Program-made: the position numbers and the translations under genes
Part shown: piece after piece, positions 1 to 64,000 of the stretch
How positions within the stretch are numbered: position 1 is the first letter of the stretch
Layout: the number at the start of each line of letters is the position of its first letter
DNA from: Nitrospirota bacterium
Lineage (GTDB): Bacteria; Nitrospirota; UBA9217
Direction of reading: 5' to 3'
Assembly (NCBI GenBank): GCA_023229435.1
Contig: JALNZF010000013.1
Span: forward strand, 10,433 to 74,432
Length of the DNA stretch: 64,000 nt
Notes under the pieces: generated by a model
What the model saw: the letters and a program-made list of their open reading frames with translations, nothing else
The model's database searches: none
What the model was told of the DNA's origin: nothing

Positions 1-1399
1 CTATTGTTCCGCTTCGGGACGAGACGGAGTTGACGGAACTCAAAAAAAAATTGCGGAAGAAATTCAAAGGGAAGTACAAAACGAAATAGATCGTTTTGTT
101 TCTCAGTATCGGCGCGAGCAGTCCGCCACCGGCGGTTTCGACCTGGAGTCCTTCGAGTTGGGCATTCGCTCTGCCATGCATGGGATTGGCGGCAAGATGC
201 TGGAGATGCTGATCAATGCCGATGGAGGCGATTACCGCGGCAAGACTATCCTGTGCGAAAAAGGACATGTCTGCGAGTTCGAGGGGTATCGGACCAAAAC
301 CCTGTTGACGGTTCTTGCCCCCGTGTCCGTGAATCGCGCGTACTATTCCGATAAGGAATGTGAAAGCGGCTTTTGTCCGAAGGATCGGTCGCTGGATATC
401 GAAGGAACCTCGTACAGTTCCGGGGTGCGCCGGATGATGAGCAAGGTAGGCTCCTACCGCCCGTTCGATCCAGGTCATGAAGATTTGTACGAATTGGCTG
501 GCATCCGAGTGACTGCCAAGGAGGTCGAACGAGTTTCCGAGCGGGTCGGACAGCAGGTAGAGGAGTATCACGCCGCGCAAGGTGAAGCCGCCCTGTCCGA
601 CAATGTTGTCCCTATAAAGCCGGTCCTCCGGCTATATGTCTGCATGGACGGCACGGGAGTGCCTGTGATCAAAAGAGAAACCGAGGGCAGGCAGGGCAAG
701 GGTGAAGACGGGCAGGCAAAAACAAGAGAGGTCAAACTGGGGTGCGTTTTCACCCAAACCTCCGTGGACAAAGAAGGATGTCCGATCCGAGATGAAGCTT
801 CCACCAGTTATACCGGAGCGATTGAGACGGCGGAGACGTTTGGATGGAGGCTCTATAAAGAGGCGAAGCGGCGCGATATGGACCGGGCACGGGACGTTGT
901 AGTGCTCGGAGACGGCGCGCTTTGGATATGGAATATCGCTGACGAGCACTTTCCCGGAGCCCGGAAGATCGTCGATCTGTACCATGCCCGCGAGCATTAC
1001 GGAAATGTCGCCAAAGCATGTCTTGGACAGCAAAAAGACAAGATGTACCAATGGATGGATAACCGCCGCGTTGAGTTGGATGAAGGGAAGGTGGAAGACC
1101 TTATCATCGCAATCAATCAAATCTCGGTCCAGTCCGGCGCTCACAAAGACCTTTGCCACCGGGAGATGGGCTATTTTGAGAAAAACAAAGAACGGATGCG
1201 GTACGCTGAATTCAGAAGGCTCGGTCTTTTTGTCGGATCCGGTGTGCTTGAAGCTGGATGTCGTTCGGTTATAGGACAGCGGCTGAAGCAATCAGGAATG
1301 CATTGGACGGTCGAAGGAGCAAATAAGATAATCGCCCTTCGATGCAGCATCATGAGCAACCGTTGGGAGGAGTTCTGGGAACAGCGGGCGTGCGCTTGA
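1..1399 (+). CDS. IS transposase, 5' end truncated by window start (ISKra4/UPF0236-like DDE transposase)
   Basis: The reading frame is open from base 2 into the listed ORF at 158. DDE-like motifs are LYVCMDGTGVP, VVLGDGALWIWN and HAREHY. The N-terminus shows a Cys/His zinc-finger-like stretch. Confidence 0.65.
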   Translation, partial: YCSASGRDGVDGTQKKIAEEIQREVQNEIDRFVSQYRREQSATGGFDLESFELGIRSAMHGIGGKMLEMLINADGGDYRGKTILCEKGHVCEFEGYRTKTLLTVLAPVSVNRAYYSDKECESGFCPKDRSLDIEGTSYSSGVRRMMSKVGSYRPFDPGHEDLYELAGIRVTAKEVERVSERVGQQVEEYHAAQGEAALSDNVVPIKPVLRLYVCMDGTGVPVIKRETEGRQGKGEDGQAKTREVKLGCVFTQTSVDKEGCPIRDEASTSYTGAIETAETFGWRLYKEAKRRDMDRARDVVVLGDGALWIWNIADEHFPGARKIVDLYHAREHYGNVAKACLGQQKDKMYQWMDNRRVELDEGKVEDLIIAINQISVQSGAHKDLCHREMGYFEKNKERMRYAEFRRLGLFVGSGVLEAGCRSVIGQRLKQSGMHWTVEGANKIIALRCSIMSNRWEEFWEQRACA

Positions 1400-1415
1400 C
1401 AGCTTACCGACAAAT
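1..1415 (+). mobile_element. Partial insertion sequence (right end only; IR not resolved)
   Basis: A transposase gene runs to 1399, followed by a short palindromic tail (gacaaatttgtc) before the next gene. Confidence 0.35.
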
Positions 1416-1481
1416 TTGTCGCACACCCATGAGAATTCGCTCCATTGTGAAGAACGTCTTTCTATGGTATACTGCACCACT

Positions 1482-2231
1482 ATGATGAATAATCTCAACA
1501 TTATTGGACTGAACCCCTCGGTCGCAGGGAAGATCACACCGATGATCGAAGACCTGCTCAGGGAGCACGCATCGAACATCCATTCATTTCACCTCGTGGG
1601 CAGCGCCGTGATCCCGGACTACAACGAGAAGCTTTCGGACATCAATTCCGTGATCGTACTCAAAAAGATGGACCTGCGGTTCCTCACCTTTCTCGCGCCG
1701 CTCGGAAAGAAATACGGCAGGAAGCGGATCGCCGCGCCGCTTGTGATGACTCCGGAGTACATCGAAACGTCGCTCGACGCATTCCCCGTCGAGTTTCTGG
1801 ACTTCAAGCTCATCCACAAGACCGTCTATGGGAGCGACCTTCTGCAGGACCTGCGGATCGACATGCCGCACCTGCGTCTCCAGTGCGAGCGCGAGATCAA
1901 AACAAAACTCATCGGCCTGAGACAGGGATACATCTCATCACTCGGAAAGAAGGAAGACATTGCCGCCGTGCTGGTACGGTCCTTCACCGGCTCCATGGCG
2001 CTCTTCCGGGCAATTATTTCACTCCTCGGCAAGGAGCCCCCGATCCCGCGAGTTGATGTCATTGCAATGCTCGGTGCCGCGACAGGGACCAATACCGATA
2101 TCTTTGATAAGCTGCTCCTGCTCAAGTTGCATCTCCTCAAACCATCGGAACAGGAACTTGCATCCTTCTTCGAACGCTACTACGACACGCTCGAGTCTGC
2201 GGAAAAGATCATCAATGACCTCCATGGTTAA
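1482..2231 (+). CDS. Hypothetical protein, possible Pol-beta-type nucleotidyltransferase fold
   Basis: The ORF frame is 1416..2231 and the first ATG pair is at 1482/1485. The motif hLVGSAV(x12)SDINSVIV resembles the GS...DxD nucleotidyltransferase signature. Its stop overlaps the TPM gene start. Confidence 0.45.
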   Translation: MMNNLNIIGLNPSVAGKITPMIEDLLREHASNIHSFHLVGSAVIPDYNEKLSDINSVIVLKKMDLRFLTFLAPLGKKYGRKRIAAPLVMTPEYIETSLDAFPVEFLDFKLIHKTVYGSDLLQDLRIDMPHLRLQCEREIKTKLIGLRQGYISSLGKKEDIAAVLVRSFTGSMALFRAIISLLGKEPPIPRVDVIAMLGAATGTNTDIFDKLLLLKLHLLKPSEQELASFFERYYDTLESAEKIINDLHG

Positions 2232-2997
2232 GAGACTCTTCATCACGGTTATTCTTCTTGCGGCCGTCTGCGCTTCCGTTGTCAGTGCCTCCACGCCGCA
2301 GCCGCCCGACATGCCCCGGGATTACGTGGTCGACCTGGCCGGCATCGTCAGAAGCGACCTGAAAAATGAGCTCAACACCTACCTCCAGGCGCTTGATCAG
2401 AAGACCACGGCCCAGGTGCTGGTGCTCACGGTACAGACCCTCGACAACCAGTCCATCGAGGAATTCGCCCTCAACACAAAGGAAAAATGGAAGCTGGGCC
2501 AGAAGGGCAAGGACAACGGGGTCCTGATCGTCGTCGCGGTGAATGACCGCAAGTACCGGATCGAGGTGGGCTACGGGCTCGAGAGCGTATTACCCGACAG
2601 CCTGGTCGGTTCGATTGGACGGGAATACTTTGTCCCCTATTTCAAAACAGGCGATTACGGCACCGGGATCTACGCGGGCACCATCGCGGTGATCAGGACT
2701 ATCGCGACCCATGAAGGAGTGAGCATCACAATCGGTTCCGAGCAAGCACAACCTCGCGGGGCCTATACCCGCAAGCCCCTGAGCACAGTTAATAAGATCG
2801 TTCTGGCTGTTTTCGGCATCATTGTGTTGATCCTGTTCATAACGAATCCCCGCCTATTTTTGCTCTTACTTCTGGCCAATACAATGGGAGGGGGAAGGGG
2901 CGGCTGGTCCGGAGGAGGTGGGGGTTTCGGCGGCGGCAGCTTCGGCGGAGGGGGCGGTGGAGGAGGCGGTGGCGGTGGCGCGTCAGGAGGATGGTAA
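2224..2997 (+). CDS. TPM-domain (YgcG-like) protein with signal peptide, C-terminal TM and Gly-rich tail
   Basis: The ATG at 2224 overlaps the upstream stop. The TPM core reads VLVLTVQTLDNQSIEEFA...VLIVVAVNDRKYRIEVGYGLE. The C-terminus is a GGGGxGGG low-complexity tail. The N-terminal extension in the listed ORF 1960.. is rejected. Confidence 0.8.
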   Translation: MVKRLFITVILLAAVCASVVSASTPQPPDMPRDYVVDLAGIVRSDLKNELNTYLQALDQKTTAQVLVLTVQTLDNQSIEEFALNTKEKWKLGQKGKDNGVLIVVAVNDRKYRIEVGYGLESVLPDSLVGSIGREYFVPYFKTGDYGTGIYAGTIAVIRTIATHEGVSITIGSEQAQPRGAYTRKPLSTVNKIVLAVFGIIVLILFITNPRLFLLLLLANTMGGGRGGWSGGGGGFGGGSFGGGGGGGGGGGGASGGW

Positions 2998-3075
2998 AAA
3001 ACAGCAATCTTAGACAGGATAAGAACAAGAAGTAATCCTGTTATCCTGTCCAATTAATTCCTAAAGGAGGAGCAC

Positions 3076-3654
3076 ATGAACAGCGGATTAAAAACAGTAC
3101 TCATCATTCTCGGAGTCATCGCGGTGTTTGCGATCGGGGCCATTATGTACGGCGTCGGGCAATACAACAAGGCCGTGGCCATGGATGAGCAGGTCAAGTC
3201 GCAATGGGCGCAGGTCGAGAACCAGCTCAAGCGGCGCTTCGACTTGATCCCGAACCTGGTCGAAACCGTAAAGGGTTATGCGAAGCATGAGAAGGAATTG
3301 TTCGAGAACATCGCGAACGCGCGGACGAAATATTTCCAGGCAAACTCGGTGAATGACAAGGTCCAGGCGGCAAACCAGGTTGAAGGATTTCTTTCCCGAC
3401 TCCTGGTTCTGCGCGAAACCTACCCCCAGCTCAAGGCGAACGAGAACTTCCTGAAACTTCAGGACAGCCTTGAGGGCACGGAGAACCGCATCGCCGTTGA
3501 ACGCATGCGGTACAATGACACGGTGAAGGTGCTCAATACGTACCGGAGAAGCGTGTTCGGAAAGTTCTTTGCTTCTTTGGCAGGCGTGAACGAGGCGCAG
3601 TATTACGAGGTCCCGCAGGCGGAGAAGGAAGCACCGAAAGTGAAATTTCAATAA
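3076..3654 (+). CDS. lemA: LemA family protein
   Basis: It has an N-terminal TM segment and a strong SD (AAGGAGGA) upstream. The conserved adjacency to the TPM-domain gene supports the call. Confidence 0.85.
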   Translation: MNSGLKTVLIILGVIAVFAIGAIMYGVGQYNKAVAMDEQVKSQWAQVENQLKRRFDLIPNLVETVKGYAKHEKELFENIANARTKYFQANSVNDKVQAANQVEGFLSRLLVLRETYPQLKANENFLKLQDSLEGTENRIAVERMRYNDTVKVLNTYRRSVFGKFFASLAGVNEAQYYEVPQAEKEAPKVKFQ

Positions 3655-3696
3655 AGAGATCTGACGTCAACTATCTCTCCATGATGATATCCTGAG

Positions 3697-3735
3697 CCTG
3701 TTGCGCACCTGATTGGCAGCAGGCTTTTTTTCGTC
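3697..3735 (+). terminator. Rho-independent terminator after lemA
   Basis: The stem agcctgttgc...gcagcaggct is followed by a TTTTTTT run. Confidence 0.7.
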
Positions 3736-3795
3736 GTGATGCGTGTTCAGGCGTCAGGAGCTTTTCTTCCTACTTCCTACTTCTCAGTCCTCTTC

Positions 3796-4365
3796 TCACT
3801 TGATCCTCTTCGATATGGCCTTGAACTCCTCCGTGCCGGCAACCTTGAGAAGCTGAAACAGCACCGTCTCGGTGCAGGTCACGACGGCGCCCGCCTCGCG
3901 CATGAACTCCATCCCGATCTTCCAGTTCTCCTTGGTGCGGGAGCAGATCGCGTCCTGCACGACATGGACATTGATCCCGCCCCTCAGCAGGCCGACGCAG
4001 GTCTGGAGCACGCAGATGTGCGTTTCCATGCCCGTCAGGATGACGCTCCTTTTCTTATGCCCTTTAAGCTCCTCCAGGAACGCGGGCTGGCCGCAGCAAT
4101 CGAAGGTCATCTTCTCAACCGGGCGGTAGAACGGCAGCGCCTCCCGGATCTCCGGCACGGTCGTGCCGAGCCCCCTGGGATACTGCTCAGTCACCATGAC
4201 CGGCAGGTGGATCATCTTGGCGAGCTCGACCAGGTGCAGGTTGTTCCTGACGACCTTGTCCCTTTCCTTCATGACCGCCGCAAGCTTGTCCTGAATATCA
4301 ACGATCAGAAGGACCGTGTCTTCCTTATCAATAATAAATTTGTCCAATGTCATAATGCGGTCCAT
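3796..4365 (-). CDS. Isochorismatase-family cysteine hydrolase
   Basis: It matches the YcaC/PncA-like family with a catalytic Cys context (MVTEQY...HICVLQT). Confidence 0.85.
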   Translation of the reverse strand: MDRIMTLDKFIIDKEDTVLLIVDIQDKLAAVMKERDKVVRNNLHLVELAKMIHLPVMVTEQYPRGLGTTVPEIREALPFYRPVEKMTFDCCGQPAFLEELKGHKKRSVILTGMETHICVLQTCVGLLRGGINVHVVQDAICSRTKENWKIGMEFMREAGAVVTCTETVLFQLLKVAGTEEFKAISKRIK

Positions 4366-4591
4366 CCTCTCTTGATAGAACCGGTATCAATAAATTGATG
4401 TTATATCTCCGCACATCCCCCTCACCCTACCCTCTCCCCTCGAGGGAGAGGATAATAGAGCATTAACGACAGAACGAGAAGAACAGATAACAATATACTT
4501 TCTTCAATAGGCCGTGGATGGTTCTTATATTCCACACTCCGCATTCCGAATTCTGCATTCGATACCGGCAGCCTGCCGGTCCTCAGACCCC

Positions 4592-4801
4592 TCATGAACC
4601 GCCTTCATAACCAACGGAGATTTTATCGCCTTCCACGATCACCGGCACCTTCCTCACTCCCTTTGAATACGTCAGCATTTCATCCAATTTCGCGCTATCC
4701 GTCTTCACATCATAATACGCAGCCTTATTCCCGTAGACCGACCTGGCCCTGTCGGTATGCGGTCAGCCGGATTTCCCGAAGATCATCGCCGTCTCTGCCA
4801 T
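4592..4801 (-). CDS. Candidate selenoprotein: glutaredoxin-like (YruB/NrdH fold) protein with in-frame TGA at the active-site position (U-P-H-T)
   Basis: ATG at 4801 preceded by SD GGAGGAGAGG. Translation is MAETAMIFGKSG-[TGA at 4765..4763]-PHTDRARSVYGNKAAYYDVKTDSAKLDEMLTYSKGVRKVPVIVEGDKISVGYEGGS. The TGA falls exactly where Grx-like proteins have the first Cys of CPxC. A stable hairpin lies 7-26 nt downstream of the TGA. Confidence 0.4.
4737..4756 (-). other. Candidate bacterial SECIS-like hairpin downstream of in-frame UGA
   Basis: On the minus strand the sequence is ACCGAC-agggccag-GUCGGU, with a perfect 6-bp stem, an 8-nt G-rich loop, and its first base 7 nt after the UGA. Confidence 0.3.
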
Positions 4802-4906
4802 AGATCCTCTCCTCCAGGCGAAGTGAAATCATACGATTACCGGTGATCCTATAATATCATTTTACGGATGCAAAAGTAACTCTTTTACGATACAATCATA
4901 ACCGTG

Positions 4907-5557
4907 ATGTCAGACGGAACAAATCCACCGGCAAGATTGTCATATAGTACTGGACAGAGCAGCTCTTCTGTTTCAGATGACGATGCGGCGCTCGTATCAT
5001 CTGCGCAAAAAGGCGACCTGCGCGCATTTGAACAGCTGGTGACAAAACACCAGAAAAAGATGCTCAACATCGCGTATCGACTGATCGGGGATCATGATGA
5101 CGCGTGCGAGGTCGTGCAGGACGCATTTGTCTCTGCTTATAAGAACATCAGGCGGTTCCGGGGGGATGCAAAATTCACGACCTGGCTCACGACGATAACC
5201 CTGAACCTGTCGAAGAACCGGCTGAAACAGGTCAGGTCCCGGCAGGGCCATGAAGCCTTTTCCCTGAACGATCCGATCCAGACCGATGACGGCACGATGA
5301 CCATGGACCCGCCGTCAAAGGAACCATCCGTATTGGAGAGAATGGAAAGGCGGGCTGTCCAGACAAGGATGCGGGACTGCATTAAGGCATTGGATGCGGA
5401 TTTTCGGGAGATCCTCGTCCTTCGTGACATGCAGGAGTTCTCGTATGAAGAGATCGGGAGCATGCTCAAGGTCCGCGAGGGCACGGTCAAATCACGGCTG
5501 TTCAGGGCAAGAGATATGGTCAAGGATTGTTTGAAGCGGTTCATGGGAGAACTCTGA
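4907..5557 (+). CDS. ECF (RpoE-like) sigma-70 family sigma factor
   Basis: Region 2 reads LxxAQxGDxxAFEQL and region 4 carries an HTH. A GTG at 4904 or the ATG at 4907 could be the start. Confidence 0.85.
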   Translation: MSDGTNPPARLSYSTGQSSSSVSDDDAALVSSAQKGDLRAFEQLVTKHQKKMLNIAYRLIGDHDDACEVVQDAFVSAYKNIRRFRGDAKFTTWLTTITLNLSKNRLKQVRSRQGHEAFSLNDPIQTDDGTMTMDPPSKEPSVLERMERRAVQTRMRDCIKALDADFREILVLRDMQEFSYEEIGSMLKVREGTVKSRLFRARDMVKDCLKRFMGEL

Positions 5558-6627
5558 TGGAACATAACGACATACGTCATAGACTTTCCGAATATATCGA
5601 TGGGTCAGTCACGGGTGAAGAACGGGCGGCGATCGAAACGCACCTCAAGACGTGCCCGCAATGCAGCAGCGCGCTCGATGAGCTTCGGAAAACCATCGGG
5701 CATATCAAGTCCGTCGAAGAGATCGAGCCGCCTGCATGGATGACGCAGAAGATCATGGCAACCATTCGCGACGAAGCAGCGGAGAAAAAAGGCTTCTTCC
5801 ACAGGTTCTTCTTCCCCCTCCGCATAAAGCTTCCGATCCAGGCCATAGCGGTCCTGTTCCTTGCCGTAACCGGGTTCTATATCTATCAGACGGCGGAAAG
5901 ATTTTCTGAAGCCCCAACGCATGAACTTGCAACCCGGAACGAAGCCCCTCCAGTCGGCACTGCACAGGATAAACTTGCCAAATCTGAAAGTCCTGCGCTT
6001 CGCTCAAAGCAGGTCCCGCAAACTCCGGCGTATAAGGCTCTGGACATGAAACAGGGATACGAGACTCCTCCGCCGCCAATGCTGAAAGGCCGGGCTACGG
6101 CGCCGGTCCCCGTACCTGCACAACCGGCAGAACCGCCGATGCGGAAGAAAGATAAAGTCATGGCGGAGCAACCCACTGTCTCGCCGTACGCCGGGGCACC
6201 GTCATTGCCGCAGGAACAGACCGCGCCGGCTGCTCATGATCCGGGGCGGGACGAAGGGAGACATGAACCCGCACCCTTGAAACGACAATCCAGCGGTTTG
6301 TCGGCAGGCGAGGGATCAGGCTCAGAGAGCGCTCGTTCAGAGACCATTCTTACCGTATCGGTAAAAAATATTGACGACGCCGCGGAAGATATAGAAGCAA
6401 CGATCAGGGAGTTTGACGGAACCATTATCGAGACACAACAGCTCGATAAGAAAAAAATTTATGTGTTATCGCTGGACACTTCCCATGCAAAAGATCTTGT
6501 AGAAAAACTCAAGCACATGGGAGCCATGAAAGAACAAAATCTGGTTCTGAAATCCCGGGAAAGCCGTATGGTATTCAGAATCGAACTCAACAAACGGTCT
6601 GCGCCTAAGGCGGCTGTGGGATGCTGA
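5557..6627 (+). CDS. Anti-sigma factor, zf-HC2 type, single TM, Pro-rich periplasmic linker
   Basis: The start overlaps the sigma stop in an ATGA arrangement. A HxxxCxxC motif (ETHLKTCPQCSS) and one TM segment are present. Confidence 0.7.
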   Translation: MEHNDIRHRLSEYIDGSVTGEERAAIETHLKTCPQCSSALDELRKTIGHIKSVEEIEPPAWMTQKIMATIRDEAAEKKGFFHRFFFPLRIKLPIQAIAVLFLAVTGFYIYQTAERFSEAPTHELATRNEAPPVGTAQDKLAKSESPALRSKQVPQTPAYKALDMKQGYETPPPPMLKGRATAPVPVPAQPAEPPMRKKDKVMAEQPTVSPYAGAPSLPQEQTAPAAHDPGRDEGRHEPAPLKRQSSGLSAGEGSGSESARSETILTVSVKNIDDAAEDIEATIREFDGTIIETQQLDKKKIYVLSLDTSHAKDLVEKLKHMGAMKEQNLVLKSRESRMVFRIELNKRSAPKAAVGC

Positions 6628-6690
6628 TCTCTTCCGGCACGTCGCGCCCGCCCCGCAAAGGAAACACCCCACCCCCTGGTCTTACCCTGT

Positions 6691-7170
6691 CTATTGTTCT
6701 CCAGGCGGCAGGGTGTCCAATTTTGATTGGAGTTTAGTCATGGACCTTTGTGCGCGCGAACTCAACTTTGCAATTTTATTTTTTACGATCGTTTGCTGAT
6801 CCGGCGTTAAGAGCGGCATTACTTCTTTCAATAACTTTGCTTGCAGGACCGTCAGATTCTCCTGGGCAGTGGTCAGCGTCCTGTAGGCTAAGCGCACTAT
6901 TTTTTCATCAAGCGCATCGCCGTTCATCACGGTCAAAAGGTTCCGCCGGGCCTGAAGAACTGCCATCTTGCCGGCAATTAAATCGCGGTGACGTCCCTGC
7001 ACAATATCCTCGGTCCAGTGTTTCTGCTCAGTGGTAAGATTCAGCCCTTTCAGCAAACGCCCCATATTGCCTCCGCCCCTGTTGCCGGACGCATTTGCCT
7101 CAGTTACCATGCTGCCGGCCATTATCCAGACCGCGACAGCCAGTGCCGGGAAACGATTCTGTTTTCTCAT
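6691..7170 (-). CDS. Periplasmic Spy/CpxP-family (LTXXQ motif) stress protein
   Basis: It has a signal peptide and LTTEQ/LTPDQQ motifs. It sits next to the ECF sigma pair. Confidence 0.7.
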   Translation of the reverse strand: MRKQNRFPALAVAVWIMAGSMVTEANASGNRGGGNMGRLLKGLNLTTEQKHWTEDIVQGRHRDLIAGKMAVLQARRNLLTVMNGDALDEKIVRLAYRTLTTAQENLTVLQAKLLKEVMPLLTPDQQTIVKNKIAKLSSRAQRSMTKLQSKLDTLPPGEQ

Positions 7171-7510
7171 TAGCTTTCCTCCTGGGATGTTAGTTGCGTT
7201 ATTAATAATGTCAGATGCTAAATAGACACCGGTTCTTGAAAAAGGTTTAATGGATGAAATGCGAGGTCAGGACAAAGGTTGACAGTATCCGTGATGTGAG
7301 CGGAGGAAAGCAGACGGACGAGAAGATGCTGAACTCGTCACCTGCCTGTAACAGATCAAAGGCATTTACCGCCGAGTTCAATATTCTCGCGCCAAAGGAC
7401 CAGGCAGTGAAACTGACATACAAGGTGGGGATGAGTTACTAAGGAGTTCGGAGCTTAGCGTTCGAAGTTGGGAGTATTGAACATTCGTGGCAGTGAGATT
7501 GGATGCATGC

Positions 7511-7549
7511 ACAGAAGAGGAGCGCGTTCGCTCCCCGCTTCTGTTTTTT
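7511..7549 (+). terminator. Strong plus-strand intrinsic terminator with no annotated plus-strand gene upstream
   Basis: The stem cagaagaggagcg-cgtt-cgctccccgcttctg is followed by TTTTTT. Confidence 0.6.
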
Positions 7550-7599
7550 GTGGCTTCGAACTCCCGACTCCGCAACGCTGAATGCTTTTCCGTAATGCC

Positions 7600-8673
7600 T
7601 CACAACCACTTCTTTCGTTTAAAGTAAAACAGCATGAACACGGAAATTCCAAGCATCAGGAAGAGGGAGAAAAAATATCCGTAGCGCCACTCCAGCTCCG
7701 GCATGTACTTGAAGTTCATTCCATACACTCCGGCAATGAATGTCAGCGGCATGAAGATCAGGGAAATCACCGTCAGGACCTTCATCACCTCGTTCAAGCG
7801 ATTGCTGACGCTCGACAGGTACAGATCAAGCATGCTGGACAGCATCTCGCGGTAGATGTCCACGCTGTCGATGATATGGATGGAATGGTCGTAGACGTCT
7901 CTGAGATAGGGCGCCGTGGCTTCCCGGATCAGCGATGACTCATGCTTGCCCAGGCCGCTCACCACCTCGCGGAGTGGCCATACGGCGTTGTGCAGAAAGA
8001 TCATCTCCCGCTTTAATTGATAGATCCTCTGCACCGTCTCCTGCTTCGGGTCCCCGATCAGTTCCGTTTCTATCGATTCGATCTTGTCGCCGAACTTCTC
8101 GAGGATGACGAAGTAGTTGTCAACCACCGCATCAAGCAGCGCGTAGGCAAGGTAGTCGGCCTTCATTTTCCGGATGCGTCCCTTGTTGGTCCGGAGATGA
8201 TCACGGATCAAATTAAACACATCTCCCTCGACCCCTTCCTGAAAAGAAAGAACAAAGTTCGCGCCGAGGACAAGGCTGACCTGCTCGGTAACGATATCGC
8301 CGTTCTTGCCGCTGGCGAGCATCTTGAGCACGAGATAAATATATTCTCCGTAGTCCTCCATTTTCGGCCGCTGGTCCGTGTTCATGATGTCTTCCATCAC
8401 GAGCCGGTGGAGTCCGAAGCAGTCGCCGAGCTTCTCGAGCACCTGGGCGTTATGGACACCGTCAACGTTGATCCAGGTCACGGTCGGTTTTTCCTTGAAC
8501 GGGATGCAGGCATCGACAGATGCCTTCTCGATCTCTTGAAAGTTCGCTTCATCGTAATCGATGACATGGATATTGACCTGCTCGTCCTTCTTCTCCCCGG
8601 TATACACCAGCGTCCCGGAAGGGAGGCCTGCTTTTTTGGACCTTTTTTTCGTCAGGTTGCGCATGGCTGGCAT
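7600..8673 (-). CDS. corA: Magnesium/cobalt transporter CorA
   Basis: The YGMNF motif and two C-terminal TM helices are present. Confidence 0.9.
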   Translation of the reverse strand: MPAMRNLTKKRSKKAGLPSGTLVYTGEKKDEQVNIHVIDYDEANFQEIEKASVDACIPFKEKPTVTWINVDGVHNAQVLEKLGDCFGLHRLVMEDIMNTDQRPKMEDYGEYIYLVLKMLASGKNGDIVTEQVSLVLGANFVLSFQEGVEGDVFNLIRDHLRTNKGRIRKMKADYLAYALLDAVVDNYFVILEKFGDKIESIETELIGDPKQETVQRIYQLKREMIFLHNAVWPLREVVSGLGKHESSLIREATAPYLRDVYDHSIHIIDSVDIYREMLSSMLDLYLSSVSNRLNEVMKVLTVISLIFMPLTFIAGVYGMNFKYMPELEWRYGYFFSLFLMLGISVFMLFYFKRKKWL

Positions 8674-9524
8674 TACATGAACTCCTTCAGTGTTGCCCCG
8701 ATCTTATTCACGTCAAAGGCCTGATGCACGAGCGGTTTGTCCTTGATCATCGGAACGCGCTCTTCGAACGTGGGCCGGTTATTGCGATAGATGACGCCGA
8801 TGGGGATGCGGTCGCCCCACTCGAGCGCCTTGGCGAACGCGGCCTTCCGGTCCCCGGGATCATGGTCCGGCCCGACAGGATAGACCCGTTGCTTGTACCA
8901 GTCATAGGTGTTCACCTTGTTAAAGGACACGCAAGGCTGAAGGATGTCGAGGAGGGCAAACCCGCTATGCAGGATCGCCTCTTTCATGAGTCCTTTAAGG
9001 TGCTCCGTATCGGCGGCATATCCCCGGGCCGCGAAACTGCAGTCCAGCGCAACAGCGAGGGCCATGGGGTTGAACTGCTCAGAGATCACGCCGAAAGGCA
9101 TGTTCTTGGTCTTCACCCCTTCACCCGTTGTGGGGGACGCCTGCCCCTTGGTCAGTCCATAGACCTGGTTGTCGTGCACAAAAAGCTTCACGTTGATGTT
9201 CCTGCGCATGGCCGCCATGAGATGGTTGCCGCCCTCGCCGTAGCAGTCGCCGTCGCCGGTCGTGACAATGACCGGCATTGTGTGGTTCGCGAGCCTGATG
9301 CCCGTGGCAACCGGCAGCGTTCTGCCATGCAGTCCGTTAAAGGTGTTGCACTTTGTGTAGTGCGGAAATTTCGCGGCCTGTCCGATGCCGGAGACGATCG
9401 TGAATTGGTGGGGTTCCATATTGAGTTCCAGCACGGTATCCTTGAACGCCTTCATGATCGCGAAATTTCCGCACCCCGGGCACCATGCCGGGACCTGTCC
9501 TCTATACGTTTCTAAGGTGATCAT
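8673..9524 (-). CDS. 2-oxoacid:ferredoxin oxidoreductase beta subunit (TPP-binding)
   Basis: It carries a GDG...N TPP motif (VTTGDGDCYGEGGNH). Its N-terminal Cys is typical of OFOR beta. Confidence 0.85.
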   Translation of the reverse strand: MITLETYRGQVPAWCPGCGNFAIMKAFKDTVLELNMEPHQFTIVSGIGQAAKFPHYTKCNTFNGLHGRTLPVATGIRLANHTMPVIVTTGDGDCYGEGGNHLMAAMRRNINVKLFVHDNQVYGLTKGQASPTTGEGVKTKNMPFGVISEQFNPMALAVALDCSFAARGYAADTEHLKGLMKEAILHSGFALLDILQPCVSFNKVNTYDWYKQRVYPVGPDHDPGDRKAAFAKALEWGDRIPIGVIYRNNRPTFEERVPMIKDKPLVHQAFDVNKIGATLKEFM

Positions 9525-11232
9525 TGATCTCTCCTGTCAGTTCTTCCACGGTAAACGGCCTGCCGTCGTATTTGTTGATCAAGGTATTGAACTCATACCC
9601 TGTCTCGGTCTTCATCAGCCTCGCGAACTGGCTGGTCGCGTTCTGCTCGATACAGATCGTGAGCTTCGCCCGCTTCAGAAGCCCCAGGTAGTCGAATTGC
9701 CCTGTCTCCGGGAAGGGATAGATCTCGGAGAAGTGCAGCATGGCGATTCGGTGAGACTGAGACAGCGCGTCCACGGCCTCCCGCATAAGTCCGTAGAGAG
9801 AACCCCAGCCAATTATCACGACATCGGGTTTGTGATCGCCGTAGAGGAACGGCGGCGCCACCTCCTGCTGCATCTGCGGGAACTTCTTGAACAACCGCTT
9901 CTCAACCATCTTGATGCGCATGCCGGCATCCTCGACAAGGTGGCCGTCCTCATCGTGCTCGTCGCTGTCCGTGACCACAAGGTGTTTCGCATCTCCGGGA
10001 ACTGCCAGCGGGCTTATTCCGCTCTGCGTAAGCGCATGGCGCTTGTAGCCTTCCAGCCTCTGGAACACCTCTCCCCGGAGACGATAGTCCGTGTTCCGGA
10101 GCCGGGCAAGGTCGAATCCTTGATAGCTCCACTGGGAGTCGGAGAGATAGGTGTCGAAAAGGATGAATGCCGGGACCTGGTACTTCTCCGCCAGATCAAA
10201 TGCCTTGTTCACAGAGAAGAAGGCCTGTTCAGGCGAGCCCGGCGCGAAGATGAACCGGGGAAATTCGCCGTGGCCGGCATGCAGCACCATATGAAGCTCG
10301 CCCTGCTCGGTCCGTGTGGGGAGACCGGTTGCCGGGCCCGGCCGCTGGCCCAGCGCGATCACCACCGGCGTCTCGGTGATCGCGGCAAGGGAAACACCCT
10401 CCACCATGAGGGCGAAGCCGCCGCCGGAAGTTCCCGTCATGGAGCGAACGCCCGCGAAAGATGCGCCCAGGGCCATGTTGATGGCCGCGATCTCGTCCTC
10501 TGCCTGCTCCACCACGATGCCGTACTCTTTTTCCTTGCCGGCCAGATAGTTCATGATGCCCGTGGACGGCGTCATGGGATAGGCCGCATAAAACTTCACC
10601 CCCGACGCCATGGAGCCCAGGGCGATGGCCTCGCTCCCGCCCACGAGCATCAGAGCGCCGGCCTTGTCATCACTGGCAACAGAAAAATTGCACGTGAGGC
10701 ACCCCTTCACGGCGTGGTCATAACCGGCCATTGCGGCATTCTTATTCGCAGAAACGATCGGCTCGCCTTTTTTCTTGAAGGTCTCGACGATGAGGTCCAT
10801 CAGGATATCGAGGTCCATCCCGAGCATGCCGAGGACAGCGCCGGTGGCAACCGTGTTGGCCATGATCTTGTCGCCTCCGTGCTGCATGGCAAGCTTCTCA
10901 AAGGGGACATCGAGAAACGCCGGTTTATCGTGCGTTTCCTTGAGCGTTTCAGAATCGTAGATGATCCGGCCGCGGGAGGTAAGCTCACGCTCATGCAGCC
11001 GGATGCTCTCCTTGTCCAAGGCAACGATAATATCGATCGCCCCTTTCGGCGCAATGACCGGCCGTTCGGACAGCCTGATCTGGTAGAAGTTGTGGCCGCC
11101 GCGGATGCGCGACTCATAATCCTGGTTCGTGAAGACATGGTATCCGGAGCGCGCAAATACATGTCCCAACGTGTCACCGATCGTCTGGATCCCCTGTCCT
11201 GCTTCACCGCCGATCTTGATCGAATAGTCCAT
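9502..11232 (-). CDS. 2-oxoacid:ferredoxin oxidoreductase alpha subunit (fused gamma-like + alpha domains)
   Basis: The N-terminal POR gamma-like domain reads IKIGGEAGQGIQ...RGG. It is followed by a pyruvate/2-oxoacid Fd oxidoreductase alpha core and overlaps the beta gene. Confidence 0.85.
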   Translation of the reverse strand: MDYSIKIGGEAGQGIQTIGDTLGHVFARSGYHVFTNQDYESRIRGGHNFYQIRLSERPVIAPKGAIDIIVALDKESIRLHERELTSRGRIIYDSETLKETHDKPAFLDVPFEKLAMQHGGDKIMANTVATGAVLGMLGMDLDILMDLIVETFKKKGEPIVSANKNAAMAGYDHAVKGCLTCNFSVASDDKAGALMLVGGSEAIALGSMASGVKFYAAYPMTPSTGIMNYLAGKEKEYGIVVEQAEDEIAAINMALGASFAGVRSMTGTSGGGFALMVEGVSLAAITETPVVIALGQRPGPATGLPTRTEQGELHMVLHAGHGEFPRFIFAPGSPEQAFFSVNKAFDLAEKYQVPAFILFDTYLSDSQWSYQGFDLARLRNTDYRLRGEVFQRLEGYKRHALTQSGISPLAVPGDAKHLVVTDSDEHDEDGHLVEDAGMRIKMVEKRLFKKFPQMQQEVAPPFLYGDHKPDVVIIGWGSLYGLMREAVDALSQSHRIAMLHFSEIYPFPETGQFDYLGLLKRAKLTICIEQNATSQFARLMKTETGYEFNTLINKYDGRPFTVEELTGEINDHLRNV

Positions 11233-11635
11233 AGTTCCCTCTTTCTAAGACAGGATCGATGCGTAGTTACAAAAGCAACAAATTCTACTCATACATGGGA
11301 AGAAAGATCGCAATCCTTTTGATAGGGCATAAAGATTACGAGATGGAACGTAACTACTCATGTCGGTTGCGGAGCGTAGCCTCAATAAGAGCGCGACTGC
11401 CGGATCCGGTGGCGAACCTCAAAAAATCCAGGCAATGCGGGCAAAGCGGAAGCGCCGCGAATGCTGTTCGTGCCGGGGGAATCGATGTCCCCTGCGCTCC
11501 TTGCGCCGAAGCGAAGTAACTGACCTGCGTAATTACGATGGAACTAAAAATTAAATCCTAATGTTATCCGATGTTATCCCGATGATCCTGTCAATGGATT
11601 GTCTGCTCTGACGTGAGCAAATAAGGACACGCCTT

Positions 11636-11974
11636 TTACCCGATGTCCTCTATCGTGATCACGCCGGATCCCAGAAGTCGCTCCAGAAGGACAAAGCCGC
11701 CACAAGGCCGTGCTGTCCGGTCCTGCATAAAATCGCAGTCCTGTTTGTAAAAATCGCAGACAATACACAGGGTTTTCACTATCCTGTCTGCCAGAACCGG
11801 GCTTGATTCTCCGTTGTTGCTTTCGAGGACAAGGCCTTTCCCTTCTCGCAATAATCGTTCCACGACCCTATAGCCTTTGCATGCAAGCTCTTCGTTCTTT
11901 CCGGGTTCATAGTAGGAACAGAATTTTAAACAAAGTGTTTGTTCCAGCGGCACGTTGTCCGTCATGGGGTCCAT
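11636..11974 (-). CDS. Hypothetical 7-Cys small protein, divergent from radical SAM gene
   Basis: The Cys pattern is CxxxC...C...CxxC...CxF...PCGG. There is no obvious SD. Its start region overlaps the listed rSAM ORF start. Confidence 0.4.
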   Translation of the reverse strand: MDPMTDNVPLEQTLCLKFCSYYEPGKNEELACKGYRVVERLLREGKGLVLESNNGESSPVLADRIVKTLCIVCDFYKQDCDFMQDRTARPCGGFVLLERLLGSGVITIEDIG

Positions 11975-12011
11975 TATAACAAAAATACTGACGGGGTGCT
12001 ATAATAACGCT

Positions 12012-13142
12012 ATGAGTTACTACCTGGCGAGACGGGCCGTCCTGAAATGGCTTGAGATCCCGTCCGTCTATCAGATCGCAAAGGATGAATTATACGAACT
12101 TGACAGCGCTTCGTTCCATTTTCTGAAGACGTGCGCCTCTGACGACGGTTGCGTCTCAAAGAACAGCGCGTTTCTGGATTACTGCCTGGAGGAGGGACTG
12201 CTGACGACGACACCAGGCGTGGTCCAACGGGCCGCTCTTAAACAGGCGCCTGAACCTTCCCTGCGCTACCTGGAGCTCCAGATCACCGATGCCTGCAACC
12301 TCAAATGCAAACATTGCTATATCGACAATGCCGATCGCAACGAATTGTCAGGGGACCAGGTGGTAAAGGTTCTGCGCGAATTCGAGGAGATGCAGGGTTT
12401 GCGCGTGATGATAACCGGCGGCGAACCGCTGGTCCACAGCAAGTTCCACGAGATCAACGAGATGCTCCCTGATTTTTTTATTAGAAAGGTCCTGTTCACG
12501 AATGGCGTGCTCCTTAAAAAGGAAACCCTGAAAACACTCAAGGTCGACGAGATCCAGGTGAGCATAGATGGACTGGAACCGGCACACGAGAGGCTCCGGG
12601 GAAGCGGGACATTCAAACGCTCCCTGGAAGCAATGGAAAATGCGCTTGACGCGGGCTTCGACGTATCCGTGTCCACCATGGTACACCAGTATAATACTGA
12701 GGACTTCGACCGCATGGAAAAGCTTTTCAGAGAGATGCAGATCAAGGATTGGACCGTGGACATCCCGTGCCTGACCGGAAGGCTGAAGGAAAATGATGAT
12801 TTTTATGTCAGCCCCGAACAAGGCGGAAAATATCTCGGCTATGGATACGGCAATGGACTTCATTCGTCCACACAAGGATATGGCTGCGGCCTCCATCTCA
12901 TGGCGGTGATGGCAAATGGGAACATCGCGAAATGCACATTTTACGGGGGCCAACCCATCGGCACGGTAGACCATGGTCTGAAAGCAGCGTGGCGGAACAT
13001 GCAGCCGGTCAGGCTGAAGAACCTTGAGTGTTGCTGCGAGTACCTTGAAGTATGCCGGGGAGGGTGCAGATACCGGGCGGAACTTATCGAGGGAACCGGT
13101 GGAAAGGACCCGTACCGGTGCATGCTTTATGGTATACTATAG
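12012..13142 (+). CDS. Radical SAM/SPASM-domain peptide-modifying enzyme with N-terminal PqqD-like RRE
   Basis: The radical SAM motif is CNLKCKHC (CX3CX2C). The C-terminal SPASM Cys cluster reads GCG...C...CCCEYLEVCRGGC. The N-terminal ~90 aa winged-helix-like region (VLKWLEIPSVYQI...FHFLK) looks like an RRE. The listed ORF begins at TTG 11955 and the ATG at 12012 is preferred. Confidence 0.8.
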   Translation: MSYYLARRAVLKWLEIPSVYQIAKDELYELDSASFHFLKTCASDDGCVSKNSAFLDYCLEEGLLTTTPGVVQRAALKQAPEPSLRYLELQITDACNLKCKHCYIDNADRNELSGDQVVKVLREFEEMQGLRVMITGGEPLVHSKFHEINEMLPDFFIRKVLFTNGVLLKKETLKTLKVDEIQVSIDGLEPAHERLRGSGTFKRSLEAMENALDAGFDVSVSTMVHQYNTEDFDRMEKLFREMQIKDWTVDIPCLTGRLKENDDFYVSPEQGGKYLGYGYGNGLHSSTQGYGCGLHLMAVMANGNIAKCTFYGGQPIGTVDHGLKAAWRNMQPVRLKNLECCCEYLEVCRGGCRYRAELIEGTGGKDPYRCMLYGIL

Positions 13143-13236
13143 GCTAAACAGGTTCGAAATTCGGTTGTAATGCTCCAAAAAAATACACCGTGCTTTTCCG
13201 GATCAGAAACGTTCACAAAAGAAAGGAGGAATTTCC

Positions 13237-13299
13237 ATGACCATTAAGAAAGTGACAAAAAAAATGTCGGTCACCTGCAAGTGCAAAAGCTCTTGCTAA
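13237..13299 (+). CDS. Candidate RiPP precursor peptide MTIKKVTKKMSVTCKCKSSC (20 aa)
   Basis: A perfect SD (AAAGGAGGA) sits 7 nt upstream of the ATG. The ORF is 94 bp downstream of the rSAM/SPASM gene and immediately followed by a strong terminator. It has a Cys-rich C-terminus. It was missed by the ORF track because it is shorter than 60 aa. Confidence 0.55.
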   Translation: MTIKKVTKKMSVTCKCKSSC

Positions 13300-13332
13300 C
13301 TTCGGCAAACGATAAACGATCTGAAAAAGTAT

Positions 13333-13365
13333 AAGCCCGGCAAGAAATGCCGGGCTTATTTTTGG
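13333..13365 (+). terminator. Rho-independent terminator after the peptide ORF
   Basis: The stem aagcccggca-agaaa-tgccgggctt is followed by ATTTTTGGG. Confidence 0.8.
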
Positions 13366-13448
13366 GTTGAAACAGGAACGACGATATCAGCATCCATCAA
13401 AGGGACAAGATGAAACGTGGTATCGGTCCAAGATCTTCTGCTTGTCCT

Positions 13449-14177
13449 CTACTTTTGAGCTTTCCCGGATGCATCGGCTTTTACGATGGAGACCAACTCA
13501 ACATCAAAAATCAATACCGAATTCGGGCCGATCGTTCCCATGCGTTTGTCCTGAAATCCGATGTTCGATGGAATAAAGAGCTGGAACTTCGCGCCCTCCC
13601 TCATGAGCATGATCCCCTCGGTCCAGCCGGCAATTAAGCTCTTATCGCTTACCGGCATGGTCATCGGATGCTCTGGGTGACTGTCCGAGTTGTCAAAAAC
13701 CGTCCCGTCAACAAGGCTGCCCCGGTAATTTACGAGCACCTTATCCGTGGCCTTTGGCTTCTTTCCCGTTCCCTCGGCGATCACTTTGTACTGCAATCCG
13801 CTCGGCAGGACCTTTATTCCTGCTTTTTTTGCATTTTCAGCGAGAAAGGCCGCCCCTTCCTTCTTATTCTTTTCACCGATAAGCCTATTCTCTTCCTCCT
13901 GCTTTTTGGCGCGCGTTCTCTGGAAATTCTCCTCGATCGCGACCATTTCCTTGGTAGTCATGAGGGTCTCCGCTCCTGACAATGCATCCTGGATACCCCG
14001 GATGAGAACTTTCTGGTCAATATCGACCGACTGCCTCTTCAGGCTGTTTCCCATATAAACGCCTTTGGTATAACTCAGTTTGTCCTTTTCTGTTTTGAGC
14101 TGAATTTTTTCCGCCGCGTTTGCCTGACTCGCCATAAACATTGCACAGAGTGCAACTACTCCTAATCGCAACTTCAT
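13449..14177 (-). CDS. FKBP-type peptidyl-prolyl cis-trans isomerase (FkpA-like, periplasmic)
   Basis: The FKBP C-domain reads VLVNYRGSLVDGTVFDNS...FDVELVSI. Start is set at MKLRLGVVALCAM (ATG 14177) with SD GAGGAAGGGG. Confidence 0.8.
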   Translation of the reverse strand: MKLRLGVVALCAMFMASQANAAEKIQLKTEKDKLSYTKGVYMGNSLKRQSVDIDQKVLIRGIQDALSGAETLMTTKEMVAIEENFQRTRAKKQEEENRLIGEKNKKEGAAFLAENAKKAGIKVLPSGLQYKVIAEGTGKKPKATDKVLVNYRGSLVDGTVFDNSDSHPEHPMTMPVSDKSLIAGWTEGIMLMREGAKFQLFIPSNIGFQDKRMGTIGPNSVLIFDVELVSIVKADASGKAQK

Positions 14178-14611
14178 ATCGGTCCCCTTCCTCTCTCTTC
14201 TGTTCGTTGTTGGTTCTCGCCCGAAAGCGATCTGACCCAAAGCTCCCGGAACGTTCAATCGAACTTATCGCAGCATTCGGAGATTTTATTGAACTCCTCT
14301 CCTCTTGTCAAGCAAAAATCAACAGGACATCCCACAAAATATTAATTGCATTCCCTTGCGTTTTAGAAGGGTTTATAGTACCTTGAAAACGTAAGGAAGG
14401 GAGAGCAACAAAAAGGGTAATGAGGTGAAGTATTCGGAAGGATGACGCCTTTCGCAGGTGGCGCGACGCAAATTTTTCTTCCCTCTGTTATTTAAGGGCG
14501 GGCGGGATATTAAATCCCTATTGTCGGCATGGTTATTTCATGCTATAGTAACGACTGACTGGTGCGGTTGACATACTTCCCAGTCGTTTTATTACCTCCC
14601 ACAGGAACCTC

Positions 14612-15412
14612 ATGGAACAGGCGATATCGAAATATTGCGGTTATTTCTGGGCCGGCCATTTTCTGTATCTTGGCCGTTGCCCTGCAAACACCGTGCACAT
14701 GCACTATGCCCTGCAGGTCATCGTAAATCGGGAGGGGCTCTTTCAGTTGCGCAGAGATAAAACCTCCATCGAATGCGGAGGGGTCGTCGTCGGGTCAGGA
14801 TGTCCCCACCAGTTGGTCAGTCCCAGCAATGCACACTCCTGGATACATCTGCTGATCGACCATGAATCCGATGTCGCCAAGGCAATCGCAAAACGGCATC
14901 TGGGGGAAAGGGATTTCAAGGTACTTGATGACGATCTTCTCAAACGGCTGCGAGGGTGCATCGATGTCCCCGGAAATTTTCTCGGATCGTGCCGAGATGC
15001 CGGCGAGGTATACAAAAAACTCGTTACCGAGCTCGGCGGCTATCCTGAACAGGCCGCGGTAGCGGTTGATCCGCGGATCAAGGCAGCCATTGACCTGTTG
15101 AAGGGGGAATATCTCTCACGAAAAGTGGTCGTCACCGACCTTGCCCGGCATGCCTGTCTCTCCGAAAGCCGTTTGAGGCATCTGTTCACCGAGCAGATCG
15201 GCATTCCGCTCCGGCGTTATGTCCTCTGGCTCCGGTTGATGACCGCTGTCCAATTCGCCGTTCAAGGCGAGTCCCTCACGCAAGCCGCGCACAATGCCGG
15301 TTTTTCCGACTCAGCGCACCTGTGCCGCACGTTCAGAAGGATGTACGGCGTCACCCTTTCCGGCCTGATTAAAAATAGCCGCTTCGTTCAAGTAATTTCC
15401 TGCTTTTCCTGA
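14612..15412 (+). CDS. AraC-family transcriptional regulator
   Basis: The C-terminal double HTH reads ARHACLSESRLRHLF...SDSAHLCRTFRRMYGVT. Confidence 0.8.
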   Translation: MEQAISKYCGYFWAGHFLYLGRCPANTVHMHYALQVIVNREGLFQLRRDKTSIECGGVVVGSGCPHQLVSPSNAHSWIHLLIDHESDVAKAIAKRHLGERDFKVLDDDLLKRLRGCIDVPGNFLGSCRDAGEVYKKLVTELGGYPEQAAVAVDPRIKAAIDLLKGEYLSRKVVVTDLARHACLSESRLRHLFTEQIGIPLRRYVLWLRLMTAVQFAVQGESLTQAAHNAGFSDSAHLCRTFRRMYGVTLSGLIKNSRFVQVISCFS

Positions 15413-15602
15413 TACCATTCCTACAAATGCAGTGATGGGAAATCTGGTCACCGCCTCGGGCATGAGGCAGTGAGTTCTCCTTTTTCAGCTTGAGCTTGTC
15501 CTCCTGTGTTCGTGTCTCGACAACACTGCTTAACCTCTCTGTGCAGAGGGGGGCAAGCTCGTACTTTTTTTCAACGTATAGAGATAACGGGAAGGAGGCA
15601 AA

Positions 15603-15962
15603 ATGAAAAACGGATTTTTCATAGCGATTGCCTGCATGGCCGTGTTGATCGGTGCCTGCAGCCCCAGCACGGATTTCCTGGTGTTAAAACACGGGAGGGG
15701 CTATTACGTGGGGAGTAACTCGAATGCCAGATATGAAATGTTGTGTACGTCTGGCGAAATGGATAAAGTACTTGCTTCCTCAAAACTGAGCATGGAACTA
15801 AAAAACTCCCTCTATAAATACAGCTGTTCCGAGGAACGATCCGGGGAAAAGGTTAAACAGCTCTACGCAGCCATGACGGTTGAACAGAGAAAAGACATTA
15901 AAAATGCCTTTAGAATTAACGGCTTTGACATAAACCAGGGTCCCGGATGTTGCGCAGATTAA
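15603..15962 (+). CDS. Lipoprotein, uncharacterised family (paralog A)
   Basis: It has SD GAAGGAGG and a lipobox LIGAC. It is about 55% identical to paralog B at 16525. Confidence 0.6.
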   Translation: MKNGFFIAIACMAVLIGACSPSTDFLVLKHGRGYYVGSNSNARYEMLCTSGEMDKVLASSKLSMELKNSLYKYSCSEERSGEKVKQLYAAMTVEQRKDIKNAFRINGFDINQGPGCCAD

Positions 15963-16003
15963 TGAGAACCGCGGCCAACAACACCCCGATGAGGAGTTGC
16001 GTC

Positions 16004-16528
16004 ATGCGTCATATTCTATCCCTGTTCATTTTCTTTTCCATTATTTCCGCCAGGCAAGCAGCCTGTCTTGATACTGCCACCGAGAACGGGAAGCCTGCTC
16101 CATCATTCGCACTCGAAAATATCAACGGGGAAAAGGCCGCCCTCGCGGACTATAAGGGAATGGTCGTCCTCCTTAATTTTTGGGCGACCTATTGTGGACC
16201 CTGCAAAAAGGAAATGCCCTCTCTTCACAATCTTTTCCTCGCGTTTAAAAAGGACGGTCTCATCGTATTAGCCGTATCCAGGGACGAAGACAAAAAAAAT
16301 GTTCAATCATTCATCAAAAAACAGGCGATCACGTTTCCCGTGCTTATGGACAAAGATCAGGAGGTTTCCTTCGACCACTATGCTGTTCACAACCTTCCAA
16401 CAAGCTTTCTCATCGACCGGGACGGTATCATCAGAGAAACGATCATCGGCGAACGGGAATGGGATGCTCCGGATATGAAAAAGAAAATAGGATCATTACT
16501 GTCGAGCAAGAAAGGAGAGATGCAATGA
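16004..16528 (+). CDS. TlpA/ResA-like periplasmic thiol:disulfide oxidoreductase
   Basis: The motif WATYCGPC and a signal peptide are present. Start is the ATG at 16004, with SD GAGGAG 7 nt upstream. Confidence 0.8.
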   Translation: MRHILSLFIFFSIISARQAACLDTATENGKPAPSFALENINGEKAALADYKGMVVLLNFWATYCGPCKKEMPSLHNLFLAFKKDGLIVLAVSRDEDKKNVQSFIKKQAITFPVLMDKDQEVSFDHYAVHNLPTSFLIDRDGIIRETIIGEREWDAPDMKKKIGSLLSSKKGEMQ

Positions 16529-16869
16529 AAACCTGGCTCTTGATAGGTATTGCCGGAATGGTCCTGCTTACCAGCGCCTGCACCCCCATGATCATGGTTG
16601 GCAAAGGAGAGCGGAGGGGCGCTTTCCTGGGGAGCAGCTCGAAGACCATGTATGAGATGTTGTGTGCGTCGGGTGACCTGAAGAAAGTGCTTACCGCAAC
16701 ACACCTGAGCACGGAAATGAAAGACTCATTCTATCAGTACAACTGTTCAGCCGAACGTTCCGGTGACAAGCTTAAGCAACTGTACGCTTCCATGACGCCT
16801 GAACAGAGGAAAGACATCAGAACTGCCTTCAAAGCGAATGGCTATTCGATAAACGGCGGAACCTGTTGA
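16525..16869 (+). CDS. Lipoprotein, uncharacterised family (paralog B)
   Basis: The ATG overlaps the tlpA stop (ATGA) and SD AAAGGAGAG is present. The lipobox is LTSAC. The conserved block YEMLCxSG...YxCSxERSGxKxKQLYAxMTxEQRKDI is shared with paralog A. Confidence 0.6.
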   Translation: MKTWLLIGIAGMVLLTSACTPMIMVGKGERRGAFLGSSSKTMYEMLCASGDLKKVLTATHLSTEMKDSFYQYNCSAERSGDKLKQLYASMTPEQRKDIRTAFKANGYSINGGTC

Positions 16870-17230
16870 GGACCGATTGAAACAACATCCGGTCGGATGA
16901 AAGCTCTCTGATAAAACAAGGTTCTTCAACAAAGATACCGATGATCAACATCGGCAGGCGATTTTCTTTATGAATGAAACCATCAAAGTCATTCACATGA
17001 AAAAGAAATTTCCGCATGGCTGGTACGCAGCATGCGGACGGGATATCACATCGAATACCGCTGTCGTTTCTTCCTGGTCCGAGGTGACCTGTAAAAACTG
17101 CAAATTAAAACAATTGAGCGATACTGATTGTGGAAAATATTCCACTTTGTCCGCGAGGGTCAGGTCAGAGTGTTTATAGCGCTATTCGTTCTTACCGTAA
17201 GCAATAACCCTGTTTCTTTTCTTGGCCCTC

Positions 17231-18325
17231 TTACACGTTAAACCGGAAAAGCATGATGTCCCCATCCTTGACCACGTAATCCTTTCCTTCGGAACGGAGC
17301 AGACCCGCCTCTTTCACGGCCTTCTCCGTGCCAAGCCTCATCAGATCATCGAAGTGGAATACCTCCGCGCGAATGAATCCTTTTTCAAAATCCGAGTGGA
17401 TCTTGCCCGCGGCCTGTGGTGCCTTGGTGCCCTTGGTAATGGTCCAGGCCCGCACTTCTTTCTCGCCGGCGGTAAGGTAGGTGATAAGTCCAAGGAGCTC
17501 GTAGCCCGCGCGAATCATGCGATCGAGGCCTGACTCCTTGAGACCCATACCCGAAAGGTATTCCATTCGCTCTTCCGTGGGAAGCTGGGCAATCTCTCCC
17601 TCCACCTGGCCCGAGATGACGACGACCCGGGCGTTTTCCTCGGCAGCGATCATCCTGACCGCGTCAACGAACGGGTTCGGTTTGTCCACCATGTCCTCTG
17701 CCACGTTGGCCACATAGAGCACCGGCTTGGCGGATAACAGGGCATAGCTCTTGAGCCACAAGGTCTCTTCCTCGGAATGGGTCGCGCGGCGGATCGGCTC
17801 CCCCCTGGCGAGCATGTCCTTGAGCCGCCGCATGAACTCCACCTCTTCCAGTCCCTTTTTGTCCGCGGTCCTGGCCGTCTTCTCGGCCTTGTACAGCCGT
17901 TTCTCTATCGCGTCGAGATCCGCAAGCATGAGTTCCGCTTCGATCACCTCGATGTCCTCCCGGGGGTCCACCTTCCCGGCCACGTGAATGACATTTGGGT
18001 CTTCGAAACAACGCACCACGTGCGCGATCGCGTCCACCTCGCGGATGTTGGCGAGAAACTTGTTTCCCAGCCCTTCACCCTGCGCCGCGCCCTTCACGAG
18101 ACCTGCAATGTCCACGAACTCCATGCTCGTGGGCGTTCTTTTTTTCGGCTTGTAGATCTCGACAAGCCTGTCGATCCGCTCATCGGGCATGTCCACCACG
18201 CCAACGTTGGGATCGATGGTCGTGAAGGGATAGTTCGAGGCCTGAGCGCCCGCGGAAGTGAGCGCATTGAAAATGGTGGACTTTCCTACGTTCGGAAGGC
18301 CAACGATACCGCAGTTGAAACCCAT
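17231..18325 (-). CDS. ychF: Ribosome-binding ATPase YchF
   Basis: The N-terminus reads [23 protein letters not shown] and the C-terminus carries a TGS domain. Confidence 0.9.
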
Positions 18326-18477
18326 GACAAGCTCCTTTTCGGGACGATCCAAATTCCAGTCATTCATCTCAAAATCACGATCTACCGCTGAAGCGCGGAG
18401 ACACGGAGAAATGCATATTGAAAATAATTGGACTTTCTCTGCGCCTCGGCGGCCCTGCGGTAAACCTGAGTTGTTGT

Positions 18478-18520
18478 CTCAAAACAATAAAAACCCGGAG
18501 CTGTCGGAATAGTCCTTCAG
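18478..18520 (-). terminator. Intrinsic terminator between pth and ychF
   Basis: On the minus strand the stem cccggacctgaaggactattccgacagctccggg is followed by TTTTTATTGTTTT. Confidence 0.5.
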
Positions 18521-18538
18521 GTCCGGGCTTCTGAATGC

Positions 18539-19102
18539 TTACTTTTGATTAACGACATCCATGGCCCGTGTGGGGCCTTCCACGACAATACGTCTGACCG
18601 CTTCCGCGGCCTTTGCAATGGCCTCTGAAACTGCCGGACGTTCTTCGGCAAGAAATGGGCTGAGCACATAATCCGCCGAATCCATATTCAGCGTTGGCCT
18701 GTTTATCCCGATGCGGACCCGGATAAACTCCGGTGACCCCAGGTACTCGATAATGGAGCGAAGCCCGTTGTGGCCTCCGTGGCCACCGCCGATCTTCACG
18801 CGCACGGACCCAAGCGGAAGATCCAGATCATCATGGAGTACGATCAGGTCGGAAGCAGTTCTGTAAGAGTCCCTCAGGATCGCCGCCACCGATTGGCCGC
18901 TGTCGTTCATATACGTCTGCGGCTTGACCAGGACCAGCTCCTCGGAATCGAGCCTGGCCTTGCCGATCAGGGCGTGGTGTTTTTCCTGAGTACACGCTCC
19001 CTGCAGGATACTGGCAAGCTCGTCAACCGCCATGAAGCCTGCGTTGTGACGCGTGCGTTCATACGTTCTGCCCGGGTTGCCAAGCCCAACAATGATCTTC
19101 AT
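18539..19102 (-). CDS. pth: Peptidyl-tRNA hydrolase
   Basis: The N-terminus reads MKIIVGLGNPG...HNAGF. The ATG at 19102 is used; the listed ORF starts at TTG 19111. Confidence 0.9.
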   Translation of the reverse strand: MKIIVGLGNPGRTYERTRHNAGFMAVDELASILQGACTQEKHHALIGKARLDSEELVLVKPQTYMNDSGQSVAAILRDSYRTASDLIVLHDDLDLPLGSVRVKIGGGHGGHNGLRSIIEYLGSPEFIRVRIGINRPTLNMDSADYVLSPFLAEERPAVSEAIAKAAEAVRRIVVEGPTRAMDVVNQK

Positions 19103-19249
19103 GGGAAACAAGCCCCAAATTTCAAATCACAAATTCCCAATAAGCACCAAACTCCAAATCCAAAATTCCAAACTGTTTGGAATTGTAATAGTATCTTTTT
19201 GGAATTTATGTGGTGCTTGTTATTTGGTGCTTGTAGCTTATATCCGCCG

Positions 19250-20008
19250 CTATTTCTTGGGCCCAGCTTCCTTCTTCGGAGCAGCCTCTTTTGCACCTTC
19301 TTTGGCTCCTTCTTTGCCTTTTGCTTCAGCGCCCGACGCGGCCGCAGCCTCTTCTTCCTTCTTTGTCTTCTTGACGAGCTCGGGCTCAGCGCCCTCCGCT
19401 GCCACAGCCGGGGTCGCGGTAAGCATTTCCTCAAGCTTGGCCTCCGAGATCGGCGGTTGGATCGTCGCCACGGTCGAGTCAAGATCGGTCAGGATCTTTA
19501 CACCTTCAGGCGCCTTGATATCTCTCACATGGAGCGACTCGTTCACCTTGAGGTGCTCGATATTGACATCGATAAAATCCGGGATATGTGCCGGGAGGCA
19601 CTCGATCTCGAGATCACGCTGGCCATACTGGAAGATACCGCCTTCCTTCACCCCGATGGAATTCCCGGAAATGTGCACTGCCACCTGGATCTTCACCTTC
19701 TGGTTCATGGCGACTTCCATGAGATCGAGATGGATGAGCTTGCCGCTTATGGGGTCAACCTGGTAGTCCTTGATCAGGGCCAGCTTCATCCCCGCGCCTT
19801 TTCCTCCCTCAAGCTTGAGATTGATAAGCGCATGCGCTCCGCCCTCGGTGTTAAGGACCTTCGAGACATCCTTATTGACCATCACGATGGGCGTGGACTT
19901 GCCGTGGCTGTAGAGGACCGCCGGAACCTGTGCGTCCCTCCGCAATCCCCGGGCAGCTCCCTTGCCCACCTTTTCCCTGACTTGCGCTGTTAATGCTATT
20001 TTATCCAT
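19250..20008 (-). CDS. rplY: 50S ribosomal protein L25 / general stress protein Ctc
   Basis: An L25 N-domain is followed by a Lys/Ala/Glu-rich C-terminal tail. Confidence 0.85.
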   Translation of the reverse strand: MDKIALTAQVREKVGKGAARGLRRDAQVPAVLYSHGKSTPIVMVNKDVSKVLNTEGGAHALINLKLEGGKGAGMKLALIKDYQVDPISGKLIHLDLMEVAMNQKVKIQVAVHISGNSIGVKEGGIFQYGQRDLEIECLPAHIPDFIDVNIEHLKVNESLHVRDIKAPEGVKILTDLDSTVATIQPPISEAKLEEMLTATPAVAAEGAEPELVKKTKKEEEAAAASGAEAKGKEGAKEGAKEAAPKKEAGPKK

Positions 20009-20143
20009 TTCTCCTCCGATTCAATTTATGAAGCATTATACATGACTACCGAATAAGCACTGATGAATATTCTTCGGCTGACCACAGGACCATCTCCGAT
20101 TCCCTGAAGGTATCCGTGTTCACCAGTGGTTTCTCTCTTCCGT

Positions 20144-21103
20144 TTATACGAACAACGAGCTGAGCGATGTTTCCTCGTGAATCCTCGTGATGGCATCGGC
20201 AAGAAGCTGCGCAACGGAAAGCACCGTCAACTTTCTGCATTCCTGTTGCTTGGTGTCCAGAGCGATCGTATTGGTCGTGATCAGCTCATCGAGCGAAGAA
20301 TCATTAATGCGCTTGATCGCCGGACCCGAGAGCACCGCGTGAGAACAGGCCGCGCTGATCATGCCCGCTCCATTCTCCTTAAGCGCGGCCGCGCCCTCGG
20401 TCAGGGTCCCGGCGGTGTCCACCATATCATCCAGCAGCAGGCAGTCGTGTCCGTTGACATCGCCGATAATGTGCATGACCTGCGCCTCGTTCGGTTTGTC
20501 CCGCCGCTTGTCGATGATCGCAAGCGCCGCATTGAGCCGCTTGGCGAACGCCCGCGCCCGCTCCACGCCGCCGGCGTCGGGAGAAACAACGGTCAGGTTG
20601 GTAAATTTCTTTGACCGGAGATACTCGAGGAGCACCGGTGCGGCAAACAGGTTGTCCACGGGGATATTGAAGAACCCCTGTATCTGGCCCGCATGCAGAT
20701 CCACCGTAAGGACCCGGTTCGCGCCCGCGGTCGTGATCAGATCGGCCACAAGCTTGGACGTAATAGGAACGCGGGGCTGCACTTTCCGGTCCTGCCGGCT
20801 GTACCCGTAATAAGGGAGCACCGCCGTGATGCGGGTTGCCGACGCCCGCTTGAGCGCATCGATCATGATCAGGAGTTCCATGAGATTCCGGTTCACCGGG
20901 CTCCCCGTGGGCTGCACGACGAAAACATCCATGCCGCGCACGTTGTCCACGATCTGGACATTGATCTCGCCGTCGCTGAAACGGCCTACCAGCGCGTTCC
21001 CGAGCGGAATGTCCATCTTCTGGCAGATCTCCTTTGCCAGCGCCAGGTTTGCGTTTCCCGAAAAGATCTTTATTTCCCGTGATCTCGCCTTCACTTCATT
21101 CAT
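20144..21103 (-). CDS. prs: Ribose-phosphate pyrophosphokinase
   Basis: The PRPP synthetase signature is present ([11 protein letters not shown]...[13 protein letters not shown]). Confidence 0.9.
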
Positions 21104-21119
21104 CCTCTTTTCCGAATAC

Positions 21120-21193
21120 TGGTTCGGGGACAGGGATTCGAACCCCGATAAAAGGCTTCAAAGGCCTCTGTCCTACCATTAGACGATCCCCGA
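21120..21193 (-). tRNA. tRNA-Gln (anticodon UUG)
   Basis: A cloverleaf was drawn by hand. The acceptor stem is UCGGGGA/UCCCCGA with U1:A72. The D-stem is 3 bp. The anticodon loop is CUUUGAA. The T-arm is CGGGG-UUCGAAU-CCCUG and CCA is encoded. Confidence 0.75.
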
Positions 21194-21425
21194 TCGAAGG
21201 CCGACTCCGGGCCTGGCCGCGGGGCCGGATAACTTCCGATAAAGAACAACTGCGAAAACCAAATGATCCTGTTGCTGACGGCCCCTCTCCGTTCACAGAG
21301 ACTTTCAGCCGTAATAAGAGCGGGGCGCATTCTCTAACAGGGTAAATATCAAAATATCAAAGGATAGGCAGAGCCTATCCTCTCGTATCAGATGCAGAAT
21401 CGGCAAAACTCGTATCAGCAGCATA

Positions 21426-21728
21426 TTATTTCTCTTCAGGATCTTTTGGCTCCGGCTCCTGCTTCGTGGGCTTGGCCAGCTCGCGTTCGTATTCAGCAAG
21501 GACCTTCTTCTCGATCACCTGCCTGGTCTCGCTGTTCAGCGGATGGGCGATGTCCTTGAACGTTCCATCCTTCATCTTGCGGCTCGGCATGGCCACAAAC
21601 AATCCCGCGTTGCCGTTAATGACACGCAGGTCCCTGATCAGGAACACGCTGTCGATCGTTATGGTTGCATAGGCCTTGAGACGCTCTTCATTATTGACCG
21701 GGAAAACCCTCACCTCCGTGATTTCCAT
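21426..21728 (-). CDS. spoVG: SpoVG family protein
   Basis: The sequence reads MEITEVRVFPVNNEERLKAYATITID. The internal ATG at 21728 is used. Confidence 0.8.
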   Translation of the reverse strand: MEITEVRVFPVNNEERLKAYATITIDSVFLIRDLRVINGNAGLFVAMPSRKMKDGTFKDIAHPLNSETRQVIEKKVLAEYERELAKPTKQEPEPKDPEEK

Positions 21729-21792
21729 AGACTCCCCTTCACACTGAAGAATCGTGGCACACTGGTCGATCCCGACAACTTCCGTTATGCTG

Positions 21793-22671
21793 CTATCCCG
21801 AGCGTAATTCCGCAAACGGTGATGCGGTCAATGTTTCAACCGGATAGGACCTCCATCCCTCAGGGGAAAGTCTATCAGCGGCGACCCGGCATGCAGCAAC
21901 GGTCTCGAATATGCCGAACACCGTCGGCCCGCTCCCGCTCATGAGGGCACCCAAGGCCCCCTGGTCCAAAAGCGCATCTTTGATCTTGTTTATCACCGGG
22001 TGAACTACTGAGGTCACCTGCTCAAGGTCATTATGGAGCCCCAAGGCGATATTTCGGAGATTAAGCCTTGCAATTTTATTACAGTCGCCTTTTTTTGTCA
22101 ACCCCAAATTTAAGTTTTTGTAGACCCAGGCAGTGGAGGTCTCAAACCCCGGATTGACGAGCAGGACCGGGAAGTGCGGCAACGGTGTCAGCTCGGTGAG
22201 GATTTCTCCCCTCCCCCGCGCAAGGGCCGTCGGCCCGAAGAAAAAAAAGGGCACGTCCATGCCGATCCGGGCGCCGATCTCGGCCAGCCGGTCCCGGTCA
22301 AGTCCAATGCCGAGCAGCCTGTTCAAAGCCATGAGCACGGCTGCGGCATTGCCGCTCCCTCCGCCGAGCCCGGCCGCAACGGGTATGTTTTTTTTGATCT
22401 CGATCGCCAGGCCGGTCTCTTGGCCGGAGATCCTGAGTATTTCCAATGCCGCCTTCCAGGCAATGTTCTCCTCCCCGGATGGCACCGCATGGCTGTCACA
22501 GGACACGCTGACGCCCGATCCGCCGAGCGATACGGTCACCTCGTCGAAGAGCCCCACCATCTGCATCAGCATCTCAACGTCGTGGTACGCATCCGGTCTC
22601 CTGCCGAGCACGGACAGACAAAGGTTGATCTTAGCCGGAGAAAGGAGCGTTATTGTGTTAATGGTAGCCAT
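21793..22671 (-). CDS. ispE: 4-diphosphocytidyl-2-C-methyl-D-erythritol kinase
   Basis: It belongs to the GHMP kinase family (AKINLCLSV..., PVAAGLGGGSGNAAA). Confidence 0.85.
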   Translation of the reverse strand: MATINTITLLSPAKINLCLSVLGRRPDAYHDVEMLMQMVGLFDEVTVSLGGSGVSVSCDSHAVPSGEENIAWKAALEILRISGQETGLAIEIKKNIPVAAGLGGGSGNAAAVLMALNRLLGIGLDRDRLAEIGARIGMDVPFFFFGPTALARGRGEILTELTPLPHFPVLLVNPGFETSTAWVYKNLNLGLTKKGDCNKIARLNLRNIALGLHNDLEQVTSVVHPVINKIKDALLDQGALGALMSGSGPTVFGIFETVAACRVAADRLSPEGWRSYPVETLTASPFAELRSG

Positions 22672-22679
22672 AGAAATCA

Positions 22680-22820
22680 GTGCTCTAAAGTGACTAAAGT
22701 GAACTAAAATGCGCTAAAGTGAGAACTTCTAATCTTATTTTAGGCACTTTAGGCACTTTAGGCACTTTAGGCACTTTAGGCACTTTAGGCACTTTATGAA
22801 TTTTAGGCACTTTTTTCCCC
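22680..22820. repeat. Intergenic composite repeat: inverted arms built of 9-10 bp tandem units (CTAAAGTGN x4 / GGCACTTTA x6-7)
   Basis: Seen directly in the sequence. A homologous element is present at 35590..35712. Confidence 0.8.
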
Positions 22821-22823
22821 TCT

Positions 22824-23606
22824 CTACTTCTCCCGTTCCTCTATCCCCTGATCCGAAAGTGTAAAAACATCGTCAGCCACGGCCACATACATGTCCGCCT
22901 CGGTGTACTCGATCGTGATCGTCACGCCCTTCCCGGGACTCTCTATGACGATTGTCCTGGGCAGGAGAACATGCGATACTTCCTGCATGCGTTCATACCG
23001 TGTCCGGTACACCAGGGTATTCGATTGGTAGAGCTCCTGAACAGCGATCCTGAGCGCCGGCACCAAGTCTGATGAAGGAGGCAGCACGCGGATGCGCCGC
23101 ACCGTGTCCCCCTCAGGCAGTTCGATCACGCAGGCATTGTTCTGCGTGCAGAACACCCGTGCGTCCAAAGGCCGGGTGATCTCCGTGACCATGCCGGAGA
23201 GGATGGCGCAAAGGTCCTTTGCCTCCACGCTCATGCCAAGAAGTCTCTCTATCCCGGCCTGCCCGGGTCTCATGATCCTGTCGTCATCCTGCATGCGCAA
23301 CAACACGTCGTTGCCGTCCCATACGAGCGCGATGAAGGACTGCCCCAGGGGCCCGAAGGCTTCCACCCGGAGCCTGCGCTGGGCGTCGAGCACGATACCC
23401 ACGGTATCGAAAGAACGCTTCACCCCCCGCCTGACCACCTCAACGCTCGCGATCGCCTTAAGCCCGGTGAAGGCCTGACGCTGCTGTTCCAGCGCTTGGA
23501 CGAGCGGGCCGGCAGGGACCTCGGTGCCGGGGATCCCGGGTTTTTTCGGGAGACAGGAGAACAGGAACAAAACAACGATGAGGACGATGATCCGGCGGGT
23601 CTTCAC
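22824..23606 (-). CDS. LolB-like outer-membrane lipoprotein (DUF4292-like)
   Basis: It has a lipobox (LFSC). Its position immediately upstream of ispE matches the conserved lolB-ispE-prs order. Confidence 0.55.
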   Translation of the reverse strand: MKTRRIIVLIVVLFLFSCLPKKPGIPGTEVPAGPLVQALEQQRQAFTGLKAIASVEVVRRGVKRSFDTVGIVLDAQRRLRVEAFGPLGQSFIALVWDGNDVLLRMQDDDRIMRPGQAGIERLLGMSVEAKDLCAILSGMVTEITRPLDARVFCTQNNACVIELPEGDTVRRIRVLPPSSDLVPALRIAVQELYQSNTLVYRTRYERMQEVSHVLLPRTIVIESPGKGVTITIEYTEADMYVAVADDVFTLSDQGIEEREK

Positions 23607-25351
23607 TGCCTGCCCTTTTTCCTCGGCTTCACGTCCTTGAGCAGGTCATCGGGCTTGCCGAACCCCGCCTCCTTGAACTTCTCGCGGAGATTCTGGTTCT
23701 CGGGGTCAAGCTCCAGGGACTTGAGCCACTGCAGTCTGGCATTGTCCTTGTCGGCAAACTTCAGGTAAATATCACCATAGTGCTCGCGCATCACGGGGTC
23801 CTTCTCCACCTTCCCGACGGCTTCTCTCATGACCGCGAGCGCCTCGTTCAGCATGCCCTTCTGATAATAGGCCCAGGCGAGGCTGTCGAGGATGTAACCG
23901 CTGTCAGGTTTGATCAGGAGCGCGCGCTTGATAAGCCGTATCGACTCGTCGAGGTTCTCTCCTTTTTCGGCAAAGGAATAGCCGAGGTAGTTCAAGGCAT
24001 CCGCGTGGTCCGGCTTAAGCTCGATCGTTTTTTTAAGCGTAGCGATCATCTCTACGCGCTTACCCTGCTTTTCATAGGCAATTGCCAGACTGAACAGCAG
24101 ATCGTCCCGGTCCGGCGCCATCTGGAACCCCCTGATCAGCGTATCGACAGCTTGCTGGTATTTTTCGAGATCCATATACGCATTGGCCAGATACAGATAG
24201 AGCTCGGGCTTCCCGGGCTGTTCGGCGAGCGCCCTCTCCAGGAGCGGCACGGCGTCCGCGATCCTGCCCATCTGCGCATAAATATACGCGATCTGGAGGA
24301 CCGCGTCGGTGTCCTCGGGATCGGCTGACCGGAGGGACTGATATTCCGCGAGCGCCTCCGCATACCGTTCCACGGCCACCAGGGTGGAGGCGAGGTAACG
24401 CTTGACCCTTAGGTCCTTTGGCATTGCGCGCGAAACGACCAGGAATGCCTCCACCGCCTCTTCGTATTTTTTCTGCTCGGCATGGATGAGACCCATCTTG
24501 ACAAAGGCGTCATAGTTCCTGGGGTCCATGGCGGTCACCTGTTTCAATTGTTCCAATGCCTCGGGAAGCGAATTCTGCTGAATATAGAGCTGGGCAAGGT
24601 GCTGCTGGATCTCAAGGTTGTGGGGATTGATCCCGATGGCCTTCTTATATGCCTCAATGGCGTCGCCGACATTGTCCATCTGCTCATAGACGAACGCCAT
24701 GCCGATGAACGCGGGATCGAAGTCGTCCCGAATGGAGATCGCGCGCTGATATTCTGCCAGTGCTTCCTTATACATCTGCCGTTCCGTGTAGATCCGTCCG
24801 AGATAATACGGCGACATAAGCAGCGTTGGATTGATCTTATCGAGGGCATGAAACGTCTCCACGGCTTCGTCGTACCGCTTCAGAGACGCATACAGAGAAC
24901 CAAGGTACAGGTAGGAGTCCTCCTGCTGCGGATTGAGCGATATTACCTTGCGATAGACGGTCACCGCATCGTCGTATCTCTTTTTGCTCGTATAGATGTT
25001 GGCAAGGAGCATGAGCGGCTGCGGGTTGTCCGGTTGCAGTTCCGCCGCCTGCTGCGCATAACGGGTCGCCTTATCAAGTTGCCCCTTGCGAAGCGAGAGG
25101 GATGCGAGAGAGAGGGGGACTACGGCAGCTTTCGGATCCAGCCGGAACGCCTCCTCATATTCATTCATGGCAACATCGAACTCTCCATCCTCTTCAGAGA
25201 GCCTGCCGATGATAAAATGGTAATAGGCATCTGCTTGTGTGCGGACGCCGGACCCGATCTTCGCGGACGTGGTTTCAGGCATCCTGGCGGGAGACGTTGC
25301 GCAGGCACCAACGAAAAGAGAGAGCGACAGAAGTGCGAAGGTCTTTTTCAT
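23603..25351 (-). CDS. TPR-repeat lipoprotein
   Basis: About 14 TPR units are present. The start is taken at MKKTFALLSLSLFVGAC (ATG 25351). Confidence 0.7.
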   Translation of the reverse strand: MKKTFALLSLSLFVGACATSPARMPETTSAKIGSGVRTQADAYYHFIIGRLSEEDGEFDVAMNEYEEAFRLDPKAAVVPLSLASLSLRKGQLDKATRYAQQAAELQPDNPQPLMLLANIYTSKKRYDDAVTVYRKVISLNPQQEDSYLYLGSLYASLKRYDEAVETFHALDKINPTLLMSPYYLGRIYTERQMYKEALAEYQRAISIRDDFDPAFIGMAFVYEQMDNVGDAIEAYKKAIGINPHNLEIQQHLAQLYIQQNSLPEALEQLKQVTAMDPRNYDAFVKMGLIHAEQKKYEEAVEAFLVVSRAMPKDLRVKRYLASTLVAVERYAEALAEYQSLRSADPEDTDAVLQIAYIYAQMGRIADAVPLLERALAEQPGKPELYLYLANAYMDLEKYQQAVDTLIRGFQMAPDRDDLLFSLAIAYEKQGKRVEMIATLKKTIELKPDHADALNYLGYSFAEKGENLDESIRLIKRALLIKPDSGYILDSLAWAYYQKGMLNEALAVMREAVGKVEKDPVMREHYGDIYLKFADKDNARLQWLKSLELDPENQNLREKFKEAGFGKPDDLLKDVKPRKKGRQ

Positions 25352-25444
25352 GATCGTAAATCCCTGTGAACAACTGGTATGTGTCAAGGGAAACTCCGCA
25401 TTAATGGTAAATTGTACTGGTTTACTGATAAAGGCGAAACTAAA

Positions 25445-25622
25445 AGGCGTCTCTCGCAGAGGCGCAGAGCTCACAGAGAAAAGCGCAAAAAATGTTCTTG
25501 TTTAAAATAAATACAAAAAGGTTTGATTTAACTCTGCGAACTCTGCGGATGTCCTAAGTGGCCGCTTTTCTTTCATAGGCTACTGCGAGAAAATTTCCTG
25601 CCATTTTAGAAGAATTTGATTC
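25445..25622. repeat. ~180-bp intergenic palindromic repeat element, copy 1 (CGCAGAG-motif family)
   Basis: It shares its ends and a 49-nt identical core with 29937..30114 (inverted) and with 58487..58626. Confidence 0.8.
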
Positions 25623-26396
25623 CTATTCGTCCCTCTTCATGAGCCGCTTCACCTGTTCCAGGCTCGTCTCAATACCGTCTTTATCGTGCACTTCAACCGT
25701 AAGAACAGTTGATGGAGCCTGGGCGTTCAAAAGGCCGAAGAATTTTTCAAAATCGATGTTCCCCCGTCCCAAGGCCCAATGCGAGTCGGCCTTCCCATCG
25801 TTGTCGTGCAGATGGACCTCCACCAGGCGGCGTCCGAGAGACTCGAACCATTGCTCCATCGTGACTTTGGAAAATAGATTGAAATGGCCGGTGTCAAAAC
25901 AGAACCCGAAGTCCGGGCTGTCGATCTTCTCGATAAGCATCTGCAGCGCTTCCGGCTCTTCATCGAACACGTTTTCGACAGCAACACGCAGTCCGATCTT
26001 CGTTGCCGAGTCCATTACCTTTTGCCAGGTATCCATGCTGTTCTCGAGCCAGATGTCCTTCCGTCCACTGTAACGCCACCGGTCATAGGCGCCGTGGAAA
26101 ACGGCGGCGCGCGGCTTGAGAATGGCCGCCACGGCCAGGATCTGCCGGAAACGCACCTGGGTAACCGACCGCACCATCGGGTCCATGGCGCCGGGGTTCA
26201 TGTCCATGAACGGCGCGTGGAGCGTAAGCTTTGGATTCCAGTCAAGTCGTTCGATCAGTTTCTCGAGGTCCTGCTTTTCGATCTGGTCGAGGACCGCGCC
26301 GGAAAAATAGATCTCGAGGTCATAGCGGCGTTTGCGCAGCATCTCGAGATAATCCTTCAGCAGCGGAAAAGGCATCTGGATATGGATGGGTTCCAT
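25623..26396 (-). CDS. Sugar phosphate isomerase/epimerase (xylose-isomerase-like TIM barrel)
   Basis: Conserved metal-binding E/D/H residues are present (VENVFDEEPE, FDTGHFNL, HLHDND). Confidence 0.7.
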   Translation of the reverse strand: MEPIHIQMPFPLLKDYLEMLRKRRYDLEIYFSGAVLDQIEKQDLEKLIERLDWNPKLTLHAPFMDMNPGAMDPMVRSVTQVRFRQILAVAAILKPRAAVFHGAYDRWRYSGRKDIWLENSMDTWQKVMDSATKIGLRVAVENVFDEEPEALQMLIEKIDSPDFGFCFDTGHFNLFSKVTMEQWFESLGRRLVEVHLHDNDGKADSHWALGRGNIDFEKFFGLLNAQAPSTVLTVEVHDKDGIETSLEQVKRLMKRDE

Positions 26397-26402
26397 CAGG
26401 AA

Positions 26403-26690
26403 TCAGCCTTTGGACGGACAGGTACCTGGACAGGTGCCCGCAGCGCAACTGGTTGCCGGCTTTGCCTCCTCTTTGGGTTTCTCCGAAGCACTTCCCTCTT
26501 TTCGGGCATTCGACGGATAATCCGTCACATACCAGCCGCTCCCCTTAAGCACGAACGCCGGCGTAGAAAGCACCTTGCGGACATTCGCGGCTTTGCACAA
26601 CGGGCATACGGAAAGGTCTGGATCGCTGAATTTCCGGACAGCCTCAAAGCGGCCCCCGCAGCTTCCGCACTCGTATTCATAAACAGGCAT
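26403..26690 (-). CDS. FmdB-family zinc-ribbon protein
   Basis: The sequence reads MPVYEYECGSCG...CPLCK. Confidence 0.7.
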   Translation of the reverse strand: MPVYEYECGSCGGRFEAVRKFSDPDLSVCPLCKAANVRKVLSTPAFVLKGSGWYVTDYPSNARKEGSASEKPKEEAKPATSCAAGTCPGTCPSKG

Positions 26691-26777
26691 ACTACACCTC
26701 CATTAGAACATGCATTATAAACAATGGGGCCAATAAAAACAAGAGTTTTCGTATGCCGGGCAGGCTCCGGCCCCTGA

Positions 26778-28220
26778 ATGTGTTCCCTGAGGATGGCAAA
26801 AAGATTATTTCGTGATAAGATTATACCTATGATAATCGTCAAGCCTTGCTTTTTGTTCTTTCTGTTCGCATCCATCCTGGGCTTCAGCAGTGGATGTGCG
26901 ACCTTGCCGGACGTCTCTGAAGTCATTGATGACACGCCGATTGCGCAAAAACCTCGTCAAATCGTTTCATCCAAGGGACTGTTATCTCCCCGTCAAAGCA
27001 AGGCGATCATGGACCGGCTGAAGCGATCGGTCGACCCGACGGACATTCTGCAACGCCACACTGCCGTGGTGGAATCGGTCACTGAAAGCCCGCTGACGAA
27101 GGGAAATAAGGTCACCCTGATCGCCGATGGCAAGGCAACCTATGCCGCAATGTTCAAAGCGATACGGAATGCCAAAAACCATATCAACCTTGAAAGCTAT
27201 ATCATTGAAGATGATGAAACAGGCCATACATTTGCCGACCTGTTGCTGCAAAAACAGGCGGAAGGTGTCCAGGTAAATATCCTGTATGACAGCGTGGGCA
27301 GTATGTATACTCCCGCTTCTTTTTTCCAGCGCCTGCGCGACAACGGAATTCAGGTTGTCGGGTTCAATCCTACAAATCCACTGGAGCTTCAGGAGAAATG
27401 GGGACTGACACACCGGGACCACCGCAAGATTTTGATCGTTGACGGCAACGTTGCCATTATCGGGGGCATCAACATCAGCAAGGTTTATTCGAGCGGTCCT
27501 CTCAAACGGAAACGAAACGAAAAGGCGCCGATTCACTGGCGCGACACAGACATTCACATTGAAGGCCCGTCCGTGGCTGAATTACAGAAGCTCTTTTTTG
27601 ACACCTGGCTGAAACAGAAGGGACCGAAACTTTCCGGACGGAATTATTTCCCTGATCTGAAAGAAGCGGGCAATGCCCTGGTGCGGGTTATCGGCAGCAC
27701 CCCGGGAGAAACCAACAGGATACCTTTTATCGTGTATGTGTCGGTCATCGGTTTCGCAGAGCATTCGATCCACATGACGAATTCCTATTTTATCCCTGAC
27801 GACCAGATCGTAAAAGCCCTTGCTGATGCCGCTGAGCGCGGTGTTGACGTAAAGATCATTCTCCCCGGGATCACCGATTCTCAGTTCACGTTATATGCGC
27901 AGAGGCATCATTATTCCAGTCTTTTGAGATCGGGAGTGAAGATATACGAGCACAGTACTTCCCTGCTGCACGCGAAAACCGCGGTGGTTGACCAGGTTTG
28001 GTCAACGGTCGGCTCAACCAACATGGACTTCTTGAGCTTATTGAACAATGACGAGGTGAATGCGATTATCCTGAGTCACGATTTTGCCGTCGAAATGGAG
28101 CAGATGTTTGTCAGTGACCTTGCGGATTCCAGGCAGATCCAATGGGATGAGTGGAAAAAAAGACCTGTCTTCCCGAGGATTGGGGAGTGGTTTGTGCATT
28201 TATTCGTCCGATGGTTGTAG
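26778..28220 (+). CDS. cls: Cardiolipin synthase (PLD superfamily, two HKD motifs)
   Basis: The two HKD motifs are HRKILIVDG and LHAKTAVVD. An N-terminal TM segment is present. Confidence 0.85.
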   Translation: MCSLRMAKRLFRDKIIPMIIVKPCFLFFLFASILGFSSGCATLPDVSEVIDDTPIAQKPRQIVSSKGLLSPRQSKAIMDRLKRSVDPTDILQRHTAVVESVTESPLTKGNKVTLIADGKATYAAMFKAIRNAKNHINLESYIIEDDETGHTFADLLLQKQAEGVQVNILYDSVGSMYTPASFFQRLRDNGIQVVGFNPTNPLELQEKWGLTHRDHRKILIVDGNVAIIGGINISKVYSSGPLKRKRNEKAPIHWRDTDIHIEGPSVAELQKLFFDTWLKQKGPKLSGRNYFPDLKEAGNALVRVIGSTPGETNRIPFIVYVSVIGFAEHSIHMTNSYFIPDDQIVKALADAAERGVDVKIILPGITDSQFTLYAQRHHYSSLLRSGVKIYEHSTSLLHAKTAVVDQVWSTVGSTNMDFLSLLNNDEVNAIILSHDFAVEMEQMFVSDLADSRQIQWDEWKKRPVFPRIGEWFVHLFVRWL

Positions 28221-28257
28221 CAATTCGTCCATGCCAGTAACGATCGACGGGGAATGT

Positions 28258-28412
28258 CAACCGTAAACAGGGTGTTGAAAAACGCTCCGTTTACTCCTTC
28301 GACAATGCTTCGACAGGCTCAGCAGAGCACTCAGGGTGAACGGAGCGGGTACTGATATTATTCGTAGATATTGCGCCTGTCGAACCGCAAAAAGACTTTT
28401 TCAGCAGCCTGT
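28258..28412. repeat. MITE-like palindromic element X, copy 1 (terminal ACTTTTTCAGCAGCCTG)
   Basis: It shares a 16-mer terminal repeat and internal motifs with 50345..50477. Confidence 0.6.
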
Positions 28413-28441
28413 AAAGGTCTGGCCCTGATATGCTCTCTGCT

Positions 28442-28726
28442 CTAAGAGATTCCCGGCGCTGTATCGGTCAATCCCCCTCCGGAACGTCCTCCAACAATCA
28501 GGAACCGCTCCCGGATGATCCTCATGAACCGCGGCGTATAGATGAGCTCGAACACGTCATCCTTGCCCGGGAAAAGGTTTCGCGCGGCCTGCCGTGTGTT
28601 CTGCAGGATGTCGAACGATTCCCGAATCGTCAGGTCCGTCTGCTGCATGAGTATTGCCTGGTTAAGGTCCACGACGAACCGCAACATCCGCAGTCTTCTC
28701 TCTTCTTCCTGCAATGCCTCGTTCAT
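28442..28726 (-). CDS. Hypothetical protein
   Basis: The call rests on the ORF alone and no recognisable domain was found. Confidence 0.35.
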   Translation of the reverse strand: MNEALQEEERRLRMLRFVVDLNQAILMQQTDLTIRESFDILQNTRQAARNLFPGKDDVFELIYTPRFMRIIRERFLIVGGRSGGGLTDTAPGIS

Positions 28727-28852
28727 ATGCCATCCTTGAACATGCCTTATCTGTCTGCGGCATGATACTGCGATGTTGTTCTTTTTTCAAGAGCAGGGGC
28801 GGAGACATTTGTGGCGGTTGATTCAGGGTTCAAAGTTCAGGGTTCGGGAGGG

Positions 28853-29887
28853 TCACCTTGCCCCTGGACCCTGCCCCCTGAAGCCTTCAATCCTCACCCT
28901 GTCCCCCACTCTGATCCCGGAGCCTGCCGAGGTCTCGATCACCCAGGCAGCCTGCTCGCCGGAGGTATATGTGTCCCGGCTCCCCGGCCTGCAGTCAGGA
29001 TAGACCCGGACGACCTTTTTATCAGGGCTGACAAATGCGATATCGATCGGATATGCAACGCTTCCCATCCAGAAGATGAGGACCTCGGGCTTCTCGAACA
29101 CAAAGAGCGCGGCCTCGTCGGTTCTCAATTGGCGAAAACCCTGCAGCCCCCGGGTCCGGGCCTCCTCAGTATCGCAGATCAGCACGATGTTGAAGGTACG
29201 GGGACCGGACCGGTGGTCAGCCGGCGTGATCGTCACTGACGACTGCTGCTTCGGTTTCTCCGCCGCGATGGCTTCAGCGCTGCCTGCCAGCCTTACTTCC
29301 ACCGCGAGCACAGCGATGCCGATCGCGATCGTCACGGCCGTGATCAGCGCGCCTACACGGAAATACTCCACAAACCCGATCTCCACCCGTTTTCTCGCCT
29401 GCTTCACCACGATCAGATTGGCAACGGAACCGATGAGCGTCAGGTTGCCCGCCAGGGTACTGCTCATGGCAAGCGCGAGCAGATATGGCATGGGGTTTAC
29501 TCCCAGCTGGATGGTTACCTCGAGAATGATCGGCGTATAGAGCAGACAGATCGTGTCGTTCACGAACAGAGCGGACAGCAAGCCGGACGACAGCACCACC
29601 AGGATGAGCAGCTGGAGCGGCGACTTTGCAGAAGAGAGCATCTTGTCCGCCATGAGCTCGAAGAATCCCGCAGTGCGGAGATAGACCGTGATGATCATCA
29701 TCCCGAGCAGCAGGAGCGTGTGCATGTCGATGGCGCTGAACGCCTGATCGAGGGTAAGCACCCCGAAGATAACCATCAGCACCGCGCCCACAAGCGCGCC
29801 GGCGGGCCGATCGATATGCAGACGCGGGATCTGGCGCAGGCCGATGAACAGGTAGGTGATGATGAAGATGATGAGTGCGGTGATCAT
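28853..29887 (-). CDS. Membrane protein: N-terminal ArsB/NhaD-type permease half fused to C-terminal DUF192-like domain
   Basis: About six TM helices are followed by a DUF192-like block (FEKPEVLIFWMGSVAYPIDIAFV). Confidence 0.55.
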   Translation of the reverse strand: MITALIIFIITYLFIGLRQIPRLHIDRPAGALVGAVLMVIFGVLTLDQAFSAIDMHTLLLLGMMIITVYLRTAGFFELMADKMLSSAKSPLQLLILVVLSSGLLSALFVNDTICLLYTPIILEVTIQLGVNPMPYLLALAMSSTLAGNLTLIGSVANLIVVKQARKRVEIGFVEYFRVGALITAVTIAIGIAVLAVEVRLAGSAEAIAAEKPKQQSSVTITPADHRSGPRTFNIVLICDTEEARTRGLQGFRQLRTDEAALFVFEKPEVLIFWMGSVAYPIDIAFVSPDKKVVRVYPDCRPGSRDTYTSGEQAAWVIETSAGSGIRVGDRVRIEGFRGQGPGAR

Positions 29888-29936
29888 GGGTGCCGATTCA
29901 TCTTCCCGTGCGGGATGAGGCCGTGTGGTAACAAAG

Positions 29937-30114
29937 GAATCAAGTTCTTCTCAAAACAGCAAGAATTTTTCTCGCAGTAGCCTATGAAAGAAAAGCGGCC
30001 ACTTAGGACATCCGCAGAGCTCGCAGAGAAAAGCTAAATAAATATTGGTTAAAACTAAGGCTTAAAGGAGTTGATTAACCTCTGCGTGCTCCGCGTGCTC
30101 TGCGAGAGACGCCC
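29937..30114. repeat. ~180-bp palindromic repeat element, copy 2 (inverted relative to copy 1)
   Basis: The reverse complement matches 25445..25622, including the identical 49-mer ctctgcggatgtcctaagtggccgcttttctttcataggctactgcgag. Confidence 0.8.
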
Positions 30115-30115
30115 T

Positions 30116-30820
30116 TCAGGTTTTTACCGCCCGGGTGATCGTCGCGATCCCCATCGTGAGTGAATCGACCTTGATATCGGTGAATCCGCACGTGGCGATG
30201 AGCTGTTTGAACGCGTCGGGCGAGTAGAACGCATTAATGGACCGGGGAAGATATAAATAAGGCTTGGCCTTTTTCGTGACCAGCATCGCGATAAAAGGCA
30301 TGACCTTGAATACATACCATTCATAGGGTACGCGGAACCAGGAGACGTGGGGTCTCGTGAGTTCGAGGCAGATGAATTTTCCGCCGGGTTTCAGCACCCG
30401 GTTGATCTCCGTCAGGGCCACTGAGGTGTCGGGTATATTCCGTATGCCGTACGCCACAGTGACCGCATCGAATGTATTGTCCGGGAAGGAGATGCTCTTC
30501 GTGTCCGAGAAAATGAATGAGACATTCTGGTAACGGTTGCCCTTTCTGATCTCCGCGAGCTCGAGCATCTCCTTGCAGTAGTCCGTCCCCATGACCGAGC
30601 CCCCGGGGCCGACTCGCCGGGAAAGCAGAAAAGCCAGCTTGCCGGTGCCGGTACAGACATCGAGCACCTGATCGCCTTTATGGATACCCGATCGTGACAC
30701 CGCCTGTGTGCGCCAGATATGATCGAACCCGAAACTGAAACCGCTGGTGAGAAGATCAAGATGGGGTGCGACGGTGGAAAAGATATTTTTTATATAAAGG
30801 TCTTTCCGTTTGAACGACAT
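30116..30820 (-). CDS. ubiE: Ubiquinone/menaquinone C-methyltransferase UbiE/MenG family
   Basis: The SAM-binding motif VLDVCTGTG is present. The start is at MSFKRKDLY. Confidence 0.8.
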   Translation of the reverse strand: MSFKRKDLYIKNIFSTVAPHLDLLTSGFSFGFDHIWRTQAVSRSGIHKGDQVLDVCTGTGKLAFLLSRRVGPGGSVMGTDYCKEMLELAEIRKGNRYQNVSFIFSDTKSISFPDNTFDAVTVAYGIRNIPDTSVALTEINRVLKPGGKFICLELTRPHVSWFRVPYEWYVFKVMPFIAMLVTKKAKPYLYLPRSINAFYSPDAFKQLIATCGFTDIKVDSLTMGIATITRAVKT

Positions 30821-31064
30821 ATCAGCAGAGTAACTCCCTTGTGCGATGAAAATAAGCCGCAGAGATCCGATCGCACTGCTTGCGGATTCAAAGTGCATGC
30901 CCGAATCTCAGCGGACACTATACCATACGGTTTCCCATATTTCAACAGGCCGGTGCTCACCGGTGTTGATGGAAAGCAACGGCCGCCACATTCACCTTCT
31001 GCGTCGGCAATCATCATTCTCTAAAACACAATTCACGGAATATATCGTAGTTCATATGACATCA

Positions 31065-31098
31065 GGTGAAATAACCATGTGAAAGTGGTTATTTCACC
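31065..31098. promoter_or_regulatory. Perfect 13-bp inverted repeat GGTGAAATAACCA-N8-TGGTTATTTCACC in divergent promoter region
   Basis: Seen in the sequence. It lies in an AT-rich (~30% GC) island between ubiE and the small cytochrome-like gene. Confidence 0.5.
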
Positions 31099-31331
31099 AA
31101 TTTTACAGAAATATATTTATCATTTTTCAAATAACTCTTTGTAATATATAAGATCTAAAACTAATAAACCATTGGCATGATCATTGCTTTTTATTAATTA
31201 AATGAGATGTTGTTTTATTACGCCTGCGAAAGGAGGTGGCAACTCTTATAAGGCATCTGTGCCGGAGAATGCTTCTTCTTGTTGTAAATCGGTCCTAACT
31301 TCACAAAACAAACAGGTAAAAGGAGAAAAAA

Positions 31332-31664
31332 ATGAACCCTATTATTCTAGTTTCCATTCTCACCTTGACATTCACTCTGGGCACAAACACTGCAATGACC
31401 GAGGTGTTCGCAGGCACCGGCAACCCGGAACAATGTAATGACGGTATCGATAACAATCTGGATTCTCTTATCGACTGCGCTGATCCTGATTGCGCAAACG
31501 ATTCATCATGTAAAGTAGCATTAAACATAAAACACAGCGGCAGCGGCCGGTCCAGCGGCGCATCTTCCTGTATGAAGTGTCACGACCGTCAAAAGGGAAC
31601 TGATGCGCAAAATTCAGGTCATCTTCGCGGCACTACCGGCGGTGCACCCTGTGTCAGCTGGTAA
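31332..31664 (+). CDS. Small secreted protein with MopE-like Cys-rich metal-binding motif and a CxxCH heme-binding motif
   Basis: SD AAAAGGAG and a signal peptide are present. The MopE-like block reads CNDGIDNNLDSLIDCADPDCANDSSC and the heme motif is SCMKCHD. Confidence 0.55.
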   Translation: MNPIILVSILTLTFTLGTNTAMTEVFAGTGNPEQCNDGIDNNLDSLIDCADPDCANDSSCKVALNIKHSGSGRSSGASSCMKCHDRQKGTDAQNSGHLRGTTGGAPCVSW

Positions 31665-31896
31665 GAGAGTGCGCCGTGAAAAGCCCTGGTACCTGGATTG
31701 GCTTGAAGACACATTACGGCCACAATTATCAGATGATCTCTGAGGCCATCCACAAGTTCAGATCCATTGACCACAGTAGGTCCCTTCAGGTCTGTTCAGA
31801 TCGGTTTTTCTCCCGATGAGGTGAAAACACGATAACCATTCCGCTCTGGCGAGGAATTACCGGGGTGGAGAAAATCGATGACAGGAAACGCAGGCA

Positions 31897-33267
31897 TTAC
31901 CCTACTATATTAAACTCCCGCACACGGTACTTTGCCCCGAGTTCTTCGGCGATCTTTCGGCAGGCTTCGATGTCCACACCGGGCGCGGAGACCACGGTGG
32001 CTGTCACGTCGGGGATATATTTCTTCGCCTCGCGGATAAATTCCTTGACCGCCTCGTAGGTCGGAGCACCGAACTGGGACTGTGAAATTTTCTCATAGAC
32101 CTCCGCGTTCTGGGCATTCAGGCTAACGCTCACGGCGTCCACCAGCCCGGCCAGCTCAGGCAGCACGTTCCGTTTGTGAATAAGGTTCGCGTGGCCGTTC
32201 GTGTCGATGCGCACCTTGCCGCCGCGCTGCTTCACCTCTGCGGCCACGGCCTTGACCACATCGAGCCGGATCAGCGGCTCTCCGTATCCGCAAAACACGA
32301 CCTCGTCATATCGCTTCGGATCCCCGATCTCCTTGATGAGTTCATCCGCCGATGGCTCTTTGCGCAATCGGAGATTGTGCCCCTTCACAAAATCGGTGTG
32401 ATACCGCACGCAGAACGTGCAAGCCGCGGTGCAGCGGTTCGTGACGTTGAGATAGAGCGCGTTCCGTATGGGATAGGTGATCCGGCCGCGATCGGGCATC
32501 GTGCCGATTCCGAAGAGCTGCATGGCATTGAAGCTTGTGATCCTGGCAACGTCATCGAGGGTGAGCCCCTTGATTGTTGCGACGGCCTCTGCCGTGTGGC
32601 GCACGAAAGCGGGCTCGTTTCTTTTGCCGCGCATCGGTACGGGAGAAAGATAGGGAGCGTCCGTCTCTACCAGCAGGTGCTCGATCGGGATTTGGCGCAC
32701 GACCTCACGCAGGGCCTCCGCCTTGGGGAACGTGATTGGCCCGGCAATGGAAAGGAGGAATCCCCTCTCGATCAATGTTCTTGCCATCTCCACATCACCG
32801 GAAAAGCAGTGCATGACACCGCCGAGCCCGGGCGGCCATTCTTCGGTCAGGATCTGGAGCATATCCTCGTGGGCGTCGCGGTCATGAACGATGATGGGAA
32901 GCTTAAGCTCGCGCGCTTCGCGCAGCATGTCTCGAAATTTTCTTTTCTGGTCCGTGCGGGGAGAATGCTCGTAATGATAGTCGAGCCCGATCTCGCCGTA
33001 GGCCACGACCTTCTGGTGCTGCGCAAAGTGTCTGATGATCTCGTAGGCGGGATGAAGGATGTCCTTCACCTCATGGGGGTGGATGCCGATGGCGGCGTAG
33101 ATGGATTCGTATTTGTCGGCAAGCAGGACCGCGTCACGGCAGGACTCGACCGTCGTGCCGATGGTCACAATATATTCTACGCCCGCTTCGCGCGCCCGTT
33201 TGATCACGTCTTCGCGGTCGTCATTGAACTCGCGCATCTCAAGATGCGCGTGGGTGTCTATCAGCAT
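31897..33267 (-). CDS. TatD-family hydrolase fused to TatD-associated radical SAM domain
   Basis: The N-terminus reads MLIDTHAHLE (TatD). The C-terminus carries CTAACTFC (CX3CX2C). Confidence 0.8.
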   Translation of the reverse strand: MLIDTHAHLEMREFNDDREDVIKRAREAGVEYIVTIGTTVESCRDAVLLADKYESIYAAIGIHPHEVKDILHPAYEIIRHFAQHQKVVAYGEIGLDYHYEHSPRTDQKRKFRDMLREARELKLPIIVHDRDAHEDMLQILTEEWPPGLGGVMHCFSGDVEMARTLIERGFLLSIAGPITFPKAEALREVVRQIPIEHLLVETDAPYLSPVPMRGKRNEPAFVRHTAEAVATIKGLTLDDVARITSFNAMQLFGIGTMPDRGRITYPIRNALYLNVTNRCTAACTFCVRYHTDFVKGHNLRLRKEPSADELIKEIGDPKRYDEVVFCGYGEPLIRLDVVKAVAAEVKQRGGKVRIDTNGHANLIHKRNVLPELAGLVDAVSVSLNAQNAEVYEKISQSQFGAPTYEAVKEFIREAKKYIPDVTATVVSAPGVDIEACRKIAEELGAKYRVREFNIVG

Positions 33268-33612
33268 GCTCTCAACCTTTTCTCAAAATAATGTCGTGCG
33301 GGGTTGGGGTAAATCTTTTAGATTCTGACTTGCCCAAGCGCCGGGTAGCTCTGAGTGAAAGACGCGCATGGCAATGCTGCACAGCTCGTACTTACGAGAA
33401 CAAGGCAAGGCAGACACGGCCGAGCCCTTTTTTAAAGGGCGAGGGTGGAGTGCTGCGAGACCTGCATACCAAGGCGGAGATACTGTATATATCCGGCATG
33501 CTGCGCGGCCGAACGATGAGCTGCCCAAAAAAATCGATGCCCAAGTGGGACAAGTGCCAATTGAGACAACTTTCAAAAGAGAACGTTAATTTCGAGAGTT
33601 GAATTTTTTATT

Positions 33613-35577
33613 TTATTTTACCCTGCTCCCCGGCTTCATCTCCCGGTCGAAGGTGGCCACGGCAAGCAGGTCCCCGTTGCTCGCGGCGAGCAGCATGCCC
33701 TGGGACTCGATGCCCATGAGCTTGGCAGGCTTCAGGTTCGCCACGATCACGATGGACTTGCCCATGAGCTCCTCGGGAGCATAACTCTTCCCGATGCCGG
33801 CAACCACCTGTCGGGTCTCGGTGCCTATGTCCACGTTGAGTTTTATCAGTTTCGCTGATTTTTCCACCCGCTCGGCGGCAATGATCTTGCCGACCCTGAG
33901 GTCGACCTTCATGAAATCCTCTATGCCGATGGGCTCCGGACCGGCTGCAACAACTGGTGCGGGAGCTGGTTTCTGAATCGCTTCTGTATTTTCCATCTTC
34001 GTCTCCGTGTTCTTGTTCCGATCGATCCTGGGGAATAATTGCGCGCCGGGCTGAATGGCAGTACCGGGCGCCAGCTTTCCCCATTGCTGTTCTTCGTTCA
34101 ACCTGCATGAATCGATTAGCTTCCCCAGGCCGAGAGCGTTCCATATCTTCTGCGACGTAGACGGCATCACCGGGTAGAGGTACAGCCCGATCAGCCTGAG
34201 CGACTCCGAAAGATTATAGAGCACGCTTCCGAGACGCTCCAGGTCCTTGTTCCTTGCGAGCGTCCAGGGCGCGTTTTCTTCCACGTAGCGGTTCGCGCGC
34301 GTCACGAGCGACCACGCCTCGTGAAGATATTTGGTGAACGCGAGCGTTGACAGATTTTCATCGATCCTGGACAGGATCGGCGCGGCGGTCTCGCGCAGTT
34401 CCCGGTCGAACGGCTGTTCGATCCCTGCACCGGGTATCTTTCCGTCAAAGTACTTCCCGATCATCGTCAGTACCCGCGAGAGCAGGTTCCCCAGGTCGTT
34501 CGCCAACTCGGTGTTGAAGCGCGTGACAAAGGTGTCCTTCGAAAAGTCGCCGTCCAGGCCGAAGGGAACTTCCCGCAGCACAAAATAGCGGAACGCGTCG
34601 GCGCCGTAGGCATCGACGACCTCATGCGGGTCGATCACATTCCCGAGCGACTTCGACATCTTTTTGCCGTCCTGCGTCCACCATCCGTGGGCAAAGATGT
34701 TCTCCGGAAGCGGCAGTCCCAGTCCCATCAGCATCGTGGACCAGTACACACTGTGGGTCGTGAGAATGTCCTTGCCGACGAGGTGGTGGTCCGCGGGCCA
34801 CCAGAAGTTTTCCTTCGCGGCCGGGTCCATCGAACCCTGTGCCGGAGGACTCAGATACCGCGTGGCTGAAAGGTAATTCACGAGGGCGTCGAACCAGACA
34901 TAGGTGACAAAATCATGATCGAACGGCAGTTCGATCCCCCAGGCAAGCCGCGCCTTGGGCCGCGAGATGCAGAGATCGCCCAGGGTCTGCGACTTCAGGA
35001 ACCCGAGCACTTCGTTGCGCCGGGAGTCGGGCCGGATATAGTGCGGATTCTGTTCAATATGCGCGATCAGGCGTTCCTGATATTTGCTCATCAGGAAAAA
35101 ATAGTTGCTTTCCGAGATACGCTCCACCGGCCTGCCGCAATCCGGACATTTGCCTTCCACGATCTCCTTCTCGGTCCAGAATCGCTCGTCAGGCGTGCAG
35201 TACCATCCTTCATAGGTCCGTTGCGCTACCTCGCCCTTGTCAAAGAGCTTCTGGAGCAATTCCTGCACCACGGCGACATGTTCCTTGTCGGTCGTGCGGA
35301 TGAAGGCGTCGTTGGTGATCTCAAGCTTTGTCCAGAGCTGCTGGAAGTTCACGGTCATGCTGTCCGCGTGCGCCTTTGGAGTAAGCCCGCGCTCCTGCGC
35401 GGCCTTGGCCACCTTCTGGCCATGCTCGTCCGTGCCCGTGAGAAAGAACACCGCGTCTCCCTTGAGCCGATGGTAGCGCGCAAGCACGTCCGCCGCGATC
35501 GTCGTGTAGGCGTGCCCGATATGCGGCACGTCGTTCACGTAATAGATGGGAGTGGTGATGTAGAATTTTTTCGACAT
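33613..35577 (-). CDS. metG: Methionyl-tRNA synthetase
   Basis: The HIGH motif (PHIGHAYTT), the KMSKS motif and a C-terminal tRNA-binding domain are present. Confidence 0.9.
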   Translation of the reverse strand: MSKKFYITTPIYYVNDVPHIGHAYTTIAADVLARYHRLKGDAVFFLTGTDEHGQKVAKAAQERGLTPKAHADSMTVNFQQLWTKLEITNDAFIRTTDKEHVAVVQELLQKLFDKGEVAQRTYEGWYCTPDERFWTEKEIVEGKCPDCGRPVERISESNYFFLMSKYQERLIAHIEQNPHYIRPDSRRNEVLGFLKSQTLGDLCISRPKARLAWGIELPFDHDFVTYVWFDALVNYLSATRYLSPPAQGSMDPAAKENFWWPADHHLVGKDILTTHSVYWSTMLMGLGLPLPENIFAHGWWTQDGKKMSKSLGNVIDPHEVVDAYGADAFRYFVLREVPFGLDGDFSKDTFVTRFNTELANDLGNLLSRVLTMIGKYFDGKIPGAGIEQPFDRELRETAAPILSRIDENLSTLAFTKYLHEAWSLVTRANRYVEENAPWTLARNKDLERLGSVLYNLSESLRLIGLYLYPVMPSTSQKIWNALGLGKLIDSCRLNEEQQWGKLAPGTAIQPGAQLFPRIDRNKNTETKMENTEAIQKPAPAPVVAAGPEPIGIEDFMKVDLRVGKIIAAERVEKSAKLIKLNVDIGTETRQVVAGIGKSYAPEELMGKSIVIVANLKPAKLMGIESQGMLLAASNGDLLAVATFDREMKPGSRVK

Positions 35578-35589
35578 GGCTTCGCTGTG

Positions 35590-35712
35590 CGTTAAAGTGA
35601 CTAAAGTACATTAAAGTGTCTAAAGTACGTTAAAGTGAATGAAGTGATCCTTCCAACTTTAGGCATTTTAGTCACTTTATGAATTTTAGGCACTTTTCTT
35701 CCCTCTCTACTT
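35590..35712. repeat. Second copy of the TAAAGTG/CACTTTA composite inverted-arm repeat
   Basis: It shares taaagtgactaaagt, cactttatgaattttaggcactttt and tccctctctactt with 22680..22820. Confidence 0.8.
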
Positions 35713-35713
35713 T

Positions 35714-36940
35714 CTACGCCGTCCCCTGCGGCGGTTTGTTCTCGCCCTGCTGCCCTTTCTTTTTTTTGCGCCAGAACTTGCGTCTTTTCTTCCGCGCGGA
35801 CGCGGTTCCTTCCTGCTGCTGCGGCTGGGCGTTCTGGTCCTGTTGCTGCAAAGGATGCTCTTCCGGCTTTGGCTGCTGACTTTCCCTTGATAGCTCCGGC
35901 TTCGGCTGCTGACCTTCCCTGGACAGATCCGGCTTCGGCTGCTGCGCCTTCTTTTCCTGCCGCTGGTCCTTCTTTCTTTCAGGCCTGCCGTAGACCTTCT
36001 GGCCGCCTTCCCGCTGTTTGTCGCGCCGCTGATCCTGCTGCTTGCGGTCCTCCTGGTGTCTTTTCTCCTCTACAGCCCGGCTCTCGTCGGCTTCCTGTCG
36101 TTCCTCGGTGATCCGCAGTTCCTCTCCGAGCCTCTTTTCCGTGGCCGCGGCCTCGCGCATGCCTGCGAGGTCCTTCTTGTTCTCATCGTACATCCCAAAC
36201 TCATAGGAGAGACAACAGAGCAGCCTGCCGCAGACCCCGGAGATTTTTGCCGGATTCAATATCATTTCCTGTTTCTTGGCCATCCGGATCGAGACCGGCT
36301 CGAAGTTCTTCAGGAACGCCGAACAACAAAGCTCCCTGCCGCAGGGGCCGAACCCGCCGATCATGCGCGCAACGTCCCGGACGCCGATCTGGCGCATCTC
36401 GATCCTGCTCTTGAGCTTATGCGCCAGGTCCTTTACCAACTCGCGGAAGTCAACCCTGGTCTCGGAGAAAAAGAAAAAGGTGGCACGCGCGGCATCAAAG
36501 GAATATTCCGCGCGGATAAGCCTCATCGGCAATTCCCGCTCGGTGATCATGATCTGTGCAACGCTGAACGCCTCGGCTTCGCGCGCGCGGTTCTTCTTTT
36601 CCCGGACAAGGTCCTCTTCCGTTGCCTTGCGAAGTACCTTTCGCAACCCTCGTGACGGCTTGACCGCGGGCGGAGAAGACGCGGCTTCGGCCGGAGTGAT
36701 TATCTCCTCGCCATCGATCCGCAGTTCTTCTTCCTGCCAGACCCGGGGGGACGATTCTACGGCGGGCGGATCCTGTGTCCTCCTGAGACGGACCACATGA
36801 GCAATATCCAGTCCACGGTCGGAGTCGATGATCACCTTGTCGCCCACGGCAACATCAATAATGTCCGTTGCGTCGAAATCGTACACTTTCCAATTATCAT
36901 GAAAACGTACTCCGGCTATCCTTATCATAGTGTCTGTCAT
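35714..36940 (-). CDS. PSP1 C-terminal domain protein (RicT/YaaT-like) with low-complexity Q/K/E/P-rich tail
   Basis: A PSP1 domain is present. Its position between holB and metG matches the B. subtilis yaaT context. Confidence 0.8.
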   Translation of the reverse strand: MTDTMIRIAGVRFHDNWKVYDFDATDIIDVAVGDKVIIDSDRGLDIAHVVRLRRTQDPPAVESSPRVWQEEELRIDGEEIITPAEAASSPPAVKPSRGLRKVLRKATEEDLVREKKNRAREAEAFSVAQIMITERELPMRLIRAEYSFDAARATFFFFSETRVDFRELVKDLAHKLKSRIEMRQIGVRDVARMIGGFGPCGRELCCSAFLKNFEPVSIRMAKKQEMILNPAKISGVCGRLLCCLSYEFGMYDENKKDLAGMREAAATEKRLGEELRITEERQEADESRAVEEKRHQEDRKQQDQRRDKQREGGQKVYGRPERKKDQRQEKKAQQPKPDLSREGQQPKPELSRESQQPKPEEHPLQQQDQNAQPQQQEGTASARKKRRKFWRKKKKGQQGENKPPQGTA

Positions 36941-37004
36941 CGGTTTTCTCTATTCCACCTTTTATCTTCTGACTTCTTACTCCTTACTCCTGACTTTTTC
37001 TCCA

Positions 37005-37985
37005 TCACCCTCTCCCGAACTTCAGGAACAGGTTCTCCGCCACGAGCTGGGCGCTCACCCGCCGGTCCAGCAACTCCCGGCTGGCCGTGAAGAGTTCCAT
37101 GTCCGCAAGGAGCCTGGGAAGCGAATGCCCGTCGGCTAATTGACGGTACTGGTGCTGTGCCGGTGCATGGACAAGCAGGCGCTCTTCCCCGGTCTCACGG
37201 TATACCAGTGCGTCACGGAGCCATTCGATGCCGATCTCGATCAGCCGCTCGAACCGTTCGCGGTCCTTCGCGATCGTCTCCGCCAACGCAAGCGCCTCGC
37301 CGGGACCCATCTGTGCCAGCCCGGACCAGAGCGTCGCAACCTCATCCCGGGCGGACTTTTCCTGTTCAATGTCCATTTCGAGTCCGCGGCCCATGCTTCC
37401 CTGCGCAAGCCCCGCGATAAACCACGCGTCTTCCTCGGAAAGTCCGCGCGTATGCACGAGTTCCCGTGCAAGTATATTGCGCGGAAGCGGATGGAACGTG
37501 ATCTCCTGACACCGCGAACGGATGGTGGGAAGGAGACTCTGCGGCATCGCGGTTATCAGAATGATGAGAGCGTCGCCGGGCGGCTCCTCAAGTGTCTTCA
37601 GAAACGCGTTCGACGCTGCGGCGTTCATGCTTTCGGTATTGTCAACGATCAGGACCTTCTTTGTCCCCTCGAACGGCTTAAGCGCGAAGTCGGCCTGCAC
37701 CTGTCTGATCTGGTCGATCTTGATCTCATCACCGTCCGGAACCAGAAGATGCACATCCGGATGGCAAAGCTTTTCAACCTTGCGGCATGAAGGGCATTCG
37801 CCGCACCCGCCCTCCGGCCGCGCATGCAGGCAGTTCACCGCGGCGGCAAGAGCAAGGGCCGTCCTCTTTTTGCCGATGCCCTCCTGACCTGAGAACAAAT
37901 AGGCATGGGCAAGGGCGTTGTTCGCGATCGCCCGTTGCAAGGTTCGAATGGATCTTTCGTGCCCTTCTATCGTCGAAAACGTCAT
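37005..37985 (-). CDS. holB: DNA polymerase III delta-prime subunit
   Basis: It has an AAA+ clamp-loader fold and a zinc module CHARPEGGCGECPSC. Confidence 0.85.
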   Translation of the reverse strand: MTFSTIEGHERSIRTLQRAIANNALAHAYLFSGQEGIGKKRTALALAAAVNCLHARPEGGCGECPSCRKVEKLCHPDVHLLVPDGDEIKIDQIRQVQADFALKPFEGTKKVLIVDNTESMNAAASNAFLKTLEEPPGDALIILITAMPQSLLPTIRSRCQEITFHPLPRNILARELVHTRGLSEEDAWFIAGLAQGSMGRGLEMDIEQEKSARDEVATLWSGLAQMGPGEALALAETIAKDRERFERLIEIGIEWLRDALVYRETGEERLLVHAPAQHQYRQLADGHSLPRLLADMELFTASRELLDRRVSAQLVAENLFLKFGRG

Positions 37986-38036
37986 CCGTTCAGGATTCCT
38001 TCACAGAAAAATATTCGTAACAGCTCAGGTCAATAT

Positions 38037-38119
38037 ATTGTCCGCAGATTACGCAGATTTCACAGATTAACATAAACCTGAATTTTGCTTTTAAAATCTG
38101 CGTCCATCTGCGAAATCTG
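38037..38119. repeat. Palindromic element with tandem CGCAGAT units in inverted arms
   Basis: The left arm tccgcagattacgcagatttcacagatt pairs with the right arm aatctgcgtccatctgcgaaatctgcgga. The architecture matches the other repeat families. Confidence 0.7.
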
Positions 38120-38170
38120 CGGATAGAAAGGTTTTTCTCTGATGTAACGCTCTTCTGGGTTCAGATTTTA

Positions 38171-38815
38171 TTATCCGATCCGCAGCTTCTCGTCTACGAT
38201 CTTCCTGACCTTTTCCTGGATCGCCTCGGCTGACGACGACGCGTCCACGACCCGGATGCGATGCGGTTCCTGCGAAACCAGTGTCAGGTATCCCTGCCTC
38301 ACCCGCTCGTGAAAAGCAAGCTCCTCGTTCTCGAACCGCGCCTCTGCTTCAAGTCCGCGGCTGTTGTTCCTCCCCCGCGCACGCGCGATACCCGAGGCGG
38401 CATCGATGTCAAAAAGGAGGGTAAGCTCGGGACGCATCCCCGCGGTCACGATCCGGTCGAGCGAGCGGATCATCTCAATATCCAGCCCTCTCCCGTACCC
38501 CTGATAAGCAAGCGTGGCGTCCGAGAACCGATCGCAGAGAACGATCGTGCCGTCCGCAAGCGCGGGCATGATGATCTCGCGCAGATGCTGGGCCCTGCCG
38601 GCGGCATACAGGAGAAGTTCCGCTGCGGGATCGAGCGAGCGGTTCGCCGGGTCAAGCAGGATCTTCCTGACCTGGTCGCCGATCGACGTCCCGCCCGGTT
38701 CCCGGGTGAGCACATGCAATACCCCTCTGGCGGTAAGATAGTGCGCGAGCAGCGCGATCTGAGTGGACTTGCCGGAACCTTCGATTCCCTCGAAGGTGAT
38801 GAACGTTCCCTTCAT
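38171..38815 (-). CDS. tmk: Thymidylate kinase
   Basis: The P-loop reads FEGIEGSGKST. Confidence 0.9.
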   Translation of the reverse strand: MKGTFITFEGIEGSGKSTQIALLAHYLTARGVLHVLTREPGGTSIGDQVRKILLDPANRSLDPAAELLLYAAGRAQHLREIIMPALADGTIVLCDRFSDATLAYQGYGRGLDIEMIRSLDRIVTAGMRPELTLLFDIDAASGIARARGRNNSRGLEAEARFENEELAFHERVRQGYLTLVSQEPHRIRVVDASSSAEAIQEKVRKIVDEKLRIG

Positions 38816-40717
38816 TTATTTAAGCTCCACGGCGGCATCACCCGCTGTCCTGAGCGCCGGGTTGGAGGTGAACAAGATCACCTGGGTCTTCGCACCGAGG
38901 GTACGAAGGACCTGGCACGCCGCCTTCTGCCTCGCTGGATCGAGATCCGCGAGCGGATCGTCGAGAATGAACGGAAATCGCCTTTTCCCGGCGAGCGCCT
39001 CGACAAGACCGGCCCGGAGACAGAAGTAAATCAGGCTCCTGGTCCCGTGGCTCAGTTCCGGGTAGGCCACCACCGAGTCATCGTTGGCATGCACGATTGG
39101 ATCACCTTCCTGGCCGGCCTCGAGCCTTACATACTTGCCCGCGGTAACCGCAACCAGGTTCCTCTGGGCCGCCGCCTCGACCGCCGGGACAAGCGTCTCC
39201 ATCTCGATCCCTCCGGCCCTGCTTGCAATTCTCAGATCCTCAAGGAATCCGCCGTGACTGATGGTTGCAGAAAAATCCGCAAGATCATCGGGCAGTTCCT
39301 GCGCTTCAGCGCCGAAATCCCATGACGCCCCGGCGGACGCATTGGACACGTTGGAGTCCAATCGTTCGATATCCTGCCGTATACTGTAGGTGTCCACGTT
39401 GTTCCGGGCGACTGCCTGCGCCGCCTTTTCAAGTTCCACGATCTCCTGCTGCTTATGCTCATACTGCTGTCGGAGAGTTTTCGGGGTAAGGCCTTCAAAG
39501 CTGCGCTGGTGCTGCTCTTCAATATCGTCCGCGAGGGAGCGAAAATGGCGGTAGTTCTCTGCCTTTTCTTTGAGTTCAGCCGGTGTTGAGGCCCCCGCCA
39601 GGCGCATAGTGGCCGTGACACTTGCCCCGTCCTGCTGAAAACGTCGTTCAAGGCCGACAAGCTCCTGTTTCAGATCTTCCTCATCTCTCATAATCTTCTT
39701 GCGCCGCATATTCTTCCGGGAACCGTTGTACCACCCTCCGGCCATCAGGATAAGCGACAGGAGAAGGCCGGCAGGAAAAAGGAGTGCCAGCTCTTCCGTA
39801 AGCACGAACACGCCGGCCAGGATCGAGAGGACCCCCACCGTGACTCCGGCGATGAACAACGTGTCCGTAACAAGGTTCACGGCCGGTATCGCCGCAAGCT
39901 GCATCGTCAGCCCTTCGATCTGCTTGTTGAGCTCATCAGCATCCGCCTGTTTTTGGACCTGACGCCGCTCATAGGCCTCGATAAGCGCGGGAAGGTCCTG
40001 GGGCATCTTCTCGTACCCCTTGAGCGAATCGAGCGTTGACGCTATCTCCGCCTTTTTCTGTTCGATCTCTCCGAGTGAGCCTGTTTTTTTTTCAATTTCT
40101 TCCAGGGCAAGTTTGGCTGACTGGTACTTGTACTCGGCGTCCGCGGCCTCCTCCGCCAAGCGAAGGGACTCACGAAGTTCGGCAAGCCTTTCCCGATCTC
40201 CGGATGACTTCCCCCCCTCGGGTGGAACTCGCGTACCCGGCGCCGAACGCGGCTCCGCAGCTGACGCAATCGTGCCCGATCGGGCCGCGTGGTGCTCCCG
40301 CTGAAATATAAAAATCCTGGAGAAGTCCTCTTCGGTCATCCCCGTGGTCACCCTGCCCATGAACTGCACCGCGTTGTCCCAGTCCTTGTGCAAAAGGGTG
40401 TAGTCCTTGCTGGTCGCATTGTAGCGGGAAAGGTTCACGGCGCGTTTTGAAAAATCCTGGATGATGCGGAAGTATGCCCCGTCGTCGGTACACAGTACGA
40501 GCGCCGAACGTGAGGCATCGGGCGCATGCCTTGATACGAGCGCTTCGAGAAGTGCCGTCTGATTGCTTGGAAATAGAAGCCGCCGCAGGGAGTCTGCTGC
40601 CGTGGTCTTTCCCGACTCATTGCCGGCAACAACAATATTGAAATCGTCCTTGAATCTCAACCGGGCAAGTTCCCGAAATCCCCTTACTCCCTGCAGAACG
40701 AGCTCCACCAGGAACAT
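38816..40717 (-). CDS. SMC/RecF-like ABC-type ATPase with coiled-coil and internal transmembrane hairpin
   Basis: Walker A reads GNESGKTT. The C-terminal signature/Walker B region reads LSHGTRS...FPFILDDPLADLD. Two hydrophobic helices lie mid-protein. The start is ambiguous between 40738 and 40717. Confidence 0.6.
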   Translation of the reverse strand: MFLVELVLQGVRGFRELARLRFKDDFNIVVAGNESGKTTAADSLRRLLFPSNQTALLEALVSRHAPDASRSALVLCTDDGAYFRIIQDFSKRAVNLSRYNATSKDYTLLHKDWDNAVQFMGRVTTGMTEEDFSRIFIFQREHHAARSGTIASAAEPRSAPGTRVPPEGGKSSGDRERLAELRESLRLAEEAADAEYKYQSAKLALEEIEKKTGSLGEIEQKKAEIASTLDSLKGYEKMPQDLPALIEAYERRQVQKQADADELNKQIEGLTMQLAAIPAVNLVTDTLFIAGVTVGVLSILAGVFVLTEELALLFPAGLLLSLILMAGGWYNGSRKNMRRKKIMRDEEDLKQELVGLERRFQQDGASVTATMRLAGASTPAELKEKAENYRHFRSLADDIEEQHQRSFEGLTPKTLRQQYEHKQQEIVELEKAAQAVARNNVDTYSIRQDIERLDSNVSNASAGASWDFGAEAQELPDDLADFSATISHGGFLEDLRIASRAGGIEMETLVPAVEAAAQRNLVAVTAGKYVRLEAGQEGDPIVHANDDSVVAYPELSHGTRSLIYFCLRAGLVEALAGKRRFPFILDDPLADLDPARQKAACQVLRTLGAKTQVILFTSNPALRTAGDAAVELK

Positions 40718-40794
40718 GAATAAGGCTCCTTTTCTCAATTAATTTCGTACTATAACGCAAGTGGGTGAAAGTTGCAACAGGGAAAAAGGTTCCC

Positions 40795-42348
40795 TCACAG
40801 CATCTCCAGCGACTTCCTAAGCGCCTCGGCCTTCTGGAGGGTCTCGAAGTATTCCTGCTCGGGAACGGAATCCGCAACGATCCCGGCCCCGACCTGGATA
40901 TGCGCGATCCCGTCCTTCACCACAAAGGTCCTGATGATGATGTTCAGGTCCATGTCGCCGGTGTTCGACAGGTATCCGATGGAGCCGGTATAGGGTCCGC
41001 GCGCCATGGGTTCAAGCTCGTTGATGATCTCCATGCATCGGACCTTTGGCACGCCCGTGATCGTGCCTCCCGGAAAAACAGCGCGCAGCAGGTCGAAGGC
41101 GTCCCGCCCCGGCGCAAGCGTTCCCCGGACATTCGAAACGATATGAATAACGTGGGAATAATCCTCCACGACCATCATTTCATCCACCCGGACCGTCCCG
41201 TACTCGCACACCCTGCCGAGGTCGTTCCGCTCGAGATCGAGCAGCATGATATGCTCCGCCCGTTCCTTTTCGTTAGTCAGGAGTTCCGCGGAAAGCGTTC
41301 TTGTTTCCGTGCCGTCCTTTCCCCTCCGGCGGGTGCCCGCGATCGGCCTCGTATCGGCGGTCCCATTATGGAGGCGGACCAGACGCTCAGGGGAAGAGCT
41401 CACCAGCTGCAGGTCACCGAAATCAAGGTATGCGGAAAACGGCGACGGATTGATGTTTCGCAGAATGGTGTATAAGCGAAGCGGGTCCGCATCATTGATC
41501 GATGCCGAGAGCCGCTGGGAAAGATTCGCCTGATAGATGTCCCCTGCCGCGATATATTCCTTGCACTGCATGACCATTGCTTCAAATTGGTTTTTCGTCA
41601 CGTTCGGCGTGAGGCTGAAGCGCTTCGCGTCGCTTTTTTCAGAGACGTGAGCATCGCTCCTGTCACTCTGAGCTATCAGCTTTGAGCGAAGAGCCGTGAC
41701 TCGCTGTTCCGCCTCATCATAAAGCCTGCCCCACTGGTCCGGCTCCGGTCTCCGGAAGCCCATCTCCTGCTCCCGGGCGCCCGGGTTGACGATCACCCAG
41801 GCCTTTTCCAGGATATGATCAAAGGCAACAACCCTGTCCACGAACATAAAATACGCCTCGGGAATGTCGAGATCGATCCGCGCCTTGCGCGGAAGCTTCT
41901 CGATCTGATGCGCAAAATCGTACGAGAAGAACCCCACCGCACCTCCGGTGAATGGGGGCAGTCCGTCAACCCGCGCTGTCCGGTAATTGGCGAGCAGCTC
42001 ACGCAGCTTCACGAGCGGCTTCCGGTTCATGGATGTCCGCCTTCCATATTTGCCCGCGGGCGTGACCGGCAGGCTGAGTTCCACAGCATCCCCGCGGGAC
42101 TTGAAAATCAGGTAGGGGTCCGCCGTGACAAACGAATACCGTCCGATCTTGTCGTTCACCCGGGCGCTTTCGAGAAGAACAGGGTTGCCTTCCTTCCTGA
42201 TGGACTCAAGCGCCGATAGCGGCGTGAGTCGCGGCAGGTCGAGTTCAACGGAAAGAGGCAGGATCTTCCCGGACCGAAGCGCATCGAGGAATTCATTTTT
42301 TGAGGGCTTGATCGAATGCATAATAAAGTGGGGAAATTCTAAAGGCAA
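40795..42348 (-). CDS. Chorismate-binding enzyme, anthranilate/aminodeoxychorismate synthase component I
   Basis: The family is TrpE/PabB (LERNDLGRV...PGGTITGVPK). No adjacent trpG/trpD is present, so pabB-like is favoured. Confidence 0.8.
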   Translation of the reverse strand: MPLEFPHFIMHSIKPSKNEFLDALRSGKILPLSVELDLPRLTPLSALESIRKEGNPVLLESARVNDKIGRYSFVTADPYLIFKSRGDAVELSLPVTPAGKYGRRTSMNRKPLVKLRELLANYRTARVDGLPPFTGGAVGFFSYDFAHQIEKLPRKARIDLDIPEAYFMFVDRVVAFDHILEKAWVIVNPGAREQEMGFRRPEPDQWGRLYDEAEQRVTALRSKLIAQSDRSDAHVSEKSDAKRFSLTPNVTKNQFEAMVMQCKEYIAAGDIYQANLSQRLSASINDADPLRLYTILRNINPSPFSAYLDFGDLQLVSSSPERLVRLHNGTADTRPIAGTRRRGKDGTETRTLSAELLTNEKERAEHIMLLDLERNDLGRVCEYGTVRVDEMMVVEDYSHVIHIVSNVRGTLAPGRDAFDLLRAVFPGGTITGVPKVRCMEIINELEPMARGPYTGSIGYLSNTGDMDLNIIIRTFVVKDGIAHIQVGAGIVADSVPEQEYFETLQKAEALRKSLEML

Positions 42349-42489
42349 TTCATCAACGGGTCAAGACAATTCTTAAAATAAATCCCGCAGAATGACTCAG
42401 GTTGTGCTATATTATAGTCAGCAAGGAGACATCGATCTTTCTAAAGAAACGCACCAGGTTCACAGGGCGTTGCCGGACCATCACCGACT

Positions 42490-42790
42490 AGGTGTAGAGA
42501 TGATAACCCGTTCTGAGGGGAATCAAGCACCGTGCCGGATGGAGAGCCGAAACCGGTAAGAAATCCGCAAGTTGAGCAGATATTCACCGGTTGATTCACA
42601 GGCTGCCATTAAGCACGGAAGAGCCGAATACCCCGAAGCCGAGGGAATTTGCGGGACGAAAGGAACAATGAGCTTCACAGGGTCTGCTGAGCAGAGCCAC
42701 AGAAGCAGCCATTGAGATCCCCGCAGAGAATTCCCGGCTAAACGGAATATCAGTAACGGTCCGCGGGCAACGCCTTTTTTTTATTTTCAT
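42490..42790 (+). ncRNA. Candidate cobalamin (B12) riboswitch-like element ending in a terminator-like T-run
   Basis: Hand matches to B12-element landmarks include GGGGAAUC, GAGAGCCGAAACCGGUAAG (cf. GCnGnCCCGCAACnGUAAG), CACAGGCUGCCAUU...GGAAGAGCC (cf. CCACUG...GGGAAGG) and AGCCACAG. A T8 run lies at 42775-42784. No covariance model was run. Confidence 0.3.
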
Positions 42791-42923
42791 CCTCTCTCCC
42801 GGAGCTACACTGCTCCCGATACCAGGACCTCTCCAACGCACACAATCTTTCACTCGACAAAATAATAAAAATATTTTAAACTATTTCTCTGCATGGCCTA
42901 TGCATTGACGGAGGAAATCAGCG

Positions 42924-43316
42924 ATGAACCATATCATGGACGTTAAGATCTATTACGAGGACACGGACTGCGGCGGAGTCGTGTACTATGCCAACTACCT
43001 GCGCTACATGGAGCGGGCGCGGACCGAGTACTTGGCGTCCCGGGGCTCTTCGGTCAAAACGCTGATGGATCAGGGCACGATCTTCATGGTGTTCCGTGTC
43101 GAGATCGACTACAAAGCTCCGGCACGGTACGGAGACACGATCGAGATCGAAACCTGGGTCAGTGACGTGACGCGGGCCACGATGATATTCGAACATGTGA
43201 TGCGGGAGAAGACGTCCCGTCGTGTTTTCGTCGAATGCAGGGCAAAGGTCGTCGCGGTCGATGCCAACGCAAGACCCAAACGCCTTCCCCAGGAGTATGT
43301 GGATAAGATCAAGTGA
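42924..43316 (+). CDS. 4HBT/YbgC-type acyl-CoA thioesterase
   Basis: The motif YEDTDCGGVVYYANYLRYMERAR matches the family. SD GGAGGAA is present. Confidence 0.8.
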   Translation: MNHIMDVKIYYEDTDCGGVVYYANYLRYMERARTEYLASRGSSVKTLMDQGTIFMVFRVEIDYKAPARYGDTIEIETWVSDVTRATMIFEHVMREKTSRRVFVECRAKVVAVDANARPKRLPQEYVDKIK

Positions 43317-44047
43317 CGATCCTGACCCATGACAGCATTTCTCTACGGAGCTCCGGTGTGGTGAGCATCACCCAGCCTGAAAAAGGCTTTCGATTCACCC
43401 TTGACAGCCTTCTGCTCGCTGACTTCTGCCGCGCTCAGAAGCGCGACCGCATACTCGAACCGGGCGCGGGAACCGGGATCATTTCACTTCTGCTTGCGCG
43501 AAAATATCCGGGAGCGCGGTTCATTGCCGCTGAAATCGAACCCCAGGCTTTCAACCTCCTCTGCCGGAATATCGAGCACAATGGACTCGCTGACGCCATC
43601 GTGCCTCTTGATCGTGACATACGACGTCTCGGCCGATCGATCACAGAGAGCTCGTTCGATGTCATCATCGCAAATCCGCCCTATACCAGATGCGGAACCG
43701 GCAGAACAAGCCCCTCCCGTGAACGGCAAACCGCGCGTCAGGACCAGACCGCGTCTCTCTCTTGCTGGCTCGATCTCCAAATCTTGTTAAAGAACAAGGG
43801 GAAATACTTCCTCGTCTTTCCCGCACGCCGCGCAGCAGAATTGATGTCTCTCTTGCGGGAGCGGGGGATGGAACCAAAGCGCCTTCGGTGTGTGCATCCT
43901 TTTCATGACAAACCTGCGTCGCTCGTGCTGATCGAAGCGATCAAGACCAAAGGGATCGGTCTTGATATTCTGCCGCCGCTGGTCGTTCATGAACGGGGTG
44001 GTGGTTATACGGAAGAGATGCAGGAGATCTATGGGATGGTTGGATGA
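43313..44047 (+). CDS. SAM-dependent N6-adenine methyltransferase (NPPY motif; TrmN6/YfiC-like)
   Basis: The motifs ILEPGAGTG and IIANPPY are present. Confidence 0.75.
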   Translation: MTILTHDSISLRSSGVVSITQPEKGFRFTLDSLLLADFCRAQKRDRILEPGAGTGIISLLLARKYPGARFIAAEIEPQAFNLLCRNIEHNGLADAIVPLDRDIRRLGRSITESSFDVIIANPPYTRCGTGRTSPSRERQTARQDQTASLSCWLDLQILLKNKGKYFLVFPARRAAELMSLLRERGMEPKRLRCVHPFHDKPASLVLIEAIKTKGIGLDILPPLVVHERGGGYTEEMQEIYGMVG

Positions 44048-44118
44048 TGGAATGCCCTGTCAATCCTTTCCCCTTGCTCCAAGCCTCCTGACCCCCGAAC
44101 CTCGAACCCTGAACCCTT

Positions 44119-44976
44119 TTACTTATGCCTTATAAACGTCCCGTTCCGATACTCTTCAAACGCAGTCTCCAGTTCCTCATCCGTATTCATCACGATCGGT
44201 CCAAACCACGCCACCGGTTCTCTGATCGGCCTGCCCGAGATCAGCAGGAAGCGCACCGCGTCGTCCTCTGTTGAAACAACAACCTGATCGCCATCGGCAA
44301 AAAGACAGAGCGTCCCATTCCCGATGAATGCCTTCTTCAGATCATCGAAATGGCCCTTGCCTTCGATGACGTAGGCGAACACCGTATGCCCGCGTTTCGT
44401 TGCATGGATGAATTCCGTTTTCGCGGGTACCGTTATGTCGAGATACTCCGGATCGATGACAATGTCCTTCACCGGTCCCTGGTTATCATCCACCCTGCCG
44501 CAGATGACCTTTATCTTGCCGCCGTTCTCCAGCACGACCTCCGGCACCTGTCGGCTTTTTATGTCCCGGTACCGCGGTTCCATCATCTTATGGGACCTCG
44601 GGAGATTGGCCCAGAGCTGAAACCCCTCCATGCGTCCATCCGGACCTCCCTTCGGCATTTCCTGATGGATGATGCCGCTTCCCGCGGTCATCCATTGCGT
44701 GTCGCCGGACGAGATGACGCCTTTGTTCCCCATGCTGTCGCCGTGCTCAACATCGCCCGTGAGCATATACGTGATCGTTTCGATCCCGCGATGCGGATGC
44801 CAGGGGAAGCCCTTGAGATACTGTTCTGGATTGTCCGAGCGGAAATCGTCGAGCAGTAAGAACGGATCGAACAGCGGGAGTTCGCTGAATCCGAATACCC
44901 TCTTAAGATGCACCCCGGCGCCTTCGAGTGTCGGCTTGCTTTTGATGATTTTCTGTATCTTTCTTGTGTCTTTCAT
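44119..44976 (-). CDS. Pirin-family protein
   Basis: The cupin His motifs read HPHRGIETITYML and IIHQE. Confidence 0.85.
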   Translation of the reverse strand: MKDTRKIQKIIKSKPTLEGAGVHLKRVFGFSELPLFDPFLLLDDFRSDNPEQYLKGFPWHPHRGIETITYMLTGDVEHGDSMGNKGVISSGDTQWMTAGSGIIHQEMPKGGPDGRMEGFQLWANLPRSHKMMEPRYRDIKSRQVPEVVLENGGKIKVICGRVDDNQGPVKDIVIDPEYLDITVPAKTEFIHATKRGHTVFAYVIEGKGHFDDLKKAFIGNGTLCLFADGDQVVVSTEDDAVRFLLISGRPIREPVAWFGPIVMNTDEELETAFEEYRNGTFIRHK

Positions 44977-45328
44977 GGCGTACCTCCATTAAAATCCTCA
45001 CGCAATATAACAACAAGAGCCGGATTTTACCGCCGGCAATGTCTATTTGTATCAATGACTTGACGATGTAATTATATTACCACAAACGCGACCAGGGCGA
45101 TGCCGGGTCCGGCAATGGCAAATACATGGAAAAACCTCTGCTCCCGGGTGGATAAGGCACAAAATAGACCCCAAAACTAAGGTTGCTTTTATTCAAAAAA
45201 CGTGAGATAATAACGACATCGGAATAAGATTTTACAAAAAGGCCGCAGAGGACCAAACGAAAAAGGCCACAAGGACAGGCGTCTTTGCGGCTTTTCCATT
45301 TTGAGTACGTTTGTCAGAAAGGAACACC

Positions 45329-45715
45329 ATGGCGCTTAAGCAAAATTACAAGGAAAAGCTGGAAGTGAAACGAAACGCTATGCTCGCCGCTGGTTTGGTT
45401 TCCGAACGGTTTCCCGCGGTTTCAAACATCATGTTTCGCATGACCTATTACCAAAGGACAGCGGACCCGGTCCTGATGACGCGTACCATAAGCTTTAATC
45501 CCACTAATTACGCCTGTTTTCACCTCGAATGCATGCGGGAAGAATGCACCAACGGCGGTTTTGACCTGGCGCCGGTGGTTGCCGGTCTGATCAAAAATAA
45601 TAAGAAATCTGTATCAGGAAAGATCGTCTGCAACGGAAAAAGCGAGGACCTCCGGCATGGTCATGCCAGCATCGCCTATGAGGTCAGCGTCCAGTACAAC
45701 AAGCAGGCTAAATAA
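45329..45715 (+). CDS. Hypothetical protein
   Basis: An ATG at 45329 is preceded by GAAAGGAAC. The listed ORF starts at TTG 45311. Confidence 0.45.
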   Translation: MALKQNYKEKLEVKRNAMLAAGLVSERFPAVSNIMFRMTYYQRTADPVLMTRTISFNPTNYACFHLECMREECTNGGFDLAPVVAGLIKNNKKSVSGKIVCNGKSEDLRHGHASIAYEVSVQYNKQAK

Positions 45716-45761
45716 GGTTTCTCTCTTCCTCACAGGACCCCAACAAGCAATGTTTCGCCTC

Positions 45762-45796
45762 CCCGCGGTCAGATGCTGACCGCGCACTGTTTTTCC
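45762..45796 (+). terminator. Rho-independent terminator
   Basis: The stem gcggtcag-atg-ctgaccgc is followed by GCACTGTTTTTCC. Confidence 0.7.
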
Positions 45797-45804
45797 CTTG
45801 TCTC

Positions 45805-45833
45805 TTGACTTTCAGCGATCCTTTGCCTATTCT
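45805..45833 (+). promoter_or_regulatory. Candidate sigma-70 promoter (-35 TTGACT, 17-nt spacer, -10 TATTCT)
   Basis: Seen in the sequence about 20 nt upstream of the 45854 gene. Confidence 0.4.
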
Positions 45834-45853
45834 CTTTAACAGAATCCGGAACG

Positions 45854-46966
45854 ATGACGATCAAAAAACACATAAGCACGATCATCCTGCTGCTGCTGAT
45901 CGTCCTGCACCACTCCGTGGCAGCCTGGGCACAAGGCGAAGATACGTCCCCTCCCGCGGCGACCACGCAGGAACAGGAGTCGCAAGCATCACAGGGACAG
46001 CCTTCGGAAACCGTGGAACCAACGACTGCGCCGCTTGTCGAAACTCTGCGATCAGCCCCCTCGGACACGTCATCGAAACCCCGGGCGGCCGACCCGAAGA
46101 TGGGTTTTATTGATGCGCTGCACGGCCAAATATCCGACCGGCTTCTTACGACCGCGGTCTGGCTGGACTCCTTTTTCGAGGACGAGCGCGTGGAGAAAGA
46201 AATAAACCGGTCATATATACGGGTCCGGTATGATGTTTTTCATGAAGAGCGGGCTGGAGCTACATACCGGCCGACGGTCAGTATGCGCCTGGCGCTGCCG
46301 CAGCTGGAGAAGAAGGCCCATCTTGTCGTCTCGGCTGAGCAGCCCGAACCCGCGTCAAGCACCCCTGTCCCGGCAGGCACGACCGGAGACCGTATCGGGA
46401 AGACCGACGAGCGAAATGTCACCACCGCGGTCCACTATGTTCTCCGTTCCACTGAGGAACAAAATTTTATTGTGAGGAGTGGAGCGCAGTTCAGTCATGG
46501 GTCGCCCGTATTGTTCGTCGCACCCCGGTACCGGTACTTTGTCCCGCTCACGACATGGGATTTCCGGTTCACGCAGGAGGCTGTCTGGAAAACGGACACC
46601 AAGTGGCAGGTGGACACGCTCTTGGATCTCGAGCGGCAGCTCCCGCGCGGGTTCTTTTTCCGCTCGAGCCTCGGCGGCACCTGGCTGGATGGCACCAATG
46701 GATATTTTTACAGTCTCAGCTTCTCGCTTCGCCAGCCCCTCGATGCGAAGCACGCCCTTGACTATGCGTGGATCAACAGCTATCAAACCAGACCGAACTA
46801 CCAATTGTCCGAGATCCTTTTCACTATCCGATACCGCCAGAACGTATGGAGGGACTGGTTCTTTTTCGAGGTGGCCCCCCAGCTGCGGTTCCCCCGGTCT
46901 GGAAACTTCGACGGCACTCCCGGGATCCTGTTCCGGCTTGAACTGTATTTCGGGAAAAAGGTTTAG
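45854..46966 (+). CDS. Secreted hypothetical protein (signal peptide, predicted beta-rich)
   Basis: The signal peptide reads MTIKKHISTIILLLLIVLHHSVAAWA. Confidence 0.5.
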   Translation: MTIKKHISTIILLLLIVLHHSVAAWAQGEDTSPPAATTQEQESQASQGQPSETVEPTTAPLVETLRSAPSDTSSKPRAADPKMGFIDALHGQISDRLLTTAVWLDSFFEDERVEKEINRSYIRVRYDVFHEERAGATYRPTVSMRLALPQLEKKAHLVVSAEQPEPASSTPVPAGTTGDRIGKTDERNVTTAVHYVLRSTEEQNFIVRSGAQFSHGSPVLFVAPRYRYFVPLTTWDFRFTQEAVWKTDTKWQVDTLLDLERQLPRGFFFRSSLGGTWLDGTNGYFYSLSFSLRQPLDAKHALDYAWINSYQTRPNYQLSEILFTIRYRQNVWRDWFFFEVAPQLRFPRSGNFDGTPGILFRLELYFGKKV

Positions 46967-47093
46967 CAGAAAAAGGGAAATGCAGAATGAGCGTCACATG
47001 ACAGGTCAACAGGCAAATGCGGTCGCGACAATATTCGATACCATCAGAATCCTCAATAAAGACGGGGGTGTTCTGCGGAAAGTCACCCCTCTG

Positions 47094-47615
47094 TCACGCA
47101 TCGCCTTTTTGACCGATGAAGTAATCGCTCTTTTCCTTGAAAAGAATGTTGAAGGTGGTAAGCGATCCGTATATGCGCGTGAGGTACTGCTGCAGTTCCA
47201 CCTTTTCATTGTCCGTAAGGACCTTGTGGCCGTTGATCTGGGTTTCCATGACCCGCAGACGGTCGCGGACCATCACGATCTTATGAAAGAACGTCTCGAT
47301 GGGCACGCTCTTTGACGCAAGTTTCGAATCGCCCGGCTTGAGGACCATCTCGCCGCCCTTCCAGCGGGCGCCCAATTCGGTCTGCGGCAGGTCTTCCCGG
47401 CTGACCTCGAACGCCGCGAGCTTCATCATATCGTAGGCCGCCATCTCGGCGTCGGTCAGCACCAGAAGTTCCTCGGCCGCCACCACGGTCTTTCTGTCCA
47501 TGCGGGGAAAATGGACCGTGCACTGCTGATCGTCCCCCCCGCCGGATGTCTCCTCGACGCGGCCGATGCCGAATTGCTCGTGTCGCACCAGATCGCCCTG
47601 GATCATGTTCCCCAT
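47094..47615 (-). CDS. Hypothetical protein
   Basis: The call rests on the ORF alone. It is co-directional with the downstream two-component genes. Confidence 0.4.
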   Translation of the reverse strand: MGNMIQGDLVRHEQFGIGRVEETSGGGDDQQCTVHFPRMDRKTVVAAEELLVLTDAEMAAYDMMKLAAFEVSREDLPQTELGARWKGGEMVLKPGDSKLASKSVPIETFFHKIVMVRDRLRVMETQINGHKVLTDNEKVELQQYLTRIYGSLTTFNILFKEKSDYFIGQKGDA

Positions 47616-47669
47616 ATCAACCCTCCCTGATATCTGCTGAATATCGTTAACACCATGGATAACTGCCGA

Positions 47670-48317
47670 TTAAAATGCGTACTTCTCCAACTTCTCCAGC
47701 ACCTTGATATGGAGAAGTTCAGAGGGAATGATGCGGAGCTCTATTAGTTCACGGTTTCCCTCCAGCGGGTTTGTCGGCTGGGCAGCGGCCACAAAGGACG
47801 TCCCGTATCGTATCCCGAGCTGGGGCTCTGCGAAGAACAGCGCGTCCTGAATAAACCCGGCCGTCCGCTGCGCCTGCATCCTCTCCGCGGCATACGTCAT
47901 CCAGGTGCCGCTTGAAGTGAACCGCGAAACGATCAGGACAAGGCTGATATCAGATCGTGTCTGTTCATTGTCCATCAGCAGTAAAAAAATGCGGGCAAGC
48001 TTCTTGAGATTGGTCTGCGCCGAGGCCTTCAGGGCGCCGTCCCGCGAAAACAGGAACGACCTCTCGATGAGAATTGAGCTCGCTCGTATCTTGAGACCTT
48101 TGACCAATTCCGCTCCGAACTCTTTCTGAAATATCACTTTGATGCTCTTGGAAAATTCGTTTCGGGGCTGGGAAAGGGCAAGGGCCGGTTCCAGGAATCG
48201 CTGGATCTTGACTGCCCGATAGTAGAGCAGGGCGCTCAGGAGCACCAGGCCGATCAGCAGAATGCTGAGGACCGGGCCGGCAGGCGGCGTGTATCTCCAG
48301 AGGGATCTATCCTTCAT
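47670..48317 (-). CDS. Membrane-anchored hypothetical protein
   Basis: It has an N-terminal TM segment and overlaps the response-regulator stop. Confidence 0.45.
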   Translation of the reverse strand: MKDRSLWRYTPPAGPVLSILLIGLVLLSALLYYRAVKIQRFLEPALALSQPRNEFSKSIKVIFQKEFGAELVKGLKIRASSILIERSFLFSRDGALKASAQTNLKKLARIFLLLMDNEQTRSDISLVLIVSRFTSSGTWMTYAAERMQAQRTAGFIQDALFFAEPQLGIRYGTSFVAAAQPTNPLEGNRELIELRIIPSELLHIKVLEKLEKYAF

Positions 48318-49204
48318 GGCGCTCCCTCCTCAAGACGGTCAAGTTTCTTTATTGCCGTCGTGAAGTCAGCCTCGGAAATAGTTGCCGGTGAATGGATCGC
48401 CTTGTTGCGCAAATACATCAGCTCGTAGAACAGGGCTATCTGCGCGTGACTGATGCGGCGTCCCTGTTCCATGTCCTTCAATCCGTCCGACAGGGTCGGA
48501 ACTTTCCTGCCGATCACGGCGGCGGTGAACGACCGCAGCCGGTTTTCAAGATGATAACCCATCAGAAGTGACGCGACGACCTTCTCTCCGCGCCGGTAAT
48601 ATGCCAATGCCTGATCCACCGAGACTCCGCCTTTGACAATGCTGATGTTCTCCGAGGACTCTGTTTCACCGGGGGCCAAACGCTGTATCTTTTGATAGAC
48701 CTCCAGGCATTTATCAAGCATGTTCTTTTCGAGATACGATTCGGCAAGGAGGAACAGATCACGGATATTGTCCGCAACGTCCCGCTGTTTGACGGCAAAG
48801 GCATAGGCGCTTTGAATGGCCCCGGCCTTGTCGTCCTTCTTGTCGAGCACATCGAAATGCCTGGCCCACCTCTTGCCCTTCAGCACATTGTCCTTCGTAA
48901 AGCGGAAGAGGCGCTCAGAAACCTCGCGTTTGTCGAGCTTGCCGCTGATGACGATGATGTTCAGCGTCGGATGGGTCTCGAAGAGCTCCGGCAGGATATC
49001 GATGCCCTCGTCCATCTTGTCGAACTCGATGTCGAGCGTCATGAGGTCGATGACCTGCGTCGTCAGGACCTGGAGTGCCTCCCTGACGCCGCTCGCCTCA
49101 TGAAACCGGAGATCCGGGTCCTCGTTCTTGAGCGCCCGCTGAATTTCGAGCTTCAGCAGCTCCCGGTCCTCGAAGTCATCGTCGGCGATCAGCACTTTAA
49201 ACAT
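48314..49204 (-). CDS. Response regulator (REC domain) with non-DNA-binding C-terminal helical domain
   Basis: The REC domain reads KVLIADDDFEDRELL...D...K. The start is taken at MFKVLIADDD. Confidence 0.7.
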   Translation of the reverse strand: MFKVLIADDDFEDRELLKLEIQRALKNEDPDLRFHEASGVREALQVLTTQVIDLMTLDIEFDKMDEGIDILPELFETHPTLNIIVISGKLDKREVSERLFRFTKDNVLKGKRWARHFDVLDKKDDKAGAIQSAYAFAVKQRDVADNIRDLFLLAESYLEKNMLDKCLEVYQKIQRLAPGETESSENISIVKGGVSVDQALAYYRRGEKVVASLLMGYHLENRLRSFTAAVIGRKVPTLSDGLKDMEQGRRISHAQIALFYELMYLRNKAIHSPATISEADFTTAIKKLDRLEEGAP

Positions 49205-50231
49205 CGGGCGTCTCCTCGACAAAGGGGAAATTGATTATGATATCCGTTCCGACTCCCGGAGCCGTATATTCCTTGCCGATCCTGATCTTCCCGGCATGGA
49301 GACCGACGACGTATTTGGCAAAATAGAGCCCCTGTCCCCAGCTCTCGCCGACGCCCCGCCCCCGGTAAAAGCAGAGATCAGCCTGCTGCTCATCCATGCC
49401 GATGCCCTCGTCCCGGAGGGATAACGTCAGGTACCGTCTGCTGCCGTCCCGGTCCATGGCGCAGGACACCTGAATGCTCGCACGGGGCTGGTCGGGTTTT
49501 TTATACTTGACGGCATTGTCGATCACATTTTCGAACACGGTCTTCAGCAGGGGCGGGGCCGCATAGATCATCGGAATGGCCATCGTCTCATGGATCGTGA
49601 TCTCGGCGAGGTCGCTGTATTGAACTGCCAGGTCGCGCAGCATGGCCTTGAGATCGATATTCTTAAAATCGACCAAACTCGCCTCGCGCTCATCGGAGAT
49701 CTTCTTGAAAATGTCGATATCAGCGAACAGCTTGTCCAGATTGTCATCGATCCGTTCTGTTGCCTCCCGGGGCAGTCCCGGAAGCAGGTCGATCCGTCGC
49801 TTGATCCGTCCGAGGTTGTTCTTGAACTCATGTCCGATCGTTGCCGAGATATAGCGAATAAATTCGTTGCGCCGGGCAATTTCCTGATTTTTCAGAACGA
49901 GCATCATGTTCTCGCGCGCCCTTCGCTGTTTTTGCTGGTAGACAACGGAGAGGTACATGATGAAAGCGGCAAAAGAAACGATCATGACCACAAGGGCGTA
50001 ATGAGCGACACCGTTGGATGCGTCAAGCTGCCCCTGCATGATGGAGAGACGTTGGTCGATGCCCGCGTCAGGAGGGATCAGGCCCTTCCACGGCATCAGC
50101 CGCAGCTCAAGACCTTCAAAGGGGGGGAAGAAACGGTTCGAGTAGACCATGCCCAGAACGAGCCAGATAAAAATCATAAGGACGGTCAGCGCCAGGGTCT
50201 GTATTCGGTGACGATTGCCGGAATCGATCAT
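49197..50231 (-). CDS. Sensor histidine kinase
   Basis: The H-box reads ISATIGHEFKNNL. HATPase_c motifs (NAVKY, DEGIGM, GxGLGL-like) and N-terminal TM segments are present. Confidence 0.75.
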   Translation of the reverse strand: MIDSGNRHRIQTLALTVLMIFIWLVLGMVYSNRFFPPFEGLELRLMPWKGLIPPDAGIDQRLSIMQGQLDASNGVAHYALVVMIVSFAAFIMYLSVVYQQKQRRARENMMLVLKNQEIARRNEFIRYISATIGHEFKNNLGRIKRRIDLLPGLPREATERIDDNLDKLFADIDIFKKISDEREASLVDFKNIDLKAMLRDLAVQYSDLAEITIHETMAIPMIYAAPPLLKTVFENVIDNAVKYKKPDQPRASIQVSCAMDRDGSRRYLTLSLRDEGIGMDEQQADLCFYRGRGVGESWGQGLYFAKYVVGLHAGKIRIGKEYTAPGVGTDIIINFPFVEETPDV

Positions 50232-50344
50232 AGAGGATAATTTATTACAAAATGCCGGTTATTACAACAAGAAAACGGGGATACCCTGACGCACCGGGGA
50301 GAACATAGCATGAATCGGATACAAATATTTTTTGTAACTGCTTA

Positions 50345-50477
50345 GCAGGCTGCTGAAAAAGTCGTTAGAGTGGTTCGACAAGCTCACCACGAACGGTTAA
50401 AGAATAACAATTTCAATGCCCGTTCCGTTCGCCCTGAGCTTGTCGAAGGGTAAACGGAACGTTTTTCAGCAGCCTGT
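50345..50477. repeat. MITE-like palindromic element X, copy 2 (TIR caggctgctgaaaaagtcg / cgtttttcagcagcctg with nested inner palindromes)
   Basis: Seen in the sequence. Confidence 0.65.
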
Positions 50478-50623
50478 TAGAACCTTAAAACCTGTCAGGA
50501 GAAAGGGGGGAGAAACTTGGGGAAAGGGAAAAAAGGGAGTTCTTTTATTTAAGTCGTTCATCCCCCCCCTTCGCCTCTTAATTCCCCATTTCTCCTGACA
50601 CATTCTGTCATCCTGTCAAAGGG

Positions 50624-52150
50624 TCACGGTCTTGCGAAGAACGCGGCATGGTTGGAGGTAAATATCGGGGGGTCGTTTTTCAGGATCGCCGAGACAGCGG
50701 AGTGCTTTTTAAATTCATTGTCAAGGAAATGCCGCACCGCTCTTCGGTCCCATCCGTGAAGATGCTTGAAAGCCGTATAGAGCGACAGGTCCCCCTCATA
50801 GAAGTGTTCGGTCACATGCTCCCGTGCCTCATGCCCGCAGAGCGGCATGTTAAAGATCGCAAGATTCAGGAATGTGATCGCCTCGCGGTGAGCGGCAACG
50901 AATTCGAGCGTCTTTCGCGCCTCCCTGATCGTCTCGGCCGGAGTGCCGAAGAGAAGATAGACATAAGCGGCGATCCCGGCCGCATGAAGATTTTTCAATA
51001 CCAGCGACGCTGTCGCGAGATCGATCCCCTTCCGCAACCTATCGAGAACCCCCTGGTCGCCTGATTCCAGACCGAGCTTCAGCATCCTGCATCCCGATCG
51101 TTTCAGCTGCATGCAATAATCACGGTCCGTCAGCTCGTTGCCGATCCTCGCGAAACCATACCACGGGACTCCGGGGGGCTCGTTCGCAAGCGCACGCATG
51201 AGAGCGGGACTGATCGCATTGTCCAGCAGATGGACCAGTATTGGATCCGTTTTCGCGATCAGCGTTTTGAGATCACTCATCGCCAGTTCCGTGGGGACCG
51301 GGACATAGGGAGTTTCCTCCGCTGTTTCCGGACAGAAGGAGCATTTGTTCCAATAGCATCCGCTCGACGCGCTGTAGGGCAGAATGAATCCCGGGGACAG
51401 ATACTCTTCATGAGGCAGGGAGCCATAGTCCGGCGTGACATGCGGATGACCGTTCTCTTTGACGCCGAGCAGTTCGAGCAGCGGCCCCTCTCCCGGGCCG
51501 GCGATACAATGATCGACCAAGCCGCCAAACGGGTCCTTCCACGCCGGACCTTTCATCCAGGAGGTCACCAGGCCGCCGCCGAGAACGATCTTGAGACCGG
51601 GGAACTCGCGCCTGATGAAGCCGATCATGGCGAAGGTACTGAGCGCCTGGCTTAGATAGTTCAATGAAAAACCGATTAGCGGTGGACCGGTTTCTGTAAT
51701 GATCTCCAGCAATCGGACTTTGAAATAAGGATAGAACGGATTCTGTTCCGGATGCTGGGCGGCATTGATCAGGTCATTGCTCCGCACGGGAGAAAGCTGC
51801 TGATGGTGATAATCCGCCAGGCCGAGGATCGCGTGAAACTCCCTCGCAGAGGCCTCGAGCACGCGGTTCACGTCTTTTACGGCCCTGCTGTAGTGGTCCG
51901 GAGAACGATAGGTCCGCGGGTCGCGGAGCGACGCGAGATTGGATGAACTATTTTTAACCGCCCGCCGGGTCCAGGTATCTGAGGCGGTCTGCGGCTTCCG
52001 CATGAGGGAGAGAAGGCCCTCGAGATTCGCGTCCAGGACCGAGCAGGATATTCCCTGCGCGTTAAGCGCGCCCGCGAGTTTCGCTATGCCCGCAGGAGGT
52101 TCACAGGGTTTTGCCGCCGGAGGAAAGATAAGGAGCATGGGGTACCCCAA
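50624..52150 (-). CDS. B12-binding-domain radical SAM protein
   Basis: An N-terminal B12-binding-like domain is followed by a Cys triad SGCYWNKCSFC. The spacing reads as CX4CX2C. Confidence 0.7.
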   Translation of the reverse strand: MGYPMLLIFPPAAKPCEPPAGIAKLAGALNAQGISCSVLDANLEGLLSLMRKPQTASDTWTRRAVKNSSSNLASLRDPRTYRSPDHYSRAVKDVNRVLEASAREFHAILGLADYHHQQLSPVRSNDLINAAQHPEQNPFYPYFKVRLLEIITETGPPLIGFSLNYLSQALSTFAMIGFIRREFPGLKIVLGGGLVTSWMKGPAWKDPFGGLVDHCIAGPGEGPLLELLGVKENGHPHVTPDYGSLPHEEYLSPGFILPYSASSGCYWNKCSFCPETAEETPYVPVPTELAMSDLKTLIAKTDPILVHLLDNAISPALMRALANEPPGVPWYGFARIGNELTDRDYCMQLKRSGCRMLKLGLESGDQGVLDRLRKGIDLATASLVLKNLHAAGIAAYVYLLFGTPAETIREARKTLEFVAAHREAITFLNLAIFNMPLCGHEAREHVTEHFYEGDLSLYTAFKHLHGWDRRAVRHFLDNEFKKHSAVSAILKNDPPIFTSNHAAFFARP

Positions 52151-52186
52151 TCAGTCGGATCTGTCTGATCCGACGGATCCGACGGA

Positions 52187-53491
52187 TTACTTCCTCTTCG
52201 ACTCGATCAATGCCTGAACAGGCTTGAGGCTGTAGGGACTTCCATGCTCTATTGCCGTGAGCACTGTGCCGCCGCCGGTGAAGAAGTAGTAGCTCGCGTT
52301 GTCCATCACCGAAAGATAGAGGCCCGGCAGGAGGTTCTTGAATTCCTGAAGGGTGTCTCCGCCTCCGTACATTTTCATGGCATCGCGGTTAAGGTCTATG
52401 GTGTTGTCGAGCGCCTGGGAACCGGAGGAAAAGTGCGGAGTGTACCCCATGACGGCATTCACGAAGATCGTCTTCGCCGTGCCGATGGCGTCGGCAACGG
52501 TCTTTTCCTCGAATGACCGGGGGTCGATGTCAAGGATGTACCCGTACGAATCGCCGGCCTTGAAATCATGCAGCGAGATGGTCCGGTACCTGCCTTCGAT
52601 CCTTCCGTCCATGGTGTCCGATTCCACGACAAAGGGAAGCTCGACGATCTTTTTCTGGAGACGGTCCTTTGCAACCAGTTCCTGCGCGAGCGCGCAGTCC
52701 TCATCCGAAACGCCCTTAATCCGCACCCGGTACTTTGCGCAGAGATAGGTATTGTAAATGACGCCGCCGAGCACGAGACGGTCCACCTTTTCATACAGGG
52801 CGGTGAGCGGCTTGATCTTGGTGTCGTATTTCGATCCCGCGACCACGGCGAGGAAGGGCCGCTCGGGACTCATGACCCCCTCAAGGTGCGTGATCTCCTG
52901 CTGAAGGAGGAAGCCGGCATAGGACGGCAGGTGCCGGGTGATGTCGAACGTGGAGGCATGGGGCTGCCACGAACCGAACGCGTCGTTCACGTAGATATCG
53001 GCCAGGCCGGCAAGCTGGAGCGCGAAACGCTCCCGGAGCTCTCCCTCGGCCTCTTCCCCGAGGAACCACCGCGAGTTCGGAAGATAGATCCCCCCGATCT
53101 TCCGCTCTTTCAGCTCCCTGACGGCAAGGTTGATGGACGTGTCGATCCCCGTAATGCCTTGCACCGGGTCCGGGGGGAATTTCGGGACATACAATTTTGT
53201 ATGGAGCTTCTGTTCAAGATACCGTACGATGGGCTCGACGGACTCCTCGGGTCTGCAGGTTATCGTTCCCGTCTTTTTGTCTTTCGGCCTGCCCACATGG
53301 GTCATCATGATGGGCCTGCCGCCGCGCTCGACAATGTGAAAGAGGGTCCCGATGGTACGGTCGATCCGATAGGGGTCGCGTATCTCTCCCCCCTTTACGA
53401 CATTGTGATCGAACCGGACAAGGACGACCTTCCCGTCGAGATCGGCATCCTGGATCAACGGCAATTCAGCGTGTAATGGTCTGCTCAGCAT
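52187..53491 (-). CDS. pgk: Phosphoglycerate kinase (divergent, long form)
   Basis: The motifs VLVRFDHNV, HVGRPK, NDAFGSWQPHAST and YFFTGGGTVL match PGK. Confidence 0.65.
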   Translation of the reverse strand: MLSRPLHAELPLIQDADLDGKVVLVRFDHNVVKGGEIRDPYRIDRTIGTLFHIVERGGRPIMMTHVGRPKDKKTGTITCRPEESVEPIVRYLEQKLHTKLYVPKFPPDPVQGITGIDTSINLAVRELKERKIGGIYLPNSRWFLGEEAEGELRERFALQLAGLADIYVNDAFGSWQPHASTFDITRHLPSYAGFLLQQEITHLEGVMSPERPFLAVVAGSKYDTKIKPLTALYEKVDRLVLGGVIYNTYLCAKYRVRIKGVSDEDCALAQELVAKDRLQKKIVELPFVVESDTMDGRIEGRYRTISLHDFKAGDSYGYILDIDPRSFEEKTVADAIGTAKTIFVNAVMGYTPHFSSGSQALDNTIDLNRDAMKMYGGGDTLQEFKNLLPGLYLSVMDNASYYFFTGGGTVLTAIEHGSPYSLKPVQALIESKRK

Positions 53492-53713
53492 GGTGGACCG
53501 CCTTTATCACATTCGGGAATAAACGACAACCGTATTATAGCATATTGTGTAAAACGTTTGACGAATGAAACAACTTCAAATACGGTCTCACACGAAGACA
53601 CGGAGACACGAAGAAAGAAAAAGGCAATGCATGTTTTCTTTGTGGCTTTGTGGCTTCGTGTGAAAATAAATCCCTTTTGGTTCGGGATTAACAGGGTCAC
53701 GGCGGGCATTGCA

Positions 53714-55276
53714 TCAATGCGCCGGCGGTGGTCCGCCTGTTGTCGGCGCTTTTGACCATTTCATGATGAACACCAGGGGAATGATGCTGACGATCAGGAT
53801 GCAGATCACGAGAAACGCGTCCGTGAAGGCGAGGGTCGTTGACTGCCTGATCAGCTCCCGGTACATCAGGCCGTCGGCGCCGGCAGGCGGCAGTCCGTGT
53901 TGGCCCAGGAACCCGGTCATCTTGTCATGCGCAATGGCGTAGCCCGGATCAAAAGGCGATAGATGTTCCACCAGGCGCGTCTGGTGGAGCTGCGCCCTGC
54001 GCGAGAGAATGGTCGTGGTCATCGCGATGCCCACGCTTCCTCCCAGATTCCGCAGAAGGTTGTACATCGATGTCGCCTCGGTCATCCTCTCTTTCGGAAT
54101 ATGCGAGAGCGTCAGGGTGGTGAGCGGGATGAAGGTCATGCCCATGCCGAATCCCAGCGCCACGCGGGGCCAGACAAAGGTCCAGAAGTCCGTCGTGAGG
54201 TTGAACCGCGACATCATGTAGGTGCTGAGCGCGCAGACGGACAGGCCGAAGACGAGAAAGCGCTTCGGGTTCACCTTCCCGACGAACTTTCCGACGATGG
54301 GCATGGCGAACAGGGTGGCGATGCCTCCCGGGCCGAGCACGAGCCCGGCGTAGAACGACGTATAGCCCATCATCATCTGGAGGTAGATCGGCAGCAGCAC
54401 GATGCTGCCGAAGAGGTTCAGGAACACGAAGAACATCACCGTGGCGCCGCTCGTAAACGTCCGGTCCTTGAACAATTTCAGGTTCACGATCGGACGTTCG
54501 GAGTAGTATTCGTTGATAATGAGAAGGGTGAGCGAGACCACCGCGATCACGCCGAAAGTGATGATCAGGTTGGACGCGAACCAGTCCACGCTCTCGCCCT
54601 TATCGAGAACGAACTGGAGCGATCCGAGCCCGACGGCAAGGAACAGGAGCCCCCAGTAGTCGATCTTCATTTTCTGGCGCTGCATGTACGGCGGGTCCTT
54701 GATCACGATGACGTTCATGATGATCGAAAGAATGCCGATGGGGATGTTGATATAGAAGATCCACCGCCAGGACAGGGTATCGGTGATCCATCCGCCGAGG
54801 AGCGGACCGACGATCGGGCCCACCATGGCTCCGAGACCGAAAATGGCCATGGCCTGGCCGTGCTTTTCCCGGGGAAAGGATTCGAGGAGGATGGACTGGC
54901 TGATCGGGACGAGACCGCCTCCGCCGAGGCCCTGAAGCACGCGGAAGAAGATAAGACTGCTGAGGCTCCAGGCAGAGCCGCACATGAAGGAACTGAAGGT
55001 AAACAGGGCGATGGACGCGATCTGGTAGTTCTTCCTGCCGATGAGCTTGGCAAGCCAGCCCGCCATGGGGATCACGATGGCGTTGGAAACGAGGTAGGCG
55101 GTGATGGCCCACGTTGCCTCGTCGTAGCCGGCGGAGAGCGATCCCCTGATATGATCGAGCGACACGTTGACGATCGAGGTGTCGATGATCTCGATCAGCG
55201 TGGGAAGCATCACCGTGAACGCGATCAGTCCGCGGCTCGATGTCTTGTGCTGCAGGGTCATTGTAGTTTGACTCAT
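53714..55276 (-). CDS. emrB: MFS transporter, DHA2 (EmrB/QacA) family, 14 TMS
   Basis: The topology is 14 TMS. The motif reads LGPIVGPLLGGWITD. Confidence 0.85.
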   Translation of the reverse strand: MSQTTMTLQHKTSSRGLIAFTVMLPTLIEIIDTSIVNVSLDHIRGSLSAGYDEATWAITAYLVSNAIVIPMAGWLAKLIGRKNYQIASIALFTFSSFMCGSAWSLSSLIFFRVLQGLGGGGLVPISQSILLESFPREKHGQAMAIFGLGAMVGPIVGPLLGGWITDTLSWRWIFYINIPIGILSIIMNVIVIKDPPYMQRQKMKIDYWGLLFLAVGLGSLQFVLDKGESVDWFASNLIITFGVIAVVSLTLLIINEYYSERPIVNLKLFKDRTFTSGATVMFFVFLNLFGSIVLLPIYLQMMMGYTSFYAGLVLGPGGIATLFAMPIVGKFVGKVNPKRFLVFGLSVCALSTYMMSRFNLTTDFWTFVWPRVALGFGMGMTFIPLTTLTLSHIPKERMTEATSMYNLLRNLGGSVGIAMTTTILSRRAQLHQTRLVEHLSPFDPGYAIAHDKMTGFLGQHGLPPAGADGLMYRELIRQSTTLAFTDAFLVICILIVSIIPLVFIMKWSKAPTTGGPPPAH

Positions 55277-55373
55277 TCTGATGCCTGCATTTGATGAAAG
55301 TTGATAGGAAGGAGAATGGATGATCGTTAACTTCGTTCACGATGAGGATGATAGGCTATCCTTATCTTTTTTA

Positions 55374-55436
55374 CGTCCCTCGTCCCTCGTCCGTCGTCCT
55401 ACGTCTCTCGTCCCACGTCCCTCGTCCCTCGTCTCT
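55374..55436. repeat. Tandem heptanucleotide array, 9 units of CGTCCCT (minus strand GGGACGA)
   Basis: Seen in the sequence. It lies in the emrA-emrB intergenic spacer, immediately after the emrA stop. Confidence 0.85.
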
Positions 55437-56354
55437 TTATTTCGCAAGAACCGTCGGCTCCACGGACATTCCGATCCTGAGGACATGGTCCTTGTCCGCG
55501 CCCGGATCAAGCACGATCTTGATCGGGATGCGCTGGACGACCTTCACGTAGTTGCCTGTGGCGTTCTCAGCCGGGAAGAGAGAAAAGGACACCCCGGTCC
55601 CGGCCATGATACTGTCCACTTTCCCCGTGAAGACCTTGTCGGGGTAGGCATCCACCTTGAGCCTCACCTCCTGGCCGGGCCGGATGCGCCCAAGCTCGGT
55701 TTCCTTGTAGTTTGCTACAACTGTGAGGTTTTCTAGAGAAACTATGGCCATAAGTAGCTGCCCTGCTTGAATATGATTACCTGTCAGGATCGCTATCTTA
55801 GTAGCATACCCGTCCGCCGGGGCTCTCAGCACCGTATAACTAAGGTTTAATTCAGCCTGACGGAGCTGCTCTTCGGCAAGTTTCACCTGGGACACAGCTA
55901 TCTCTTGGGTCGAAACAGCTTTATCATATCGGTCGGCTGAGTTCGTCTTGCTTTCAAACAGAGCCTTGGCTCGTTTTAGCTCCCGCTCCGCTTGACGAAG
56001 AATGGCGCGCTGAAGCTCCAGGTTCGCCCGTGCCGCTTCACTTCGAGACCTATAATCCTGCGGGTCGAGATCAACGAGCAGGTCGTCCTTTTTTACCTGT
56101 TGGTTGGAGTTCACGTAAAGTGATTTGACGGTCCCGCTGATCCGCGCCGAGATGGTGTGGATGTTGCCGTCGATAAAGGCGTCGTCGGTCGAAACATGCG
56201 TCTTGCGATAGCCGCTGTACAGATACCCTGCGATCAGTCCGATGACCACGATCACTCCGACGATCATAAAGGCTTTTTTCTTTTTCTGTCCGTTGCCTGC
56301 CAGTTCTTCTGCCATGAAATCTCCTTGATGAAAACCGCATAGAGCATGGCGCAT
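55437..56354 (-). CDS. emrA: HlyD-family membrane fusion protein (EmrA-like)
   Basis: It has a single TM segment, a coiled-coil and a beta-barrel domain. The start is uncertain (GTG 56393, ATG 56354 or ATG 56315). Confidence 0.8.
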   Translation of the reverse strand: MRHALCGFHQGDFMAEELAGNGQKKKKAFMIVGVIVVIGLIAGYLYSGYRKTHVSTDDAFIDGNIHTISARISGTVKSLYVNSNQQVKKDDLLVDLDPQDYRSRSEAARANLELQRAILRQAERELKRAKALFESKTNSADRYDKAVSTQEIAVSQVKLAEEQLRQAELNLSYTVLRAPADGYATKIAILTGNHIQAGQLLMAIVSLENLTVVANYKETELGRIRPGQEVRLKVDAYPDKVFTGKVDSIMAGTGVSFSLFPAENATGNYVKVVQRIPIKIVLDPGADKDHVLRIGMSVEPTVLAK

Positions 56355-56452
56355 GGAGCATAGGGTATGGAGCGGAGAGCTACAATGCTTCACCCTCTGC
56401 GTTATGCTCTTTGCCCTATGCGCTCTGCGCTATGCCCTTTGCGCTTTGCGCC

Positions 56453-57742
56453 TCACTTTCCGTACACGACCACCAGGTCCCTGCCTGCCGCATTCAGGAG
56501 AACGGCCTCGGCCCGCTTGAATCCGTACAGCGACTTCCAGGAATTCGATTCCGCGGTTGTCAACAGCGTCACGGCATCGAGCACCTCGGTTGCCGTGCCC
56601 ACGCCTTCCTTGTACCGGAGACGCTGGAGCCTCAGGTTCTCCTCGGCCTGTTCGACCGCGGTCTTCGTGACCTCCATTTTTTTCTCCGAGCTCTGGAGGT
56701 CGAGATAGGCGCCCTTTACCTCGAGCCGGATCGTGTCAAGCAGTTTGTCCCGGGAGAGCTTGAGCGACCGCAGCTCCGCCCGTGCCATCCCGATCTTCGA
56801 ACTGCTCGCCCCGCCGGAGAAAAGATTGATGTTCACTCCAACAATGGCGGACCAGTTGTCCTGGTGGACCAGGTATTTGTTCTCAAGATATTCATACCCG
56901 CCGGAAACATAGAACGTTGGAAAATATTCCGCCTGCGTGGACTGAATGCTCTGTTCCTTCGCCGCGATAGCTGCGTCCATTTCCTTCAGCACGGCACGTG
57001 AATCCCCGGCGCCGGCCCATGCCTCGTCGAGCGTAAGGCCTGCCGCCGGGCTCGCCTTGAGTTCCTCGGGTTGTACCGCGTCGTTCAGCGGTTTCAAGAG
57101 CAGGCTGTTGATCTTCGATTCCCTGAGAGAGCGGGAGTTCTCCGCGGTCAGGAGCCGCTGTTGAGAGTCGGCGAGCGTGACGTTCACCTGGAGTACTTCG
57201 TTCTTCGTGATGACGCCCGCGCGATACCGTGCTTCCGTGTCCTTTTTGTGCGCCTCATACCGCTTCACTTCTTCCGTTGCCACGGTGAGCAGTTTCTCCG
57301 ATTCCAGGAGATCCAGGTACGCGATGATGAAGTCCAGGGCCGCCTGGTTCTTCGACCGGCCGGTCATGATCTCACGGGCCTTTAATCCGTATTGTGCGGC
57401 ATCGATCGAGGAAGAGCTCTTGCCGAAATCATACAGCAGCTGCGTGGCCCGCACCCCGTAGGCCAGGAACTGGTCCTGCGATGTGGTGACCGTTTGAGGG
57501 CCGAATTTGGCCTCGGGAGTATATCTCAGCCATGTCTCGCGGCCGTAGAGGTCAACCCAGGGGCGCCAGGGGGAACGCGCAAGCGATACGGCCCCCCGTG
57601 CGACGTCCTCATCGGACCGGGCGATCTGAACATCCCGCCCCGTCTCGGTGATGATCTTCAAGCCCTCCTCAAGGGAAAGGGCATGGGCCGTGAGCGGCAA
57701 CAGGGAGAGGAAAAGGGCAAGGACAAGTTGTGATCGTTTCAT
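56453..57742 (-). CDS. TolC-family outer-membrane efflux protein
   Basis: It has a signal peptide (MKRSQLVLALFLSLLPLTAHA) and duplicated OEP repeats. Confidence 0.8.
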   Translation of the reverse strand: MKRSQLVLALFLSLLPLTAHALSLEEGLKIITETGRDVQIARSDEDVARGAVSLARSPWRPWVDLYGRETWLRYTPEAKFGPQTVTTSQDQFLAYGVRATQLLYDFGKSSSSIDAAQYGLKAREIMTGRSKNQAALDFIIAYLDLLESEKLLTVATEEVKRYEAHKKDTEARYRAGVITKNEVLQVNVTLADSQQRLLTAENSRSLRESKINSLLLKPLNDAVQPEELKASPAAGLTLDEAWAGAGDSRAVLKEMDAAIAAKEQSIQSTQAEYFPTFYVSGGYEYLENKYLVHQDNWSAIVGVNINLFSGGASSSKIGMARAELRSLKLSRDKLLDTIRLEVKGAYLDLQSSEKKMEVTKTAVEQAEENLRLQRLRYKEGVGTATEVLDAVTLLTTAESNSWKSLYGFKRAEAVLLNAAGRDLVVVYGK

Positions 57743-57961
57743 GACGATACCTCGGGAACGGCTTTTTCCGGAATGTAAGTAAGCGCTATAGTACACGAAA
57801 AAAAATAAAAAGTGAAGAGGTCTTTCGGATCTATGGGCCGTGGATGCATCAAGCCTCCTCCTTCCTCGGGAAAATCATTTCCATCGCCAATTCCTGCTTT
57901 TCATCCTTTTTGAACTGTGCTACACTTATGGTTGACGTGACGTGAGAAAGGCACGGTGAAC

Positions 57962-58411
57962 ATGCTCCTTATCCTGAACATACTCCAGACAACGCTGCTG
58001 CTCATAATCGCGGCAGGCGTCGCCTACCTGATCTACCGGTCGTCCCGCGGCGTCAGGGGTTCCCGGAAGTCCCTGCATTCAAGACGGAGGGAGATCTACG
58101 ATGATCTCATGCGGATCCTGGCCACGCTCGGGAAAACCGGCGAGCTCCGGAAAGAGGAGCTCCTGGACTTCCGGTTACGCACGCTGGACGCCGCCCTTGT
58201 TTTCGACACGGAGATCGCCGAGTACATCGACGAGATCTATGCCCGGGGCGTGACGCTCATGAACACCCATGAAGTCCTGAAGGGGGAGGATCTGCACATC
58301 GGCGAGAAACGCGACGATGTCACCGTAGAGAACGCGAAGCAAACCATCTGGCTTGCCGATCAGCTCGCGATGGTTGCTAAAAAATTCAACCAGTATCCGG
58401 AAGTGAAATAG
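57962..58411 (+). CDS. Hypothetical membrane-anchored protein
   Basis: The call rests on the ORF and an N-terminal TM segment. Confidence 0.4.
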   Translation: MLLILNILQTTLLLIIAAGVAYLIYRSSRGVRGSRKSLHSRRREIYDDLMRILATLGKTGELRKEELLDFRLRTLDAALVFDTEIAEYIDEIYARGVTLMNTHEVLKGEDLHIGEKRDDVTVENAKQTIWLADQLAMVAKKFNQYPEVK

Positions 58412-58486
58412 CGGGAACAGCTGCCTGAAGCGTTATGCGTCACGGCACTGTCGGCCCCCTCACCTGACCCGGACAAGCTTGAACCG

Positions 58487-58626
58487 AAAGTCGTCTCTCG
58501 CAGAGGACGCAGAGTTAATTCAAGACCCTTACTTATTTTTTTTAAACCGGAACATTTTTCGATTTTCTCTGCGAACTCTGCGTCTCCGCGAGAAAATTTC
58601 TTGCCGATTTAAGAAGAATTTGATCC
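58487..58626. repeat. CGCAGAG-family palindromic repeat element, copy 3 (lacks the 36-nt internal insert)
   Basis: It aligns end-to-end with copies 1 and 2. Confidence 0.75.
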
Positions 58627-58692
58627 ATTAGTTACTCACCTTTCCCGTCAATGAAGAGGAACCTATACGCTACAGAGAATTGCATGTTAACC

Positions 58693-59880
58693 ATGAATAA
58701 AACGATCCTGACATTCCTTGCCCTTCTCTTCCTGTTCGCCTGCGCCAGGCCGCCGGTGACGGTAACGAGGCCGGACAACTCTTTGGCGCGTCTGTCGTCG
58801 TGGCAATCGATCGCGCCTCGTGACGATAGCGGGTTCAAGGATGTCGCCGCTGCAGCTCGCCAGAGCCTGGAGTATTACAAGAAGCTTCCGCAGGACACGG
58901 TGTTCTTTCTGGGGCCTGATAAGGCAAGCACCCTCGACATGGCCGTAACGCTCCAGAACTTTCTCCTTATCGTCGAGAACGATTCATTGACCGCTGATCA
59001 AAAGGTGGAGCGCATCAAGAACGATTTTACGCTCTACCGCGCCGTCGGGTCCGATGGAAACGGCAAGGTGCTCTTCACCGGCTACTATGAGCCGATGCTC
59101 TCCTGCCGTCTTGCTCGTGACGAGACCTTCCGGTTTCCGCTGTATCGAAGACCCGATGATATCATCGAGATCGACCTGACACCGTTTGGGGAGGGGTTCC
59201 TCAGGACCAAGCTCTTCGGCAGGCTTGACAACAGGAAGGTCGTCCCCTATTACTCCCGCGAAGAGATCGACCAGAAAGAGATGCTCGCCGGCAAGGACCT
59301 TGAGATCATGTGGTGCTCCGACATCGTTGACATCCATTTCCTTCAGGTGCAGGGTTCGGGCAAGGTGGACCTGGGTGACGGGAACATCCTGAGCGTATTG
59401 TACGACGGTACGAACGGCTGGCCGTACAAGGGCATCGGCAGATATTTGATCGATACCGGGGCCATGACCAGGGAGAACATGTCCATGCAGGCGATACGGG
59501 AGTATCTGCGGACCCATCCAGACCAGCTCACCACGGTCCTGAACCAGAACCCCAGCTACGTCTTCTTCCGCCTCGACACGGGCCCGTCGATCGGCAATAT
59601 CGGAGTGCCGCTCACGCCGGGCCGGTCCATTGCCACGGACAGCAGGATGTTCCCCAAGGGCGCGTTGGCTTTTATTGCGGCGCAAAAGCCGGTGATCGAG
59701 AACAACGTGATCACGAAATGGGTCCCCTTCTCCCGGTTTGTGCTGAACCAGGACACGGGCGGGGCGATCAAGGGGGCTGGCAGGGCGGACGTGTTCTTCG
59801 GCCACGGTCCGGATGCGGAATTGACCGCGGGCAACCTCCAGCATGAGGGGGAGTTGTATTTTTTGATGAGAAAAAAGTAG
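58693..59880 (+). CDS. mltA: Membrane-bound lytic murein transglycosylase A
   Basis: It belongs to the MltA family (3D domain C-terminus). A lipoprotein signal LFLFAC is present and the start is taken at MNKTILTF. Confidence 0.8.
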   Translation: MNKTILTFLALLFLFACARPPVTVTRPDNSLARLSSWQSIAPRDDSGFKDVAAAARQSLEYYKKLPQDTVFFLGPDKASTLDMAVTLQNFLLIVENDSLTADQKVERIKNDFTLYRAVGSDGNGKVLFTGYYEPMLSCRLARDETFRFPLYRRPDDIIEIDLTPFGEGFLRTKLFGRLDNRKVVPYYSREEIDQKEMLAGKDLEIMWCSDIVDIHFLQVQGSGKVDLGDGNILSVLYDGTNGWPYKGIGRYLIDTGAMTRENMSMQAIREYLRTHPDQLTTVLNQNPSYVFFRLDTGPSIGNIGVPLTPGRSIATDSRMFPKGALAFIAAQKPVIENNVITKWVPFSRFVLNQDTGGAIKGAGRADVFFGHGPDAELTAGNLQHEGELYFLMRKK

Positions 59881-59908
59881 TTAATTGGCGCATTCAATGG
59901 AGTAACCC

Positions 59909-60175
59909 ATGAACGGATGGACAATGACGTCGAGCAGATTTCACGATGAACTGAAGCGGGCGATGATACCGTACCAGGGCAAGCAGCTAACAACGGCTGA
60001 GATAAGCAATATCCTTAAAGGCGTTCCCGGCCTGGCACAGAATGCCCGGTTTATTCAGCCTGCAGATCATTGCAGGAACGTAAAAAATTTCGGGGCATGT
60101 ACGTGCGCGCATACCGACAAGGCGATCTTTGATAAACTGCAACGGGGCTTGTTTCATGTGAGAGAAGTGGAGTAG
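59909..60175 (+). CDS. Hypothetical small protein
   Basis: The ORF is preceded by GGAG. Confidence 0.3.
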   Translation: MNGWTMTSSRFHDELKRAMIPYQGKQLTTAEISNILKGVPGLAQNARFIQPADHCRNVKNFGACTCAHTDKAIFDKLQRGLFHVREVE

Positions 60176-60365
60176 ACTTGGTAGCGGACGAAGACCTCTT
60201 TAAGAAGCAGCTTTCCTCACCAAAGGTGTCAGCGCAAAGCTTCGGACGCGGAAACAGCGATCCAGCCAAATCACATGCACTTAATCCTTGACGAACGATG
60301 AGGTGAGCCGCCGAGCGAAGCGAGGATGGCTCGACTTTCATCGTCAGTAAGATCTGTCCGATGGA

Positions 60366-60866
60366 CTATTTATATCTGCTTGAAGCGCCAGCCGGCAAAA
60401 CAACATTGGATAAATAGTTATCTATCGGTGTCGTCAATAGGGCCGCATTGCTGTAGATGCTGCCATCGCCGATAATGACTTCTCTAGTATCCCCATTGTC
60501 ATACTGAATAGTATAATCTTTGATTCCACCGCCGATAGGAGCTGACCCCTGGCCTGTTTTCACCACCCCATAGACATCAGCCGTCGACAAATCGCTGAGT
60601 AGCTTTGATTCATTTGTTCCATAACTATTAATCGTCCAAGTGCCGGTATTGACCGTCGTCAATGCTGAAAAGCCGGTGCGCACGAAGGTTAATCCAGTCA
60701 GAGAAACGGTATACTTTTCGTCCCAAGCGACATCAGGGGAGACAGAACCTGATGTTTCCCGATAAGTGACATCCGCAACACTTGGCACGTCAGAATTGTG
60801 GCTGCGTGAACATGCTGTCATAAACAACAAAATAGCGACGACGACTTTTAATAATTTGATAAACAT
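60366..60866 (-). CDS. Hypothetical lipoprotein
   Basis: It has a signal peptide and a lipobox (MTAC). Confidence 0.5.
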   Translation of the reverse strand: MFIKLLKVVVAILLFMTACSRSHNSDVPSVADVTYRETSGSVSPDVAWDEKYTVSLTGLTFVRTGFSALTTVNTGTWTINSYGTNESKLLSDLSTADVYGVVKTGQGSAPIGGGIKDYTIQYDNGDTREVIIGDGSIYSNAALLTTPIDNYLSNVVLPAGASSRYK

Positions 60867-61041
60867 AAGTGGCCCTTCTTATCTCAATCAGCCCGTGCTT
60901 ATAGGGGGACGGATTACGGTAGCATAGATTATACGCATGGTTAAAGCGATTTAGGCAATAAACTCGGCTCAAACTTCATGATCAGCCGCCGTAACTGTCT
61001 TATTAAGAATCCTGTCATCCTGTCAAAGACTTTATCTTCCC

Positions 61042-64000
61042 CTACCTTTCCAAAATCCTCCGATACAACTTTTTTGTTTCCTCATCCGGTTCAAGATCCA
61101 CATCCTTACTCAAAGCGCGTTCGCACCGTTCATAGGTCCGGATCGCCTCGCCGCGCCGGGCGTCCGAGTGATATCGCTGCATGAGCCAGCAGCACGCCTT
61201 CTCGTTGCAGGGGTCCGCGGAGAACATCCGCTCGTAGAAGCGCAGCGTCCTGTCCCGGTCGCCGGATGACTCCGCGATCCCGGCCGCTTCCTCGAGCGCC
61301 CGCAGGTAGCGGATGCGCAGGCGGTCCCGCATGGGCGCGGCCCAGTCGCTGTAAAGATCTTCAGGCAAAAAGTCTCCTTCATAGAGGTCGAACGCCTTCT
61401 CGTATTCTCCTACGATGTCTTCTGGTTTCCGGCTTGACTTCATGCGGTCTGTTGCGTCCAGATGGTGAAGCAGCTGCCCGACATCGGTCCGGACCAGTTC
61501 CTTGTTCAGCTTGATGACGCCGTCAGCGTGAAGGATGCAGGATTCGGATCTGCCTGGAACGTTCTTCGGCTCCAGCACCTTCCGCACCCGGTGGAGCATG
61601 CTGTTGAAGGTCGGGCCGAGCGTGTCGGGGTCCATGTCCGGCCAGAGCGTCTCCATGGCGATATCACGCGACACGGCATGCCCGTCCTGGGCAACGAGCA
61701 GTTTGACGAATGTTTTTGCCCGCTTGCTTTTCCACTCGGCATCCCGCACCGGAACCTTTGCCCGCATTGTTCTGAACCCGCCAAGACAATTGATCTCAAG
61801 GAACGGCGTTGTGCCCGAACCGGTCTGGTTGTTGATCAGCCGGTAACAGTAGTCAATACAGATGCCGTGCGCGAGCGCGGCATTCGCCAAACCGGCCAGT
61901 TCCTCCGCATTGAACAGGGCATAGTAGGTGAATCCCCTTTCCTGGCCGATGGAAAACCCTTCGCGCAGGTGCTTGCGCGCGGGATCCATTTTCTTCATCA
62001 TCCCGTAGAGCCGGGCCAGCACGAGATGCGCGTTCGCCTCCTGTTGAGCGGCCCTTATCTGTTGAAGCATCTTGACGGCGATGAGCAGTTCCTTTTCCGC
62101 CTGACGATACTTTTTAAGCTTTACAAGGATCGCGCCGCTCGCGATGAGGTAGATCGCATGGAACAGCTTGCTTCCCGACTGCGTCCGTATTGCCAGGGCA
62201 TAGTCCGATTCTTTTTTTGCCTGGTCGAGCTTATTCTGGAACAGATAGGCGATCGCGAGCAGATGTGCCGCGGACGCGCTGAAAAAGGCATTCTGAGACT
62301 CTTCGCCCTTGCGTTTGCACTCCGTCAGCAGGAGCACGGCGCCGGGGTAGTCTCCCTGGGCGATCTTGAGCCATCCGCCGATGTCAAGGGAGAGAAACAC
62401 CATCGACTCGAGCGCGTGGCTGTCAGCAAGGTCCATGCACTGGTCAAGGCGTTTCCGGGCCCCGGCAAAGTCCCCCGCGAAGAGTGACGTCATGGCCGCC
62501 ACCAGCAGGAGGGCCGCATGACCTCCGGCCTCATCGGGTATGGAAGCGCTCGTCTCAAGTCCTTTGTTGACCGTTTCACCGGCAAGGCGGAAGTCGCCCT
62601 GGTAAAGCGCGCAGGGAGTCAGGTAAATGGCGGTGGTGATCTGATAAAAATGGTCGCCCTGCTTCCGGAACAGATCGAGCGCCTGCCTGAGCGCGTCCGA
62701 GGCCTGCTGAAGCCTGCCGATGAAGAACCACGCCATGCCCATGGCAAGCAGCAGTCTCGCCCGCGCTCCGGGCGACGCGCGTCGGTTCTGTTTGAGGAGC
62801 GCCTGGGCCAGCGCCGCGTCGCGCCCCATGCGCGTAAAGTCGCCGCCCGTGTGGAAGCATGCCTCGATGATGCCGCACATCGAGTACATCATTCCCGCGC
62901 CCCGGGCGCGGTTGAAGGCGGTCCTGCCGCCGCGGAAGCCCTTGAACGCGAGATCGAAGAACGTGAGGGCCGTGCGGGAATCGGTGAACCGGCATGCCAC
63001 GGCGCGGTAGAACAGGAACCACGGCCGGTTCCCGTGTTCGAGCGGAAGCGTTTCGATCCATCGGATCAGCGTCCCCGTCTGGCCGCGCGCGATCATCTCT
63101 TCGCCGCAGGCCTCCATCTGTTTGATGGCCTGGTCGAATTGTCCCGAGGCAAGGGAAAGGTCGATGCTCCGTACCATATCTCCGGATCTTCTGAAGTAGG
63201 CCGCCGCGCGGGTGTACAGTTTTTTCACCTCCGCGGGCCTGGTCTGGGCGATCAGTTTTTTTCTGAGAAACTCGCGGAAGAGCGCGTGGTAGCGGATCGC
63301 GAGGGTATCATCCTCCAGCGCCGTGACGAACAGGTTCCTGTCCCGAAGGTCCTTCACCATCGTTGTAATGGATATCCTGCCCGATGCCGCGGTGCGCGGC
63401 AGGCCGGTCAGCAGTTCGATGAGCGGCACCGGAATAAAATCCACGACCGAGGTCTGGAGCAGGAACCGCTGCATATCCTGCGGAAGGTGCGCGAATACTT
63501 CCTGCGCGAGGTAGTCGAAGACGTGAGTCCGGAACCCCGCCGCGCGCCGGTCGATGAGCGCCAGAGCCCGCGCCCCGGGCGCGAGGGTGGCAAGATATTC
63601 GTGCATCAGCACAAGACCGGCCGGCCAGCCTTCCGCCGTGCTGTTGATAAGCGCCGCCTCGTTCGGGGAGATGTGCATGCTGAAAATGATGCTGAACAGG
63701 TCCTGGACCTCGCTGTCCGTGAACCGGAGGTCATCGCCGACAAGCTCTCCCACGGACTGCGTTGCGCGGAGCTTCGCGATGTCCAGTTCGGGCCTCACCC
63801 GGGAAATGATCATGAACCGGACATGGGGCGGGGTGCGGTCGATCAGCTGTTTCATGAGGTGCGGCAGCATCGGCGAGGACGAGGTAGGGGTGTAATCGTC
63901 GAACACGAGCAGGCCCGGCTTCGGTATGTTCCCGAACGCCTGTTCGATCCAGGCGCCGATGTCCGGGCGGAGGCCGTTGATGCCGTAGCGGTTCAGGGGA
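61042..64000 (-). CDS. Large signal-transduction regulator, 5' end beyond window: MalT-like NTPase + TPR region + C-terminal SARP module (wHTH + BTAD)
   Basis: The Walker B motif LLVFDDY at the window edge keeps the frame open upstream, so the gene continues beyond the window. The C-terminus reads LEINCLGGFR...WKSKRAKTFVKLL (trans_reg_C) followed by EYEKAFDLYEGDFLPED (BTAD). Confidence 0.7.
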   Translation of the reverse strand, partial: PLNRYGINGLRPDIGAWIEQAFGNIPKPGLLVFDDYTPTSSSPMLPHLMKQLIDRTPPHVRFMIISRVRPELDIAKLRATQSVGELVGDDLRFTDSEVQDLFSIIFSMHISPNEAALINSTAEGWPAGLVLMHEYLATLAPGARALALIDRRAAGFRTHVFDYLAQEVFAHLPQDMQRFLLQTSVVDFIPVPLIELLTGLPRTAASGRISITTMVKDLRDRNLFVTALEDDTLAIRYHALFREFLRKKLIAQTRPAEVKKLYTRAAAYFRRSGDMVRSIDLSLASGQFDQAIKQMEACGEEMIARGQTGTLIRWIETLPLEHGNRPWFLFYRAVACRFTDSRTALTFFDLAFKGFRGGRTAFNRARGAGMMYSMCGIIEACFHTGGDFTRMGRDAALAQALLKQNRRASPGARARLLLAMGMAWFFIGRLQQASDALRQALDLFRKQGDHFYQITTAIYLTPCALYQGDFRLAGETVNKGLETSASIPDEAGGHAALLLVAAMTSLFAGDFAGARKRLDQCMDLADSHALESMVFLSLDIGGWLKIAQGDYPGAVLLLTECKRKGEESQNAFFSASAAHLLAIAYLFQNKLDQAKKESDYALAIRTQSGSKLFHAIYLIASGAILVKLKKYRQAEKELLIAVKMLQQIRAAQQEANAHLVLARLYGMMKKMDPARKHLREGFSIGQERGFTYYALFNAEELAGLANAALAHGICIDYCYRLINNQTGSGTTPFLEINCLGGFRTMRAKVPVRDAEWKSKRAKTFVKLLVAQDGHAVSRDIAMETLWPDMDPDTLGPTFNSMLHRVRKVLEPKNVPGRSESCILHADGVIKLNKELVRTDVGQLLHHLDATDRMKSSRKPEDIVGEYEKAFDLYEGDFLPEDLYSDWAAPMRDRLRIRYLRALEEAAGIAESSGDRDRTLRFYERMFSADPCNEKACCWLMQRYHSDARRGEAIRTYERCERALSKDVDLEPDEETKKLYRRILER

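Follow-up and report, generated by a model that had tools for sequence, protein, structure and literature searches.

Comparative evidence for an unannotated glutaredoxin-like gene of UXX-star family 1, most likely with two selenocysteines, in a Nitrospirota bacterium

The UXX-star selenoprotein family 1 is represented by the NCBIfam model NF041114. A review published in 2026 lists it as 'Distant Grx-like protein 1', with a UxxT motif and two selenocysteine (Sec) residues, and lists UXX-star family 2 with one Sec (PMC13188914). The function of the UXX-star family is a matter of speculation: the Sec residues may be metal ligands or may meet unknown substrates (PMC13188914). Our knowledge of the family is drawn from the NCBIfam names and from this review. 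The rules for a bacterial SECIS (bSECIS) given in the same work are a loop of 3-9 nt, a G in the first two loop positions and a spacing of 16-37 nt (PMC13188914). For recombinant rat thioredoxin reductase (TrxR1), a SECIS situated beyond the stop codon has been shown to be functional in E. coli, and the minimal E. coli element is GGUUGCA-GGUC-UGCACC (PMC3834832).

The window analyzed here is the whole stretch of 64,000 nucleotides from a contig of a Nitrospirota bacterium. The initial annotation had noticed in its minus strand an ATG open reading frame preceded by a Shine-Dalgarno (SD) sequence and interrupted by a single in-frame TGA, and had proposed that the frame encodes a glutaredoxin-like (Grx-like) selenoprotein of 69 residues. 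The reading frame is present, the SD-like sequence GGAGGAGAGG is found upstream of 4801, the in-frame TGA is codon 13, and the translation that had been given, MAETAMIFGKSG*PHT...VGYEGGS, matches our retranslation exactly. The end of the gene is different, however. Beyond the TGA at 4594-4592, taken earlier for the stop codon, the frame continues with GGG GTC and then reaches a further TGA at 4585-4583. The translation of the minus strand from 4801 reads MAETAMIFGKSG-TGA-PHTDRARSVYGNKAAYYDVKTDSAKLDEMLTYSKGVRKVPVIVEGDKISVGYEGGS-TGA-GV-TGA, and the product would have 72 residues, the seventieth of them a second Sec (Table 1). Judging from the comparison of sequences, the locus is a real, unannotated gene for a 72-residue Grx-like protein, most likely with two selenocysteines, and we hold with high confidence that both in-frame UGAs are decoded as Sec.

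Table 1. Positions in the window of the proposed UXX-star gene, its predicted recoding elements, its neighbors and a second candidate selenoprotein gene
Feature	Position	Strand	Basis or remark
Isochorismatase-family hydrolase, next downstream (context)	3796..4365	minus	weak NF041461 match; Pfam Isochorismatase label
SECIS-2 candidate hairpin ACCGGCA-GGC-UGCCGGU, 7 bp	4564..4580	minus	pairing and covariation in relatives
Proposed complete CDS, 72 codons, M1...U13...U70-G71-V72 and stop TGA	4583..4801	minus	translation, NF041114 match, 80 loci
Proposed true stop UGA, 6 nt past the Sec70 codon	4583..4585	minus	relatives: TGA 45, TAA 27, TAG 8
UGA codon 70, predicted Sec70 ('stop' of the initial annotation)	4592..4594	minus	TGA in 80/80 loci
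SECIS-1 candidate hairpin GGGCC-AGGUC-GGUCU, 5 bp, 5-nt loop	4735..4749	minus	conservation, compensatory changes
UGA codon 13, predicted Sec13, motif U-P-H-T	4763..4765	minus	codons of relatives and PDB profile alignment
ATG start codon	4801-4799	minus	read from sequence
SD-like sequence	4806..4815	minus	4 nt upstream of ATG; read from sequence
ECF sigma factor and zf-HC2 anti-sigma factor, divergent (context)	4904..6627	plus	Pfam, NCBIfam matches
Second UGA/SECIS gene, lipoprotein-like, probable	16525-16911	plus	UGA 16867-16869; hairpin 16886-16899

Ordinary gene calling does not see this locus, as had been stated before: the public gene calls of the source contig skip it, leaving nothing between 11291 and 11831 of that record (L083), which corresponds to about 4366-4906 of the window. 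A second assembly, Logan SRR8449812, has exactly the same 311 nt around the gene.

In the profile searches Cys was substituted at both TGAs. The 72-residue protein scores 101.1 bits against NF041114 (cutoff 72), with residues 6-72 aligned to positions 2-70 of the 70 positions of the profile, and 68.2 against the broader model NF041212 (cutoff 66). By its sequence, the gene is an ordinary member of the curated UXX-star selenoprotein family 1. Since this family has already been catalogued (NF041114; PMC13188914), the kind of gene is not new. The assignment to NrdH or YruB that had been suggested earlier is rejected, because both NCBIfam scores are far below their cutoffs (26.2 against 88.55 for YruB, TIGR02196; 12.5 against 85.75 for NrdH, TIGR02194). 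The U-x-x-T motif, thought at first to be unusual, is instead the motif of the family: Thr is present in all 80 loci described below, and UxxT is the form given in the review (PMC13188914).

A tblastn search with one genome per species returned 226 relatives, of which the best 80 (E = 1e-22 to 2e-33) were kept for the counts. With these scores and an NF041114 match above its cutoff, the gene as a whole goes well past what chance would give. These 80 loci come mostly from Nitrospirota/Thermodesulfovibrionales, with some from Desulfobacterota, Syntrophobacterales and Pelotomaculum. The nearest genome relative is 78% identical in protein sequence and has no frameshift. Among the 80, codon 13 is TGA in 70, TGC or TGT in nine and TAA in one, which answers the question, raised with the initial annotation, of whether relatives carry Cys at this position. 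The codon is followed by P-[Y/F/H]-T in every locus; PYT is the most frequent form and the U-P-H-T form occurs in 21. The C-terminal TGA, followed by two sense codons and a stop, is found in 80 of the 80 loci. The two codons encode GV in 69, and the stop after U-x-x is TGA in 45, TAA in 27 and TAG in eight. Past the second UGA, conservation reaches at least 90% in alignment columns 4, 5, 7 and 8 but not at the third codon positions; such third-position wobble is what one would expect of a sequence that is translated. As far as these codons can tell, the C-terminal Sec70 is more strictly conserved than Sec13, with TGA in 80/80 loci for the former versus replacement by Cys in 9/80 for the latter.

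The single locus with TAA at codon 13 (L022, 3037-3096) also has the SECIS-1 loop AGATC in place of AGGTC, both changes being G-to-A; this relative is either a decaying copy or the product of a sequencing error.

The protein search returned 15 homolog entries. Most of them are fragments of 42-52 aa that begin beyond the first TGA and run as far as the second. In P0001 and P0002 the TGAs had been read as Trp, which puts W at both sites. A Cys stands at the N-terminal site in P0004 and at the C-terminal site in P0009. As homologs are mostly stored as such fragments or as Trp read-throughs, and as the source interval itself is uncalled, UXX-star family 1 is systematically under-annotated in metagenome resources.

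The initial annotation had proposed a 6-bp hairpin, ACCGAC/GUCGGU (4756-4751 / 4742-4737), as the SECIS of codon 13. This hairpin is present 7 nt past the UGA, and its role as the SECIS does not hold. Its z-score is +0.16, and 100 out of 200 shuffled sequences fold equally well. Only 63.6% of the cells pair at its positions (columns 10-15/24-29 of alignment A3), which equals the shuffled controls, and the hairpin is complete in eight of the 71 TGA-bearing relatives. On these comparative pairing counts it was rejected as a SECIS. A second hairpin, here called SECIS-1, overlaps it (4749-4735 versus 4756-4737), and the two are thus mutually exclusive. SECIS-1 lies within the coding sequence, over codons R18-V22, and its loop starts 18 nt past UGA-13. 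Pairing is seen in 93.8% of its cells; slid controls give 11-59%, and two of the pairs show compensatory changes. The loop AGGTC occurs in 53 of the 71 TGA forms versus one of the nine Cys forms, in which the stem is also usually broken. An element that is kept in the TGA forms and degraded in the Cys forms behaves as expected of a SECIS.

The folding energies of the two overlapping hairpins are less clear-cut. In this window the hairpin proposed earlier is the more stable one (-8.4 versus -5.7 kcal/mol for SECIS-1), and family-wide SECIS-1 is the more stable one in 56 of 71 sequences. The energy of SECIS-1 reaches -9.5 kcal/mol when a lower stem is included. This lower stem (columns 11-13/33-35) is poorly conserved; it was considered as part of the element and found unsupported, being 73% paired with zero covariation. 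Compared with the bSECIS rules, SECIS-1 fits in loop and spacing, and its energy is marginal.

SECIS-2, the hairpin associated with UGA-70, is located entirely in the 3' UTR. It starts 2 nt past the stop codon, and its loop is 18 nt past UGA-70. The position beyond the stop codon follows from the fact that only two codons remain after Sec70. In the relatives 83.7% of its cells pair versus 24-47% in slid controls, and 143 compensatory cells are distributed over all seven pairs. The loop begins with (N)G[G/U] in 79 of the 80 loci, and the start of the loop is 16-19 nt past the UGA in 69. The energy of SECIS-2 is -11.4 kcal/mol. A U-tract or terminator was looked for at SECIS-2 and none was found, and the reading of this hairpin as a terminator was rejected for want of a U-tract. 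Both SECIS hairpins fit the published bSECIS rules for loop and spacing, each loop lying 18 nt past its UGA. In single-sequence folding neither UGA-associated hairpin surpasses shuffled sequence (z-scores +0.16 and -0.9), so that energy by itself is uninformative, and none of the SECIS families in Rfam was matched at permissive thresholds, which gave chance matches only. With Rfam empty and the single-sequence energies unremarkable, the case for the SECIS elements rests on the comparison between sequences.

The most durable alternative is that the TGA at 4594-4592 is a stop codon after all, so that the gene encodes a 69-residue protein with a single Sec, and the hairpin downstream of it is an mRNA-stabilizing or terminator stem. 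The open reading frame does end at this TGA, hairpins directly past stop codons are common, and the 69-residue version scores 93.0 bits against NF041114, still above the cutoff of 72. However, the addition of C-G-V to this version contributes 8 bits and completes the profile, and all 80 relatives keep the two sense codons and the stop with wobble at the third positions. Furthermore, homolog P0009 has a Cys at the codon-70 site, and SECIS-2 has no U-tract, a fixed spacing and a conserved G[G/U] at the start of its loop. We regard the single-Sec protein as very unlikely and retain the model with two Sec residues. The initial annotation can thus be followed as to the reading frame, the SD sequence, the TGA at codon 13 and the sequence of its hairpin, and as to a gene for a selenoprotein with the Grx fold. 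It cannot be followed as to where the gene ends, the choice of SECIS, the single Sec, the NrdH/YruB identity or the rarity of UxxT.

The decoding of the UGAs depends on whether the organism uses Sec. None of the ten large ORFs of the window that were tested against NCBIfam is selA, selB or selD. Scans for tRNA-Sec over about 81 kb of the 102-kb metagenome contig, which is k141_12111 of ENA ERZ27247322, found none, and the public gene calls at both ends of the window and in flanks of about 17 kb (about 81 kb in all) include no Sec machinery. Following the contig for about 7 kb to either side likewise yielded nothing. The absence of sel genes from about 81 kb of a multi-megabase genome says little. 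A pattern scan for a UGA followed by a SECIS-like hairpin found a second gene, at 16525-16911, annotated as a hypothetical protein of 114 aa (NCBI M0R70_10015) that ends ...GGTC-TGA. The predicted protein has the N-terminus MKTWLLIGIAGMVLLTSAC..., three invariant Cys residues and a C-terminal Cys-UGA dyad. Homologs have Cys at the UGA position (...SC-C-GDKQPTSGRM), and of the 22 metagenome relatives whose sequence could be used, 21 have TGY-TGA. The 15-nt element ACATCCGGTCGGATG, with the stem CAUCC/GGAUG and the loop GGUC, is invariant at the nucleotide level in 19 of 19 in-frame cases. It is also seen out of frame, downstream of an earlier stop, and in one instance a U-A pair in it is compensatory. 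The hairpin CAUCC-GGUC-GGAUG is located 18-24 nt downstream of TGY-TGA in the relatives, and its nucleotide invariance past the UGA suggests that the conserved 'TSGRM' ending is a translated SECIS. By its sequence, the gene is probably a second selenoprotein gene that has been mis-annotated, and as its protein has no match in Pfam or NCBIfam, it may represent an undescribed selenoprotein family. The presence in the window of two unrelated SECIS-bearing genes, both intact, supports the idea that this organism uses Sec and that its genome decodes UGA accordingly.

Two observations were made around this second gene. A paralog of its protein (P0078) is found in the same MAG. A TlpA/ResA-like redoxin (AhpC-TSA/Redoxin, WATYCGPC) at 15947-16528 of the plus strand overlaps the first 4 nt of the gene and is the upstream neighbor in at least eight of 23 metagenome loci, which suggests that the redoxin and the Cys-Sec lipoprotein form an extracytoplasmic redox or metal-handling pair.

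It could still be argued that the UXX-star gene is a decaying or untranslated remnant in an organism that has lost Sec decoding, in which only a peptide of 12 residues is made. No Sec machinery was found in the roughly 81 kb examined, and L022, whose codon 13 is TAA and whose loop is damaged, indicates that decay occurs in the family. Against this, both UGAs, both hairpins with their canonical loops, the SD sequence and all invariant residues are intact in the copy described here, the frame is uninterrupted in comparison with its nearest genome relative at 78% identity, and the unrelated UGA gene at 16525-16911 is intact as well. The remnant is even less likely than the single-Sec protein. Reassignment of TGA to Trp or Gly throughout the genome (code 4 or 25) without any Sec, as could be read from the W residues that their pipelines gave P0001 and P0002, is effectively refuted, since 19 of the 46 longest ORFs of the window end in TGA, including that of CorA, whose Pfam match reaches the end of the profile, so that TGA is an ordinary stop in an unreassigned code, and furthermore homologs align a Cys and in no case a Trp or Gly, and each recoded UGA has a dedicated hairpin past it; its probability is close to nil.

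The Grx-like fold that had been proposed is confirmed by PF00462 (29.8 bits against a cutoff of 22.9) and by Foldseek, in which nearly all of the top 25 matches are glutaredoxins, with probabilities of 0.77-1.0. The clostridial Grx structures 7c10 and 4tr0 are among the best matches in both sequence and fold. An alignment of the family profile with glutaredoxin structures of the PDB places Sec13 on the first Cys of CPYC, in agreement with the earlier statement that the TGA stands at the first Cys of CPxC. The resolving Cys of C-x-x-C is absent; its place is taken by Thr16 here and by Thr in 80 of 80 relatives. An AlphaFold (AF2) model of the homolog P0001, which is 81% identical and carries Trp at both Sec sites, has a beta-alpha-beta-alpha-beta-beta core with a pLDDT of 71, a C-terminal tail with a pLDDT below 50, and no helix after beta-4. 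The alignments to solved Grx structures end at residues 59-66 of the query. As the chain ends four residues after the GG motif (G67-G68), the final helix of glutaredoxins would be missing, and Sec70 would be located on a Gly-rich tail. As modeled, the protein has a minimal glutaredoxin fold without the C-terminal helix.

By combining these observations, it is possible to propose how the gene is decoded and what its product might do. Both in-frame UGAs would be read as Sec by SelB and tRNA-Sec, each of them served by its own small hairpin with a G-G loop 18 nt downstream. The third UGA, 6 nt past the second, would be too near the hairpin to be recoded and would act as the stop. Sec13 would be placed as the nucleophile of the Grx active site, in which Thr replaces the resolving Cys. 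Sec70, two residues past the GG motif on the Gly-rich tail, could reach Sec13, and the two might then form either a selenol/diselenide redox pair or a set of two selenolate ligands. In the Grx fold the GG loop adjoins the active site, which makes a Sec13-Sec70 diselenide or a two-selenolate metal site plausible. Purely by inference, the protein might function as a redox shuttle or as a metal binder through Sec13 and Sec70. In monothiol glutaredoxins, such as yeast Grx5 with its Cys60/Cys117, a Cys after the GG motif is the resolving residue. The protein might be recycled by the AhpF/thioredoxin reductase-like flavoprotein of its closest relatives, the gene for which is absent from the window. 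A more specific proposal, which we put forward only tentatively and consider rather doubtful, is that Sec70 and not Sec13 is the indispensable residue, that its selenol makes an intramolecular diselenide with residue 13 and is recycled by the AhpF-like flavoprotein whose gene adjoins it in 16 relatives, and that the protein is a minimal Grx equipped with a TrxR-like mobile selenol.

The neighborhood of the gene is conserved over a short evolutionary range. No neighbor is conserved across phyla among 81 loci, and sharing is confined to the closest Nitrospirota clade. The divergent ECF sigma/anti-sigma pair is found in 15 of the 81 loci, the window included, all of them in this clade, and the isochorismatase-family neighbor is also present in the closest Nitrospirota relatives. 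An AhpF-like gene (about 550 aa) is located downstream on the same strand in 16 close relatives (loci L001-L016, L026, L030, L053). Its product combines a PDO-like CxxC domain at the N-terminus with a thioredoxin-disulfide reductase domain (e.g. L012 4001-5650). A tblastn search of the window gave no significant match to the AhpF-like gene.

Several further features of the DNA were recorded. A tandem array of period 7 (unit GCGGAAU, 4.6 copies) occupies 4529-4560 of the minus strand, just 3' of SECIS-2. Arrays of 7 nt are found at the same spot in relatives, with a similar unit in L004 and L030 and the unit GATTGTA in L029, L058 and L074, and are sometimes inverted pairs (L058, L072). Intergenic tandem arrays of 7-9 nt, each with a unit of its own, are also present at 22739-22813, 35590-35696, 38043-38121, 55374-55433, 56393-56451 and other places; some of them are adjacent and inverted, such as TAAAGTGAC and ACTTTAGGC at 35590-35696. 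Short-period arrays look like a genome-wide feature that is not specific to the UXX-star gene. Between the UXX-star and isochorismatase-family genes there is a perfect, GC-rich 8-bp hairpin, CCUCUCCC-UCGAG-GGGAGAGG (4431-4451, minus strand), with no U-tract on either strand. Elsewhere in the window, a TPR protein of 623 aa (23603-25474, minus strand) scores 189.9 bits against a cutoff of 200 with the magnetosome MamA model NF040959, and an ArsB-like ORF at 28853-29887 weakly matches MamN. Both matches probably reflect generic TPR and transporter similarity.

The comparison adds support for the decoding of two UGAs, for a SECIS-2 past the stop, for the stricter conservation of the C-terminal Sec and for a TrxR-like neighbor in the closest clade. 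With respect to annotation, standard callers have missed a real gene, and the public record is empty at the locus. Bacterial SECIS elements are usually said to be located inside coding regions, and SECIS-2, lying past the stop codon, would depart from this. It would then be a natural bacterial SECIS acting wholly from the 3' UTR, with two UGAs only 6 nt apart told apart by their distance from the hairpin. If the tentative proposal for Sec70 is true, the protein would be a low-potential diselenide relay of a kind without earlier biochemical characterization.

Comparison with known systems places the gene within UXX-star family 1, from which it has no substantial difference. It has in common with the family a full-length score above the cutoff, the N-terminal U-P-x-T, two Sec per chain, of which one is encoded three codons ahead of the stop, and the Grx-like fold, and the copy described here is a U-P-H-T variant that is uncalled in the source record. 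UXX-star families 2 and 3 and the HUGP/GUXX-star fusion have the same small Grx-like scaffold and U-x-x-stop ending, and all their scores are under the cutoffs (NF041211, 39.8 against 100; NF047338, 41.5 against 97; NF045501, 32.9 against 325). The clostridial selenoprotein glutaredoxins (cGrx1/cGrx2; 7c10, 4tr0) share the Grx fold and a Sec as the first residue of the active-site motif. They differ in that their motif, UxxC, retains the resolving Cys, that they contain only one Sec and possess a C-terminal helix, and that their SECIS lies within the CDS, whereas the protein described here has Thr, lacks the last helix and would carry a second Sec on its C-terminal tail.

The monothiol glutaredoxins also have no second active-site Cys, and a chalcogen residue just past their GG motif can pair with the active site; they use sulfur, have the CGFS motif and bind an Fe-S cluster. 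By analogy, they may serve as a lead for the mechanism only. Finally, the Gly-Cys-Sec-Gly-stop tail of mammalian TrxR likewise has a Sec near the C-terminus on a Gly-rich tail, and its decoding in bacteria requires a SECIS past the stop codon, as in TrxR1 expressed in E. coli, with a GGUC loop in common with SECIS-1. TrxR is a large flavoprotein with a Cys-Sec redox pair, and its bacterial SECIS is artificial. Unlike TrxR, the UXX-star gene would have a natural SECIS in its 3' UTR, and its C-terminal Sec would have as its partner a remote Sec that belongs to a Grx active site.

Follow-up and report, generated by a model that had tools for sequence, protein, structure and literature searches.

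A trio of linked genes in the window, the 64,000-nucleotide stretch of DNA analysed here, looks like an undescribed peptide-modification system. It consists of a 20-codon peptide gene, a radical SAM/SPASM enzyme and a Cys-rich partner protein, and comparison of loci shows the whole trio to be conserved in Nitrospirota, elsewhere among bacteria and on archaeal-type contigs. Purifying selection acts on all three genes, which are genuine, and they remain linked through changes of gene order, gene fusion and divergence from bacterium to archaeon. The system is small, with three genes in about 1.8 kb. Searches of Pfam, NCBIfam and the literature found no curated family or paper describing the peptide, the partner or the enzyme clade, and literature searches on the peptide motifs and on SPASM or RiPP systems in Thermodesulfovibrio or Nitrospirota returned nothing relevant.

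The peptide gene

The peptide gene MTIKKVTKKMSVTCKCKSSC (13237–13299, forward strand) comprises 20 codons and begins 94 nt past the stop codon of the enzyme gene. A Shine-Dalgarno sequence, AAAGGAGG, was read at 13222–13229 on the same strand, 7 nt before the ATG. The encoded peptide contains six basic and no acidic residues and three Cys, all within its C-terminal end, CKCKSSC. When aligned across loci, its N-terminal half is basic, with the pattern M-x-I-[KR]-K-V-x-[KR], and its C-terminal core, T-C-K-C-K-S-S-C followed directly by a stop codon, is invariant.

Several features indicate that this ORF is a real and strongly conserved gene. Among 170 distinct DNA versions, the entropies at codon positions 1, 2 and 3 were 0.44, 0.40 and 1.25 respectively, and entropy was also low at positions −14 to −8, where the Shine-Dalgarno sequence lies. 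In the loci retrieved through the enzyme alone, codons 13–20 carried 119 synonymous and 5 non-synonymous differences from the consensus. Of the 80 such loci, 65 contain the ORF, always with exactly 20 codons, and TAA, TAG and TGA all occur as its stop codon. The first-pass annotation had reported just such an ORF 94 bp downstream of the enzyme, with a Shine-Dalgarno sequence and three C-terminal Cys, all of it present at the positions given, and had noted that the ORF caller missed it. Five of the six common peptide variants were not found in a collection of 15 billion proteins, and gene callers therefore do miss it. The same annotation could not place the peptide among precursors of the SCIFF, PQQ, mycofactocin, streptide or darobactin type; likewise, no match was obtained in Pfam or in NCBIfam (E ≤ 1). 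Two other roles were considered and rejected. An attenuator or leader-peptide function does not suit an ORF that lies downstream of the enzyme and is followed by a terminator and a convergent gene, in a downstream context that varies between loci. A ribosomal-protein-like role for the basic peptide found no support in the genomic contexts.

Linkage to the enzyme and distribution

A short ORF with C-terminal Cys was sought at homologous loci, as the first-pass annotation had proposed, and was found in 65 of 80 genome loci, on the same strand as a radical SAM homologue and immediately downstream of it. Relaxed patterns detected no variant peptide in the 15 genome loci lacking one. Metagenome loci were located by a DNA pattern scan for the peptide, and 86 of the 114 informative ones had an adjoining enzyme homologue (directly upstream in 84, convergent in 2). 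A distant radical SAM gene was present in two more. The remaining 26 (about 23%) showed neither a radical SAM gene nor the partner in the sequence covered, and their contexts vary; such solitary peptide genes count against a three-component module. So does a monophyletic clade of nine enzyme loci with no peptide gene within about 4 kb, six of which carry a class I methyltransferase gene 3' of the enzyme.

The peptide also adjoins enzyme relatives with only 32–46% identity to the window enzyme, both elsewhere among bacteria and on archaeal-type contigs. Gene order changes among these divergent relatives, the peptide being upstream of the enzyme in L199, L201, L202, L203 and L207, downstream in L208 and L209, and convergent in L099 and L140. 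A set of species-representative genomes contained enzyme relatives in 213 stretches. Of the 80 loci retained, 79 belong to Nitrospirota, a distribution that favours vertical descent over patchy spread by mobile DNA.

The radical SAM/SPASM enzyme

The enzyme gene (12012–13142, forward strand) encodes 376 amino acids. The ATG at 12012 was taken as the start in preference to an upstream TTG at 11955, since nearly all homologues are 376 residues long. An N-terminal domain (residues 1–85; 12012–12266) precedes the radical SAM core, which bears the invariant CX3CX2C motif CNLKCKHC (residues 95–102; 12294–12317) with C95, C99 and C102. PF04055 matched the protein with an E value of 7.9e-25 and 88.4 bits against a gathering score of 29.5. 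The SPASM domain (residues 292–370; 12885–13121) matched TIGR04085 over model positions 1–93 of 93, with an E value of 6.5e-9 and 36.1 bits against a cutoff of 27; Pfam PF13186 did not match the window enzyme and matched 2 of 23 diverse relatives. The C-terminal Cys array (C292, C308, C340, C342, C348, C352 and C370) is invariant in alignment A1, and each of its seven Cys stays at 90% conservation or more in the relatives with 32–46% identity. By these model matches and conserved Cys the enzyme is a radical SAM/SPASM protein, and both the radical SAM cluster and the SPASM-type array noticed at first reading were borne out.

The architecture had also been described as that of a peptide maturase, a description that agrees with the closest solved relatives. 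In searches of PDB sequences SkfB was the best match (E 1.8e-21), followed by BlsE, PqqE, MoaA, CteB and SuiB; of these, SkfB, SuiB, CteB and PqqE are peptide maturases. Foldseek ranked SkfB, BlsE, MoaA, SuiB and anSME in that order, using an AlphaFold model of moderate quality (pLDDT 65) in which the SPASM region is poorly modelled. All NCBIfam equivalogs scored far below their own cutoffs for the window enzyme. Besides peptide maturases, the highest of these sub-cutoff scores include tetrapyrrole-modifying radical SAM enzymes, namely NirJ1 (101 bits against 650), AhbD (93.4 against 500), NirJ (92.8 against 515) and AhbC. The tetrapyrrole-enzyme scores count against a peptide-maturation reading.

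The N-terminal domain

The first-pass annotation proposed a PqqD-like extension of about 90 residues, that is, a fused RRE. An extension of about 85 residues is indeed present; the match to PqqD or RRE models did not materialize, an outcome that the annotation had itself listed among those that would refute its proposal. PqqD/RRE models (PF05402) gave no match at E ≤ 10 for eight N-terminal domains and none among 23 diverse full-length relatives, and NCBIfam contained no RRE or PqqD match for the window domain. A profile search of PDB sequences with the domain found no RRE protein. Against 1.84 billion representative proteins the domain profile matched this enzyme family alone, with no other RRE family, and brought up fusions of the partner to the enzyme. 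The missing model match counts against the module reading, as does the peptide leader of about 12 residues, which is short for RRE-dependent recognition.

In the AlphaFold model the domain has strands at residues 3–5, 10–13 and 27–30 followed by helices at 32–41 and 52–60, an RRE-like topology, with pLDDT of 76–82 at residues 31–70 and below 50 at 13–27. Comparison by hhalign with four PqqD sequences, one of them confirmed against PDB PqqD entries and another a putative PqqD of Pseudomonas aeruginosa, gave a weak match in the expected register (probability 11.7%, P 0.0026, 30 columns). Foldseek alignments to SuiB extended over 414–455 columns, longer than the query, and the domain is placed like the N-terminal extension of SuiB. 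This positional analogy, the modelled topology and the hhalign match are all weak signs of an RRE. It contains 10 acidic and 6 basic residues. Its D-E-L-Y-E-L-D strand is acidic and invariant, and E15, D25 and Y28 are invariant across relatives with 32–46% identity to the window enzyme.

The Cys-rich partner protein

The partner gene lies divergently on the reverse strand (11636–11965). It had been noted as a protein of 112 residues with seven Cys, and the seven Cys are invariant (alignment A2). The length of 112 corresponds to a start at ATG 11974; because most homologues have 109 residues, ATG 11965 is the likely start and 109 the likely length. The protein is an internal tandem duplication of the unit C-x2-3-C-x-[FY]-Y ... 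C-x-G-[FY]-x-[VL]-L-E-R-L-L, and its two halves align with a score of 47 against 20.8 ± 4.1 for shuffled sequences, a score reached by 1 of 2000 shuffles. No match was found in Pfam, NCBIfam or fold libraries, and a profile search with the partner alignment returned 393 close relatives without a name and nothing else.

The partner adjoins the enzyme divergently in 64 of 81 loci. In P0276, P0307 and P0312 it is fused in frame to the N-terminus of the enzyme with all of its Cys kept (hhalign probability 97–99%, E 2e-11 to 6e-18), and single-repeat ORFs adjoin the enzyme in L199, L203, L207, L208 and L209. Of the two roles first suggested for this protein, partner or alternative substrate, adjacency and fusion favour the former. 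Its fusion to the enzyme in a number of relatives makes the protein a probable subunit or partner and an unlikely substrate.

Transcription signals and neighbouring genes

The enzyme and partner genes are separated by a conserved divergent control region of 46 nt (11966–12011) with back-to-back −10 boxes. The box TATAAT on the partner side lies at 11978–11973 (reverse strand), and an extended −10 box, TGcTATAAT, lies at 11997–12005 (forward strand) on the enzyme side. A promoter scan identified a site at 11976–12005 with 10 of 12 matches and the TG extension. The motif ATTATAACAAAA-N10-12-TGCTATAAT-N5-7-ATG is conserved across loci, and TAnnnT is kept 4–9 nt before the enzyme ATG in 76 of 81 loci. 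Because both −10 boxes lie 6–7 nt from the start codons and neither gene has a Shine-Dalgarno sequence, both mRNAs are predicted to be leaderless, with transcription start sites placed from these signals.

Downstream of the peptide, the strong intrinsic terminator expected from the first reading was recovered by a terminator scan at 13331–13365 on the forward strand, with a 12-bp stem at 13331–13359, seven G-C pairs and a T-run. Scanning of both strands showed a bidirectional terminator, shared with the convergent FKBP gene. A GC-rich hairpin with a T-run follows the peptide stop in most loci, and no terminator-like site was found between the enzyme and the peptide.

The neighbours in the window are the partner protein, KorAB, CorA and FKBP; across loci, the partner, a 2-oxoacid:ferredoxin oxidoreductase and CorA alone recur. 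Synteny with a KorAB-type oxidoreductase of central metabolism is seen at roughly half of the loci. In eight loci, the partner or the fused enzyme has 3' of it a cupin whose tail reads GGHSxGHxHH, and no remnant of this cupin was found in the partner–korA interval of the window. MoxR-AAA and VWA(CoxE) genes are present in L202 and L206. Conserved genes for a transporter, an exporter, a leader protease or immunity were not found around the 81 loci.

Proposed mechanism

The trio is probably a three-component peptide-maturation module, a reading held with some confidence. The ribosomally made 20-residue peptide would be the substrate of the radical SAM/SPASM enzyme with its family-specific 85-residue N-terminal domain, and the small, all-helical Cys-rich protein would be the third component. 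The basic half of the peptide may be a short recognition sequence that docks as a strand on the acidic D-E-L-Y-E-L-D strand of the RRE-like domain, after which the C-K-C-x3-C core would enter the active site. There the 5'-deoxyadenosyl radical would take a hydrogen, and a SPASM auxiliary cluster would handle a Cys thiolate. By analogy with SkfB, CteB, PapB and QhpD, the most probable product would contain at least one intramolecular thioether link of the sacti or ranthi type; alternatively, the Cys that obligatorily ends the peptide may be the site of the chemistry. The partner, with three Cys per repeat, would act as a bound subunit; its most plausible role would be electron transfer through a metal or Fe-S centre, or else holding the peptide or a metal.

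The pattern of conservation points to a housekeeping or cofactor-like product and not to a typical, variable natural product. The core hardly varies between domains of life, and the gene occurs in single copy, has been passed on mostly by vertical descent and is accompanied by no conserved gene for an exporter, a protease or immunity. An antibiotic is therefore a less likely product than a molecule that stays inside the cell and is cofactor-like or active in metal or redox chemistry, for which PQQ, mycofactocin and SCIFF are parallels. A stronger version, offered as speculation and rather doubtful, is that the peptide is the precursor of an unrecognized ribosomally derived cofactor or metal-binding prosthetic molecule, of a status like that of PQQ or mycofactocin, made by a dedicated enzyme with a Cys3-repeat partner domain in anaerobic Nitrospirota, some other bacteria and some archaea. 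If this is true, use of the cofactor might connect with the oxidation of 2-oxoacids linked to ferredoxin, with the handling of metals, or with the chemistry of thiols and oxidative stress.

Alternative explanations

The alternative that deserves most attention, although we consider it unlikely, is that the enzyme and partner act on a substrate other than the peptide (for instance a protein, a small molecule or a cofactor of tetrapyrrole type), and that the peptide is an unmodified micro-protein, such as a metal or thiol binder with the CxCx3C motif or a chaperone tail, which works in the same pathway and is often found nearby for that reason. The 23% of informative peptide loci without a nearby enzyme, the peptide's own Shine-Dalgarno sequence and terminator, and the enzyme clade with a methyltransferase gene in place of a nearby peptide would all suit this explanation, as would NirJ1, AhbC and AhbD among the top NCBIfam scores, the N-terminal domain without an RRE model match, and the recurring metal-related neighbours (the His-tailed cupin in eight loci, MoxR-AAA with VWA(CoxE), and CorA in the window). 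However, the peptide–enzyme spacing of 27–155 nt is kept through order inversion, fusion and cross-domain divergence, which is the pattern of an enzyme–substrate pair; PqqA/PqqE and MftA/MftC are pairs with such tight adjacency. The N-terminal domain keeps an invariant acidic strand, a counterpart in charge to the peptide's invariant basic half, and the great majority of known SPASM enzymes that carry an extension at the N-terminus mature peptides. Substrate identity is also at issue if the Cys-rich protein were itself modified, as QhpC is by QhpD, and the peptide were incidental. Its seven invariant Cys, its tight divergent pairing with the enzyme and the common promoter region could be read in this way, yet the in-frame fusion to the enzyme N-terminus with all Cys kept suits a domain or subunit and not a released substrate. 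Moreover, the protein shrinks to a single three-Cys repeat in some lineages while the peptide core stays invariant, and it has no leader-like segment, all of which makes this alternative highly improbable.

A conventional secreted antimicrobial sactipeptide or ranthipeptide, that is, a bacteriocin cluster, would resemble the locus in its short Cys-rich precursor adjoining a radical SAM/SPASM enzyme and in having SkfB as the best solved relative. It is nevertheless very unlikely, given a core that is essentially invariant down to 32% enzyme identity and in archaeal-type contexts, synteny with KorAB-type central-metabolism genes in about half of the loci, vertical inheritance as indicated by 79 of 80 loci in Nitrospirota, and the lack of a conserved exporter, leader protease or immunity gene among the 81 loci. 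Finally, the notion that the 20-codon ORF arose by chance, or is part of a non-coding RNA or terminator element, has effectively been refuted. The ORF is very short and unannotated, and weak Rfam matches at the locus overlap the terminator; but these matches are all below the gathering score and sit on the hairpin and not on the ORF, while three-base periodicity, the 119:5 ratio of synonymous to non-synonymous differences, the fixed length of 20 codons, the conserved Shine-Dalgarno sequence and the interchangeable stop codons are those of a coding gene.

Significance and comparison with known systems

Near letter-for-letter conservation from Nitrospirota to archaeal-type genomes, invisibility to annotation and the presence of a third component are the three unusual traits of this family. 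Taken together, they favour a role in the physiology of anaerobes over one confined to particular strains. The peptide gene is also a concrete case of a functional micro-gene overlooked by gene callers. To our knowledge, every new precursor family so far has revealed new chemistry, and we know of no described system with a Cys3-repeat helical third component, whether free, duplicated or fused to the enzyme.

The anSMEs share the SPASM architecture and give a good fold match (4k36–4k39, E about 1e-8). They act on a Cys or Ser side chain and are without an N-terminal domain, whereas the enzyme described here has one, scores far below the cutoff of TIGR03942 and is paired with a peptide lacking the C/S-x-P/A-x-R motif. 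The QhpD/QhpC system similarly pairs a radical SAM/SPASM enzyme with a small Cys-rich polypeptide, and QhpD makes Cys-to-Asp/Glu thioethers. In contrast to that system, no dehydrogenase subunits are found nearby, TIGR03906 matches weakly and on the SPASM part, and some relatives carry the Cys-rich protein as a fusion to the enzyme, in the manner of a subunit.

The sacti- and ranthipeptide maturases (SkfB, AlbA, CteB, PapB and Tte1186/SCIFF) resemble the present enzyme in their C-terminal auxiliary clusters, recognition-type N-extension and adjoining short Cys precursor, and SkfB is its best solved match by both sequence and fold. SCIFF is further alike in having a highly conserved peptide without bacteriocin-type accessory genes. 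However, the models for StsB, SkfB, AlbA, PapB and CefB all score far below their cutoffs for the window enzyme, the best scores being 71.8 bits against 625 for StsB and 63.3 against 300 for SkfB; P0312 and P0335 behave alike. The SPASM motif variant here is CxCx5Cx3C, in contrast to Cx2Cx5Cx3C. No precursor model matched the present peptide, with its 20 residues, leader of about 12 and C-K-C-x3-C-stop core, and in NCBIfam it had no match at E ≤ 1; the SCIFF precursor, by comparison, has about 45 residues and six Cys against three here. We know of no sacti- or ranthipeptide system with an obligatory Cys-rich partner protein or domain.

Radical SAM/SPASM enzymes acting with short peptides have given many natural products and two redox cofactors, PQQ and mycofactocin. 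The PqqA/D/E and MftA/B/C systems resemble the present one in a very short, highly conserved precursor beside the enzyme, in housekeeping-type conservation, in critical residues at the C-terminal end and in precursor genes that are routinely missed by callers. The PqqE and MftC models nevertheless reach only 46–82 bits against cutoffs of 265–381. For the window enzyme, MftC (TIGR03962) scores 82.1 bits against 265 and PqqE is not among the 25 best NCBIfam matches; relatives of the window enzyme score 46–55 bits on the PqqE model against 381. MftA ends in GVY and the present peptide in KSSC, and PqqA has an E-x3-Y motif whereas this peptide contains neither Glu nor Tyr; the core is Cys-based, in place of Glu/Tyr or Val-Tyr. 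There are no mftB/D/E/F neighbours, no separate PqqD or MftB and no tailoring genes of the pqqBCF or mftDEF type downstream. The partner of this enzyme is a novel Cys-rich helical protein.

Locus layout and peptide gene

The arrangement proposed in the first-pass annotation for positions 11636-13365, namely a radical SAM ORF, a 20-codon ORF, a terminator and a divergent protein with seven Cys residues, was borne out, with two changes of coordinates. The enzyme gene ends at 13142 on the forward strand as described, and its start was moved to the ATG at 12012 because the resulting 376 aa is the length of almost all homologues. The product is 100% identical to 'MAG: radical SAM protein [Nitrospirae bacterium]', and the window itself derives from a Nitrospirota metagenome-assembled genome. 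The divergent seven-Cys partner protein is likewise present, most probably from the ATG at 11965, since this gives the usual homologue length of 109 aa. The 20-codon ORF, MTIKKVTKKMSVTCKCKSSC, lies on the forward strand at 13237-13299, 94 nt beyond the enzyme stop, and is preceded by AAAGGAGG, as read from the window sequence. A bidirectional terminator with a 12-bp stem follows at 13331-13359, and a terminator scan of the window found no such site between the enzyme and peptide genes. The 46-nt region between partner and enzyme (11966-12011) is conserved across the genome loci L001-L080 as ATTATAACAAAA-N10-12-TGCTATAAT-N5-7-ATG. Two -10 boxes stand back to back in it, each 6-7 nt from the start codon of its gene. 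With an SD lacking in both genes, this implies divergent leaderless transcripts, and both genes thus appear to be leaderless.

Relatives of the enzyme are encoded on 213 stretches in the species-representative genome set. With the enzyme as sole bait, 80 loci were taken from these genomes, their enzymes being 53-82% identical to that of the window, and 79 of the 80 records belong to Nitrospirota or Thermodesulfovibrionales. The remaining one, L006, is labelled 'Betaproteobacteria bacterium', yet its enzyme shares 71% identity with the window's and its layout is typical of Nitrospirota; the contig is probably mis-binned. A short ORF ending in Cys was found downstream of the enzyme in homologous loci as well: 65 of the 80 carry a 20-codon ORF on the same strand, at a distance of 25-200 nt, which ends in TCKCKSSC or, rarely, in TCTCKSSC or TCKCKNSC. 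The ORF keeps its length, its SD and its start codon, and TAA, TGA and TAG all serve as stop. Among 170 distinct DNA versions of the gene, entropy by codon position was 0.44/0.40/1.25. In the enzyme-retrieved loci, codons 13-20 differed from the consensus by 119 synonymous and 5 non-synonymous changes, and codons 2-12 by 221 and 210 respectively. Judged by these substitution patterns, the ORF is translated; constraint on it is extreme in the C-terminal core and moderate in the N-terminal half, which is basic. Rfam gave only sub-threshold matches in the peptide region, all over the terminator. In a collection of 15 billion predicted proteins, one of six common peptide variants occurred, unnamed, and the other five were absent. 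Annotation therefore overlooks the gene, as had been supposed of ORF callers from the window alone.

Enzyme and N-terminal domain

The enzyme matches Pfam Radical_SAM (E 8e-25), and its C-terminal fragment covers the whole of the SPASM model TIGR04085 (36.1 bits against a cutoff of 27), which confirms the earlier SPASM assignment. Seven Cys residues (C292, C308, C340, C342, C348, C352 and C370) are at least 90% conserved, also in relatives that share only 32-46% identity with the window enzyme; their central motif reads CxCx5Cx3C, not Cx2Cx5Cx3C. For the window enzyme, no NCBIfam equivalog came near its cutoff, the best being NirJ1 (101 bits against 650). The closest solved proteins by sequence are SkfB (1.8e-21), then BlsE, PqqE, MoaA, CteB and SuiB. 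A Foldseek ranking, with a predicted model of mean pLDDT 65 and pTM 0.70 as query, gave SkfB, BlsE, MoaA, SuiB and anSME.

The RRE assigned to the N-terminal region proved the weakest part of the first-pass annotation. Neither PqqD nor any other model matched the 85-aa N-domain (residues 1-85) at E<=10 in eight diverse homologues, and RRE or PqqD matches were absent also in NCBIfam, in PDB sequences and from 23 divergent full-length relatives. A profile search with the N-domain among 1.84 billion representative proteins retrieved 86 proteins, all from the window enzyme's own family. Other observations speak for an RRE. In the AlphaFold model, the domain has three strands followed by two helices. 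SuiB carries an N-terminal RRE, and the Foldseek alignments of the enzyme with SuiB exceed the query length. Comparison by hhalign with a small PqqD alignment gave P = 0.0026 and a probability of 11.7%, with 30 columns aligned in the register to be expected (LYELDeeAfxFLxxCdG in the N-domain, fdLDdnAvaVLkLvDGr in PqqD). Two of the four PqqD sequences used came from PDB alignments, and one of the other two was checked against PDB PqqD entries. 'CDG-x-R/K', a signature typical of PqqD-like domains, occurs in the N-domain of divergent relatives. E15, D25 and Y28 are invariant family-wide; each belongs to the D-E-L-Y-E-L-D strand or lies close to it. The domain is acidic on balance, and the peptide contains six Lys and neither Asp nor Glu. 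The N-domain is treated here as putatively RRE-like.

Conservation in divergent relatives

The N-domain profile search also supplied relatives 32-46% identical to the window enzyme. Nine were looked up; eight gave nine loci, and P0312 yielded no DNA. A 20-residue peptide of the same type adjoins the enzyme in seven of the nine loci, in other gene orders and with slightly different cores. It lies upstream of the enzyme in L201 (P0307; MKIRKVRKCKKGLCKCKSSC), L202 (P0276, GC 0.65; MKIRKVTKTSRGLCKCKSSC), L203 and L204 (P0335; MVIRKVREVVKGTCKCKSSC) and L207 (P0279; MKIRKVVKVSKGLCKCKKTC), and downstream in L208 (P0311; MKIRKVSKTVARTCKCTSSC) and L209 (P0302; VIIKKVSTKEATTCKCSASC, with a second copy, LKIKKVSASSSSTCKCCGSC). 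The two cores in L209 (~5150-5260 and 6270-6335) read ...TCKCSASC and, ~1 kb further downstream, ...TCKCCGSC. Neighbours of archaeal type (aL11, Spt5, FtsZ and LysA) occur in L199, L203 and L204. The family signature over 20 residues is M-x-I-[KR]-K-V ... C-K-C-x3-C-stop. That the two genes stay adjacent through inversion of gene order and through such divergence is the strongest argument for peptide and enzyme acting on each other.

Cys-rich partner

The partner is adjacent and divergent to the enzyme in 64 of 81 loci, and its seven Cys residues are invariant in the alignment. It had no match in Pfam, NCBIfam or a fold search, and all relatives found were unnamed. The protein is an internal duplication of a ~45-residue unit with three Cys residues, the halves scoring 47 against 20.8±4.1 for shuffles. 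Four enzyme relatives of ~500 aa carry it as an N-terminal extension, which is followed by the N-domain, the radical SAM core and SPASM. For the fusions P0276, P0307 and P0312, hhalign gave probabilities of 97-99% (E 2e-11 to 6e-18) over full length with seven Cys residues. Single-repeat partner ORFs overlap the enzyme start in L208 (hhalign probability 90.5%) and L209 (43%), stand between peptide and enzyme in the archaeal-type L199 and L203, and lie upstream of the enzyme in L207. The fusions and the single-repeat forms beside the enzyme indicate that the partner belongs to the enzyme system as a subunit or domain. Of the two roles first suggested for the divergent protein, that of partner stands; that of alternative substrate was judged implausible, since the N-terminal fusion to the enzyme with all seven Cys residues does not suit a released substrate.

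Linkage and genomic surroundings

Metagenome contigs were also scanned for a degenerate DNA motif that spans the final eight peptide codons and the stop. At least 120 loci were found, all those listed having a 20-residue ORF of the same type. Among the 114 informative loci listed, the enzyme is directly upstream of the peptide in 84 (median gap 58 nt), and convergent with it in two (L099 and L140; 13 nt tail to tail); two further loci have a more distant radical SAM gene. The other 26 contigs lack a radical SAM gene or partner, with at least 400 nt of upstream DNA present; the contexts of these lone peptide genes are varied and mostly low-GC. Conversely, no peptide was found within ~4 kb in a monophyletic clade of nine enzyme loci (L031, L036, L046, L051, L077 and L078, plus L065, L071 and L079), in six of which a class I SAM methyltransferase (~200-225 aa; PF13847, E 2e-11) follows the enzyme. 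This clade may form a sub-family in which the genes are unlinked or the substrate differs, and lone peptides and peptide-less enzymes may go back to one event that separated the genes in a single low-GC lineage.

Only three neighbours recur. A two-subunit 2-oxoacid:ferredoxin oxidoreductase is near the locus in ~41 of 81 loci, and the contig with the fusion P0312 also encodes a POR-type enzyme. In the window, the oxidoreductase (alpha/gamma fused, 576 aa; beta, 283 aa) and CorA, the second neighbour, occupy 7600-11232 on the partner's strand, downstream of it. The third is a cupin of ~110 aa with a C-terminal GGHSxGHxHH tail and a weak PF07883 match, confined to some lineages. Its gene comes directly after that of the partner or of the fused enzyme in L030, L074, L075, L086, L130, L168, L201 and L202; the window lacks one. 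The cupin could be an optional fourth part of the system, with a tail suggestive of metal binding.

Rubrerythrin-like, nitroreductase, Fe/Mn superoxide dismutase, glutaredoxin-like and peroxiredoxin genes recur near peptide or enzyme in unrelated contexts (L029, L033, L069, L082, L099, L123, L136, L140, L153, L172 and L209; window 15947-16528), which hints at a thiol or oxidative-stress theme. In the window, a thiol peroxidase (AhpC/TSA family) is flanked by paralogues at 15603-15962 (119 aa, no Pfam match) and 16459-16869 (136 aa), with lipoprotein-like N-termini and the common motif CxSGxxxKVL...QLYAxMTxEQRKDI. In L202 (1-920, 3611-4738) and L206 (319-2537), divergent relatives of the enzyme have, just upstream, genes encoding a MoxR-type AAA+ ATPase and a CoxE-like VWA protein, a kind of pair known as chaperones for metal-centre insertion.

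Proposed function and comparison with known systems

A three-part peptide-maturation module of peptide, enzyme and partner is the best-supported reading. The acidic, RRE-like N-domain would recognize the basic half of the peptide, and the C-K-C-x3-C core would be modified by radical chemistry with the SPASM clusters assisting. The Cys3-repeat partner would be a bound accessory for electron transfer, metal holding or peptide holding. Thioether formation is a first guess by analogy, with reaction at the obligatory C-terminal Cys as the alternative. In the main rival reading, the peptide serves the same pathway as a micro-protein that stays unmodified, and the enzyme has some other target; this reading draws on the 23% of informative peptide genes listed that stand free, on the enzyme clade without a nearby peptide and on the failure of RRE models on the N-domain. 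Against these stands the adjacency of peptide and enzyme in the divergent relatives, and maturation of the peptide is preferred.

Peptide, partner and enzyme clade have no cover in Pfam or NCBIfam release 20, in line with the initial remark that the peptide does not fit SCIFF, PQQ, mycofactocin, streptide or darobactin-type precursors, and full-text literature searches found no paper on this system. Systems that pair a radical SAM/SPASM enzyme with a short precursor are well known in general. New are the precursor family, the obligatory Cys3-repeat partner, whether free, duplicated or fused, and the conservation across domains. No conserved exporter, protease or immunity gene was found among the neighbours of the loci. 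Together with the near-invariant core and the vertical distribution, the lack of export and immunity genes points to a product with a physiological role, resembling a cofactor or being metal- or redox-active, for which the comparable cases are PQQ, mycofactocin and SCIFF rather than bacteriocins.

Follow-up and report, generated by a model that had tools for sequence, protein, structure and literature searches.

Intergenic arrays of tandem heptamers, a tool of strain typing to this day, were first recognised in 1990, and the STRR heptamers of heterocystous cyanobacteria are said to have been described by Mazel in that year. A variable number of internal modules is a property of the BOX elements. 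Long simple sequence repeats (LSSRs) were treated by Mrazek (2007), as summarised in PMC4679880. Paired tandem repeats of Geobacter metallireducens have been classified as 'global regulator binding sites' of classes 1-3 (PMC2700814), and in Xanthomonas convergent pairs of GGGAATC repeats were described, for which no regulatory role was found (PMC4692102); neither of these two papers mentions PF05635 or S23p. For the heptamers of Nostoc, a role together with an 'unidentified interacting partner' has been proposed (2022 preprint). The intervening sequences (IVSs) of rRNA are selfish elements with complementary sequences at their borders, and RNase III cuts them out; a PF05635 ORF is carried by some and absent from others (PMC4990558). 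PF05635 genes have also been noted inside cas loci, with the repeats unmentioned (PMC3936711). A full-text literature search, with most subscription journals outside its scope, found no published link between STRRs or similar arrays and PF05635.

We analyzed a stretch of 64,000 nt from a Nitrospirota bacterium (hereafter the window), which carries two homologous elements of ~130 nt, each between co-directional minus-strand genes: element 1 in the lolB-like→ispE spacer and element 2 in the PSP1→metG spacer (Table 1). The window lies on an ENA metagenome contig of 102 kb (ERZ27247322 k141_12111). The genes holB and tmk near element 2 likewise lie on the minus strand. A preliminary description of the window had reported two homologous elements of ~130 bp at these loci, each between the stop codon of an upstream gene and the start codon of ispE or metG; TRF, the motif count against shuffles and the pairwise alignment agree on the elements, and the gene coordinates agree on their position. 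CTAAAGTG occurs 8 times in the window, every time in element 1 (0.86 expected; 8 was reached by 0 of 100 shuffles), and the longer TRF array of element 1 contains six perfect TTTAGGCAC units. The two elements can be aligned with each other and have in common 25 identical bases, CACTTTATGAATTTTAGGCACTTTT, as well as CCCTCTCTACTT. The shared tail that had been described holds, in element 1, the stop codon of the upstream gene (22824-22826).

Because all four flanking genes are on the minus strand, what had been called the left arm is the 3΄ arm of the transcript. On the gene strand, both elements begin a few bases from the upstream stop codon with a purine-rich junction (AAGTAGAGAGGG...), which is followed by the 5΄ arm, a short loop and the 3΄ arm; the gap between the arms is 16 nt in element 1 and 8 nt in element 2. 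In both elements, the units are TAAAGTGnn in the 5΄ arm and CACTTTAGn in the 3΄ arm. The last 5΄-arm units in element 2 are TAAAGTGAC, TAAAATGCC and TAAAGTTGG. The 3΄ arms consist of four to six CACTTTAG units separated by spacers of 1-2 nt and end 12-14 nt before the ATG.

Table 1. Coordinates of the two elements, their parts and neighbouring genes, of other array pairs in the window, and of two PF05635 genes on other contigs (contig coordinates)
Feature	Position	Strand	Description
Element 1	22685-22831	-	lolB-like→ispE spacer
Element 1, 5΄ arm	22739-22813	-	AAAAGTGCC-TAAAATTCA-(TAAAGTGCC)x6-TAAAA, period 9 nt (TRF, motif count); TRF 8.3 copies, score 129
Element 1, loop	22723-22738	-	with adjacent bases, TAAGATTAGAAGTTCTCACTTTAG
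Element 1, 3΄ arm	22685-22722	-	four CACTTTAG/CATTTTAG units, 1-2 nt spacers; 14 nt from ispE ATG; TRF period 10, 3.9 copies
Element 1, junction	22814-22831	-	purine-rich AAGTAGAGAGGGGAAA; holds the TAG stop codon of the LolB-like gene, 22824-22826
Element 2	35590-35713	-	PSP1→metG spacer
Element 2, 5΄ arm	35656-35696	-	AAAAGTGCC-TAAAATTCA-TAAAGTGAC-TAAAATGCC-TAAAGT; 100% identical in four strains; TRF period 9, 4.6 copies
Element 2, loop	35648-35655	-	gene strand ..CTAAAGTTGGAAGGATCACTTCATTCACTTTAA...
Element 2, 3΄ arm	35590-35647	-	five to six CACTTTA/TACTTTA units, period 9-10 (TRF period 9/10/19); count strain-dependent
Element 2, junction	35697-35713	-	AAAGTAGAGAGGGAAG, immediately past the PSP1 stop codon, 35714-35716
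ispE (GHMP kinase)	21793-22671	-	downstream of element 1
LolB-like lipoprotein gene	22824-23606	-	upstream of element 1; weak Pfam match
metG	33613-35577	-	downstream of element 2
PSP1-domain gene	35714-36940	-	upstream of element 2
Like architecture, tmk→holB spacer	38041-38123	-	CGCAGATnn units, then nnATCTGCG; z = -6.2
Like architecture, other unit	52149-52188		window spacer; folds better than shuffles
Like architecture, 8-nt units	53588-53663	-	ACACGRAG / CTTYGTGG; z = -5.9
Like architecture, GCGCAKAG / CTMTGCGC	56332-56447	-	GCGCAAAG/GCGCAGAG/GCGCATAG units, then CTATGC/CCATGC; z = -3.4
PF05635 gene of the TAAAGTG clade, contig L020	853-1212
PF05635 gene, contig L021	3001-3360		ENA sample ERZ27247322, the window's own sample

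We computed the folding energies of the gene-strand RNA and compared them with those of shuffled sequences. Element 1 gave a long hairpin of -52.1 kcal/mol (z = -5.8), and element 2 gave -32.7 kcal/mol (z = -2.1), which is modestly better than shuffles. The arms are predicted to be able to pair as a long hairpin in the operon transcript, with bulges in the stems because the periods of the two arms are unequal (9 versus 9-10 nt). At the gathering threshold and at permissive thresholds, the elements matched no family of Rfam 15 and yielded only sub-threshold hits to generic microRNA-precursor hairpins; the sole Rfam family that attained its gathering score in the whole window was a tRNA. Scans for sigma-70 promoters and intrinsic terminators detected nothing on the gene strand of either element. 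One weak promoter-like match was located antisense to the genes, at 35571-35598.

Several conventional interpretations of the units were considered and rejected. An intrinsic terminator is disfavoured by the lack of a terminator-like site in either element, the T run being that of the antisense strand. The hexamers TAAAGT and TAAAAT would have to be stacked -10 boxes lacking a -35 partner, and other families of such elements have unrelated units. A CIRCE half-site (GAGTGCTAA versus AGTGCCTAA) is one base off and in the wrong gene context, and the layout is tandem here, not inverted with a 9-nt gap. A-tract bending at helical periodicity is not compatible with periods of 7 to 10 nt, and sponges of the CsrA type with GGA motifs would suit arrays of the GTCAGGA type, not TAAAGTG. 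An assembly artefact was dismissed as well, since separate assemblies from ENA, JGI and Logan data all contain the element, in a setting of conserved synteny. The suggestion that the unit corresponds to one helical turn did not hold in general either, because elements of like architecture use units of 7 or 8 nt and the two arms differ (9 versus 9-10 nt).

The gene order tmk-holB-PSP1-metG-tatD is retained in relatives, and we compared their PSP1→metG spacers. The element is absent from this spacer in strains L003 (MetG identity to the window, 90.8%; spacer of 72 nt), L004 (87.1%; other heptamer arrays are found there) and L006 (81.3%), and it is present in L011 (90.3%, partial), L016 (89.4%) and L019 (79.8%). 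Its presence or absence was thereby shown not to follow the host gene tree. Given the absence at 90.8, 87.1 and 81.3% identity, the presence at 79.8% and the occurrence in unrelated contexts, the distribution is that of a spreading element. The position is not conserved as that of a cis-regulatory leader of ispE or metG, the spacers of L003, L004 and L006 being without the element. Among the four element-bearing strains, the 49-nt 5΄ arm is identical at MetG identities of 80-90%, and the element sequence is far better kept than the adjacent essential gene. The 3΄ arms of the four orthologous spacers differ by indels of 9, 19 and 28 nt; therefore, the unit number changes by slippage-sized steps, and these whole-unit differences bear out the earlier supposition that the copy number is variable. 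No target-site duplication was visible at the boundaries of the two window copies or between filled and empty spacers, the empty spacers not being alignable.

The preliminary description had also proposed that chance low-complexity sequence would be suggested if the elements were unique to these two loci and not conserved in relatives. This is not the case: further copies were found in related strains, at other loci, in other phyla and on phage contigs. The 21-mer shared by both elements, GTGCCTAAAATTCATAAAGTG, was matched exactly at four places in species-representative genomes, of which a single Bacteroidales MAG accounts for three and a Lentimicrobiaceae MAG for the fourth, and at ten places in JGI metagenome contigs, which range from 36 to 59% in G+C content. 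Around each match, the similarity runs into further TAAAGT units, with a block of 21-40 nt in the Bacteroidales and Lentimicrobiaceae MAGs, and many of these copies are one-armed. When a three-unit pattern was used, TAAAGTG arrays were detected in six distinct spacers of predicted phage contigs, 4/6 of which end at the start region of an ORF; 4/12 viral matches to the pattern were in-frame coding repeats (PKV-type) and unrelated. A blastn search with element 2 against the PLSDB plasmids and INPHARED phages gave no match, the exact 21-mer had 0 matches in IMG/VR, and a PF05635 protein search of IMG/VR confirmed no relative. Within the window, arrays of like architecture built of other units were observed in further spacers (Table 1), and many additional spacers contain one-sided arrays. 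By a crude gene call, 19 of the 41 arrays are intergenic, compared with 12.3% of the window (p = 8e-8).

Besides a third copy of the element, a JGI contig (L020) bears two small genes, each of which lies between inverted arrays (TAAAGTGAC / ACTTTAGTC around one gene and CGCATAG / CTATGCG around the other). Both genes belong to Pfam PF05635, '23S rRNA-intervening sequence protein', and to NCBIfam TIGR02436, 'four helix bundle protein', and PDB entry 2RLD is a relative. Five PF05635 genes flanked by TAAAGTG arrays were found on L020, L021, L023 (two genes) and L024 (Ca. Scalindua), and their proteins are 74-84% mutually identical. L021 and the window originate from one ENA sample (Table 1), the tetranucleotide correlation of L021 to the window is r = 0.90, and NCBI assigns the L021 protein the name 'Nitrospirae bacterium'. 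Full and gene-less forms were shown to co-occur in the same lineage.

In the cassettes of this first clade, ~4-10 sense TAAAGTG units abut the ATG, and 4-10 CACTTTAG units begin at the stop codon, which is itself inside the first CACTTTAG unit (TCA CTT TAG); the product of a full-length TAAAGTG cassette is ~118 aa long. The window elements have the same arm order and the same polarity relative to the host genes as the cassettes. Compared by eye, the loop of element 1, TAAGATTAGAAGTTCTCACTTTAG, resembles both the start context of the L021 gene, cTAAGATGGAGAA, and its end, cTTTCACTTTAG, which encodes L S L stop; the correspondence is between TAAGAT-T-AGAAG...TTCTCACTTTAG in element 1 and TAAGAT-G-GAGAA...CTTTCACTTTAG in L021. 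The loop of element 2 reads, again by eye, CTAAAGTTGGAAG, the same as before the ATG of PF05635 gene 1 of L023, and then TCACTTTAA. The loops resemble what would remain if the ORF were removed except for its first codons and the final three, a short likeness seen by eye that is suggestive only. Searches with tblastn, which covered the window and the orthologous loci of 22 kb, detected no PF05635 gene, and hence the link between the elements and the cassettes consists of shared arms, not adjacency. L020 also carries a one-armed array (5888-5925) with no PF05635 gene nearby, and the same situation was seen in the Bacteroidales MAGs and the phage spacers; arrays can therefore exist and spread without the gene.

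In a second clade of PF05635 proteins (70-89% identity within the clade, and 20-34% with the first clade), the genes at the loci read have arrays of the GCGCAKAG type upstream and of the CTMTGCGC type downstream. This second clade comprises the second gene of L020 and genes on seven contigs, with four distinct proteins; L027-L030 carry one and the same protein. The array pair at 56332-56447 in the window is a gene-less pair of this second clade, with the polarity conserved. In a tblastn search of finished plasmids, PF05635 genes were found mostly in Nostoc, Anabaena and Planktothrix and additionally in Bacteroidota, Chloroflexota, Bacillota and Spirochaetota. All 13 of the 13 plasmid genes read, from five phyla (Cyanobacteriota, Bacteroidota, Chloroflexota, Bacillota and Spirochaetota), were flanked by tandem units, and most of the pairs were clearly inverted. 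Examples are (AATTCGC)x4 | gene | (GCGAATT)x4 on pNPUN02 and (AGGTCGG) | gene | (CCGACCT) on pNPUN01 of N. punctiforme, (ATTCAAA)x4 | gene | (TTTTGAA)x4 in N. flagelliforme, (GATTTTA) units in Gloeocapsa and Chlorohelix, and about a dozen (TCACTGG) units in the downstream array of Euhalothece. The plasmid genes are situated in DISARM-like, type I R-M, CRISPR-Cas, DUF1156-HEPN, efflux and polysaccharide operons.

We compared the upstream and downstream flanks of the first 18 PF05635 genes with those of 201 control genes. As an exact 7-mer test missed the degenerate arrays of the second clade, a local-alignment score was used instead, and by this measure the complementarity of the flanks exceeded the 95th percentile of the controls in 15/18 genes (Mann-Whitney p = 5e-10). 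Exact 7-mers were shared between the flanks of 9/18 PF05635 genes and of 1/201 controls; the single high control is a gene that lies between two cassettes. When whole cassettes were folded, the two arrays paired as a closing stem in L021 (z = -6.6), and a closing stem of 33 bp was formed by the paired arrays in N. punctiforme (L032, z = -6.1). The protein clade and the arm unit covary across phyla and gene contexts. The gene and its arrays were linked as one unit in every PF05635 locus read, from at least six phyla, these loci being homologs of two proteins plus the plasmid matches and not an unbiased census. For many of the PF05635 genes, the contig is less than 2 kb long and breaks off within arrays. 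Two PF05635 proteins of N. punctiforme that are 75% identical are flanked by different heptamers, and the arms therefore appear to turn over with some independence of the protein.

From the arm sequence, the arm order, the orientation and the likeness of the loops, the window elements can be read as the gene-less state of such a cassette. Our preferred explanation is that they belong, as gene-less ('hairpin-only') forms, to a family of IVS-like cassettes that spreads horizontally, and our confidence in it is slightly above even. The full cassette would consist of tandem TAAAGTGnn units, a PF05635 / TIGR02436 gene and tandem CACTTTAGn units, and it would have been inserted in the sense direction into operon spacers, the gene being missing in the window copies. 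The elements would be co-transcribed with lolB-ispE and PSP1-metG, and their arms might pair as a long imperfect double-stranded RNA stem, by analogy with the intervening sequences of rRNA. The same analogy suggests that this stem could be a substrate of RNase III, in which case the host would be affected mainly through a polycistronic mRNA that is cleaved or changed in stability, and not through specific regulation. The arms would lengthen and shorten via replication slippage, and dispersed copies with like units might act as homology patches for recombinational gain or loss of the gene; no recombinase was seen.

The main rival to the IVS-like cassette places the arrays first. They would be self-standing hairpins of the STRR/LSSR kind, generated by slippage and quasi-palindrome template switching and spreading independently, PF05635 genes would nest in or home into their loops, and the window copies would be sites that were never occupied. 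Such an origin would agree with the great numerical excess, in the DNA read, of copies that are one-armed or lack the gene over those that carry it, with the phage contigs that have arrays without the gene, and with the different heptamers around the 75%-identical proteins of N. punctiforme. However, the protein clade is tied to the arm unit across phyla and gene contexts, the first 3΄ unit incorporates the stop codon of the gene and the sense units abut the ATG, and the loops in the window look like the sequences around the start and stop codons of the gene, so that we consider an arrays-first origin possible, if on balance unlikely. It is quite improbable, in our estimation, that the arrays are DNA or RNA binding sites of the pentameric four-helix-bundle protein, serving autoregulation, RNA protection or mobility, with the gene-less copies served in trans. 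Avd, a related protein of diversity-generating retroelements, binds nucleic acid, and the papers on heptamer repeats propose or call for a binding partner. At all loci read, the gene is in strict physical linkage with its arrays, which would also be expected of binding sites, as would the covariation of clade and unit; yet co-inheritance explains the covariation equally well, the units differ between 75%-identical proteins, and arrays occur on contigs without a PF05635 gene (an observation that applies to contigs, not to whole genomes).

The preliminary description had favoured an array of protein-binding sites or a regulatory hairpin in the leader, and a host cis-regulatory leader that controls ispE and metG through either device was therefore weighed too. 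The 3΄ arm ends 12-14 nt from the start codons, where a hairpin could influence ribosome access, and in Nostoc the expression of a reporter was affected by tandem heptamers lying upstream of recF/recO (2022 preprint). The arms can indeed fold (z = -5.8 and -2.1), but a leader dedicated to ispE or metG is not supported by close relatives, which have the same spacer without the element, and a dedicated protein-binding array is disfavoured for the same reason and because the element is present in unrelated contexts and phyla. Moreover, there is no promoter- or terminator-like site on the gene strand and no Rfam family. The absence of an obvious SD sequence from ispE and metG, which had been pointed out, was confirmed; it cannot be tied to the element, however, because metG lacks an SD sequence whether the element is present or not, as in the element-free L003. 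A host leader thus appears very improbable. A conventional MITE or REP-type element, for whose movement a transposase or RAYT would be supplied from another locus, would likewise be small and intergenic, with inverted arms, many copies and presence/absence polymorphism. We regard it as extremely improbable, since defined terminal inverted repeats are lacking beyond the tandem units, the boundaries that were compared show no target-site duplication, no gene other than PF05635, and hence no transposase, was encountered between the arms, and the PLSDB plasmid and INPHARED phage collections yielded no matches.

The preferred reading of the window elements as gene-less IVS-like cassettes can be extended to the arrays and hairpins of many phyla. 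The cyanobacterial STRRs, the Geobacter and Xanthomonas pairs and the Nitrospirota elements would then be arms and footprints of one hitherto unrecognised class of mobile cassettes, the pentameric PF05635 protein, encoded by the sole gene of the cassette, would promote the spread, maintenance or RNA processing of the repeats that it recognises as its own, and gene-less hairpins would be non-autonomous and served in trans; we judge this extension decidedly unlikely. The PF05635 'four helix bundle' protein is a widespread orphan in CRISPR, restriction, DISARM-like and polysaccharide operons, and the unit of gene and arrays provides one testable explanation shared by this orphan and the heptamer arrays, namely an IVS-like cassette in mRNA spacers. 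The cassette link may help to explain the short tandem repeats of many bacteria. Array hairpins break short-read assemblies, and their annotation as gene-specific regulators should be avoided.

Among the known systems, the IVSs of 23S rRNA in Leptospira, Coxiella and Salmonella (PMC4990558) resemble the present elements in that they are selfish inserts with complementary borders that form a long stem, in that they exist in two states, one including a PF05635 ORF and the other a bare stem-loop ~100-150 nt long, and in that their sporadic distribution points to horizontal transfer. In contrast to them, the present elements occupy spacers within the mRNAs of protein-coding operons instead of rRNA helices 9, 25 or 45, and their stems are built of tandem units of 7-10 nt; RNase III excision was shown for the rRNA IVSs and would be expected by analogy here. 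Measured against an IVS, the window elements have the complementary stem-loop and lack the insertion into an rRNA helix, and the S23p / PF05635 ORF is found in their full-length like-armed relatives, the window copies being ORF-less. With the STRRs and LSSRs, they share intergenic tandem arrays of ~7-nt units, many families per genome and variable unit numbers: their head-to-tail units exceed chance, they are mostly intergenic, and the unit number varies among strains. In addition, heptamers of precisely this kind flank the PF05635 genes on the plasmids of Nostoc, Planktothrix and Euhalothece. Unlike in the STRRs, the host here belongs to Nitrospirota, and the unit is a 7-nt core with a spacer of 2-3 nt.

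The TAACTGA repeats of Beggiatoaceae, Cyanobacteria and Bacteroidetes (MacGregor 2015, PMC4679880) are similar in that one unit occurs across distant phyla, has no known vector, is intergenic and often ends at start codons; however, those repeats are almost all direct (169 sets versus one inverted), whereas the present elements are inverted pairs. MITE, REP/BIME and pneumococcal BOX elements are also small, intergenic, hairpin-forming, dispersed and strain-polymorphic, but here no transposase or RAYT parent and no target-site duplication were seen, and the arms are short tandem units. The Geobacter and Xanthomonas pairs have three to five tandem units of 7-9 nt per strand at a variable distance, with dozens per genome, and differ in their units and hosts. 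The element described here is a Nitrospirota member, with TAAAGTG units, of these already known paired tandem-repeat hairpins; what is apparently unreported is that paired tandem-repeat hairpins are the flanks of an IVS-protein gene cassette.

The units CGCAGAG and CTCTGCG, which belong to the same family as the arrays flanking the second clade of PF05635 genes (encoding the 23S-rRNA-intervening-sequence, or "four helix bundle", protein), also form the tandem arms of a dispersed composite repeat of ~100-150 nt. At least four copies were found in the window and one at a relative's locus (L003), and the copies have a unique inner sequence in common, e.g. GGATGTCCTAAGTGGCCGCTTTTCTTTCATAGGCTACTGCGAGAAAA. 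The nested inverted repeats, with an outer pair TAGCAGGCTGCTGAAAAA / TTTTTCAGCAGCCTGTTA and an inner pair TTCGACAAGCTCACCACGAACGG / CCGTTCGCCCTGAGCTTGTCGAA, constitute a separate dispersed family of palindromic repeats; related pieces are also present at 28.3-28.4 kb of the window. The coordinates of these and the remaining features are summarized in the table.

Repeat arrays and other features of the window and of the loci compared with it
Feature	Location	Strand	Context
CGCAGAG/CTCTGCG composite repeat	window 25525-25600, 29975-30115, 58475-58600, 18400-18445		
CGCAGAG/CTCTGCG composite repeat	L003 12010-12140		metG→tatD spacer
Nested inverted repeats	window 50343-50600, 28221-28429		
One-sided heptamer arrays	window 55374-55433, 44087-44117, 28822-28845, 4529-4560, 36972-36995, 3766-3798		spacers
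33-nt unit x2.5, 90% matches	window 35862-35944		3' part of PSP1-domain gene
ORF, 456 aa	window 31897-33267	-	TatD-type DNase/hydrolase domain + radical SAM domain
Strongly A+T-rich stretch	window 31000-31300		spacer; G+C 0.28-0.31 vs 0.55 in the window
21-nt unit TTTTCATGAACGTTGATGAAA, ~11 copies, and 42-nt unit x2	L010 3561-3819; L018		Bacteroidales MAGs
TAAAGTGCC array	L048 13327-13459; L051 10510-10615		IMG/VR predicted phage contigs, G+C 0.38-0.39
PF05635 cassette with GCGCAKAG arms	L026 1341-1991		ENA ERZ25071401 contig_1, 5.1 Mb

The one-sided arrays are built of the units CGTCCCT (x8.6), CCTGAAC (x4.4), ATTCCGC (x4.6), ACTCCTT (x3.4) and CTTCCTA; TTCAGGG, the complement of CCTGAAC, forms an array at a separate window locus. 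The orthologous spacers of the relatives' loci L003 and L004 are filled by related units, GCGGAGT and GTCAGGA. Within the PSP1-domain gene, the 33-nt repeat is strongly AT-skewed and probably corresponds to a C-terminal tail of low complexity. The TatD-radical SAM fusion is also present in the relatives (L003, L004 and L006), and small ORFs that lack Pfam matches adjoin the A+T-rich spacer.

Beyond the window and these relatives, the 21-nt and 42-nt repeats of the two Bacteroidales loci directly adjoin a one-armed TAAAGTG copy. The predicted phage contigs L048 and L051 contain at least 13 perfect TAAAGTGCC units, at the end of the stretch read, and this unit is exactly that of the 5' arm of element 1, a TAAAGTG repeat of the window. 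In four other predicted phage contigs (L045, L049, L054 and L056; G+C 0.54-0.56), TAAAGTG arrays end at ORF start regions. Phages may be a vector.

The L026 cassette lies in a contractile-tail-like cluster, where its neighbours are a Phage_base_V (VgrG/gp5-like) gene on one side and a GPW_gp25 gene on the other. A three-gene block, consisting of genes for a DUF1156 protein, a PF05635 protein and a Swt1-family HEPN protein in this order, is common to a Ca. Chlorohelix plasmid (L038; Chloroflexota) and a cyanobacterial plasmid of Gloeocapsa PCC 7428 (L042); their PF05635 proteins are 71% identical, and the two genes share GATTTTA-type flanks. The whole block, including the cassette, seems to have been transferred between phyla.
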